Assembly (NCBI GenBank): GCA_016200675.1
Contig: JACQEH010000025.1
Coordinates: 1 to 44,022 of the forward strand
Length of the DNA: 44,022 nt
Direction of reading: 5' to 3'
DNA from: Chloroflexota bacterium
GTDB lineage: Bacteria; Chloroflexota; Limnocylindria; Limnocylindrales; CSP1-4
Part shown: positions 1 through 44,022 of the stretch, in pieces
Position numbering within the stretch: position 1 is the stretch's first letter
Layout: every line of letters starts with the position of its first letter
The notes under the pieces: model-generated
Database searches by the model: none
Seen by the model: the letters and a program-made list of their open reading frames with translations, nothing else
Told to the model about the DNA's origin: nothing
Made by a program: the position numbers and the translations under genes

Positions 1-555
1 CGGGAGGGCCGAGCCGGCCCAGATCTGGCCGTGGGGATGGGGGTTCGAGGCGCCCATGATCTGGCCGCGGTTCTCGAAGACCTGGACCCATCGGTAGCGT
101 TCGCCGAGCTCGGCCGTCTCGGCGGCCCAGACGTCGACGACCCGCTGCACGTCGGCGACGGCCATGCGGGCCAGGGTCAGGTCGTGGCGGGGGCTGAAGC
201 AGATGACGTGGCAGGCACCCTCCTCGCCCTCGGCCAGGAGCAGCCCGTCGGAGATGCGTTCGGTCGGCGTGCCGGGACGAAGGGCCGAGAAGTCGTTGGT
301 GAAGATGAAGGTCGACGCATACGGCGGGTTGCTCTCGCCGTTGGCCCGGACGTTGCCGGGGCACAGGTAGCAGCCCGGGTCATATGCGCGGAGCGAGTCG
401 CTGCCGGACGTCTCTCGCCGTCCCTGCCACGGCCGCCTCGTCCGACCGGCCGAGACGAGGATCCACTCGTCGAGCAGCGGGTTGTAGCGGCGATGTGGCT
501 CCATGCCCAGGCGTGCGAGGCCGGCCTCGGCGCGGGCGCTCCCGGTGGCGGTCAT
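1..555 (-). CDS. galT: galactose-1-phosphate uridylyltransferase, N-terminal ~185 aa (3' end lies beyond the left window edge)
   Basis: The reverse frame is open to position 1, so it is absent from the ORF track. My translation reads [103 protein letters not shown]. This matches class-I GalT, including the CxxC zinc site and the HPHGQ active site. An alternative start is ATG 504 (MEPHRRYNP). Confidence 0.9.
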
Positions 556-1345
556 GCCGGCGCGGCGTGCGACCGGGGCGCACTCGTGGCTGCCCCGGCG
601 GTCGGCAGCGCCTCGGATCGCTGGAGCGCGGCGGGGTCGACGACGCGGTGATGAGGACGTCCGCCTGGTCGAGGCGGGCGATGGAGCTGATCCCGATCAC
701 GCCCCACTTCGTGTGGTCGGCCAGCACCGCGAGGCGCCGGCCGGACTCGACGAGCGCCTGGTTGGTCTCCGCCTCCAGGAGGTTGGGGGTGGTGAAGCCC
801 GAGTGGGGGTCCATGCCGTGGACGCCCATGAACACGAGGTCGACGTGGATCGTGCGGAGGGCCGAGACGGCGAAGGGGCCGACCAGGGCGTCGCTCGGCG
901 TCCGGACGCCGCCGGTGACGATGATCGTCTGGTCCGGGCGGCCCAGGCGGTAGAGCACGTCGGCAACGGGCACCGAGTTCGTGACGATCGTGATGCCCTC
1001 GATGTCGACGAGGCGCCGGGCGAGGGCGTACGTGGTGGTGCCGGCGGAGAGGGCGATGGCCATGCCGGGTGCCACCAGCTCGGCGGCGGCGGCGGCGATC
1101 GCCGCCTTCTCGCTCAGCTCGAGCTCGGACTTGACCACGAACCCGGGCTCGAACAGGGAGCTCCCCGAGGAGGCCGTGGCGCCGCCATGGACCTTCTCGA
1201 GGAGACCCTGCTGGTGGAGGAGCTCCAGGTCCCGCCGGACGGTCATGTCCGACACGCGAAGGTCGCGGGCCAGCTCGGCTACGCGTACGGCACCATCTTC
1301 CCGGACCCGGTCCAGGATGTAGGTCTGGCGTTGACGCGCGAGCAT
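380..1345 (-). CDS. DeoR-family transcriptional regulator (N-terminal HTH plus sugar-phosphate binding domain); the C-terminus appears frameshifted
   Basis: From ATG 1345 the product reads [56 protein letters not shown].., then ..[35 protein letters not shown]. The intact frame then runs into an ~85-aa Arg/Pro-rich tail that overlaps galT by 176 nt. This is atypical; see the finding on 552-660. Confidence 0.85.
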
Positions 1346-1461
1346 GAGACTGGCCGCTCCCCTCTGGCCGGCGATCGCTGGCCCCAAGAGGTTCGCGCAG
1401 GAGCGCCCAAAAGTCAACGTCGCCGGATGTCCACATTCACCAGCAATCAGCTCGATCGACC

Positions 1462-1490
1462 TTGACACGGCGAGGCGTGGTGTCCACACT
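1462..1490 (+). promoter_or_regulatory. candidate sigma70-type promoter of the sugar ABC operon (TTGACA-N17-CACACT)
   Basis: A perfect -35 TTGACA lies at 1462-1467. After a 17-nt spacer comes a weak -10 CACACT at 1485-1490, about 70 nt upstream of ATG 1558. A TGTCCACA box (1481-1488) overlaps the -10. Confidence 0.3.
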
Positions 1491-1503
1491 TGCGTGAGGT
1501 CAT

Positions 1504-1525
1504 GTCGGTTTTTGTGCGAACCGAC
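1504..1525 (+). promoter_or_regulatory. hairpin/palindrome GTCGGTT-N8-AACCGAC in the leader of the binding-protein gene
   Basis: A perfect 7-bp inverted repeat (1504-1510 / 1519-1525) with a T-rich loop. It sits in a locally AT-richer patch between the putative promoter and the RBS GGAGGAG (1542-1548). Confidence 0.3.
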
Positions 1526-1557
1526 ACCATGCGACCTTGTTGGAGGAGAGCCCCTCG

Positions 1558-2943
1558 ATGGTACACACCAGATGGCCGGGCGACCCTCGGGAGACGGCGG
1601 CCGCGCGGACCCCGCGCCGAACGTCGGGCCCGCGGGTCCTAGCCCTTGGTTCCGCCCTGTTGATCATTGCCGCCGCATGCGGAGGCGGCGCATCGCCCGC
1701 CCCGACGACGGCCCCCAGCACCGCCGCGAGCGCTGCTCCGAGCTCGGCCGCCTCCGCGGCCGCCCGCGGCGACGTGACGGTCGGCTCGAACTACTCGGAC
1801 AAGGTCCCGAAGGACGCCTTCGCGTCGATGCTCAGCTACTGCGCCACGCAGACGGGCGTCACCCCGAAGGTGAACACCGTCGAGCACGGCGCCTTCCAGG
1901 ACAGCATCAACTCGTACCTCCAGGGCACGCCGGATGACGTGTTCACCTGGTTCGCCGGCTATCGGATGCAGTTCTTCGCCGGCCAGGGCCTCTCGACGGA
2001 CATCTCCGATGTCTGGGCGAAGGTCGGGAGCAACTACTCCGACGCCTTCAAGAAGGCGTCGACCGGGGCCGACGGGAAGCAGTACTTCATCCCGATGTAC
2101 AACTACCCGTGGGTCATCATCTACCGCAAGAGCCTGTTCACGGAGAAGGGCTACACCATCCCCAAGACGTGGGCGGACTTCAAGACCCTGGCGGCCAAGA
2201 TCCAGGCAGACAAGATCGTCCCGCTCGCCTTCGCCGACAAGGACGGCTGGCCGGCGATGGGCACCTTCGACATCCTCAACATGCGCCAGAATGGGTACCA
2301 GTTCCATGTCGACCTGATGGCCGGCAAGGTGAAGTGGACCGACCCCAAGGTCAAGGATGTCTTCAACCTCTGGAAGGAACTGCTGCCCTTCACCCAGCCG
2401 AACGCCCTCGGGCGGACGTGGCAGGAAGGCGCGCAGTCGATGATCAAGAAAGAAGCCGCGATGTACTTCCTGGGGACCTTCGCGGGTGAGCAGGCCACCG
2501 ATCCGGCCATCCACGACGACCTCGGCTTCTTCGCCTTCCCCGTCCTCGGCAACACGTGGGACAGCGAGAACGCGATCGACGCGCCGATCGACGGGCTGAT
2601 GCTCAGCAAGTCGCCCAAGAACGTCGCCGGCGCCAAGGCCCTCCTCGAGTGCGTCGGCACGGGCCCCGCCCAGCTGGCGTTCCTCAAGACCAGCCCGAAC
2701 AACGTTGCGGCGGCCAAGAACGCCGACACCAGCAGCTACACCCCGTTCCAGAAGAGCATGGCCGACATCATCGGCAAGTCCGGTGCGATCGCCCAGTTCC
2801 TCGACCGGGACACCCGGCCGGACTTCGCCGGTCCCAACGGCATGCAGGGCTTCCTCCAGACGTTCCTGAATGACCCGAAGCAGAATCTGGACACCTTCCT
2901 CGGGAAGATCCAGTCGTTCTACGACTCACTGCCGAAGCAGTAG
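1558..2943 (+). CDS. sugar ABC transporter substrate-binding lipoprotein (family 1 solute-binding protein)
   Basis: RBS GGAGGAG lies 9 nt upstream of ATG 1558. A Tat/Sec-like signal carries the lipobox LIIAAA|CGGG. The body (YFIPMYNYPWVIIYRK, DGWPAMGTFD, MYFLGTFA) is typical of CUT1 sugar-binding proteins. The track start at 1537 is a TTG upstream of the RBS. Confidence 0.9.
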   Translation: MVHTRWPGDPRETAAARTPRRTSGPRVLALGSALLIIAAACGGGASPAPTTAPSTAASAAPSSAASAAARGDVTVGSNYSDKVPKDAFASMLSYCATQTGVTPKVNTVEHGAFQDSINSYLQGTPDDVFTWFAGYRMQFFAGQGLSTDISDVWAKVGSNYSDAFKKASTGADGKQYFIPMYNYPWVIIYRKSLFTEKGYTIPKTWADFKTLAAKIQADKIVPLAFADKDGWPAMGTFDILNMRQNGYQFHVDLMAGKVKWTDPKVKDVFNLWKELLPFTQPNALGRTWQEGAQSMIKKEAAMYFLGTFAGEQATDPAIHDDLGFFAFPVLGNTWDSENAIDAPIDGLMLSKSPKNVAGAKALLECVGTGPAQLAFLKTSPNNVAAAKNADTSSYTPFQKSMADIIGKSGAIAQFLDRDTRPDFAGPNGMQGFLQTFLNDPKQNLDTFLGKIQSFYDSLPKQ

Positions 2944-2965
2944 CACCTTGTAGCGAGCGAGACCC

Positions 2966-3967
2966 GTGACTGATTCCGTCAATCGCGGGCTGAACGACCC
3001 GGCGGCGCCCACGCGCCGCCGGGTCGGCTCCCAGGTCGAGGGACCTGGTGCGCTGCAGGCGGCTCCGAAGCGCAAGCGCTTCAGCCTCCTGACCCGGCGC
3101 GACAAGATCGTCCTCGGACTCATGGTCGGGATCCCGACCTCCATCCACCTCTTCTTCATCTGGCTGCCCACGGTCGCCTCGGCCGTCCTGAGCTTCACCT
3201 CGTGGAACGGCATCGGCCTGGACAAGATCAAGTTCATCGGACTCAAGAACTACGCCGACCTGTTCGGCGGCGTCTACCCACCCTTCTGGCCGGCGATCCA
3301 GCACAACGTCATCTGGCTCGCCGTGTTCATGTTCATTGCCACGCCCCTGGGCATGTTCCTCGCCGTCCTGCTGGACAAGGAGATCCGGGGCACCCGCGTC
3401 TACCAGAGCGCGATCTACCTGCCCGTCGTCCTGTCCCTGGCGATCGTCGGCTTCATCTGGCAGCTCATCTACTCGCCCGATGAGGGCTTCATCAACAGCA
3501 TCCTCGGCACGGCCGGGACGCCCCAGGCCATCGACTGGATCGGCAACCGGAACCTGAACCTGTGGGCCATCCTCGTGGCGGCGAGCTGGCGCCACGTCGG
3601 CTACATCATGGTCCTCTACCTGGCCGGCCTGAAAAGCGTCGACCCGGGCCTCCGCGAGGCCGCCTCGATCGACGGGGCCGGCGAGCGCCAGACCTTCTTC
3701 CAGGTGGTCTTCCCCGTCCTGCGACCGATCAACATCGTGGTCATCGTGATCACGGTCATCGAGTCGCTGCGGGCGTTCGACCTCGTCTACATCACGAACC
3801 GCGGCCTCAACGGCCTGGAGATCCTGTCCGTGCTGGTGACCAACAACATCATCGGCGAGGCCAGCCGGGTCGGCTTCGGATCGGCCCTGGCGGTGATCCT
3901 CCTGGTGGTCTCGGTCGGCCCGATCATCGTCTACCTCACCCGCTCGATCAAGGCGGAGACGGAATGA
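2966..3967 (+). CDS. sugar ABC transporter permease (MalF/UgpA-like, CUT1)
   Basis: A 333-aa multi-TM protein with the EAA-loop region LREAASIDGAGERQTFFQVVFPVLRP. It has a GTG start and its stop overlaps the next start (ATGA at 3964-3967). Confidence 0.9.
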   Translation: MTDSVNRGLNDPAAPTRRRVGSQVEGPGALQAAPKRKRFSLLTRRDKIVLGLMVGIPTSIHLFFIWLPTVASAVLSFTSWNGIGLDKIKFIGLKNYADLFGGVYPPFWPAIQHNVIWLAVFMFIATPLGMFLAVLLDKEIRGTRVYQSAIYLPVVLSLAIVGFIWQLIYSPDEGFINSILGTAGTPQAIDWIGNRNLNLWAILVAASWRHVGYIMVLYLAGLKSVDPGLREAASIDGAGERQTFFQVVFPVLRPINIVVIVITVIESLRAFDLVYITNRGLNGLEILSVLVTNNIIGEASRVGFGSALAVILLVVSVGPIIVYLTRSIKAETE

Positions 3968-4878
3968 CGACCCCGGCCGCGACAACCACGGGGACCACGC
4001 CGCTGGCCGTCACCGGCCGCAGGAAGCGCCGTCCGGGCCGCTGGCTGCTCCACGCCTTCCTGATCACGACGAGCCTGATCTGGCTGTCGCCCATCCTGTG
4101 GGCGCTCTATACGGCCCTCCGTCCCTACGGCGATACGGCCAAGTACGGCTACGTCTCGATCGGAGGCTCCTACGGCCTCCAGAACTTCATCACCGCCTGG
4201 AACCGGGTCGAAATCCCGAAGTTCTTCCTGAACACGATGATCGTGGTCGTTCCGGCCGTGATCCTGACCCTGCTGCTGGCGTCGATGGTCGCCTTCGCGG
4301 TGTCGCGCTACAGCTGGCGCTTCAACCTGCTCCTGCTGATGCTGTTCACGGCCGGCAACCTCCTCCCGCAGCAGGTCGTGATCACCCCGCTCTATCGCAT
4401 GTACCTCGCCCTGCCGTTGCCCCGGCTCGTGAGCGACAACGGCGTCTTCTACGACCAGTACGTCGGGATCATCGCCATCCATGTCGCCTTCCAGCTGGGG
4501 TTCTGCACCTTCGTCCTGAGCAACTACATGAAGACGCTGCCGAAGGAGCTGAACGAGGCCGCCGTCGTCGATGGAGCGGGTGTCTTCCGGACATTCTGGG
4601 AGGTCATCCTGCCGCTCTGCCGGCCGCCGCTGGCAGCACTCGCGACGCTCCAGTTCACCTGGATCTACAACGACTTCTTCTGGGCCCTCGTGCTCATGTT
4701 CACCGGCGACAAGCGCCCCATCACCTCTGCCCTGAACGGGCTGAAGGGACAGTTCTTCACCGACAACAACCTCGTGGCGGCGGGGTCGATCATCGTGGCC
4801 CTGCCGACGCTGATCGTCTTCTTCGTCCTCCAGAAACAGTTCATCCGCGGCCTGACCCTCGGCTCGACCAAGGGCTGA
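3964..4878 (+). CDS. sugar ABC transporter permease (MalG/UgpE-like, CUT1)
   Basis: An in-frame ATG at 3964 gives MTTPAATTTG..RRKRRPGRWLLHAFLITTSLIWLSPILWALYTAL. The EAA loop reads LNEAAVVDGAGVFRTFWEVILPLCRP. The upstream part of the 3562 ORF is a GC shadow over the preceding gene. Confidence 0.9.
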   Translation: MTTPAATTTGTTPLAVTGRRKRRPGRWLLHAFLITTSLIWLSPILWALYTALRPYGDTAKYGYVSIGGSYGLQNFITAWNRVEIPKFFLNTMIVVVPAVILTLLLASMVAFAVSRYSWRFNLLLLMLFTAGNLLPQQVVITPLYRMYLALPLPRLVSDNGVFYDQYVGIIAIHVAFQLGFCTFVLSNYMKTLPKELNEAAVVDGAGVFRTFWEVILPLCRPPLAALATLQFTWIYNDFFWALVLMFTGDKRPITSALNGLKGQFFTDNNLVAAGSIIVALPTLIVFFVLQKQFIRGLTLGSTKG

Positions 4879-7952
<3,074 letters not shown>

Positions 7953-7953
<1 letters not shown>

Positions 7954-10160
7954 TGCCGATCACCTGGCGCGACGCCGATCGCGAATTGCACCTCCACAAC
8001 GGCCTGCTGAGCCTCGTCCTCCGCGTCCACGAGAACGGCTGGCTGGGCCAGCTCCATGCGGGCGCGCCGCTCGACCCCGGACGGAGCTACGCGCACCTCG
8101 CCGCGCTCCCGTTCACGGGCTTCTCGAACCGCCTGGACGACCCGCTCGGCTTCGCCGTCCCGACCGCGGGCAGCGGCGACTTCCGGATCCCGGCGCTCGT
8201 CGTCGAGGGGCCCGATGGCGCGACCGTGCTGGACCTCGCCTACGTGGCCCATCGGATCGCTCCTGGCAAGCCGGCCCTGGACGGCCTGCCGTCGACGTAC
8301 GTGGAAGGGCCGGACGAGGCCACGACCGTCGAGGTCGACCTCAGGGACGGGCCGACCGCCCTGACCGTCACCCTCGTCCTGACGATCTTCGAGGGCCGGG
8401 CCGCCATCGCCCGGTCGATGCGACTGGCCAACCACGGACGCGACCGGCTGGTGATCCGGACCGCGATGAGCGCAAGCCTGGACCTCCCCGCCGGCGAGTG
8501 GGACGTCCTCACCTTCAGCGGCGCCTGGGCCCGGGAGCGGCATCCCTACCGTTCGCCCCTCGTCCCGGGCCGCCGGTCGGTCGGCAGCCTGCGTGGCGCC
8601 TCGGGCCACCAGCAGGATCCGTCGATCTTCCTCGTCCGCCCCGAGACGACCGAGGAGCACGGGGAGGGGTTCGCCGTCTCGCTCGTCTACTCGGGCAACT
8701 TCCTGGCCGAGGCGGAGCTCGGCGCCCGGGGCGCCACGCGGGCCCGGATCGGCCTGCCGTCCGAGGGCTTCGCCTGGACGTTGCTGCCGGGGGCCACCTT
8801 CACGACCCCCGAGGCGGTGATGGCGTGGTCGAACGAGGGGCTCGGCGGCCTGTCCGACACCCTCCACGACCTCTACCGGGAGCGCCTGGCCCGCGGCAGG
8901 TGGCGGGATCGACCGCGACCCGTGCTGCTCAACAGCTGGGAGGGCGTCTACTACGACTTCGATCACGACCGTCTCCTCGAGATGGCGCGTGCCGCCGCCG
9001 ACCTCGGCGTGGAGCTGTTCGTCCTGGACGACGGCTGGTTCGGCGAGCGCGACAGCGACACGACCTCGCTCGGCGACTGGATCGTCGACCATCGCAAGCT
9101 CCCCGACGGCCTGGGCCGGCTCGCCGCGGATATGGAGGGGCTCGGCCTCTCGCTCGGCCTGTGGATCGAACCCGAGATGGTCAGTCCAGTGAGCCGCCTC
9201 TTTGCCGAGCATCCTGACTGGGCCATCGGCGTACCAGGCCGGGCCCGGACGGAGAGCCGGCAGCAGCTGGTCCTGGACCTCTCGCGACCGGAGGTGGTCG
9301 ACCACCTCGAAGGGGCGTTCGCCGAGATCCTCGCGAACGCCTCGGTCCGGTACGTCAAATGGGACATGAACCGGAACATCACGGAGCCGTACGGCGCGAC
9401 GCTCCCGCCCGATCGACAGGGCGAGTTCTTCCATCGCTACATGCTCGGGACCTACGAGCTCTGGCGGCGCCTGACGACGCGCTTCCCCGAGATCCTGTTC
9501 GAGTCGTGCGCCGGTGGCGGCGGCCGGTTCGACCCCGGCATGCTGGCGTACGCGCCACAGGGCTGGACGAGCGACGACACCGATGCGATCGAGCGACTGG
9601 CGATCCAGTGGGGCACCTCGCATGTCTACCCCCTGAGCTCGATGGCCGCCCACGTGTCGGCCGTCCCGAACCACCAGGTGGGGCGGGTCACGCCCCTCGC
9701 AACCCGCGCGGCGGTTGCCTTCTTCGGCCTCTTCGGCTACGAGCTGGACCCCCGGCACCTCTCCGCCGACGAGCGCGCGGAGATCCGCGACCAGATCGCG
9801 TTCTACCGCCGCCATCGCGAGCTCTTCCAGCGCGGTCGGTTCGTTCGCCTCCGGGCGCCGTTCGGTCGGGACGACGCCGCATGGATGGTGGTCGCATCCG
9901 ACCGCCGGTCGGCGATCGTGGCCCGCATCCGGATCCTGGATCGTCCCGTGCGCGTGACCGATCGACTGCAGCTTCGGGGGCTCGATCCGGGGCTCTCCTA
10001 CGCCGTGGAGACCTGGCCGGCCCCGAGTCCGGGCGGCAGGGTCAGGCGCGGTGGCGACCTGCTGCAGTCGGTCGGCCTCGGCCTCGAGCCGTCCGACCCG
10101 CCGGAGCAGGCCCCGCGGGGCGACTTCCGGGCCTGGATCTGGGTCCTGACGGCCGAGTGA
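7953..10160 (+). CDS. aga: alpha-galactosidase, glycoside hydrolase family 36
   Basis: ATG 7953 overlaps the lacZ stop (TGATG). The product starts MPITWRDADRELHLHNGLLSLVLRV... GH36 motifs are present: LFVLDDGWFGERD, YVKWDMNR, ESCAGGGGRFD and GWTSDDTDAIERL. Confidence 0.9.
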
Positions 10161-10172
10161 TCGGCCGCCCGG

Positions 10173-10216
10173 CGCGGGCCCCACGAGCGCGTCCGGCGCC
10201 CGTGTCAGGGCCCGCG
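10173..10216. terminator. long GC hairpin between convergent aga and galK (possible bidirectional terminator)
   Basis: CGCGGGCCC (10173-10181) pairs with GGGCCCGCG (10208-10216). Inner pairs are CACG/CGTG and GCGC/GCGC. There is no U-tract, which is common in high-GC genomes. Confidence 0.35.
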
Positions 10217-10230
10217 GTCGCCGATCGAGA

Positions 10231-11409
10231 TCAGGGCGGCGGCCAGGCGATCCCGGCCCCGTCCGCCGCGTCGACGACGTAGACACTCGCCTCGAAGCCC
10301 GTCCGCGCCTCGTAGGATCGAGCGAGGGCCCGGCGGAGCTCGTCCGATCGGCCGCGCTCGACGAGGTTCACGGTGCAGCCCCCGAAGCCGGCACCAGTGA
10401 GGCGGGCGGCGACGACACCCGGGGTCGCCATCGCGATCTCGACCAGCGTGTCAAGGGCCACCGACGAGACCTCGAACTGGTCGCGCAGCGAGGCATGCGA
10501 AGCGGCGAAGATCCGCCGCAGGCCCTCCAGGTCGCCGGTCTCGAGGGCTGTCTCGGTCGCCATCACCCGGTCGTTCTCGGTGACGATGTGGAGGGCCCGG
10601 GCATAGGCGACCTCGTCGAGGCGGGCGCGGTGGCGCTCGAGCATGCCCAGGTCGACGTCGCGAAGCGCCTCGACACCCGGCTCGCGGGCCGCGATCTCCC
10701 TGGCGGCGCGGAAACACTCGGCTCGCCGGTCGTTGTAGGCCGAGGTCTGGAGGCGCCGAGGAGTCCCCGAATGGCAGACCACGATTTCCAGGTCCGTCGG
10801 GATCGGCACGGGCCGCCAGGCGAGCGTCCGGCAGTCGAGGTGGAGGGCCATGCCGGCCCGGCCCATCGCCACCGCGAACTGGTCCATGACCCCCGACATC
10901 ACGCCGACATAGGCGTTCTCGGCCCGCTGGGCGGTCCGGACCAGGGTCATCGGCGCGAGGGAGGGGCCGTCGGGACCCGAGAGGGCCCAGGCAACGGCGA
11001 GCTCGATGGCGGCCGACGACGAGAGCCCGGCACCCGTCGGGATCGTCGACCGCAGCAGGCCCCGGAAGCCGGCGATCGAGGACTCGGCCTCTGCCAGGGC
11101 CCAGGCCGTGCCCGCGACGTAGTCCAGACAGGTCCCCTGCCGCGGGCCGATGGCATCGAGATCGACGATGCCGTGCTCGCCGGTCGCCGCGAGCTCGAGG
11201 TCGACGATGCGGTCGGAGGCGGCGACGCAGGCGATCTCGAGGGCCAGGTTGATCGCGGCCGGCAGGGCGAAGCCGTCGTTGTAGTCGGTGTGGTCGCCCA
11301 TGAGGTTGACCCGGGCGGGCGCGCGGACGACTCGGACCTCGGACCGCTCGAAGCCGGCGCCGGAACGGGCGGCCAGGAGGGCGTCGACGAGCGCTTCCGG
11401 TTCATCCAT
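10231..11409 (-). CDS. galK: galactokinase (GHMP kinase)
   Basis: Motifs APARVNLMGDHTDYNDGFALP (the GalK signature) and IPTGAGLSSSAA (GHMP motif II) are present. ATG is at 11409, with GTG 11412 one codon upstream. Confidence 0.93.
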   Translation of the reverse strand: MDEPEALVDALLAARSGAGFERSEVRVVRAPARVNLMGDHTDYNDGFALPAAINLALEIACVAASDRIVDLELAATGEHGIVDLDAIGPRQGTCLDYVAGTAWALAEAESSIAGFRGLLRSTIPTGAGLSSSAAIELAVAWALSGPDGPSLAPMTLVRTAQRAENAYVGVMSGVMDQFAVAMGRAGMALHLDCRTLAWRPVPIPTDLEIVVCHSGTPRRLQTSAYNDRRAECFRAAREIAAREPGVEALRDVDLGMLERHRARLDEVAYARALHIVTENDRVMATETALETGDLEGLRRIFAASHASLRDQFEVSSVALDTLVEIAMATPGVVAARLTGAGFGGCTVNLVERGRSDELRRALARSYEARTGFEASVYVVDAADGAGIAWPPP

Positions 11410-11542
11410 CACTCACCGGGATCGTAGCCGAGTGCCGGAGGTCTCGAGCCCCATGCCGTGCCCGGCCCCTGGGCCGCCTCGACACGGCACGAGTGGTCGC
11501 CAGTTGGCCCATCCGACTAGGCCAACCCGCTATCATGCGCCG

Positions 11543-12493
11543 ATGATCAGCCGTCCCACGCGCGTCGACTGGCTCCTCCTGCTGGCCCTCGGCTTCATGT
11601 GGGGCACGAGCTACGTCTTCATCAAGATCGGCGTCCAGACGCTGCCGACCTTCACCCTCATCGCCACGCGGCTGGGCATCGGCCTCGCCGTCCTGGCGAC
11701 GGTCGTCATCGCCGCCCGCGAACCGCTGCCGCGGAATCCGCGGATCTACGGCCACCTCCTGGTCATGGCCACCATCAACATCGTCCTGCCGTTCACGCTC
11801 ATCACGACGGCCGAGCGCTCGGTCGACTCGGCGCTGGCCGCGATCCTCAACGGCGCGGTGCCGCTCTTCGTGATCGTCTTCGCGGCCTTCTTCCTCCACG
11901 ACGAGCCGATCACGGTCAACCGCCTCGCCGGCCTCGGGATCGGCTATGCGGGCGTGATCATCCTGGTCAGTCGCAGCCTGGGAGCGGGCCTGTCGCAGAG
12001 CAGCCTCGAGGGCGAGCTCGCCCTCATCGGCTCGACGGCCCTCTACGGGGCCGGCGCCGTGTATGCCCGGCGGAACGTGCGCGGCCTGCGGCCGATGATC
12101 CCGGCCCTCTTCCAGGTCATGTTCGCCTTCGTGATCGTGACGGTCCTGGCTGTGCTCCTCGAGCATCCCTGGACGGTCCGCTGGAACGTCGACGCCATCG
12201 GCTCCGTGATCTGGCTCGGCGTCCTCGGGTCGGGCCTGGCCTACCTGGCGAACTTCCGGCTCCTGTCCCGAATCGGCGCGACGCGGACGTCGCTGGTGGC
12301 CTACCTCCTGCCCGTCGTCGGGATCATCGCCGGCGCGATCGTCTTCAACGAGACGGTCGACGGGCGGGTTGCGGCCGGGACCGCCCTGGTCATCGGTGGC
12401 GTCGCGCTCGTCAACAGCCGCTACGGGCAGCGTCGCCTGTTCGGGCGGGCATCCGCGGGAGTCGAGGCGCCCCGGACGACCGCGGAGCGCTGA
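11543..12493 (+). CDS. EamA/DMT-family transporter (10-TM drug/metabolite transporter)
   Basis: From ATG 11543 the product reads MISRPTRVDWLLLLALGFMWGTSYVFIKIG... Two EamA-like halves are visible, and the protein is 316 aa and hydrophobic throughout. Confidence 0.85.
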   Translation: MISRPTRVDWLLLLALGFMWGTSYVFIKIGVQTLPTFTLIATRLGIGLAVLATVVIAAREPLPRNPRIYGHLLVMATINIVLPFTLITTAERSVDSALAAILNGAVPLFVIVFAAFFLHDEPITVNRLAGLGIGYAGVIILVSRSLGAGLSQSSLEGELALIGSTALYGAGAVYARRNVRGLRPMIPALFQVMFAFVIVTVLAVLLEHPWTVRWNVDAIGSVIWLGVLGSGLAYLANFRLLSRIGATRTSLVAYLLPVVGIIAGAIVFNETVDGRVAAGTALVIGGVALVNSRYGQRRLFGRASAGVEAPRTTAER

Positions 12494-12494
12494 G

Positions 12495-12514
12495 GGCCGG
12501 GTCGTCGACCGGCC
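12495..12514. terminator. short GC hairpin GGCCGG-N8-CCGGCC between convergent EamA genes
   Basis: A perfect 6-bp inverted repeat directly after the stop at 12493. There is no U-tract. Confidence 0.25.
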
Positions 12515-12551
12515 GCGCCACGGGTCGTTCGGCGCGCCGGTCCCCGGCCGG

Positions 12552-13447
12552 TCAGTGCGGAGCCAGCGCCAGGAGGACGGCACCCGCCACGACCAAGCCG
12601 GCGGCCAGGACGCGCTGGACGGCCTCCCGCCCGCCGTTCGATTCGCCGAGCCGGAAGGCGCCCCAGAGCGCCGCCAGGACGATCCCGGACTCCCGGAGCG
12701 GCGCCACGGCCGCGAGGGGCGCGATCGAGTAGGCGAAGAGGATCAGCAGGTAGGCCGTCAGCGACAGGACGCCGGCGGCACCGTCCCGCCAGGCCGGCGT
12801 GGCGCGGACCGGAGGCGGCGGCCCGAGGAGGCCCGCGCGTCGGCCGATGACGACGCTGCTCCAGAGGATCGTCGTGGCGAACACGGCGAGCAGGGCCCCG
12901 TACGTCCACGGCGCCAGGATCCGGACGCCCACCCGGTCGAGCGCCGAGTAGGCCGCGATGGTGGCCCCGGTGGCGAGGGCGAACCCGATCGCCCCGCGAT
13001 GCTCGGCGCCCGCGGAGCGGATCGCCCGCCACGGTCTGGCGACGAGAAGGATCCCACCGAGGAGGCAGGCGACGCCAGGCCCGCCGGCACCGAAAGCCGC
13101 TCCCCGAGGACGACCACGCCGACGAGGATCGCCGCCAACGGGGCGCTGCCGCGGGCGACTGGATAGACGAGCGACAGGTCTCCCCGGCTGTAGGCCGCCG
13201 ACAGAAAGATGAAGTAGGCAGCCTCCAGGCCCCCCGAGGCGAGGGCCAGCCCGACGCCGGCAGGCTCGAGCGGCGGCCGGCCGACCAGCAGCCAGGCGGC
13301 GACGCCGACGGGGACGAGGACGCCGGTGCCGATGGCCTGGAGGCGGACCGCCGTCCGCAGCGGATCGCCGGAGGTCTTGAGAAGGACGTTCCAGCCTGCA
13401 TGCAGGATGGCGGCCGACAGGACCATGACAACCGCGATCGGGGGCAT
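12552..13447 (-). pseudogene. EamA/DMT-family transporter split by a 1-nt frameshift
   Basis: The N-half from ATG 13447 (MPPIAVVMVLSAAILHAGWNVLLK..APLAAILVGVVVLGERLS) is in one frame. The C-half (..AAFGAGGPGVACLLGGILLVARPWRAI..GVRILAPWTYGALL..LAAGLVVAGAVLLALAPH*) is in another. The switch lies at about 13090-13105, next to GGGG and TTT runs. Confidence 0.75.
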
Positions 13448-13451
13448 CGCC

Positions 13452-15128
13452 TCAGCGACCGATGTCGCGCCGCCGGATTCCGGCCGCACCGAGGGCGAGG
13501 CCCCCGACCGCCAGGACGACGAAGAGGACGATCCCCGACTCGTCGAACCGGCCGAGCATCGGGGTCCCGAGGTGGCGGTTGAGGTCCAGGCTCATGACCG
13601 CATCAGGCAGGCGGAGGATCCCGCCGAGGAGGTCGGCGATGGAGAAGACGAGGGTGAGGATGCCCGTGACCGGCGCGGCCAGCGACGGCCGGACGAGCCC
13701 GCCGACGGCCAGGCCGATCCCGGCCAGGGCCAGCCCGTAGAGGCCGACCATCGCCACGCCGAAGACCGGTCGGTCGATCGGTCCGCCCTGGGCCGCGGTC
13801 CCGACGGCCACCCCGGCCGCCATCAGGAGGGTCGTGAGCCCGATCGCCACGAACACCGCAGAACCGCTCCGAAGCGTCCAGGCGATGCGGCTCACTGGCG
13901 CCGCCAGGAGGACCTCCAGGCGCCGATCGTTCTCGTCCGACGCCCAGCCGCCGACGAAGACGGCCGCCGTGAGGCCGATCATGACGATGCCCTGCTGGAA
14001 GAAGGCCAGCTGCAGGAATCCGCCGGTCGACAGGATGTCGGCCCCGGGGTAGACCAGACGGATCATCTGCGTCATCTGCGGGATCTTCGCGATCTGGGTC
14101 ACGAATTCGTCGGCCGAGGTGGCGATGAGGAGGGCATAGAGTCCCAGGCCGGCGCCCCAGATCAGCGCCGCCGGGAAGCGCTCCCCGAGCCCTCGCAGGA
14201 ACGGGCCGCGGACCCACAGGCGAAGCGGCGGCACCCGGAACCGCCCGGGCGACGGCGCCAGGAGGTCGCGCCGCTCGAAGACCGCCACGCCGGCGACCAG
14301 CAGCCCGAGGACGATGACGGCCAGCAGCTCCATCGCCGGCCAGTCCCAGCGGCCGGCCAGGGGTCGGTGCCCGGCCGTGAGCTGGAGGTAGGAGAACGGC
14401 TTCAACGACTCGAAGGCCGGCACGATGTTGGCGTACGCCTGGACCACGAAGCTCAGGAACAGGACGGTCGCCCCGACCGCCAGGGAGCCGCTCCGCCCGA
14501 GCACGGGTGCCACCGCGAAGGCGAGGGCGCCGGGTGCCAGGACCGTCAGGAAGACCCAGGCGCCCTGGGCCGCGACGGCAGGCCCCGACACGCCGTCGCC
14601 GGGGAGCTGGGCCAGGGCATTGACGCCTGCCCACGTGGCAACCTCCAGGATCGCGACGGCCAGGGCCAGGGCGGCGAGGAAGGCACCGACCTTCTCGATC
14701 GCCAGGCGTCGCCGGGCGACGGGCGTCGAGGCGACGGGGTCGAGGCTGCCCCGCGCCAGCTCGCCCGCGAGCGTCCCCGACAGGGCGACGAGGGACCAGA
14801 TGCCGAGCATCACGGGGACGAAGTTGAAGATCCGCCAGGAGACGAATCCACCCAGCGTCTCGATGTGGATCGGCTCGCCCAGCATCCCCTGGAAGAGCGC
14901 GGGCAGGGCCGTCAGCTGGGCGGCGAAGAGGAGTCGCCCGGCGGCCGTCGGGAACTCCGTCGCGACCTGGGACGCCGTGGCGACGGCCAGCGCCCCGAAT
15001 AGGGCGCCGATGATGACAGCCGTCCGCCGGCTGTCGCGGAAGGCCTTGCCGAAGACGGACCCGAGGCCCAGCAGCCTGCTGCGGACCGTCGGCGCGACGA
15101 GGACACTACTCCCCGAGGCGGCGCTCAC
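13452..15128 (-). CDS. ABC-2 type transporter permease (large, ~12 TM)
   Basis: A 558-aa highly hydrophobic product. Its GTG start overlaps the stop of the upstream ATPase gene (GTGA at 15125-15128). I recognised no other domains. Confidence 0.85.
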   Translation of the reverse strand: MSAASGSSVLVAPTVRSRLLGLGSVFGKAFRDSRRTAVIIGALFGALAVATASQVATEFPTAAGRLLFAAQLTALPALFQGMLGEPIHIETLGGFVSWRIFNFVPVMLGIWSLVALSGTLAGELARGSLDPVASTPVARRRLAIEKVGAFLAALALAVAILEVATWAGVNALAQLPGDGVSGPAVAAQGAWVFLTVLAPGALAFAVAPVLGRSGSLAVGATVLFLSFVVQAYANIVPAFESLKPFSYLQLTAGHRPLAGRWDWPAMELLAVIVLGLLVAGVAVFERRDLLAPSPGRFRVPPLRLWVRGPFLRGLGERFPAALIWGAGLGLYALLIATSADEFVTQIAKIPQMTQMIRLVYPGADILSTGGFLQLAFFQQGIVMIGLTAAVFVGGWASDENDRRLEVLLAAPVSRIAWTLRSGSAVFVAIGLTTLLMAAGVAVGTAAQGGPIDRPVFGVAMVGLYGLALAGIGLAVGGLVRPSLAAPVTGILTLVFSIADLLGGILRLPDAVMSLDLNRHLGTPMLGRFDESGIVLFVVLAVGGLALGAAGIRRRDIGR

Positions 15129-16060
15129 CTGGCGAGGCTTTGGCCGGGTCCGGTCCCGTACTCGGCCAGGAACACTTCTTCGAGCGACGGCTCGCGGCTC
15201 ACGAAGTCGACGAGGTGTCCGGCGGCCGCCAGGCGGACGATCGGGGCGATCGGGCCGCTGACGAGCATCCGCAGCGTGCGACCCTCACTGACGAGGTTGC
15301 TGACGCCGGGGATCGCCGCGTAGGGCGCCGGATCCACGGGCTCGCCGAAGCGCAGCTCGACTTCGTGGGCGGCCAGCTCGCGGAGGGCGTCGACGGTGTC
15401 GAGGCGCACGATCCTGCCGTCGCGGATGATCGCCACCCGGTCGCAGGTCCGCTCGACCTCGCTGATGATGTGGGAGGAGAGGAAGACCGTCCGGCCCTCG
15501 GCCTTCGCCTCGAAGAGGAGCTCGTTGAAGACCTGCTGGACGAGCGGGTCCAGGCCGGCCGTGGGCTCGTCGAGGATCAGGAGATCGGGCTTGTGCTGGA
15601 GGGCGCAGATGAGCCCGACCTTCTGCTTATTGCCCTTGGAGTACTCGCGGAAGCGCCGGCTGGGATCCAGCCCGAGGCGCTCGATGAGCTCGGCGATGTA
15701 GGCCGCGTTCCGGCCGCCCTGGAGGTTGGCGAAGTACTCGATCGTCTCGGAGCCCGTGAGGCGATCGTAGAGCGTGAACTCGCCGGGCAGGTAGCCGATC
15801 CGGCGATGGATCGCGACCGGGTCGCGGGTCGTCTCGATGCCGAAGACGAATGCCCGGCCGGAGGTCGGGCGGATCAGGTCGAGGAAGATCCGGATCGTCG
15901 TGGTCTTGCCCGCCCCGTTCGGCCCGAGGAAGCCGAAGATCTCGCCGGGGCGGACCTCGAGGTCCACCTCGACGATGCCCCGGTGGACGCCGTAGGACTT
16001 CGTGAGCGACTCCGCCCGGATGGTGGGCGCCGCCGGAGCGATCCCGGGCGCGTCAGACAC
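15125..16060 (-). CDS. ABC transporter ATP-binding protein (ABC-2/DrrA-NatA-like)
   Basis: Motifs present are Walker [11 protein letters not shown], the signature-like SKGNKQKVGL, Walker B LLILDEPTAGLD and the H-loop SSHI. The GTG start overlaps the stop of the upstream ALDH-like gene by 8 nt. Confidence 0.92.
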   Translation of the reverse strand: MSDAPGIAPAAPTIRAESLTKSYGVHRGIVEVDLEVRPGEIFGFLGPNGAGKTTTIRIFLDLIRPTSGRAFVFGIETTRDPVAIHRRIGYLPGEFTLYDRLTGSETIEYFANLQGGRNAAYIAELIERLGLDPSRRFREYSKGNKQKVGLICALQHKPDLLILDEPTAGLDPLVQQVFNELLFEAKAEGRTVFLSSHIISEVERTCDRVAIIRDGRIVRLDTVDALRELAAHEVELRFGEPVDPAPYAAIPGVSNLVSEGRTLRMLVSGPIAPIVRLAAAGHLVDFVSREPSLEEVFLAEYGTGPGQSLAR

Positions 16061-17012
16061 CGATCGGGTGCCAGACGGTCTTCATCTCGAGGTAGGCGGC
16101 GATCCACTCGGGGCGCTCCGAGGCGCGATCCTCGAGCCAGTCGAAGCGGGCGTCGGTGGTGCCGGCGGGTCGGCGGATGATGCGCTTGACGTTCTCCGTC
16201 GCGGCCAGCTCGGCGTCGCGGCGGGCGTCGTCCGCGACGCCCCAGACGTCGATCGAATCGACGTCCTCGTGACCGGCCATCACGGGCACGAGCTCCCGCT
16301 TGAGGCCGGTGATGACGTTGACGACGCCGGCCGGGACGTCCGACGTGGCGAGGACCTCGGCGAGGGTGATCGCCGGGAGGGGCCGCGTCTCGGAGGTCAG
16401 GGCCACGACGGCGTTGCCGGCGACCAGTGGCGGCGCCAGGCGCGACACGAGGCCCAGCAGGGATGACGTCTCGGGCGCCACGAGCCCGACCACGCCGGTG
16501 GGCTCCGGGATCGTGAAGTTGAAGTAGTCCGAGGCGACGGGGTTCGACGAGCCGAGCACCTGGGCGATCTTGTCGGCCCAGCCGGCGTACCAGACCCAGC
16601 GATCGATGGCCCGGTCCACGACCGCCCGGGCGCGGTCCGGCCGGAGGCCCTCGGCCTGCGCGACCTCGGCCACGAACTGGTCGTGGCGGCCCTCCATCAG
16701 CTCTGCGACGCGGTAGAGGACCTGGCCACGATTCATGGCCGTTCGGTCTTCCCAGCCGGGAAACGCCGCGCGGGCCGCTCGGACCGCGTCGCGGAGGTCC
16801 TTGCGCGAGCCACGACAGGCGTTCGCGACGGGCGTCCCATCGGCGGCTGTGACGAGATAGGAGCGACCGCTCTCCGTTCGCGGGAAGGCGCCGCCGATGT
16901 AGAGCTTGTACGTCTTGCGAACCTCGATCCGCGGGGGCGTGACAGAGACGGTGGTCGCCGCGCCGTGACGTGACCCGGCCCGACCCGGCGCGGTCGAGCG
17001 CCCCGTTGCCAT
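16053..17012 (-). CDS. aldehyde-dehydrogenase-family protein lacking the catalytic domain (about 319 aa)
   Basis: From ATG 17012 the N-terminal/NAD-binding part is ALDH-like (TYKLYIGGAFPR.., WVWYAGWADK, VVGLVAPETSSLLGLVSRLAPPLVAGNAVVALTSE, PAGVVNVITG). The ALDH-type C-terminal tail is also present (YLEMKTVWHPIGV*). No ELGG Glu or catalytic Cys segment is present. An alternative start lies at 17111. Confidence 0.8.
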   Translation of the reverse strand: MATGRSTAPGRAGSRHGAATTVSVTPPRIEVRKTYKLYIGGAFPRTESGRSYLVTAADGTPVANACRGSRKDLRDAVRAARAAFPGWEDRTAMNRGQVLYRVAELMEGRHDQFVAEVAQAEGLRPDRARAVVDRAIDRWVWYAGWADKIAQVLGSSNPVASDYFNFTIPEPTGVVGLVAPETSSLLGLVSRLAPPLVAGNAVVALTSETRPLPAITLAEVLATSDVPAGVVNVITGLKRELVPVMAGHEDVDSIDVWGVADDARRDAELAATENVKRIIRRPAGTTDARFDWLEDRASERPEWIAAYLEMKTVWHPIGV

Positions 17013-17220
17013 CAGCGCATCCCCACTGGATCTGTGGTCCAGCCCTCGGCCCCGGATGCACCACGTGCCGGACTGCCAATCCAGTGACGGGGCGGATGAT
17101 CGCCCAGGCACGGCAATTGCTCCCTGGTGCTGGACCTGAGGGCCAGCGTCGACGCCATGGAGGGCTGGCCGCTGGACTGGCAGGCCCGCGCCGCGATCCC
17201 GGCGGAACCGGGTGCCGCCA

Positions 17221-18723
17221 TCAGCGGTCCTCCAGGCGGACGTAGGCGTGGAGGCCGTGCATGCCGCCCTCCCGGCCGAACCCTGATTCCTTGTAGCCGC
17301 CGAAGGGCGACGTCGGATCGAAGCGGTTGAAGGTGTTGGCCCAGACCACCCCGGCCCGCATCCTGCGGGCCATCGAGAGGATCCGGCTGCCCTTCTCCGT
17401 CCAGATGCCGGCCGACAGTCCGTAGGGGGTGTTGTTGGCCTTCTCGACGGCCTCCTCGGGCGTCCGGAAGGTCAGCACGGAGAGGACCGGCCCGAAGATC
17501 TCCTCCCTGGCGATGCGATGGCTCTGGGCGACGCCGGTGAAGAGGGTCGGCCGGAAGAACCAGCCGCGCTCGGGCAGGTCGCAGGCCGGCTGGTAGAGCT
17601 CGGCCCCCTCGGCCACACCGGCCGCCACGAGCTCGGTGATCTTGTCGAGCTGCTGGCGGGAGTTGATGGCCCCGACGTCGGTGTTCTTGTCGAGCGGATC
17701 GCCGACGCGAATCGTGGCGAGCCGGTCCTTGAGCTTCTCGACGAGCGGCCCGACGATGGATTCCTGGGCGAGCAGCCGAGACCCCGCGCAGCAGACCTCG
17801 CCCTGGTTGAAGTAGATGCCGTTGACGATGCCCTCCACCGCCTGGTCGAGCGCGGCGTCCTCGAAGACGATGTTGGCGGCCTTGCCGCCGAGCTCGAGGG
17901 TGATCGCCTTGTCGGTCCCGGCGATCGCCCGCTGGATCAGCTTGCCGACGCCCGTCGAGCCGGTGAAGGCCACCTTGTCGACGCCGGGGCTCGAGACAAG
18001 GTGCATCCCGATCTCGGCCGGCCCCGGGACGATGTTGACGACGCCCGGGGGCAGGTCGGCCTGGCGGCAGACATCCGCGAACAGGAGGGCGGTCAAGGGT
18101 GTCGTGGACGCCGGCTTCAGGACGACCGTGTTGCCGGCCGCGAGCGCCGGCGCGATCTTCCAGCTCAGCATCAGGAGCGGGAAGTTCCAGGGGATGACCT
18201 GGGCCGCGACGCCCAGCGGCCGGGCGTTCCGGCCCGGGAAGGCGTATTCGAGCTTGTCCGCCCAGCCCGCGTAGTACCAGAAGTGGGCCGCGGCCAGAGG
18301 CACGTCGACGTCGCGGGACTCCTTGATCGGCTTGCCCGAATCCATCGTCTCGAGGACGGCGAACTCCCGGCTGCGCTCCTGCAGGATCCGGGCGATCCGG
18401 AAGAGGTACTTGGCCCGTTCGCGGCCGGGGAGGTTCCCCCAGCTGCGCCGCTGGGCCCGGCGAGCGGCCGCGATCGCCCGATCGACGTCGGCCGTCGTTG
18501 CCCGCGAGACGTCGGCGAGCTTCTCCTCCGTCGCCGGGTTGATCGTCTGGAAGGCGCCCTTGTCCGAGGCCTCGACCTCGCGGCCGTTGATGAACAGCCC
18601 GTAGCGCTCCCGGAGGCCGACGATGTCCCGCGATTCCGGCGCCGGCGCGTACTCCCAGGGGATGGCCTGGCCGTCGCCGAGCCCCCAGCCGGCTGGCGCA
18701 CGATCCCCGCTCCACGGGCGCAT
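17221..18723 (-). CDS. NAD(P)-dependent aldehyde dehydrogenase (full length, ~500 aa)
   Basis: ALDH motifs are VIPWNFPLLMLSWKIAPALAAGNTVVLKPA, FTGSTGVGK, LELGGKA (general base), FNQGEVCCAGSR (catalytic Cys) and EEIFGPV. The start is ATG 18723, or ATG 18753/18756. Confidence 0.9.
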   Translation of the reverse strand: MRPWSGDRAPAGWGLGDGQAIPWEYAPAPESRDIVGLRERYGLFINGREVEASDKGAFQTINPATEEKLADVSRATTADVDRAIAAARRAQRRSWGNLPGRERAKYLFRIARILQERSREFAVLETMDSGKPIKESRDVDVPLAAAHFWYYAGWADKLEYAFPGRNARPLGVAAQVIPWNFPLLMLSWKIAPALAAGNTVVLKPASTTPLTALLFADVCRQADLPPGVVNIVPGPAEIGMHLVSSPGVDKVAFTGSTGVGKLIQRAIAGTDKAITLELGGKAANIVFEDAALDQAVEGIVNGIYFNQGEVCCAGSRLLAQESIVGPLVEKLKDRLATIRVGDPLDKNTDVGAINSRQQLDKITELVAAGVAEGAELYQPACDLPERGWFFRPTLFTGVAQSHRIAREEIFGPVLSVLTFRTPEEAVEKANNTPYGLSAGIWTEKGSRILSMARRMRAGVVWANTFNRFDPTSPFGGYKESGFGREGGMHGLHAYVRLEDR

Positions 18724-18834
18724 CCTGGTGGCGTCGCTCGTCACGCGAGGCATCATACCCGGGATGCCACGCCGCTCCGCCCTCCCCTCCCCTGGCGGCC
18801 CGCCCGCCGGGACGCTGCCCATGCGGGTGGGAGA

Positions 18835-19491
18835 GTGACGTCCGTCGCCCTCGCCGGGCTCGCCGCGGCCGGGGTCGCTGCTCTGGTCGACTGGTTCGCG
18901 GTCGCCCGTGGGGACGCCCGGCTGGAGCGGGTCGCCAAGCCCCTGGTCATGGGGATCCTGATCGTGACGGTCCTCCTCTCGGACCCCGATGCCTCGCGGC
19001 GGAGCCTCCTCCTCGCCGTCGCCCTGGCCGCCTCCATGACCGGCGACCTGCTGCTCCTGCCGCCGGAGCGATTCACCTTCGGGCTCATCGCCTTCTTCGC
19101 GGCCCATCTCGCCTACCTCGGGGTCTTCCTGCTCCTCGGCCCCCTCCACGCCGATCGGGCCGCGATCGGGGCGCTCGTCGCGGCCGGGGTGCTTCTCGGC
19201 ATCGGGCGCGGCATCCTCGCCGGCGCGACCCGGGCGGGCATGCGCCGCCCGGTCGGCGCCTACCTTGCCGTGATCCTGCTCATGGCCGTGGCCGCCGGCG
19301 CGACGGGATCCCTGGCCGCGACCCTCGGGTCCTGGGCCTTCGTGACCTCCGACGCGATTCTGGGCTGGGACCGCTTTGCGGCTGCGGCGCCAGGATCGGT
19401 TCGCGATGCGCGGGCTCGGCGGCTGGCGGTCATCGTCACCTACCATGTCGCGCAGCTCCTCCTCACGACCGCCGTGCTTGCCGCCGCCTGA
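18835..19491 (+). CDS. YhhN-family membrane protein (lysoplasmalogenase-like)
   Basis: The C-terminal 218 aa of the long 17518 ORF reads VAKPLVMGILIV.., MTGDLLLL, FGLIAFFAAHLAYL and FVTSDAILGWDRF, matching the YhhN pattern. The start is GTG 18835 after GGGAG. The start is uncertain because the spacer is short. Confidence 0.7.
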   Translation: MTSVALAGLAAAGVAALVDWFAVARGDARLERVAKPLVMGILIVTVLLSDPDASRRSLLLAVALAASMTGDLLLLPPERFTFGLIAFFAAHLAYLGVFLLLGPLHADRAAIGALVAAGVLLGIGRGILAGATRAGMRRPVGAYLAVILLMAVAAGATGSLAATLGSWAFVTSDAILGWDRFAAAAPGSVRDARARRLAVIVTYHVAQLLLTTAVLAAA

Positions 19492-19511
19492 ACCTCGCTT
19501 CGCCACTCCAC

Positions 19512-21242
19512 GTGACCACCGCGCCGGCGGTCTCACCCAGCCATCGGAGCCCACCCGTGACCGAGCCGACCCCACGCTGGCAGCAACGCTATCGCGCACC
19601 GGTCGTCGGCTTCCCGACCTGGTCGCGGCACGCGCCCGATCGCCTCGTCTACGTCTCGTCGGAGAGCGGCATCTACCAGCTCCACAGCTGGGACGTGGCG
19701 AGCGGGGAGCAGCACCAGATCACCCACGAACCGGTCGGCCTGGTGTCCGGCGAGGTCAGCGCCGACGGCGAGTGGGTCCTCTGGCACCGCGACAGGACCG
19801 GCGACGAGTCGGGCTCGTGGATGGCCGCGCCGTTCGTCGGCGGGTCCCCGGAGCCCTTCGCCGAGGGCCTCCCGATCGGCTGGGACGAGGGCCTGGCACC
19901 AGGCCTGGAACGGACCGTGGCGGCCATCTCCGATCGTGACGGCTTCGCCATCCTCGTCACGGAGCGCGACGGCACGACCCGGTGTATCCGCCAGAGCCGG
20001 GACTCGATCCTCCTCGGCGGCAGCAACGCCATGGTCCGGGGCGGGACCGAGCTGGCGGGCCTGAGCGCGGACGAGCGACTCGTCGCGGTCGAGCACGGCG
20101 AGCACGGCGACCTCATCCACTCCGCGCTGCGCATCCTCGACGCCCGGACCGGCGCCATCGTCGCCGACCTCGAGGACGCCGGCAGGGAGCTCGTCGCCTT
20201 CGCCTGGTCGCCGGTCGCCGGCGACGAGCGGCTCGCAATCGGGCACGAGCGCCGGGGCGAGCGGGCCCCGGCCATCTGGGAGCCGCGGACCGGGGAGGTC
20301 ACGGACCTGGCCCTGCCGTGGGATCACCTGACCGAGGTGACGGACTGGTGGCCCGACGGCTCGGCGCTGCTGCTCTCCGAGCTCGACGCCGGCCGTCATC
20401 GGCTCCATCGCTACGACCGTGACGAGGCACTCCTCACGGCGGGCCCCGCGCCCACCGGCCGACCGTTCATCCCATGGTCGTTCCCGAACCCGCACGGGCA
20501 GGTGGTCACAGGCTGGCGGATCGAGCCGGGCGGCAGCGGGCCCTTTCCCACGCTCTTCCACATCCACGGTGGCCCGACGTCGGTGGACCTCGACCGCTGG
20601 GCACCGGACCTCCAGGCCTACGTGGACGCCGGCTTCCAGGTCGTCCTCGTGAACTACCGGGGCTCGATCGGGTTCGGCGCCGCCTGGCGCGACACGCTCA
20701 TCGGGAACATCGGCTGGCCGGAGGTGGAGGACATCCTCGCTGGGGTCGACGACCTCGTGGCGAGGGGACTCGCTGACCCGAACCGGCTTGCCATCGCCGG
20801 CTGGTCATGGGGCGGCTATCTGACCCTCCTGATGCACGGCATGCATCCCGATCGGTTCATCACCGGCGTTGCCGGCGTGCCGGTCGGCGACTACGCCCTC
20901 GGCTACGAGGACCTCTCGCCGCTCCTCCAGGCCTACGACCGCGCACTCCTCGGCGGGACGCCGGCCGAGGTGCCGGAGCTCATGGCCGAACGCTCCCCCA
21001 TCAGCTACGTCGACAACGTCAAGGCCCCGATCCTCTTCCTCGCCGGCGAGGCGGATTCACGCTGTCCGATCCGCCAGGTCCTCGCCTATACCGACCGGCT
21101 GGCCGCTCGCCACCACCCCCACGAGCTGTACCTCTTCCCAACGGGTCACGCGCCCTTCCAGATCGACGAGCGAATCCGCCAGACGGCGATCGTGCTGGAC
21201 TTCCTCGCTCGAACGGTGCCGGGAATCCGCGTCCCGGGCTGA
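19512..21242 (+). CDS. S9-family serine peptidase (prolyl oligopeptidase / acylaminoacyl-peptidase type, beta-propeller plus alpha/beta hydrolase)
   Basis: The C-terminal hydrolase domain has the nucleophile elbow IAGWSWGGYL, the Asp in FLAGEADSRC and the His in FPTGHAPF. The N-terminal half has propeller-like repeats. An alternative GTG start is at 19557. Confidence 0.85.
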   Translation: MTTAPAVSPSHRSPPVTEPTPRWQQRYRAPVVGFPTWSRHAPDRLVYVSSESGIYQLHSWDVASGEQHQITHEPVGLVSGEVSADGEWVLWHRDRTGDESGSWMAAPFVGGSPEPFAEGLPIGWDEGLAPGLERTVAAISDRDGFAILVTERDGTTRCIRQSRDSILLGGSNAMVRGGTELAGLSADERLVAVEHGEHGDLIHSALRILDARTGAIVADLEDAGRELVAFAWSPVAGDERLAIGHERRGERAPAIWEPRTGEVTDLALPWDHLTEVTDWWPDGSALLLSELDAGRHRLHRYDRDEALLTAGPAPTGRPFIPWSFPNPHGQVVTGWRIEPGGSGPFPTLFHIHGGPTSVDLDRWAPDLQAYVDAGFQVVLVNYRGSIGFGAAWRDTLIGNIGWPEVEDILAGVDDLVARGLADPNRLAIAGWSWGGYLTLLMHGMHPDRFITGVAGVPVGDYALGYEDLSPLLQAYDRALLGGTPAEVPELMAERSPISYVDNVKAPILFLAGEADSRCPIRQVLAYTDRLAARHHPHELYLFPTGHAPFQIDERIRQTAIVLDFLARTVPGIRVPG

Positions 21243-21256
21243 CGAGGGAGAACGTC

Positions 21257-21769
21257 ATGGGTCGACTCATTCGCACGCTCCTCGGTCTCACGATCCTCGC
21301 CTCGATCGCCTCGGCCATCGCCGCCGCGATGGTCAGGGAGCGGATGGTCTCGAAGGGCGAGCCCATCGACGACGAGATCGACCTCGTCGCAATCTTCAGG
21401 GGCCTCGATTTCCGGAGCCGGGCGATGGCCCTCCGGCGCGCCCGGGTGACCTCGTGGTACGGCGGGGCCACGCTCGACCTCCGGGAGGCGACGATCCACC
21501 CCGAGGGAGCGAGCATCGAGCTGCGGGCCGCGTTCGGCGGCCTCCGCCTCGTCGTGCCCGATGCGTGGCGCGTCGAGCAGCACCTCACGGCGATCTTCGG
21601 CGGCGTCGGGGACACTCGGGACGTGGGCGACACCGGGCTGCCCGGCGGCCCGCTCCTCACGATCGAAGGCTTCGCCCTTTTCGGTGGCGTCGGGATCGTC
21701 AGCGACGCCCCGGACCTCGACGACGAAGTCGAGGCCTCCGCCGAGCTGCCGCCGCTCGCTACGGCCTGA
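21257..21769 (+). CDS. membrane-anchored LiaF/DUF2154-like (cell-wall-active-antibiotic response type) domain protein
   Basis: RBS GAGGGAG precedes ATG 21257. One N-terminal TM helix is present (LLGLTILASIASAIAAAMV). The repeated beta-strand pattern WYGGATLDLREA..IELRAAFGGLRLVVPDAWRV..TAIFGGVGD..GFALFGGVGIV follows, and it is typical of LiaF C-terminal domains. Confidence 0.6.
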   Translation: MGRLIRTLLGLTILASIASAIAAAMVRERMVSKGEPIDDEIDLVAIFRGLDFRSRAMALRRARVTSWYGGATLDLREATIHPEGASIELRAAFGGLRLVVPDAWRVEQHLTAIFGGVGDTRDVGDTGLPGGPLLTIEGFALFGGVGIVSDAPDLDDEVEASAELPPLATA

Positions 21770-22703
21770 GGGTCGACCCGAGCGGGATGCCGTCGACGAG
21801 GTAGATCCCGGTCGGGCCGGAGACGACGATGTCGTAGGTCCGTCCGCCGGTATATGGGAGGAGGTCGGCTGCCCGAACGACCGAGCCGCCCACGCGGTCG
21901 CCGGGACGGACGTCGCCGACGCGGCGACCGTCCGCGAGCGGATGACCGGGTGAGGCGGTGACGGTGCGGCCATCGGCCAGGAGCAGGCGGACCACCATGT
22001 GGCTCGCCGGGGCCGGCATCGAGCCGAGCGCGATCACCGTCGCGGCGAGGCGGCGTCCGTCGGCATCGAGCGTCCAGACCGGGTCGCCGATGCGGAGCTC
22101 CTCGACGGCGATCCGTCCCCCCGGCCCGTCGATCCGCGTGCCGCGGGCCAGGCAGATGGGGCAGTTCGGTGCGCCGGCCGCGGCCTGCTGCTCGACCGTG
22201 ATCACGCCCGAGGTCGTGATCCTGCCTGCGGTCCTGGTGCCCTGCGCGCCCCCGGAGACGGGCTGGGCGAGGTAGTCGAAGCGGTAGGTGTCGTTGCCGA
22301 TGGGGTTGAGGGCGATCGCCCGGAGCGCCTTCCAGGCTTGATACACGGCGAGCTCCTGCTCGTCCGAGAACGACGTCACCGCCTCGAGGCCCAGCCGGAC
22401 GACGATCGACCGGAACGCCCCGGCGTCGGCCTGGACTTCCGGCCAGCGTGTCTTCGCGCTCTCGACCTCATCGGCGCGCTGGATCGGGTAGAAGTCGGGA
22501 TCGCAGTACCAGAGCGGACCGTAGGTCGCGACGAGCTGCAGCTTGAGCTCCGGCGGCGAGAGCGCCGGTCCCGGCGTGGCCGTGGAACCAGGCGCCTGCG
22601 ACGGCGCGGGGCTGCCGGCGTCGGGCGTCGCGAGGAGGGAACAGCCGGCGACCGCAATGATCGCCAGCAGCAGGCCCGCCAGATTTCGTGCGTCCCGGTG
22701 CAT
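21759..22703 (-). CDS. lipoprotein with an unknown N-terminal domain and a C-terminal Hint (Hedgehog/intein-like) domain
   Basis: ATG 22703 gives MHRDARNLAGLLLAIIAVAG|CSLL, a lipobox signal. The C-terminal Hint blocks are CLARGTRIDGPGGRIAVEELRIGDPV, TASPGHPL and TYDIVVSGPTGIYLVDG. Confidence 0.75.
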   Translation of the reverse strand: MHRDARNLAGLLLAIIAVAGCSLLATPDAGSPAPSQAPGSTATPGPALSPPELKLQLVATYGPLWYCDPDFYPIQRADEVESAKTRWPEVQADAGAFRSIVVRLGLEAVTSFSDEQELAVYQAWKALRAIALNPIGNDTYRFDYLAQPVSGGAQGTRTAGRITTSGVITVEQQAAAGAPNCPICLARGTRIDGPGGRIAVEELRIGDPVWTLDADGRRLAATVIALGSMPAPASHMVVRLLLADGRTVTASPGHPLADGRRVGDVRPGDRVGGSVVRAADLLPYTGGRTYDIVVSGPTGIYLVDGIPLGSTLRP

Positions 22704-22851
22704 GGGTGGCAGACGCCCTGATTGTCCTTCGGGTTCCGACGACGTGACAGTCGTCGACGTCGCGTCGTAACAGGATCCGACGCCGGGCGTCCCCCATAGA
22801 CCCAACCGCCCGGAAGTTCCGGCGGATGCGAGGTTACCGGAGGGTCCACCA

Positions 22852-23235
22852 ATGGAGCTCGGGCGGATCGGCATCTGGCTGCTCGCGGTCGGGTTCGCGA
22901 TCGTCGCGGCGGGCTACCTCCTCATGGTCCTGGCGATCCCCAACGGCAATCTCGTGGCCGGGATCGGCATCGTCGTCATCGCCGCGGGAGCCGCGGCGCT
23001 ATGCGTCGCACCTCGACCACCATTCACGGGTAGGATCGCCCGGCTCGGGTTGGGAACGCTTGCCGCGGGAGCGGCCTGCCTTGAGGTGGCCAGCGTCATC
23101 GCGGCCGGGATGACCTTCGATCCGCTCGAGAGCATGCCGGTGGTCGTGTTCGGCCTGATCGGCCTGGCCCTCACGCCGATCGGCGTGCTCTTGACGCTGT
23201 TCGCCCTGGTCCGGCGGTTCGCTAGTCGATCGTGA
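22852..23235 (+). CDS. hypothetical small integral membrane protein (about 4 TM)
   Basis: RBS GGAGGG lies 6 nt upstream of ATG 22852. The 127-aa Gly/Ala/Ile/Leu-rich hydrophobic product belongs to no family I recognise. Its 3' end overlaps the convergent deoC by 14 nt. Confidence 0.5.
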   Translation: MELGRIGIWLLAVGFAIVAAGYLLMVLAIPNGNLVAGIGIVVIAAGAAALCVAPRPPFTGRIARLGLGTLAAGAACLEVASVIAAGMTFDPLESMPVVVFGLIGLALTPIGVLLTLFALVRRFASRS

Positions 23236-24205
23236 AGTTGTCGGGGCCCTGGTAGCGGCCGGTCCGCTCCTTCTCGATCTGCATCAGGACGTCGTTGAGG
23301 AGGCTCGAGGCGCCGAAGCGGAAGCGCTCGGGCGTCATCCAGCGCGGCCCGAGGGTCTCGTACAGGACGACGAGGTACTGGATCGCCTCCTTGGCCGTCC
23401 GGATCCCGCCGGCCGGCTTCATCCCGACCGCCCGGCCGGTCGCCTTCTCGAAGTCACGGATGGCCTCGAGCATCACGAGGGTCACGGGCAGGGTGGCCGC
23501 CGGCGTGACCTTGCCGGTCGAGGTCTTGATGAAGTCGGCGCCGGCGGCCATCGCCAGGATCGACGCCCGTCGCACGTTGTCATAGGTCTCGAGCTCGCCG
23601 GTCTCGAGGATGACCTTGAGATGGGACTCGCCGCAGGCGTCCTTGATCTCGACGATCTCGTCGAAGACGGCCCCGTAGTCGCCGCCCAGGAAGGCTCCGC
23701 GGTCGATGACCATGTCGACCTCGTCGGCGCCGGCGGCGACGGCGGCCCGGACCTCGGCCACCTTGATGTCACGGAAGGTCTGGCCCGAGGGAAAGCCCGT
23801 CGCTACGCTGGCGACCCGGACGGTCGAGCCCTTCAGGGCGTCCTTGGCGTCGGCGATCAGTGCCGGGTAGACGCAGATCGCCGCGACCGAGGGGATCGTG
23901 GGGTCGCCCGGCTGCGGGTGAATCGCCTTCTGACAGAGGGCCCGGATCTTGCCCGCGGTGTCCTTTCCCTCGAGCGTGGTGAGATCCATCATCCGGATCG
24001 CGAGGTCGAGGGCCCAGAGCTTCGAGGCCTTCTTGATGGAACGCTTCTTCAGGCCGTCGACGCGCTGCTCGACCCCGACCTGGTCGACGGCCGTCAGCCG
24101 CCCGAGGACCGAGCCGAGAGGCCCCGGCCGGCCGCCAGCCCACGCGCGAACCAGCTCGCTGGCGCGCTCGCGGGTGAGGGTGTCGGGGCGGTGGGCCGTG
24201 GCCAT
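23222..24205 (-). CDS. deoC: deoxyribose-phosphate aldolase (long, actinobacterial-type form)
   Basis: Motifs AAICVYPALI, VATGFPSGQ, ADEVDMVIDRG, LKVILETGEL and ADFIKTSTGK (Schiff-base Lys) are present. The product is 327 aa. Confidence 0.92.
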   Translation of the reverse strand: MATAHRPDTLTRERASELVRAWAGGRPGPLGSVLGRLTAVDQVGVEQRVDGLKKRSIKKASKLWALDLAIRMMDLTTLEGKDTAGKIRALCQKAIHPQPGDPTIPSVAAICVYPALIADAKDALKGSTVRVASVATGFPSGQTFRDIKVAEVRAAVAAGADEVDMVIDRGAFLGGDYGAVFDEIVEIKDACGESHLKVILETGELETYDNVRRASILAMAAGADFIKTSTGKVTPAATLPVTLVMLEAIRDFEKATGRAVGMKPAGGIRTAKEAIQYLVVLYETLGPRWMTPERFRFGASSLLNDVLMQIEKERTGRYQGPDNFTID

Positions 24206-24254
24206 GGGAGGTGAGGATAGCGCCGATCGGCGGCGCGGCGAGGCGCGTCACCCT

Positions 24255-24625
24255 GGTTCGGGCACCTTCGATGACCGGCAGTCGCGAGTTTCGGGCCAAC
24301 GCCGCGGACCCGGGTCTGGCCGGGTCGGAGCCGATGACTGGCGGTCACGATTCCCTGGTGCCGTTCGCCCGGGGACCCCAACCATGCCGAGGCGATGTGC
24401 GGCAGGCATCGATTCCGTATCGCGCCGCGCCAGCCTGGCCGCGGACCCCCCGATCGATGCGCGGCGGGCATCGCCGGGCGCCGTGACCAGGGGTGGCGAG
24501 GCATCCGACCCCACGCCGTCCCAGGTTCGATGACTCTGCGTCATCAAAGCCCCGTGGCGGCCGACGGCGCCGGGCCGTGCGGCGACGCGAGGCCCGATTC
24601 GATGATTCGCGGGCATCGCGACCCG
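24255..24625. repeat. six-unit degenerate tandem repeat (61-73 nt period), each unit carrying a CGATG-N9-CATCG-type hairpin
   Basis: The hairpin cores lie at 24269-24286, 24332-24349, 24393-24411, 24455-24473, 24528-24545 and 24600-24618. Three are exact CGATG-N9-CATCG and one is GATGAC-N5-GTCATC. The spacers share GCCGCGGACCC (24301-24311 and 24438-24448). Confidence 0.7.
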
Positions 24626-24630
24626 ACGAC

Positions 24631-26793
24631 CTAGTTGTGGTCCCCGTGGCGGGTCCGCGGCTTCGGCGGCAGGCGGCGCTTCCCCTCGACGAGGAAGTGG
24701 CGGAACCAATCCCGGACCTGGACCAGGTTCTCCGACCGTCGGAACGGCGTCCCGGAGCGGGTCAGCTCGTGGGACTCACCGACCACGCGCATGAGGCGGA
24801 CCGGTCGCCGGTGGCGGCGCAGGACGGCGAAGAGTGCCTCGGCCTGCCCGAGCGTCGTGCGCAGGTCCTGCTCGGCGTGCTGGATGAGGAGCGGGGTCCG
24901 GATGGCCGCCGCGTAGGTGATCGGCGACTGCCGGCGGAAGAGATCCGGATCGTCCCAGGGAAACGCCCCGAACTCGTACAGCGGCCAGTCCGTGCCCGAG
25001 AGGTCCCCCGTCAGCATCAGCATCGTCAGGTCGTTGACCGAGCGGCAGGTGATGGCGGCCGCAAAGCGCTGGTCGTGGCCCACGATCCAGCTCGTGAGGT
25101 AGCCGCCGTACGAACCGCCGGTGACACCCAGGCGGGCCGGGTCGGCCAGGCCGTCGGCAACGAGGGCGTCGACACCGGCCAGGACGTCGCGGGTCGGCCC
25201 CTCGCCCCAATCGGCGATGTTGGCCTCGTTGAAGGTCCGCCCGTACCCCTCCGAGCCGCGGGGGTTGCAGTAGAAGACGGACATGCCGGCGCCGGCCAGG
25301 ACCTGGAACTCCCAGAACGGCGTCCAGCCATACAGGGTGTGGGGTCCACCGTGGATCTCGACGACGGTCGGTTGCGGGCTGGGGCCCGCGGCGATGAGCC
25401 AGCCCTGGATCTCGTGCCCGTCCACGGTCACGGACCGCTCCACCGCGGGCCGCAGCTCGATCTCGTCGAGGACGGCCTCGTTGAGGGCCGTCAGCGGCGA
25501 GAAGTGGAGGTCCCCTGCGGCCGATCGGCGCGCTCCCCCGGCAGCCAGCGTCGCGACGTAGAGGTCCGGCATCTGCGTGTCGGTCGATCGGATGGCGACG
25601 ATGTCGATGCCCCGCGGTCCGCGATCGCGGAGGTCGAAGGCCGAGAGGTAGTGATGGCCTGTCGTCAGGCGTCGAAGGCCGCCATCGGCCACGTCGAGGC
25701 GCCACAGCTCCATCGCCCCGCGATGAGGCGCCAGGAAGAGCACGCCGGCCCCGCCCTCGATCGGACGGAGGTGCGGCGCTTCGCCGGCCGTGACGTCGCT
25801 GTTCATCGTCGAGGCCGGCATGACGTCCTGGCCGTCGGTGAGGGTGCGCCCGCCCCGGGCTTCCGAACCGTCGGCAAAGAAGCGCCAGATGCCGGCCCCG
25901 TAGTAGGCGTGGGGAGCGGTCCCGCCGAGAGCCACGATGGACGCGTCGTCGAGCCAGGCCGGGCCGAAGAAGAGCCCGTCCGGGTGGTCGGCGACCGGTG
26001 TCGTCCGCCCGGACGCAACCTCGACGCAGAGGATGCGACTGGACGACTTCAGGTCGCGATCGCGCGTCCCGGACGTGGAGAAGGCGATGCGCCGCCCATC
26101 GGGCGACCAGGCGAGGTCGCCGACGCCGCCGGGGACATCGGTCAGACGCCGTGCGCCGCCGCTGGCGGCATCCACCAGCCACACCTGCGGGATCTGGTTG
26201 GCGATGATCCCGGGCCCGTTGAGCTCGTACCCGAGGCGATCGAAGTACCAATAGTCGCTGGGCAGCGGCGCGCCGGGCATTGGCTCCGGAAGCCGCCGCC
26301 GGAGGCGATCGTCGGTCGCCCGATCCGGCCCGCGGGAGGTCGAGAGGACGGCCAGCTGCGTCCCGTCGGGCGACCACTCGAGGGCCGTCACGCCGCGCGG
26401 CAGGTCCGACAGCCGGCGGGCCTCACCGGGCCGGTCGAGGGGCAGGAGATACACCTGGACCCGGTCCTCGCGGTCCTTGGCGGCCGTCGGCTCCTCCTCG
26501 ACGTGGAGGCGCCGATTGCTCAGGAAGGCAAGGGTCCGACCGTCAGGCGAGATTCGCGGCGAACTCTCGTGGCGACCGGCCGTGGTGAGGCGCCGAGGGG
26601 CCTCCCCCGGGATCGGGCGGCCGTCCTCGAGGCGCACCGACCAGAGCGCCGAGTGGTAGGCGTCGTGGGCGCCGGCGACCTCCTGGAGGACGAAGACGGC
26701 GAGGTCGCCGTCGGCGGCGAGGCGCGGATCCGTCGGGATGCGGAGGCGCGGCTGGTCCTCAGGGCGAGGCGGGCGACGGGCAGGTGCGATCAC
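24631..26793 (-). CDS. S9-family serine peptidase with an N-terminal TolB-like beta-propeller (acylaminoacyl-peptidase type)
   Basis: A 720-aa product with a GTG start. Propeller repeats are present (SPRISPDGRTLAF, WSPDGTQLAV, WSPDGRRIAF). The catalytic residues are Ser in VTGGSYGGYL, Asp in IQHAEQDLRT and His in VVGESHEL. Confidence 0.9.
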   Translation of the reverse strand: MIAPARRPPRPEDQPRLRIPTDPRLAADGDLAVFVLQEVAGAHDAYHSALWSVRLEDGRPIPGEAPRRLTTAGRHESSPRISPDGRTLAFLSNRRLHVEEEPTAAKDREDRVQVYLLPLDRPGEARRLSDLPRGVTALEWSPDGTQLAVLSTSRGPDRATDDRLRRRLPEPMPGAPLPSDYWYFDRLGYELNGPGIIANQIPQVWLVDAASGGARRLTDVPGGVGDLAWSPDGRRIAFSTSGTRDRDLKSSSRILCVEVASGRTTPVADHPDGLFFGPAWLDDASIVALGGTAPHAYYGAGIWRFFADGSEARGGRTLTDGQDVMPASTMNSDVTAGEAPHLRPIEGGAGVLFLAPHRGAMELWRLDVADGGLRRLTTGHHYLSAFDLRDRGPRGIDIVAIRSTDTQMPDLYVATLAAGGARRSAAGDLHFSPLTALNEAVLDEIELRPAVERSVTVDGHEIQGWLIAAGPSPQPTVVEIHGGPHTLYGWTPFWEFQVLAGAGMSVFYCNPRGSEGYGRTFNEANIADWGEGPTRDVLAGVDALVADGLADPARLGVTGGSYGGYLTSWIVGHDQRFAAAITCRSVNDLTMLMLTGDLSGTDWPLYEFGAFPWDDPDLFRRQSPITYAAAIRTPLLIQHAEQDLRTTLGQAEALFAVLRRHRRPVRLMRVVGESHELTRSGTPFRRSENLVQVRDWFRHFLVEGKRRLPPKPRTRHGDHN

Positions 26794-26869
26794 GGGGTGT
26801 CGGCTCCGGCATGGGGTGCCCGCGCGCGCGGGCGACGCCGCCGAGTCTAGCGACTACCATCGCCGGGCG

Positions 26870-27637
26870 ATGACCGACCAGCTCTCGCTGCGGCTCGACG
26901 CGGCCCTGCCGAACCCGCCGTCGAACCTGCGCCCGATGCTGGCCCGATCGGCCGCCGAGCCCTTCGATTCGCCCGACCACCTCTTCGAGCCGTCGTGGGG
27001 CGGCCGCCGGACCTTCGTCATCATCGGACCGGCTGCGCGCCCGGGAGCAGGCGACGTCACGTTCGTCGACGCCTCGGGCGACAGCCTCGCCACGGTGCCG
27101 CCGGAGCTGGAGGGACTCGCCGTTCGCCTTGCCGCCCGGTCGGCCATCCTCGACGGCGAGCTGGTCGTGGTCGACGCCGCAGGCAGGGCGGATGCCGCCG
27201 AGCTCGAGCGCCGGCTCTCGGGCGAACCCGGACGGCCTGTGGCCTTCCTGGCCTTCGACCTCCTCCATCTCGACGGCCGCTCGCTCCTCGGCCTCCCGCT
27301 CGAGAAGCGGCGGGACGCGATGCGCCGCGTCCTCCATCCCGCCGACGAGGTCCTCGTCGTGCCGGCGATCCCCGGCGAGGGCCGGGCACTCTTCGATGCG
27401 GTCGCGGCGCAGGGCCTGCCGGGCATCCTGGGGAGGGATCGCCGGAGCCCCTACCTGCCGGGCGTCCGGAGCCGTCTGTGGCGATTCATCGCCGTCCGGA
27501 CGGCGTCACCCGAGATCGGCGAAACCACCACTCCGTCGCCCGACGGCGGCGTCGGGGCGACCCCGGGCCCGGCGCCCGTCCTGGCCCTCATCCGGCGCCT
27601 CCCGCTCGGCTTCGATCCGACGGGCGACCTCGACTGA
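26870..27637 (+). CDS. ATP-dependent DNA ligase-like adenylation-domain protein with catalytic lysines replaced (probable pseudo-enzyme)
   Basis: ATG 26870 gives a product that is LigD/LigC-like throughout (MLARSAAEPF, FLAFDLLHLDGRSLLGLPLEKRR, SPYLPGVRSRLW). Motif I instead reads EPSWGGRR, motif IV reads PGILGR and motif V reads WRFIAV. There is no OB domain. Confidence 0.75.
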   Translation: MTDQLSLRLDAALPNPPSNLRPMLARSAAEPFDSPDHLFEPSWGGRRTFVIIGPAARPGAGDVTFVDASGDSLATVPPELEGLAVRLAARSAILDGELVVVDAAGRADAAELERRLSGEPGRPVAFLAFDLLHLDGRSLLGLPLEKRRDAMRRVLHPADEVLVVPAIPGEGRALFDAVAAQGLPGILGRDRRSPYLPGVRSRLWRFIAVRTASPEIGETTTPSPDGGVGATPGPAPVLALIRRLPLGFDPTGDLD

Positions 27638-27644
27638 CGCCCGC

Positions 27645-28964
27645 CTAGCCGTCCGGCGAGAGGACCGCGCGGAGGATCCGCCGCGGCCCGGGCCGCTGAC
27701 CGTACAGGAGGACCCCCGCCGCGTAGACCCGGATAGCGAGGCCCGCGACGAGCCCGATAGCGGCCACCAGCAGCCCATAGGCGAGGATCAGCTCCCAGGG
27801 CTGGACCCGTCCCACCGTCAGCCGCGTGAACATCACGAAGGGGCTCCAGAAGGGCACGAACGACGAGATCCGCATGAACGTGGAGAGGCCGCCCGAGAGG
27901 GCGAGGACGGCCTGGAGGTAGCCGGCGATCCCGAGCAGGCTCATCGGCAGGGCGATGACCTGGAGGTCCTCGACCCGGCTGACGAGCGACCCGGCCGCGG
28001 CGTAGATGAGGGCATAGAGGGTGAAGCCCAGGACGAAGAAGAGGCCGTAGGCGACGAACAGCTCGGGGGTGATGCCCTCGAGGGGCGGCGTCAGCCCCGA
28101 CTTCAGGCCGAGGGCTTCGCCAATGGGCCGCTGCAGCGCCAGGGCCAGGAGGGCCGGCACCAGGATCGTGGCGTACTGGAGGAGCCCCGCCAGCCCGATC
28201 CCGAGGACCTTGCCGAGGACGAGCTGGCGCGGCGAGGCGGCGCTGATGAGGAGCTCCATGACCCGCGTTTCCTTCTCCGCCGCCACGCCCGCGGCCACCC
28301 ACATGCCGTAGATGACCATCGTCAGGAAGAGCACGACGACGAGGACGGTGCCGAGGAGCTGGCGACTGGCGATCTGGGCTGCGCCCAGCGGCGCCCCGCC
28401 GACGTTCGGCCCGGCCCCCGCCACCACGTCCAGGTTGGGCGGGATGAACGGCGCCCCGCCCGACGGCTTGACGAGATCGGTCCACTCCAGGAAGGCCACG
28501 GCGAAGGTCCCGATGGCCACGAACTGCGTCCGGTCCGCTCCCAGGCCCTGGCCCGTGAGGAAGGTGAAGTCGAGGCGGCCCGAGGTGTCACGCGTGGCGA
28601 TGAGCGCCCCGTCGACGCGGCCGTCGCCGACCTCGGCGTTGACGAGGTCGCGGTTCATCTCGGTCCGAAAGACCCACGAGCTGGCCGACCCGCCACCGGA
28701 CGTGGCAAGGACGCCGCGCATGATCGACGACGTCCGCGCGGCAAGCTCGACGTCGTCGGCGACGATCGCGATCGTCGTCGTGGTGTCGCGGTCGACGAGG
28801 CGGATGATGATCGGCAGGAAGGCCACCAACATCGCCAGGAGCGCCAGGAGCACCGTGGAGCCCGCGTAGGGCCGGCTCTTCACCCGCTCGAGGAACTCCC
28901 GCCTGGCGACGATCCGGGTGTTCGGGAAGGTCGGGTCGAGGCGCGTCTCGACGGGGGCGGTCAT
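27645..28964 (-). CDS. ABC-2 type transporter permease (NatB-like)
   Basis: ATG 28964 overlaps the ATPase stop (ATGA). The product starts [33 protein letters not shown]... A large extracytoplasmic loop follows TM1 and a C-terminal cluster of about 5 TM is present, which is the NatB/YhaP architecture. Confidence 0.85.
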
Positions 28965-29932
28965 GCGGCCGGCTCGTCGGCGATGGCGGGGCGGTCGGCC
29001 GCCACCGGGGCCAGCGTGTCGTCCTCGTCCGCGGGGTGGCCGACGAGCTCGATGAAGACCTGCTCCAGGGTCGGGTCGGCGACCTCGAAGTGGCGGACGC
29101 GGACGCCGTGCGCCACCGCCGCGGCGAGGATCGCCTCGGGCTCCGTGCCCGGCTCCAGGTCCAGCTCCACCCGGTCGATGCCGGGGCGCAGGATCCGGAC
29201 CCCCGGAAGGCTCGCGACCCAGTCGAGCTGGTGGCTGCCCTCGACCGCGAGGATCACGCTCTGGCGCCCCGTCGAGCGCTTGACCTCGAGGATCGGCCCG
29301 CTGACCACGGCCCGGCCCTTGTCGAGGATCGCGATCGACTCGCACATGGCCTCAACCGTCTCCATCTGGTGGGTCGAGAGGACGATGGTCTTGCCCCGGT
29401 CACGAAGCTCCAGGATCGCCTGCCGGAGGAGGACGACGTTGACCGGGTCGAGGCCGGTGAAGGGCTCGTCGAGGAGGAGGATGTCCGGGTCGTGGAGGAC
29501 CGCGGCCAGGAACTGGACCTTCTGCTGGTTGCCCTTGGACAGCTCGCCCGCGCGGCGGCTCGCGAAGTCGGGGACGTGCAGCCGGGTGAGCCAGGCCCGC
29601 GCTTCACGGGTCGCGCCGTCGAGCGACAGCCCCTGGAGGCGGGCAAAGAAGACGAGCTGGTCCAGGACGGTCATCTTCGGATAGAGGCCGCGCTCCTCGG
29701 GCAGGTAGCCCCACGTGGCGCGCCGCAGGTGGCGGTGGTCGGTGCCACGCCAGGTGATCGTCCCCGCGTCTGCCCGGAGCACGCCGAGGGCGATCCGCAT
29801 CGTCGTCGTCTTGCCGGCGCCGTTGGCCCCGAGGAAGCCGAAGACGTGCCCGGCCGGGATCTCCAGGGACAGCGCGTCGAGGGCCTGGATATGGCCGAAG
29901 CGCTTGCTGAGGCCGGTGATCACGAGGTGCAT
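28961..29932 (-). CDS. ABC transporter ATP-binding protein (NatA-like)
   Basis: Motifs present are Walker [11 protein letters not shown], the signature-like [10 protein letters not shown], Walker [13 protein letters not shown] and the H-loop STHQ. Confidence 0.92.
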
Positions 29933-29984
29933 GGGGCCGAGGATAGCCCGGATTCCGGGCGCAGCCCGTGGGCCGATGGTCCGG

Positions 29985-32549
29985 TCAGGCCACCCAGACC
30001 GTCCGGAGGCGGGTGCGGACGAGCTCCGCGACGAATGCCGGAAAGAGCGCGATCGCGGCCACGAGGAGCCACTCCTCGGCGTCCAGTGGTGAGGCCCGGA
30101 AGGCCTGGGCGAGGACGGGCACGGCCGGGATCAGGACCTGGATGAGGACGACCGTCAGCCCGCCGAGGATCAGGAATCCGTTCCGGCCCACGCGAAAGAC
30201 GGGGATTCGCAGGCTCCGATTGGCGTACGCCCGGACCACCTGAGCGCAGACGAGAGCCGAATAGGCGAACCAGCGGACGTGCTCCGGATCGCCGGGGTGG
30301 GTCTTCATCAGGACGAGGGCCGCGATCGCCGTGAACGACCCGGCGAGGGCGATGCGGCCGAGGATCGCCGAGGTCAGGAGGGGCATGCCCGCCACGCGCG
30401 GCGGACGCTCCATGATGTCGGGCTCCTCCGGCTCCCGCTCGAAGGCGACCGAGGTCGACGAGTCGATGAAGAGCTCCATCCACAGGATCTGAATGGGGAG
30501 AAGCGGCTGGCCGAAGCCGGCGACCGTGGCGATGAGGATGAAGCCCAGGAACGCCACGTGGGTGCTGACGAGGAAGACGAGGCCCTTCTGGATGTTGTCG
30601 ACGATCCGCCGGCCCTCGCGGAGGCCGTACATGAGGGTCACGAACGAGTCGTCGCCGAGGACGAGGTCGGCCGCCTCCTTGGCCACGGCCGTGCCGCTGC
30701 CCATGGCGACGGCGACGTCGGCGTTGTGGAGCGCCGGCGCGTCGTTGACGCCGTCGCCGGTCACGGCCACCAGGCGGCCGGCGGCCCGGGCGACACGGAC
30801 GATGCGCTCCTTCTGCTCCGGCGTCGAACGGGCCACGATATGGATGGACGGCAGCTCGGCGGCAAGCCTCGCGTCGTCCCAGGTGGCGAGCTCGGCGCCG
30901 GTCACGATCCGCTCCCTGCCCAGGCCGGCCGCGTGGGCGATGGCGGCGGCGGTCGCGGGATGGTCGCCGGTCACGACGATGGTCTGGATGCCCGCCCCCT
31001 GGGCCTCGCGAAGCGCCGCCCCGATGCCCTTCCGGATGGGATCGGCGAACCCGACGAGGGCGACGACCTGCCAGGCCTCGCCGTCCCCGGCACGAGCGAC
31101 GCCGATGAGGCGCTCCCCCGCGTGCGCCCCGGCCTCCACCTGCCCATGCCAGGCCACGAGCTCCGTATCGCCGGCGACCCGGTCCATGGCCAGGATCGCC
31201 TCCGGGGCACCGGTCGCCAGGCGTTCGACGCCACCGTCCCGCCTGGTCACCGTCGTGGACACCGGACGGGATCCTGACGGCGGCTCGGAACTGACCAGCT
31301 CGGCCGGGTCCAGGTCGTGGCCCAGGCCCTCGGCCTCGATGGCGCGCTCCAGGGCGCGCGTGAACGAGCCGGGCGTCGTGCCGTCGATCCGGGCCCAGGC
31401 ATCCGCCTCGGCCCGAAGCGCGGTCACCAGCACCGCGCGCCGGGCCTCGCGATCGACGACAACGCCGTCGTGGCGCCGGATCGAGGAGATCTCGAGCTGG
31501 TTGAGGGTCAGGGTCCCGGTCTTGTCCGTGACGATGAGGTCGATCGCGCCGAGGACCTCCTCGGCGTTGAGGCGGCGGACGAGGACCCCCCGCTTGAGGA
31601 GCCGGAACGAGCCGAGGCCCAGGATGACCGCCAGCAGGACCGGCGGCTCCTCCGGGATCGCGGCGATGGCGGCGGAGATCCCGGCCAGGACGTTCTGCCC
31701 CAGGGACTGGCCGCGCAGGAAGCCGAGGCCGGAGACGATGGCGATGAGCGTGATCGCGACGATGAGCAGGATCCGGACCAGCCGATCCAGCTCGTGCTGG
31801 AGCGGCGAGCGGCGGACCGCCTTGCTGGTCAGCTTGCCCGCGATCCGGCCGACTTCGGTTCGCCCGCCGACGGCCACCACCAGCCCCTCGCCACGGCCCC
31901 CGACCACGCTCGTGCCCGCGTAGGCGATGGCCCGCCGGTCGGCGAGGACCGCGTCCGTGGGATCCGGCTCGAGGTTCACGTTCTCCGGGACGGACTCTCC
32001 GGTCAGGACGCTGCGGTCGATAAGGAGGCGGTCGGAGCGGCTGACCCGGAGGTCGGCCGGGACCACGTCGCCGGTTCGCAGCAGGACGACGTCGCCGGGG
32101 ACCAGGGTCGCCGCGGGAATGTCGAAGGGCGCGCCGTCCCGGCGGACCCGGGCCATCGGCGCCGACGCCTCACGGAGAGCCTCGAGGGCGCGCTCGCCCC
32201 GGTATTCGGTGACGACATCGGCACCGACGATCGGCAGCAGCCCGACCAGGATCAGGATGCCGTCACGGACCTCCTGGAGGAGGATCGCCCCGATGCCGGC
32301 GGCCGCCAGGAGGAGCACGAACGGCTCGGTCGCCGCCTCGACGACCATTCCGAGGACGGACGGGGCCTGGTGCGCCTCGAGCTCGTTGGGGCCGGCGAGG
32401 GCTGCCCGGGCGTCGATCTCGTCGGACGCGAGGCCGCTCCCGGGGTCGACGCGGAGCTCCCCCGCGACGGCATCGATGGTCCGGCTGTGCGCCGTCTCGT
32501 GGACCGCTGTCGCGGTCGCCTCGGGAGTCACCGGTCCATGATGGGCCAT
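29985..32549 (-). CDS. cation-transporting P-type ATPase (P2-like, Ca2+/Mg2+ class)
   Basis: Motifs present are LTGESVP, the phosphorylation site DKTGTLT, the hinge [11 protein letters not shown], the TM4 motif IPEEPP and an N-terminal Cation_ATPase_N-like segment ([20 protein letters not shown]). The start is uncertain, with ATG candidates at 32549, 32597 and 32639 and the track start at 32690. Confidence 0.9.
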
Positions 32550-32767
32550 CAGGGGCGCCCGTGGTTTCGGGCCGGAAGCCGCGCTCCGGCGGGCCATCGG
32601 CCCGCGGCATGGAGCGCGACCGGTCGCCGCGGCAGTCATGGGGTCAACGGGGTCCGGACCGCCGGGTTCGCCCGCCCGACCGGACGGCATCCAGTCGCCG
32701 CCGCCCGTGGGCGGGCGGCGCCGACCCGGTGCACAATCGACGTGTGAGAACCCTGCCCGCCGGCGAC

Positions 32768-33130
32768 ATGACGACGCCGGTCAGCATCCATGCCGACCGG
32801 ACCGCCGGGCGCCTCGAGATCGAATGGGCGGATGGCCATCGAACTGCCTTCGACGCCGTGGCCCTTCGTTGGCTGTGCCCGTGCGCGTACTGCCGCGGCG
32901 AGGCCGGCCTGCCCGGCTGGCTCGACACGGCGCCGACGCTGACCGCGGAGCAGACCCGCCTGGTCGACGTCCACCTCATCGGGTCGTACGCGATCGCCCC
33001 GTCCTGGGCGGACGGCCATCACACCGGCTACTACCCGTATGCGCTGCTCCGCGACCGCTGCCCGTGCCCGGCTTGTGCCGCCGGCCGCGAACCGTTCCCG
33101 ACACGAGCGTCCGAGGAGGCTCCCGCATGA
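32768..33130 (+). CDS. DUF971-family (gamma-butyrobetaine hydroxylase N-terminal-like, Zn-binding) protein
   Basis: The pattern LEIEWADGHRTAFDAVALRWLCPCAYC....SYAIAPSWADGHHTGYYPYALLR matches DUF971. An extra CPCPAC lies near the C-terminus. An alternative GTG start is at 32744. Confidence 0.75.
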   Translation: MTTPVSIHADRTAGRLEIEWADGHRTAFDAVALRWLCPCAYCRGEAGLPGWLDTAPTLTAEQTRLVDVHLIGSYAIAPSWADGHHTGYYPYALLRDRCPCPACAAGREPFPTRASEEAPA

Positions 33131-33471
33131 TCGTCGCCACCGCGCCCTACATCGCCGGCCATCGCGTCGTCGAGACCAAGGGCCAGACCTTCGGACTCGT
33201 GGTCCGCAGCCGCGGCTTCTCCGGCAACATCATCGCCGGCCTCCGCTCGCTCGGCGGCGGCGAGATCCACGAGTACACCGAGCTCCTCGAGGACACCCGC
33301 CGCCAGGCACTCGACCGGCTCGTCCGCAATGCCACCCTGATGGGCGCGAACGCCGTCATCTCGATGCGCTTCGACAGCTCCGAGCTGGCGGGCACGATGT
33401 CCGAGATCGTGGCCTACGGCACGGCCGTCGTCGTCGAGGCCGACGCCGCGGCGCCGCAGCCCGTCGAGTAA
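33127..33471 (+). CDS. YbjQ/UPF0145-family protein (putative heavy-metal-binding domain)
   Basis: ATG 33127 overlaps the upstream stop (ATGA). The product reads MIVATAPYIAGHRVVETKGQTFGLVVRSRGFSGNIIAGLRSLGGGEIHEYTELLEDTRRQALDRLVRNATLMGANAVISMRFD, the canonical YbjQ pattern. Confidence 0.85.
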   Translation: MIVATAPYIAGHRVVETKGQTFGLVVRSRGFSGNIIAGLRSLGGGEIHEYTELLEDTRRQALDRLVRNATLMGANAVISMRFDSSELAGTMSEIVAYGTAVVVEADAAAPQPVE

Positions 33472-33475
33472 CGTC

Positions 33476-33826
33476 GTGGCGCCCATCGTTCGCGGCGGCA
33501 TCGTCCTCGTCGGGCTCCTCCAGCTCGCGGGCGGCCTGGCCCTGGTCGTCGGCGGCGGCACGGACGCGGCGGGCGGCCTGTGGCTGATGGCAGTCGGCGG
33601 CTTCTTCGTGATCGTGCCCTTCCTGGAGCGCGCCCGCTACCGCTCCGAGGCGACGGAGCGCGGCCTCTCCCCGGTCGGGCCGGGCGGCGGCGAGACGACC
33701 GACGCGCCGATCGAGCCGCGCTTCCGGCCGACCACCGAGGTCTTCGAGGACCCGACGTCGGGCCGCCGCATGCGCGTCCTCGTGGACCCGCGGACGGGCG
33801 AGCGCCGCTATGTCGCGGAGGCTTGA
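33476..33826 (+). CDS. hypothetical membrane protein (2 TM plus a soluble tail)
   Basis: GTG start 4 nt after the ybjQ-like stop. Two hydrophobic helices are followed by a charged, Pro/Gly/Arg/Glu-rich tail. I recognised no family. Confidence 0.5.
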   Translation: MAPIVRGGIVLVGLLQLAGGLALVVGGGTDAAGGLWLMAVGGFFVIVPFLERARYRSEATERGLSPVGPGGGETTDAPIEPRFRPTTEVFEDPTSGRRMRVLVDPRTGERRYVAEA

Positions 33827-33850
33827 GTCTTTACAATCGCCTGCTATCCT
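33823..33850 (+). promoter_or_regulatory. candidate promoter for ppk (TTGAGT-N16-TATCCT)
   Basis: This is the only AT-rich patch in the 89-nt gap before ppk. The -35-like TTGAGT is at 33823-33828 and the -10-like TATCCT is at 33845-33850. Confidence 0.3.
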
Positions 33851-33915
33851 CCGGCGCCCGGCGGGGTGAGGGCAATGAGCCGTCGCCCGCCGCAGGAATC
33901 ACGGTGCACACGTCC

Positions 33916-36117
33916 ATGTCGGCCCTGAAGGCAGTCCCGCCGTTCCAGTCGAGCGCGCCTGTCATCGGCGGCACGTCGCGGCGCGGTCGCCGCGCCCGCT
34001 ACCTCGATCGAGAGCTCTCCTGGCTGGAGTTCAACGCCCGCGTCCTGTTCGAGGCCCGCGACCAGCGCAACCCGCTCGTCGACCGCCTGCGATTCCTGAC
34101 GATCTTTGCCAACAACCTCGACGAGTTCTTCCAGATCCGCGTCGCCGGCCTGCGCCAGCAGGTCCGGGCCGGGATCACCCAGCTCCCGGCCGAGGGCCAG
34201 GGCCCGGCGGCCCAGTTGCGGGCGGTCCGGTCGCGGGTCGTCGAGCTCGCCGCCGAGCAATCGGCGATCTACCGCGACCTGCGACGGGATCTCCGACGGG
34301 CCGGCGTGGCCGTCCTCGACTACGCCGAGGTCCCGGAGGACCACGCGGCCCTCCGACAGCGATTCATCGACGAGATCCACCCCGTCCTGACGCCCCTCGC
34401 GGTCGACCCGGGCCACCGGTTCCCCTATATTTCGACGTTGACCCTGTCGATCGCCGTCGGGCTGCGCGACCCCGAGACGGGCGTCCGGCGCTTCGCCCGG
34501 GTCAAGGTGCCGCCCGTCCTGCCGCGCTTCCTCGAGCTCGAACAGCGACCCGACCAGCCCCTCGGCCACCACCGGTTCGTGCTCCTGGACCAGGTCATCG
34601 AGGCCAACCTCGACCTGCTGTTCGCGGGCATGGCCATCGAGGAGCACCACCTCTTCCGGGTGACGCGAAACGCCGACCTGGCCCTCGAGGAGGACGAGGC
34701 GGACGACCTCCTCCTCGCGATCGAGGAGGAGCTCCGTCGCCGGCGCTTCGGCGAGGCCGTCAGGCTCGAGGTGGAGCGATCGATGCCCGCCTCGATCAGG
34801 AAGGTCCTCCTCGGGGGCATCGGGGTCACGGAGGACCAGGTCTACGAGGTCCGCGGGATGCTCGACCTGACCGGCCTCGGGATGCTCACCGACCTCGACC
34901 GGCCGGATCTCAGGTCGGAGCCCTGGGCGCCGGTCACGCCCCGCCGCTTCCAGCGGGTCGAGGACGACGAGCCGGTGGACACCTTCGAGGTGATCCGCGC
35001 CGGCGACGTTCTGGTCCATCACCCCTACGAGAGCTTCGCCACCACGATCGAACGGTTCGTCGCCCAGGCGACCGACGACCCGGATGTCCTGACGATCAAA
35101 TTGACGCTCTACCGGACCTCGGGCGATTCCCCGATCATCCAGGACCTCATCGAGGCGGCCGAGCGCGGCAAGCAGGTGGTCGCGATCGTCGAGATCAAGG
35201 CCCGCTTCGACGAGCGTGCCAATATCGCCTGGGCCCGCAAGCTCGAGCAGGCCGGGGCCCATGTCGTCTACGGCATGGTCGGCCTCAAGACCCACAGCAA
35301 GACCCTCCTGGTGGTCCGGCGCGAGAGCGGCGTCCTGCGCCGCTACGTCCACATCGGGACGGGCAACTACAACTCCCGGACGGCGCGCCAGTACGTGGAC
35401 CTGGGCCTCCTGACCTGCCGGGCGGATATCGCGCAGGACGTGACCGACCTGTTCAACGTCCTGACTGGCCTCGCCCGGCAGCCGTCATACCGGCGGCTGC
35501 TCATCGCGCCGCAGGCGCTGCGCGGCCGGTTCCTGGCCCTCGTCGAGCGCGAGATCACCCACGCCCGGGCCGGCCGGGCGGGAGGCATCATCCTCAAGCT
35601 GAACGCGCTCGTCGACCGCGAGTGCATCGACGCCCTGTATCGCGCCTCAGGCGCAGGCGTCGAGATCGACCTCATCGTCCGCGGCGGTTGCACGCTGCTC
35701 CCGGCAGTCCCGGGCCTCTCCGAACGGATCCGGGTCCGGTCGATCATCGGCGAGTTCCTGGAGCACTCGCGCATCTGGCGCTTCGAGAACGCCGGCGAGC
35801 CCGAGTGGTTCATCGGATCGGCCGACCTCATGGAGCGGAACCTGGACCGCCGCATCGAGGCCTTCACGCCGGTCCTGGAGCCGGAGCTCCAGCGGGAGCT
35901 CGACCTGATCCTGGCGACGATGCTCGCCGATGACCGTCGAAGCTGGACGATGCAGTCAGATGGGTCGTGGACGCGCGTCGACGCCGAGCGTGAGGGACCC
36001 CCGACGGTGGATACGCACGCGACGCTGAAGGAGCGCGCGCTGCGGGCCGCGCTGGCGCCGGCCTTCGGGGGTCCGGCGGGACCGCCGGCGGGTGTCTCGC
36101 TCGAGCCCTGGGCGTGA
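33916..36117 (+). CDS. ppk: polyphosphate kinase 1
   Basis: From ATG 33916 the product reads RYLDRELSWLEFNARVLFEARDQRNPLVDRLRFLTIFANNLDEFFQIRVAGL. Also present are GDVLVHHPYESF, TLYRTSGDSPII, VEIKARFDE, GLKTHSKTLLVVR and GTGNYN. The product is 733 aa. Confidence 0.93.
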   Translation: MSALKAVPPFQSSAPVIGGTSRRGRRARYLDRELSWLEFNARVLFEARDQRNPLVDRLRFLTIFANNLDEFFQIRVAGLRQQVRAGITQLPAEGQGPAAQLRAVRSRVVELAAEQSAIYRDLRRDLRRAGVAVLDYAEVPEDHAALRQRFIDEIHPVLTPLAVDPGHRFPYISTLTLSIAVGLRDPETGVRRFARVKVPPVLPRFLELEQRPDQPLGHHRFVLLDQVIEANLDLLFAGMAIEEHHLFRVTRNADLALEEDEADDLLLAIEEELRRRRFGEAVRLEVERSMPASIRKVLLGGIGVTEDQVYEVRGMLDLTGLGMLTDLDRPDLRSEPWAPVTPRRFQRVEDDEPVDTFEVIRAGDVLVHHPYESFATTIERFVAQATDDPDVLTIKLTLYRTSGDSPIIQDLIEAAERGKQVVAIVEIKARFDERANIAWARKLEQAGAHVVYGMVGLKTHSKTLLVVRRESGVLRRYVHIGTGNYNSRTARQYVDLGLLTCRADIAQDVTDLFNVLTGLARQPSYRRLLIAPQALRGRFLALVEREITHARAGRAGGIILKLNALVDRECIDALYRASGAGVEIDLIVRGGCTLLPAVPGLSERIRVRSIIGEFLEHSRIWRFENAGEPEWFIGSADLMERNLDRRIEAFTPVLEPELQRELDLILATMLADDRRSWTMQSDGSWTRVDAEREGPPTVDTHATLKERALRAALAPAFGGPAGPPAGVSLEPWA

Positions 36118-37905
36118 CGACCGCGACGCCGGGGCTGGACGGCCAGCCCCTCGAGATCGAGGTCAAGTACCGCGTCACCGACCCCGCGGCCGGCGAACGC
36201 TGGCTGGCAGAGACCGCCATCAGCGGCTTCCTGTCCAAGGGCCGCCCGACCCGGGTCACCGTGGTCGACCAGTATCTCGACACGGCCGCCGGCGCCCTCA
36301 GGGCGGCCGGCTATGTCGCCCGCATCAGGAGCGATGGCGGGTCCGCCACCCTGACCGTCAAGTCGACGGCCGAGCCGACCGGCGCGGGCGCCATCCATCG
36401 CCGGCTGGAGCTCGAGGGTCCGGCCGGACCGGAACTGGAGCCAAACGCCTGGCCGGCGTCGGCGGCCCGCACCCTCCTCCTCGAAACGTCGGGGGGCGCC
36501 CCGCTCGTCGAGCTCGTCAGCATTCGGCAGGATCGTCGCAAGCGAATCCTCGAGCGAAACGGCACGGCCGTGGAGCTCAGCCTCGACGACGTGGCGGCGC
36601 TCCGCGACGGGGCGGTCGTGGCGACCTTCGTCGAGCTGGAGGTCGAGCTGCTGCGCGGCGACGAGGCGGATCTCGCCCGCCTCGACGCGCGCTTCACGGC
36701 CGATCCGGACCTCGCGCCGGCCCGCGGCTCCAAGCTCCAGTCGGCCCTCGACGCGGTGGCGAAATCGCGCGAGATGGACGCAGCGGACGCTCCTTCGGCC
36801 CCGGCCGGGGCCCGGAAACGGCCCGCCGGTGGGAAGCCACGAACTCGCCCGTCCGAGCCTGCTTCGGAGCCCAGGTCCGAGCCTGCGTCCGAGCCTGCGT
36901 CCGAGCCGCCGTCCAACTCGGCGTCCAAACCTGCGTCCAAGCCGGCGTCCGCGCCAAAGCCGGCATCTCGGCCGGCATCCCAGTCCGCTCCGTCGAAGGC
37001 CGGACCGCCGAAGCTCGGCGGGGCCAGGAACCCGGGCGTGGTCGGCGACGACACGATCGCCGAGGCAGGTCGCAAGGTGCTCCGCTTCCACCTTGCCAGG
37101 ATGATCGCCCGCGAGGCAGGGACGCGCGAGGGCGTTGATCCGGAGGCGCATCTTCGGCGAAGGATTCCGGAGCGGCAGGACGCGCCCGCACCGGACCCAC
37201 ATCCGGGAGGTCGCCCGGCGGCTGGGGGCCGTCCGGGACCTCGACGTCCTGCTCGCCGGCCTCGAGGCCGACCGCGCCCAGCTGCCCGAGGCGGAAGGAC
37301 GGGGGCTGGAGCCGTTGGCTGAGGCCTGGCGCACGGCCCGCGACGAGGCGCGGACGCTGCTCGTCCGCGAGCTCGACTCGGCTCGACACCGGCGCTGGCT
37401 GGGGGAGTACGCCGAGTTTGCCCGCAGCGAGGGACAGGGCGCCAGGGTCGTCGAGGGCGCCACGCCGAACCGGGTTCGGGACACCGCCCCGTCACGCATC
37501 CTGGCGGCCCACGAGCAGGTCCGCGCCTATGAGGCGGTGCTCCGCACGGCCGACGTCCCGATGCTCCACGAGCTCCGGATCGCGGCCAAGTGGCTGCGCT
37601 ACTCGATCGAGTTCGTGCGTGAGCCGCTCGGCCCGGACGCGGAGCCGCTCATCGCCCGCGTGACCGCCCTCCAGGACCACCTCGGGTTGCTCCACGACGC
37701 CGACGTCGCCGCGGGGCAGGCGCGGGCCTTCGCAGCGGCGCATCGCGGCTCGCTGCGGGACGAGGAGGTCGCCGCGATCGAGCGCTATGCGGCCCGCAAC
37801 GAGGAGCGGCGGGCGGCGCTGGTCGGGTCGGTCGGACCGGCCTGGCGGGCCGTCGCCGGGCTTGGGTTCCGACGACGCCTGGGACGGGTCCTGGCCGGTC
37901 TTTGA
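36114..37905 (+). pseudogene. CYTH (triphosphate tunnel metalloenzyme) plus CHAD domain protein, with the reading frame broken at the start of the CHAD domain
   Basis: The GTG start overlaps the ppk stop (GTGA). The CYTH signature EIEVKYRV and a beta-barrel-like body run to about residue 200, followed by a (SEPA/SKPA)n linker. The CHAD domain starts in frame 1 (DDTIAEAGRKVLRFHLARMIAREAGTREGVDPEA) and continues only in ORF 37135..37905 (IFGEGFRS..IREVARRLGAVRDLDVLL..LHELRIAAKWLRYSIEF..LQDHLGLLHDADV). Confidence 0.8.
36852..36975 (+). repeat. about ten tandem copies of a 12-nt unit (TCCGAGCCTGCG-like) encoding an (S-E/K-P-A)n linker
   Basis: The run reads tccgagcctgct tcggagcccagg tccgagcctgcg tccgagcctgcg tccgagccgccg tccaactcggcg tccaaacctgcg tccaagccggcg tccgcgccaaag... 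It translates to SEPASEPRSEPASEPASEPPSNSASKPASKPASAPKPASRPAS. Confidence 0.8.
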
Positions 37906-37983
37906 GCCCGGCGAGCGCCTGAACGCTGGCCGGCCGCCACGTCGGGGGCTCCCCGCGCCCTGACGGGCCTGTGCGCCCTACAC

Positions 37984-38934
37984 CTAGCCGAACCAGCCGT
38001 GAGCAAGCTCCTCGAGGTGGTCCCGCCAGGCCTCGCCCGCCCGATCGGCAGCGATGATCGCGCCCTCGCGGATGCCGGTGTCGACGACACGCCCCGTGTC
38101 CTTCTCGACGCGGTCCAGGATGGCCTCGATGATCGCGGCGCCCGCCGCGAGCAGGCGGATGCGCGCCTCGCGCAGGCCGTAGGTCACGGCCAGCAGCTCC
38201 GATGGCCCGCCCATGACGAGCTCGCGGGCCAGGGCCAGGTCGTCGCGGGTCAGGTGGTCGTCGCGGTCCGGGTCGCCGGCCCGGCGCAGTAGCTTGAGCA
38301 GGTTCGTCGCCGTGCCGCCCACGAACACGACCTCATCGGGACGGCTCACGGGGCTCCAGTCGAAGGCCTCGTCGGCCGCCCGACGCAGCTGCTCGACGTG
38401 CTCGGGCAAGGGCGGATCCGCATCCACCACCCGCCGCGTCAGCCGGCCCGCGCCGACCTGGACACCCGCCGCCCGGGCCGGCTGGCCCGGCCCGATCTCG
38501 ACCATCTCGCTGGAGCCACCGCCGATGTCGACGACGAGGAGGCCGTGGCGGACCCGCCGCCCCGCGGTCAACCCGACGAGCGTGAGGAGCGCCTCCTCCT
38601 CGTGCTCGAGGACGGCGAGGGGGACGCGCGTCTGGGCCGACATTTCGGCCACGATCCGCGTCGCGTCGGCGAGGCGCCGGAGCGGCTCCGTGCCGATGAC
38701 GATCGGGCTCGCCACGCCCATGAGCCGCGCCCGATCGACATAGCCGGCCACGGTCGCGGTCAGGGTTGCCCGACCCCCGGGGCCGAGGCTGCCCGGGCCG
38801 TCAACGGCCGCACCGAGACCGAGGAAGGTCGACTCGTCATCGAGGACCACCAGCCGGGCGCGCTCGGGTCGTGCGACGAGCATGTGGACCGAGGTGGAGC
38901 CGAGGTCGATGGCGGATCCCGGTCGATGTGGCAC
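37984..38934 (-). CDS. ppx: exopolyphosphatase, Ppx/GppA family (short, two-domain form)
   Basis: GTG start. The ASKHA-fold motifs AIDLGSTSVHMLVA, VVDIGGGSSEMVE and VFVGGTATNL are present. The product is 316 aa. Confidence 0.88.
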   Translation of the reverse strand: MPHRPGSAIDLGSTSVHMLVARPERARLVVLDDESTFLGLGAAVDGPGSLGPGGRATLTATVAGYVDRARLMGVASPIVIGTEPLRRLADATRIVAEMSAQTRVPLAVLEHEEEALLTLVGLTAGRRVRHGLLVVDIGGGSSEMVEIGPGQPARAAGVQVGAGRLTRRVVDADPPLPEHVEQLRRAADEAFDWSPVSRPDEVVFVGGTATNLLKLLRRAGDPDRDDHLTRDDLALARELVMGGPSELLAVTYGLREARIRLLAAGAAIIEAILDRVEKDTGRVVDTGIREGAIIAADRAGEAWRDHLEELAHGWFG

Positions 38935-39261
38935 GCGCTTCGGCCTCAGCGCTTCGTGGGACGGATTGGCCTGATCTGACCGTCCTCAGGGGCCAGCGCG
39001 CGCGTCACATCCGACGGCCCCGCCTGCGCGGGCGCCGCCGGTGTCGATGCTGCTGAACCCGTGTCGATCGCCCGAACGACCATGCCGCACTCCTTGCAGG
39101 GTTGCCAATTCTCGTCCATGGCGGCCCGCCATGCCGGGCGCGTCTCGCTTGGCGTCGGCCGCCATCGCGCCCGTGGCGTGCAGCGCGGCCACCGTCTGGC
39201 GGCCACCGGAGGCGCCGCGACGGCGGCGTCATGACGGCGCAGAGACGCCATCGCAGAGACC

Positions 39262-39294
39262 GTTAACAAACGACATATGCCGCGTTGACCGGGG
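39262..39294 (+). promoter_or_regulatory. speculative PHO-box-like element: three phased 11-nt units GTTAACAAACG / ACATATGCCGC / GTTGACCGGGG
   Basis: It lies in the most AT-rich patch of the 431-nt ppx-pstS divergent gap, about 75-100 nt upstream of the pstS start. Two of the three units start with GTT(A/G)AC, resembling actinobacterial PhoP direct-repeat units. Confidence 0.2.
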
Positions 39295-39365
39295 CCCCGG
39301 ACGATCCGACATCGAGAGGTGCGCATCCGACGTGCTGCCATGAACGCCAACCAGGAGGTTCTATC

Positions 39366-40568
39366 GTGATACGAGGTTCGAGTCGCCTCGGTCTCGTCGC
39401 CGCCGCGGTCCTGCTCTCCGCCTGCTCCGGCGGAGGCACGTTGGGCACTCCCACGAGCCCCGCGTCCACCACCACGCCGACGGTCGCGGCCTCTGCCTCG
39501 GCCTTGGCCGGGCCGAGCGTCGGCGCGACGGCGGCCCCGATCGCCTATCGCTGCACGAAGGGCGATGGCCAGCTCAACGGTGCCGGCTCCACGTTCATCT
39601 TCCCGCTGCTCTCGAAGATGGGCGAGGACTACAACACCAGGTGCGGGGTCAAGCTCAACTACCAGTCGATCGGCTCCGGCGGCGGCGTGAAGGCCTGGAC
39701 CGAGAACACGGTCGACTTCGGAGCCTCTGACGCCTTCCTCAAGGACGCCGAAATCCAGGCCGCGGCCGCGAAGGGCGAGCCCGTCGAGATCCCGGTCACG
39801 TTCGGCGCGGTGGTGGTGGCCTACAACCTCAGGGGCCTGGCCGCCCCGCTCAAGATGACGGCCGGTGTCATCGCCGGCATCTTCCTCGGCAAGATCACCA
39901 AGTGGAACGACGCGGCGATCGCGACCCAGAACCCGGGCGTCACGCTGCTCACCACCGACATCAGCGTCGTCCACCGGTCCGACGGGTCGGGCACGACGAG
40001 CATCTTCACCACCTACCTCACCAAGGTCAGCCCGGACTGGGTCACGACCGTCGGCGCCGGCGACCCCACCAAGAGCGCCGGCAAGACGGTCGAGTGGCCG
40101 ACCGGCCTCGGCGCCAGCGGCAACGAGGGCGTCACCCAGGGCATCAACCAGACCGACGGCGGCGTGGGCTACATCGAGCTCGCGTACGCGCTGAAGAACA
40201 ACATCCCGTTCGCCGACGTGCAGAACAAGGGCGGCGCGTTCATCACCCCGTCGCTCGATTCCGTGAAGGCCGCCGCGGACCTGCCGAGCTACCCGGCGGA
40301 CCTCCGGTTCAACCTGGTCAACACCGACTCGCCGACGGGCTACCCGATCGCAGGCACGACCTGGGTCATCGTCTACAAGGACCTCTCCAAGGTCCTCAAG
40401 TCGGAGGACCGAGCCAAGTCCCTCGTCGACTTCCTGTGGTGGGCCATCCACGAGGGGCAGGGCGATGCCGCGCCGCTCTTCTACGGCTCGATCGCCAGCG
40501 GACTCCTTGCCCAGGACGAGGCGGCGGTCAAGTCGATCACGTGGGCGGGCGCCCCCCTGCTGCCCTGA
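39366..40568 (+). CDS. pstS: phosphate ABC transporter substrate-binding lipoprotein
   Basis: RBS AGGAGG lies 7 nt upstream of GTG 39366. The signal has the lipobox VLLSA|CSGG. The PstS motifs LNGAGSTFIFPL, YQSIGSGGG, DFGASDA, HRSDGSGTT and GYPIAGTTW are present. Confidence 0.92.
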   Translation: MIRGSSRLGLVAAAVLLSACSGGGTLGTPTSPASTTTPTVAASASALAGPSVGATAAPIAYRCTKGDGQLNGAGSTFIFPLLSKMGEDYNTRCGVKLNYQSIGSGGGVKAWTENTVDFGASDAFLKDAEIQAAAAKGEPVEIPVTFGAVVVAYNLRGLAAPLKMTAGVIAGIFLGKITKWNDAAIATQNPGVTLLTTDISVVHRSDGSGTTSIFTTYLTKVSPDWVTTVGAGDPTKSAGKTVEWPTGLGASGNEGVTQGINQTDGGVGYIELAYALKNNIPFADVQNKGGAFITPSLDSVKAAADLPSYPADLRFNLVNTDSPTGYPIAGTTWVIVYKDLSKVLKSEDRAKSLVDFLWWAIHEGQGDAAPLFYGSIASGLLAQDEAAVKSITWAGAPLLP

Positions 40569-40649
40569 CCCTCGCCGCCGCACGTTCATCTACCTCCCTC
40601 GGGCGCCTTGTGCCGGGGGAGGTACTCCGTTGCATCTGATCGAGATACG

Positions 40650-41633
40650 ATGACGGTCCACCGAGAAACACCCTCGAGCGAGTCCCTCGTCCGCCAGGAT
40701 CTGCGGCGTGGGCGCCGGATCACCGGCGACACGCTCTTCCGTCTCGCCTGCGGCAGCGCTGTCGTCGTCGCCCTCGCCGTCATCGGGCTCATGGTCTACG
40801 ACAGCGTGACGACGACCTTTCCCGTCGTTCGCCAGTTCGGGATCTGGGGATTCGTCACCGGCACCAGATGGGCCCCGTCGTTCGCCATCTACGGCGCCCT
40901 GCCGTTCATCTACGGGACCATCCTGACAAGCGTCATCGCCATCGTCCTGGCCGTCCCGATCGCCCTCGGCATCGCCCTGATGGTGACCGAGGTGCTGCCG
41001 GCGCGGCTCGCAGGTCCGGTCGCGATCCTGGTCGACCTCCTCGCCGCGGTGCCCTCCGTGGTCTGGGGCCTGTGGGGCCTGCTGGTCCTTGTGCCGTTTC
41101 TCCGCCCCATTGAGAAGGCGATCGCCGGCAGCGCCGGTCAGGTCATCCCATTCCTTGCACCACCGACCCCGGGTCCGAGCTACTTCGCCGCCGGCGTCAT
41201 CGTTGCCTTCATGATCATCCCGATCATCGCCGCAGTCACCAGGGAGGTGTTCGCGGCCACACCGCGTCTCCAGCGCGAAGCCGTCCTGGCCCTCGGTGGG
41301 ACCCGCTGGGACGTCATTCGCGACGTGGTCATCCCGATCGGCCGGACGGGCCTCCTCGCCGCGGTGATCCTCGGCCTCGGTCGAGCGATCGGCGAGACGA
41401 TCGCGGTGACCCTCGTCATCGGCAACGCCCCGAAGATCGCGGCCTCGATCTTCGCTCCCGGATTCACCCTGGCCAGCGTCATTGCCAACGAGTTCAATGA
41501 GGCCACCGAAACCCTCCACCCCGAGGCGCTCATCAGCCTGGGCGTGGTGCTTCTCGCGATCGCGGTGCTCATCAACGGGGTTGGTCTCCTGATCCGTCGG
41601 CGATTCGAGCTGGCAGCGGGCCGTGCACGCTGA
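40650..41633 (+). CDS. pstC: phosphate ABC transporter permease PstC
   Basis: From ATG 40650 the product is a 6-TM permease. The EAA region reads QREAVLALGGTRWDVIRDVVIPIGRTGLLAAVILGLGRAIGETIAV. Confidence 0.9.
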   Translation: MTVHRETPSSESLVRQDLRRGRRITGDTLFRLACGSAVVVALAVIGLMVYDSVTTTFPVVRQFGIWGFVTGTRWAPSFAIYGALPFIYGTILTSVIAIVLAVPIALGIALMVTEVLPARLAGPVAILVDLLAAVPSVVWGLWGLLVLVPFLRPIEKAIAGSAGQVIPFLAPPTPGPSYFAAGVIVAFMIIPIIAAVTREVFAATPRLQREAVLALGGTRWDVIRDVVIPIGRTGLLAAVILGLGRAIGETIAVTLVIGNAPKIAASIFAPGFTLASVIANEFNEATETLHPEALISLGVVLLAIAVLINGVGLLIRRRFELAAGRAR

Positions 41634-42343
41634 CCCCGGACTCCTCTTCCGGCCGACCAGCCGACAGCGACGCCTCAAGGGCCGGCTGGTCGTCGTCCTG
41701 GCGGCCTCGGCGCTGCTGCTCGCGCTCGTGCCACTGGCCGTCGTCGGCTGGTACATCGTGAGCCGTGGAATCGGGGTGATCCGCCCCGAATTCTTCGTCC
41801 AGGACCCGCCGGGTGACCTGAGCCAGCTCGGCGGCGGGATCCGGAATGCCGTGGTCGGAACCCTGCAGATGACGGGCCTGGCGGCACTGATCGCCGTCCC
41901 GCTCGGGCTCCTCATCGCCGTCCCTCGCGGTGATCATGCTGCCGATCATCGTGATCTCGACCGAGGAGATGCTGCGCCTGACACCCCGCCCGGTCGCCGA
42001 AGGCGTCCGGGCCCTGGGCCTCAGCCGCTGGCGCTCCTTCTCCTCCGTCCTTCTGCCATCGGCGCTGTCCGGCATCTTCACCGGCGTGCTGCTCGCCGTC
42101 TCCCGGGCGATCGGCGAGACGGCACCGCTGATCTTCACCGCCCTCGGCAACAACTTCTTCAGCCTCGACATGGGCGAGCCGCTCCAGGGCCTGCCGCTGC
42201 TCATCTACCGCAACGCGCTCAACTCGGCGTACCCGGCAGCGCGCGATCGGGCGTTCGGCGCGGCGCTGGTGCTCGTGGCCATGGTCCTGATCTTCAATCT
42301 GCTGGGACGGTGGCTCGTCGCGCGCCGGCGTCCGGGCCGCTGA
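41623..42343 (+). pseudogene. pstA: phosphate ABC transporter permease PstA with an internal out-of-frame deletion
   Basis: The N-part (..GGGIRNAVVGTLQMTGLAALIAVPLGLLIAV) is in the 41623 frame. The C-part (SLAVIMLPIIVISTEEMLRLTP..AIGETAPLIFTALGNNFF..) is in the 41930 frame. About 52 aa are absent relative to E. coli PstA (the YLxEY...PSIVxGLF segment). Confidence 0.85.
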
Positions 42344-42344
42344 C

Positions 42345-43223
42345 ATGAGTGAGATGCTTGGGAGCAATGGAGTGCAGATACAACTCGAGGCGCCGCCTCT
42401 CGCGTATGTTCGGCCCACCGAGGACCCCGGAACGATGAACGGACCGGAGGACGTCGCGATCCAGATCACCGACCTCGACGCCTTCTACGGGAAGCGCAGG
42501 GTCGTCCGGGACGTGTCGCTGGGCGTCCGGAGGAACGCCATCACGGCGATCATCGGACCCTCGGGCAGCGGCAAGTCGACCCTCCTCCGGTGCATGGATC
42601 GCATGCACGAGATCATCCCCGGTGCCCGGGTCACCGGCACGATCTCCTATCGAGGCACTGACATCTACGGTCCGGATGTCGATCCGGCCGCGGTTCGGCG
42701 ATCGATCGGGATGGTCTTCCAGCAGCCGAACCCCTTCCCGACGATGTCGATCGCCGACAACGTCGCCGCGCCGGCCCGGTTCAACGGCCTCGTACGGGGC
42801 CGGCAGGCGGAGCGCGACCTCGTCGAACGATGCCTCAGCCAGGCGGCCCTCTGGGACGAGGTCAAGGACAAGCTGAGCCACGGGGGCACATCCCTGTCGG
42901 GAGGGCAGCAGCAGAGGCTCTGCATCGCCCGATCGCTGGCCCTGGAACCGGACGTGCTCCTGATGGATGAGCCCTGCTCGGCGCTCGATCCGGTTGCCAC
43001 GCTCCAGGTGGAGCAGCTCATGTTCGATCTCAAGTCGAGGTACACGATCGTCATCGTGACCCACAACATGCAGCAGGCGTCCCGGGTCAGCGACCGGACG
43101 GCATTCCTCACGATGGGCGAAGATCGGGCGGGCTTCCTGGTGGAGGAAGGTCCCACGGTCAACGTCTTCACGGCACCCAGGGAGCAGCTGACCGAGGATT
43201 ACATCTCCGGACGATTCGGATGA
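42345..43223 (+). CDS. pstB: phosphate ABC transporter ATP-binding protein
   Basis: Motifs present are Walker [10 protein letters not shown], the PstB-typical LRCMDRMHE, the signature [13 protein letters not shown], Walker [12 protein letters not shown] and THNMQQA. Confidence 0.95.
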
Positions 43224-43242
43224 GCGCCGCTGGAGGACCCCG

Positions 43243-43998
43243 ATGACAGACGATGACCGGCCCGTCGGCCAGGACGTGAACCAACAGGCGGACCGAATCC
43301 TCGCCGAGTCACCACGAGCCATGACCCCGACGGGCAGCCACACGCCGCGCGAGATCCTCGACCGCGAGATGCAGGAGATCAAGGACGACATCCTGCGGAT
43401 GGGGTCGCTCGTGGAGGAAGCGATCCGCAGCGCCCTTGCCGCGCTCGTGGCCCACGACGCCGCCGGGGCGACGGAGGTGATCGTCGCGGACCAGCGTATC
43501 AATGCGATGCAGCGCCGGGTCAACGAGCTGGTGACCCGGACGATCGCGACGCAAGGGCCGGTGGCGCGAGACCTCCGCTTCCTCCTGGCCCTCGACCACG
43601 TCGGCTATGAGCTCGAGCGGATGGGTGACCATGCCGCATCGGTTGCCAAGCAGGTTCGAAAGCTCGCTCCGGAGCCTCCCCTCAAGCGGTACGTCGACCT
43701 GCCCCGGATGGGCGAGTTGGCGTCCAGCCTTGTCGGCGGCATCCTGCGGGCACTCGTCGACATCGACGTCGACCTCGCCCGATCCATCGCGGCCCGCGAC
43801 GACGAGATCGACGCGCTCTACCACCGCACGTTCGACGAGGTCGTCGCCCTGATGCGAGCCGACCCGGCGAACGTGGAGCGAGGGACGAGGATCCTGTTCT
43901 CCGCCCATTACCTCGAGCGGATCGGCGATCGCGTCACGAACATCGCGGAGGACGTCCTCTTCCTCGCCAGCGGCGAGATCGAGGACCTCAACCCGTGA
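43243..43998 (+). CDS. phoU: phosphate signalling complex protein PhoU
   Basis: RBS GGAGGA precedes ATG 43243. Two PhoU repeats are present, each with the E(R)xGDHA(x)N-type motif (YELERMGDHAASVA and HYLERIGDRVTNIAE). Confidence 0.92.
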   Translation: MTDDDRPVGQDVNQQADRILAESPRAMTPTGSHTPREILDREMQEIKDDILRMGSLVEEAIRSALAALVAHDAAGATEVIVADQRINAMQRRVNELVTRTIATQGPVARDLRFLLALDHVGYELERMGDHAASVAKQVRKLAPEPPLKRYVDLPRMGELASSLVGGILRALVDIDVDLARSIAARDDEIDALYHRTFDEVVALMRADPANVERGTRILFSAHYLERIGDRVTNIAEDVLFLASGEIEDLNP

Positions 43999-44022
43999 GC
44001 GGCAACCCAATCCGCGTGCTCG
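43995..44022 (+). CDS. start of the next gene, possibly a response regulator (only 9 codons visible)
   Basis: GTG 43995 overlaps the phoU stop (GTGA). VSGNPIRVL resembles the beginning of a receiver domain (..IRVLIVDD). There is too little sequence to be sure. Confidence 0.3.

Follow-up and report, generated by a model that had tools for sequence, protein, structure and literature searches.

A predicted cell-envelope lipoprotein of uncultured Chloroflexota with a C-terminal intein/Hedgehog-type Hint module

To our knowledge, Hedgehog is the one case in which C-terminal autoprocessing Hint domains of secreted proteins are well understood; the bacterial examples, BIL domains and the proteins collected by Burglin, are functionally obscure. 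Dassa and Pietrokovski are also said to have dealt with bacterial secreted proteins that carry a C-terminal Hint-like domain. In Hedgehog, residue C143 carries a branched intermediate equivalent to that of C+1 in inteins, as was shown in 2025 (PMC12054796). BIL-B domains, which have the intein motifs minus the C-terminal one, cleave at their N-terminus (PMC7765530). [quoted passage not shown] We describe here a lipoprotein gene of Limnocylindria that belongs in this company. The chemistry that we propose for its product is not of a new kind; by analogy, it would be a bacterial echo of Hedgehog processing.

The window, that is, the whole stretch of 44,022 nucleotides that was analysed, has on its minus strand an ORF (21759-22703, with its TAG stop at 21759-21761) coding for 314 residues. 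This product has more than 2,482 matches among database proteins, and the best 120 of them are all of about 300-320 residues, 60-86% identical to it and of the same architecture. With so many matches, the best of them so alike in length, this is a real gene and not a chance ORF. An earlier note, drawn from the DNA letters, had placed the ORF correctly without stating its strand, and all the strings that it quoted are found: LLAIIAVAG/C, NCPI/CLARGTRIDGPGGRIAVEELRIGDPV, TVTASPGHPL, TYDIVVSGPTGIYLVDG and the tail IPLGSTLRP before the stop (slashes stand for predicted junctions). Its description of a lipoprotein whose cargo precedes a C-terminal Hint is upheld. As judged from its sequence, the product is a bacterial cell-envelope lipoprotein with a C-terminal intein/Hedgehog-type Hint module (Table 1).

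Table 1. Features of the lipoprotein gene, in positions of the window; residue numbers are those of the precursor.
Feature	Position	Strand	Basis
Whole CDS, lipoprotein precursor: signal peptide, linker, N-domain, Hint	21759..22703	-	Translation; homologs of same architecture
Signal peptide and lipobox (predicted), MHRDARNLAGLLLAIIAVAG/C, residues 1-21	22641..22703	-	Sequence; Cys21 conservation
Pro/Ser/Ala-rich low-complexity tether, residues 22-49 (28 aa)	22557..22640	-	Sequence; model confidence
N-domain, residues 50-183 (134 aa), ends ...N-C181-P-I183	22155..22556	-	AF2 model; database searches
LWY-C67-DPDFYP motif of the N-domain, invariant	22485..22514	-	Conservation among relatives
Junction C181-P182-I183/C184; predicted scissile bond Ile183/Cys184	22152..22163	-	Conservation; Hint-less C-termini
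Hint domain proper, residues 184-310, blocks A, B, F, G; ends G309-S310	21774..22154	-	Pfam, Foldseek, profiles
Block B, T-A-S251-P-G-H254-P-L	21936..21959	-	Conservation; alignment with Hog T and H
Block F, T289-Y-D291-IVVSGPTGIY301	21801..21839	-	Conservation; aligns with gp41-1 block F
Thr311 (+1 / Hedgehog-C143-equivalent position) and L-R-P tail	21762..21773	-	Alignments to gp41-1, Hog

Each genome has one copy of the gene, and the locus is syntenic and conserved across about 79 species-level genomes; these loci were retrieved with an alignment that biases them towards Hint-fused Limnocylindria. The family is nearly confined to uncultured members of this class of Chloroflexota, and all hosts are uncultured MAGs. 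The neighbours are a LiaF-like gene, a convergent S9 peptidase gene and deoC, the latter upstream on the same strand; synteny with deoC and the S9 peptidase gene is strong. These two were considered as functional partners and set aside, as they look like housekeeping neighbours within one class and no link is arguable. The synteny comparison brought out no conserved candidate partner gene beside the lipoprotein gene, and the earlier note was right that neighbours of the toxin/immunity type are missing. A literature search on Hint_2, PF13403 and Limnocylindria returned nothing relevant to this family.

Several lines of comparison identify the C-terminal module. From Cys184 to the end of the protein it has 131 residues and forms a complete domain. 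Hint_2 (PF13403) is the sole Pfam model passed at gathering score: the window protein reaches 31.8 bits (cut-off 28.4) and all 29 diverse members match it (31.8-33.2 bits), in an alignment that spans profile positions ~1-81 of 147, the N-terminal half of the model. A family profile run against the PDB retrieves the gp41-1 intein at E=9e-6 over the whole Hint domain. The AF2 model of the Hint domain, submitted to Foldseek against the PDB, is matched at probability 1.00 by 3ifj (TM 0.72), 2lwy (TM 0.77), 6qaz (TM 0.73) and Hedgehog 1at0 (TM 0.60); of these, 3ifj is the Mtu RecA mini-intein and 2lwy a Clostridium thermocellum BIL domain. Aligned by hhalign with the Hint domain of Hog, the module scores a probability of 95.8%, with C1, the T/S and the H in register. 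Both the profile and the fold matches are significant. Conservation points the same way: Cys184 (Cys1), Ser251, His254 and Asp291 are each present in all 173 complete relatives that were aligned, as is Tyr301 of block F, where Thr289 is kept in 171. The S-x-x-H of block B is the counterpart of the T-x-x-H of inteins and Hedgehog. Fold, as modelled, block A cysteine with block B S-x-x-H, and match to a curated profile together place the module in the HINT superfamily. The computational checks by which the earlier note would have let its Hint reading fall, on profile, fold and conserved residues, all came out in its favour.

Upstream of it come a signal peptide, a linker and a further domain. 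The AVAG/C lipobox (residues 17-21) ends in Cys21, conserved in 118 of the best 120 relatives and predicted to be the lipidated N-terminus of the mature protein; a lipobox occurs in 38 of 59 representatives with a Hint and in 12 of 21 without. The earlier note had then seen a region of about 170 residues that it could assign to no family. No family has been found for it, but the region is really made of a 28-residue linker, weakly conserved and given a pLDDT under 50 when the whole protein is modelled, and of a 134-residue domain. The AF2 model of this N-domain is a compact alpha+beta structure, five helices followed by a four-stranded sheet (pLDDT 94, pTM 0.86). It matches no Pfam family (44 diverse members searched); a run of the full protein against NCBIfam was likewise negative for it; its profile finds no match among PDB sequences, nor does its fold in Foldseek searches of the PDB (best E 0.1) or of the viral models of BFVD (best E 0.06). 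A phmmer hit to a glyoxalase/bleomycin-resistance protein (E=0.013) is weak and straddles the domain junction (residues 125-197); it was treated as noise. It is an abundant envelope domain of soil and groundwater Chloroflexota; a representative library contains 352 clusters of it at 50% identity, and a Hint module fused to it would give a first biochemical handle on a domain that has neither Pfam family nor fold relative. Some members of the family further contain tandem PG_binding_1 domains.

The cysteines of the N-domain deserve attention. C67, D68 and D70 are each found in 120 of the best 120 relatives, and the C and D of the motif are invariant in 44 diverse N-domain sequences. Hint-less forms have exactly two cysteines per N-domain, and so has each copy where the domain occurs in tandem; Hint-fused forms add Cys1, the Hint having no other cysteine. 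A disulfide between Cys67 and Cys181, stapling the C-terminal tail to the core of the domain, is therefore probable, and since Hint-less forms and each tandem copy keep the two residues, they make the default pair, leaving Cys1 free. Another partnership can be envisaged. In the oxidising surroundings outside the cytoplasm a Cys181(-3)-Cys184 disulfide might trap the precursor, cleavage awaiting reduction or exchange with Cys67, in a protein that appears to be exported: the C(-3)-P-x-C(1) spacing, kept in 173/173, is identical to that of the engineered Ssp DnaE and native Pab MoaA redox-trap inteins (PMC3922620). We consider such a redox gate improbable. In the present family Cys(-3) is a residue of the cargo and stays where the Hint is missing: Hint-less relatives retain Cys181 without any Cys1, so that Cys67 is its sole possible partner there, as it probably is here, and each tandem N-domain copy comes with a cysteine pair of its own.

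The junction between the two domains reads CPI/C in 170 of 173 complete members, the Hint being fused without linker to the natural last residue of the N-domain, Ile183. This end is natural in a literal sense. In at least 19 representatives the Hint is missing, and every one of them ends in ...Cys-Pro-x, precisely where Cys1 would follow. The stops are genuine TAA or TGA codons followed by unrelated genes (Fpg/MutM, for example); the +1 tail is absent too, and in the examples inspected no Hint remnant lies downstream in any frame. As the first example ends in TGA, selenocysteine or read-through at Cys1 came to mind; it was rejected, for others end in TAA, unrelated genes follow and nothing there resembles a Hint. 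One Hint-less gene (L084) occupies an orthologous locus: it converges on a gene for an S9 peptidase 62% identical to the one in the window. The Hint-less forms are scattered over the N-domain tree, which indicates repeated events at the same junction. Cys181 and Pro182 are as conserved in them as in Hint-fused proteins, whereas the residue at -1, Ile in 170/173 of the latter, varies once the Hint is gone (I, V, L, K, R, T, N): this fits a constraint from the Hint active site. Relatives that end at -1 bring new support to the idea, already put forward in the earlier note, of cleavage at the N-terminus of the Hint. They may be seen as natural pre-cleaved forms that define the expected product. 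To be sure, matching C-termini would also be expected from a clean domain boundary; the lack of a linker and the recurrence of the event argue for more.

These data also bear on a quieter fate, that of a Hint which does not cleave but stays in place, for binding or as a stable part of the structure, the mature protein being the intact two-domain lipoprotein. High conservation of the Hint as a whole would suit it, and so would a Hint_2 match limited to the N-terminal half of the model. Yet the residues of the N-S acyl shift (Cys1, S-x-x-H and the Asp of block F) are without exception among 173 relatives, the fusion is made without linker to the natural end of a domain found elsewhere by itself, and the constraint on Ile at -1 disappears with the Hint, all of which makes a non-cleaving Hint distinctly unlikely.

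At its other end the module departs from inteins. G309-S310 occupy the place of His-Asn; among the 173 relatives the intein Asn position is Ser in 168 and Thr in five, never Asn, and is preceded by G, A, R or K. Protein splicing is thereby excluded, in agreement with the earlier note, which had remarked on the missing His-Asn. That note had added that there was neither +1 nucleophile nor C-extein, and this is wrong in detail. Thr311 stands at +1 (T in 171, S in two of the 173), followed by a tail of 2-3 residues in 146/173 and of three in the window protein. Nor does the ORF stop nine residues after the Hint pattern, as had been written: the last Hint strand is LVDGIPLGS, and the stop comes four residues past the equivalent of the last intein residue. 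Thr311 aligns with the intein +1 residue by way of the ...ANDIL of gp41-1, which we assume to continue as T-H-N/S, and the placement at +1 leans on this continuation; it also aligns with C143 of Hedgehog (Hog ...A-S-C), though per-residue confidence is low there. A nucleophile at this place brings the protein closer to Hedgehog rather than further from it. The system is a clean bacterial one, small, single-copy and strongly conserved, with a full N-terminal catalytic set and a hydroxyl at the C143 position, and it allows a direct test of what the +1/C143-equivalent residue does in Hints that do not splice.

Mini-inteins are the best matches in sequence and in fold, and it may be asked whether the module is a degenerate, selfish intein remnant, or a PT-HINT cassette shorn of its C-extein or toxin. 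It shares with gp41-1, Mtu RecA and the A-type BIL 2lwy collinear blocks A, B, F and G and a hydroxyl nucleophile at +1. In contrast with mini-inteins, however, it has no penultimate His, no terminal Asn, no real C-extein and no homing endonuclease; it is not inserted in a host protein and its distribution is not sporadic. As for PT-HINT, PF07591 is matched weakly in 2 of 29 members, no toxin lies downstream of a tail of 2-3 residues and no immunity gene is found, so that the earlier note was well advised to see no polymorphic toxin here. That the gene is in single copy at a syntenic locus in the genomes counted above, and is under strong purifying conservation, makes either origin scarcely credible.

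The reading towards which we lean, as somewhat better than even, is that the Hint acts as a self-removing C-terminal pro-domain, leaving a lipid-anchored and probably disulfide-stapled domain ending in ...CPI. The precursor would be exported by Sec, lose its signal peptide and be lipidated at Cys21, its flexible tether holding the 134-residue domain in the envelope. Free Cys184, helped by Ser251/His254 and Asp291, would make a thioester out of its peptide bond with Ile183. If the +1 residue of inteins and C143 of Hedgehog are a guide, Thr311 would probably then take over the acyl group as a branched ester. With Ser at the Asn position the C-terminus of the Hint would remain uncut and nothing would be spliced. 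The ester would then be resolved, most likely by water, giving a membrane-anchored domain ending in ...Cys-Pro-Ile-COOH, the very form that Hint-less relatives encode directly, while the 131-residue Hint would leave as a soluble fragment. What the data show is the gene, its architecture, the Hint fold, the conserved residues and the relatives that end at -1; lipidation, disulfide, branched intermediate and resolution by hydrolysis are inferred, as is the cleavage, from conservation and comparison. The earlier note had spoken of release of the surface-anchored domain; as the lipid anchor sits on the cargo, cleavage would free the Hint instead. In general intein practice the beta-branched Ile is not the fastest-cleaving residue at -1, and this counts against cleavage. 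If hydrolysis is all there is, the family will be a tidy, unsurprising addition to the Hint superfamily.

One observation sits less well with a pro-domain. Among distant members mean pairwise identity is 50% for the Hint and 37% for the N-domain, and the Hint is the more conserved in 97% of pairs. One would not expect this of a pro-domain that is merely discarded, and it hints at a further role, such as binding of a partner or nucleophile, or a function after release. A role past self-removal, such as positioning a nucleophile, would be provided by transfer of the Hedgehog type: the (thio)ester would be resolved not by water but by an envelope nucleophile, the hydroxyl or amine of a lipid, or the amine of a peptidoglycan stem peptide. 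We regard this outcome as unlikely, if worth weighing, and give similarly modest credence to its product, a lipoprotein domain attached at its C-terminus as well, dually anchored or tethering membrane to wall. In its favour stand the layout, signal peptide, predicted N-terminal Cys lipidation, cargo, Asn-less Hint and a nucleophile at the C143 position, as in Hedgehog (PMC12054796), and the tandem PG_binding_1 domains that place the N-domain of some members at the cell wall. Against it, the sterol/adduct-recognition region is absent, 2-3 residues only following Thr311; chains that end in a plain carboxyl group at the residue before Cys1 have arisen again and again by loss of the Hint, so that an adduct would be at least dispensable; and no conserved partner gene stands alongside. 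That the Cys1 thioester and Thr311 branched ester ligate the C-terminus to an envelope lipid or peptidoglycan amine without dedicated transferase, as a prokaryotic counterpart of Hedgehog maturation, seems rather unlikely to us. Were this ligation real, the double anchor or membrane-to-wall tether would follow, and the high conservation of the Hint would reflect recognition of the nucleophile.

How far the likeness to Hedgehog extends can be stated. The earlier note had invoked Hedgehog/Hog logic. The layout is indeed shared: signal peptide, mature N-terminal Cys that is lipidated (a prediction here), cargo, C-terminal Hint, no terminal Asn, and a block G that ends in a small residue, Ser and a nucleophile, A-S-C in Hedgehog and G/A-S-T in this family. 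Membership of the Hog family, in contrast, is not borne out. The window protein scores 12.1 bits with Pfam Hint (PF01079) against a cut-off of 29.7, 7 of 29 members giving sub-threshold matches (best E=2.5e-4); the SRR/ARR is missing, the nucleophile is Thr and not Cys, the cargo is unrelated to Hedge, and N-lipidation would follow the bacterial lipoprotein pathway, not Hhat. A specific affinity to Hedgehog over inteins was likewise discarded, inteins scoring better in both sequence and fold. The family has a bearing on the question whether processing of the Hog type is older than eukaryotes.

Among bacterial systems, B-type BILs are the ones whose described motif pattern the family would fit, and Hint_2 is matched. 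By contrast with BILs, which are described from hypervariable parts of secreted proteins that are not themselves conserved, the present family is single-copy, syntenic and conserved, and the conserved C-terminal His-Asn of A-type BILs is replaced by G/A-S (PMC7765530). The Burglin group is built alike: behind the signal peptide comes a region in which two cysteines are conserved, and a divergent Hint-like domain forms the C-terminus (PMC2362128). Its junctions read NSC/MA or YGC/I and not CPI/C; its block G ends in ..ILVGD.., against ..ILL[AG]ST here, with longer tails; and its hosts are Proteobacteria and Myxococcota, whereas those of the lipoprotein described here are Chloroflexota.

The earlier note described an upstream domain followed by a C-terminal Hint module, and this main observation is confirmed. 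The ORF runs on the minus strand from 22703 down to a TAG stop at 21759 and is a genuine gene; every peptide string quoted from it before is found in the 314-aa product. More than 2,482 relatives turned up among 5.8 billion proteins searched. Of these, the top 120 are about 300-320 aa long and 60-86% identical and, where the source is named, come from MAGs of Chloroflexota or 'Candidatus Limnocylindrales', with the names 'Hint domain-containing protein', 'HintN protein' or 'hypothetical protein'. Scanning one genome per species identified 79 loci with the gene, nearly all in Limnocylindria-type Chloroflexota MAGs, with essentially one copy per genome. The GC content of the window (71%) creates long overlapping ORFs antisense to real genes or in their other frames, two of them listed below. 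The whole 44-kb window holds no tRNA or Rfam element.

Features of the Hint lipoprotein, its window and its relatives (P, family representative; L, locus of a relative; counts over 173 complete family members unless otherwise stated)
Feature	Location	Strand	Remarks
Signal peptide, lipobox AVAG/C	residues 1-21		Cys21 kept in 118/120
Pro/Ser/Ala tether	residues 22-49		low pLDDT, poor conservation
N-domain	residues 50-183		compact alpha+beta: five helices, then four-stranded sheet
Hint domain	residues 184-310
Cys1	Cys184		C 173/173
Block B	Ser251		S 173/173
Block B	His254		H 173/173
Block F	Asp291		D 173/173
Intein penultimate-His position	Gly309		G, A, R or K
Intein terminal-Asn position	Ser310		S 168, T 5; never Asn, Gln or Asp
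+1 position	Thr311		T 171, S 2
Tail T-L-R-P	residues 311-314
Aldehyde dehydrogenase	window 17221-18750	-
S9 peptidase paralogue	window 19512-21242	+
LiaF-like_C	window 21254-21769	+
Hint lipoprotein gene	window 21759-22703	-
Overlapping ORF, 240 aa	window 21999-22721	+	antisense to Hint gene
Overlapping ORF	window 22376-22852	-
127-aa ORF	window 22852-23235	+	several hydrophobic segments
DeoC, 327 aa	window 23222-24205	-	~68-residue N-terminal extension ahead of Pfam DeoC match
S9 peptidase paralogue	window 24631-26793	-
P0187, Hint-fused, 457 aa			two PG_binding_1 repeats (E about 1e-33) N-terminal to N-domain
P0265, Hint-less, 349 aa	L003 1192-2241		two PG_binding_1 repeats (E about 1e-33) N-terminal to N-domain
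ECF-type sigma factor + unannotated gene	L084 7592-8916		Hint-less locus
ECF-type sigma factor + unannotated gene	L086 5493-6748		Hint-less locus
ECF-type sigma factor + unannotated gene	L087 719-1998		Hint-less locus

Assignment of the C-terminal domain as Hint is secure because of its Pfam score, intein profile match, fold matches and likeness to Hog domains. The window protein passes the gathering score of Pfam Hint_2 (31.8 vs 28.4 bits), which matches 29 of 29 diverse family members tested; weaker, sub-threshold matches among these go to Vint (11), Hedgehog Hint (7), Intein_splicing (3) and PT-HINT (2). A family profile of the Hint region matches solved inteins along its whole length, gp41-1 at E=9e-6 (profile positions 2-124 on chain residues 5-125), with weaker matches to a bacterial intein-like (BIL) domain of C. 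thermocellum and to Hedgehog. The full-length AF2 model (pLDDT 80) superimposes on the Mtu RecA mini-intein (TM 0.72-0.77 on target), BIL 2lwy (TM 0.77), gp41-1 (TM 0.73) and Hedgehog 1at0 (TM 0.60). Compared profile to profile, the family and a small alignment of Hog domains, made with sequences of Burglin's supplementary file, match with a probability of 95.8%; Cys1 and the Thr/Ser and His of block B are in register.

Splicing had been declared impossible for lack of His-Asn, rightly so: the terminal-Asn position is Ser or Thr in all 173 complete members. The accompanying claim that there is no +1 nucleophile was mistaken, because alignments with gp41-1 and Hedgehog, and a Thr or Ser kept throughout the family, place Thr311 at +1, with the protein ending 2-3 residues further on in 146 of 173 members. 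Family Y-W-A-N-G-I-L lies on gp41-1 F-Y-A-N-D-I-L, which we take to continue as T-H-N/S, so that family G/A-S-T falls on His-Asn/(+1). Two global-mode profile alignments, of low per-residue confidence, place the family S-T on the S-C of Hedgehog block G (..V-A-S-C-Y-A..).

Nineteen N-domain representatives have no Hint, and all end exactly at C-P-x, the residue just before the predicted scissile bond. The DNA of these loci rules out that the Cys1 position is a recoded TGA, since their stop codons include TAA as well as TGA, what follows are unrelated genes (at L003 one for Fpg/MutM, beginning 4 nt on), and tblastn detected no Hint remnant in any of them. At L084, in a relative of high GC content, the N-domain gene ends ..NCPI-TGA and converges on an S9 peptidase gene whose product has 62% identity, full-length, to the neighbour in the window, which makes L084 an orthologous locus without Hint. 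In a rough NJ tree of N-domains, built without support values, Hint-less forms are scattered over about a dozen places among Hint-fused ones, which implies repeated use of the same junction. The -1 residue is Ile in 170 of 173 Hint-fused proteins and I, V, L, K, R, T or N in Hint-less ones, as expected if the Hint active site constrains this side chain only while Hint is present. Together, the Hint-less ends, the recurrent junction and the -1 pattern indicate that the cargo functions as an N-domain whose end, at residue 183, is free, precisely what Hint-mediated N-terminal cleavage would yield.

The proposed course would begin with export and lipidation at Cys21, after which the protein would fold and form the Cys67-Cys181 disulfide. 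An N-S acyl shift at Ile183-Cys184, presumably helped by the invariant Ser251, His254 and Asp291, would be followed by probable passage to Thr311 as a branched oxyester, a step proposed by analogy only, and by resolution by water, leaving a lipid-anchored domain ending ...CPI-COOH and a free 131-aa Hint. The earlier interpretation stands for the most part, except at the +1 site and in the fragment released: the surface-anchored domain was to be set free, but the anchor sits on the cargo and Hint would leave. Transfer of the cargo to a nucleophile is the less probable alternative.

Exactly two cysteines, equivalent to C67 and C181, occur in all 19 Hint-less domains; nearly all Hint-fused proteins have the same two plus Cys1, and none elsewhere in Hint. 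On the simplest reading, Cys67 and Cys181 form a structural disulfide in an exported domain, and Cys184 alone stays a free thiol. A redox gate is kept as a minor rival because the C(-3)-P-x-C(1) spacing, invariant in the Hint-fused family, is that of 'redox-trap' inteins (PMC3922620). The main point that self-removal leaves unaccounted for is why Hint should be better conserved than the cargo: among distant members mean pairwise identity is 50% for Hint vs 37% for the N-domain, and Hint exceeds it in 97% of pairs. Hint might for this reason do more, recruiting a nucleophile in Hedgehog-type transfer or acting after release; repeated Hint losses, however, argue against an essential adduct, as does the lack of any adduct-recognition region.

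The N-domain has no Pfam family, NCBIfam match or PDB sequence relative, all three having been searched, and its high-confidence AF2 model from a diverse alignment (pLDDT 94, pTM 0.86) finds no fold match in PDB (best E=0.1, TM<0.3) or BFVD. An exhaustive N-domain-only search of 1.84 billion representatives gave 352 clusters at 50% identity. Invariant in the N-domain are W-Y-C67-D-P-D-x-x-P and, at the C-terminus, C181-P182. Most members carry a lipobox or other signal or anchor sequence, replaced in P0187 and P0265 by tandem PG_binding_1 domains; the latter point to a peptidoglycan-associated role, and both features place the action of the N-domain in the envelope, close to the cell wall. Two N-domain copies in tandem are present in Hint-fused P0141, P0163, P0175 and P0178 and in Hint-less P0206, P0232, P0248 and P0269. 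Each copy has its own Cys pair; the first is the more divergent, and its second Cys lies in the beta2-beta3 loop, not in a C-terminal C-P-x tail. A Hint-less N-domain lipoprotein (P0277, locus L086, GCA_035689585.1) comes from a MAG annotated Candidatus Dormibacteraeota, and the N-domain family therefore reaches beyond Chloroflexota.

Hedgehog/Hog proteins and B-type BIL domains share with this family N-terminal processing without splicing, here as a proposal. The lipoprotein falls outside the Hog family (model score below cut-off, no sterol-recognition region), outside inteins (no Asn, no C-extein, not mobile), outside A-type BIL domains (no His-Asn) and outside the PT-HINT toxin class. Pfam Hint_2 fits its N-terminal blocks only. 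Another bacterial group has the same type of architecture (Burglin, 2008, PMC2362128), with a Hint-like domain at the C-terminus and, ahead of it, a signal peptide and two conserved Cys, but its junction and block-G motifs differ. Our literature search found no publication on the present family. As a bacterial model, the family makes non-splicing Hint chemistry tractable, and it opens a first way into an uncharacterised envelope domain.

In about 35 loci deoC lies directly upstream of the Hint gene on the same strand, and in about 35 an S9 peptidase lies downstream, convergent with it; an aldehyde dehydrogenase gene follows further downstream on the Hint gene strand. A LiaF-like_C gene stands between Hint gene and peptidase in the window and about 9 other loci. 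No toxin, immunity, secretion or transposase genes surround the Hint gene loci. The locus is vertically inherited and of housekeeping type; BIL domains, in contrast, are described from hypervariable surroundings (PMC7765530). In the window the 3' ends of the LiaF-like and Hint genes overlap by 11 bp (21759-21769); the two adjoin in only about 9-13 of the 79 related loci. The 127-aa ORF lies on the opposite strand within the 517 bp that separate deoC from the Hint gene; it has no Pfam match, is kept in just 2 of the 79 related loci (L006, L010) and may be lineage-specific or spurious. The aldehyde dehydrogenase and DeoC genes share a strand, with lipoprotein, LiaF-like, S9 peptidase and YhhN genes between them. 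The two S9 (prolyl-oligopeptidase family) paralogues, about 35% identical, flank the deoC/Hint pair. Each of the two positions is kept in many Limnocylindria loci, that of the convergent gene even beside Hint-less L084. In three Hint-less loci an ECF-type sigma factor gene (Sigma70_r2/r4_2), no more than about 2 kb from the N-domain gene, adjoins an unannotated gene of about 250-264 aa.
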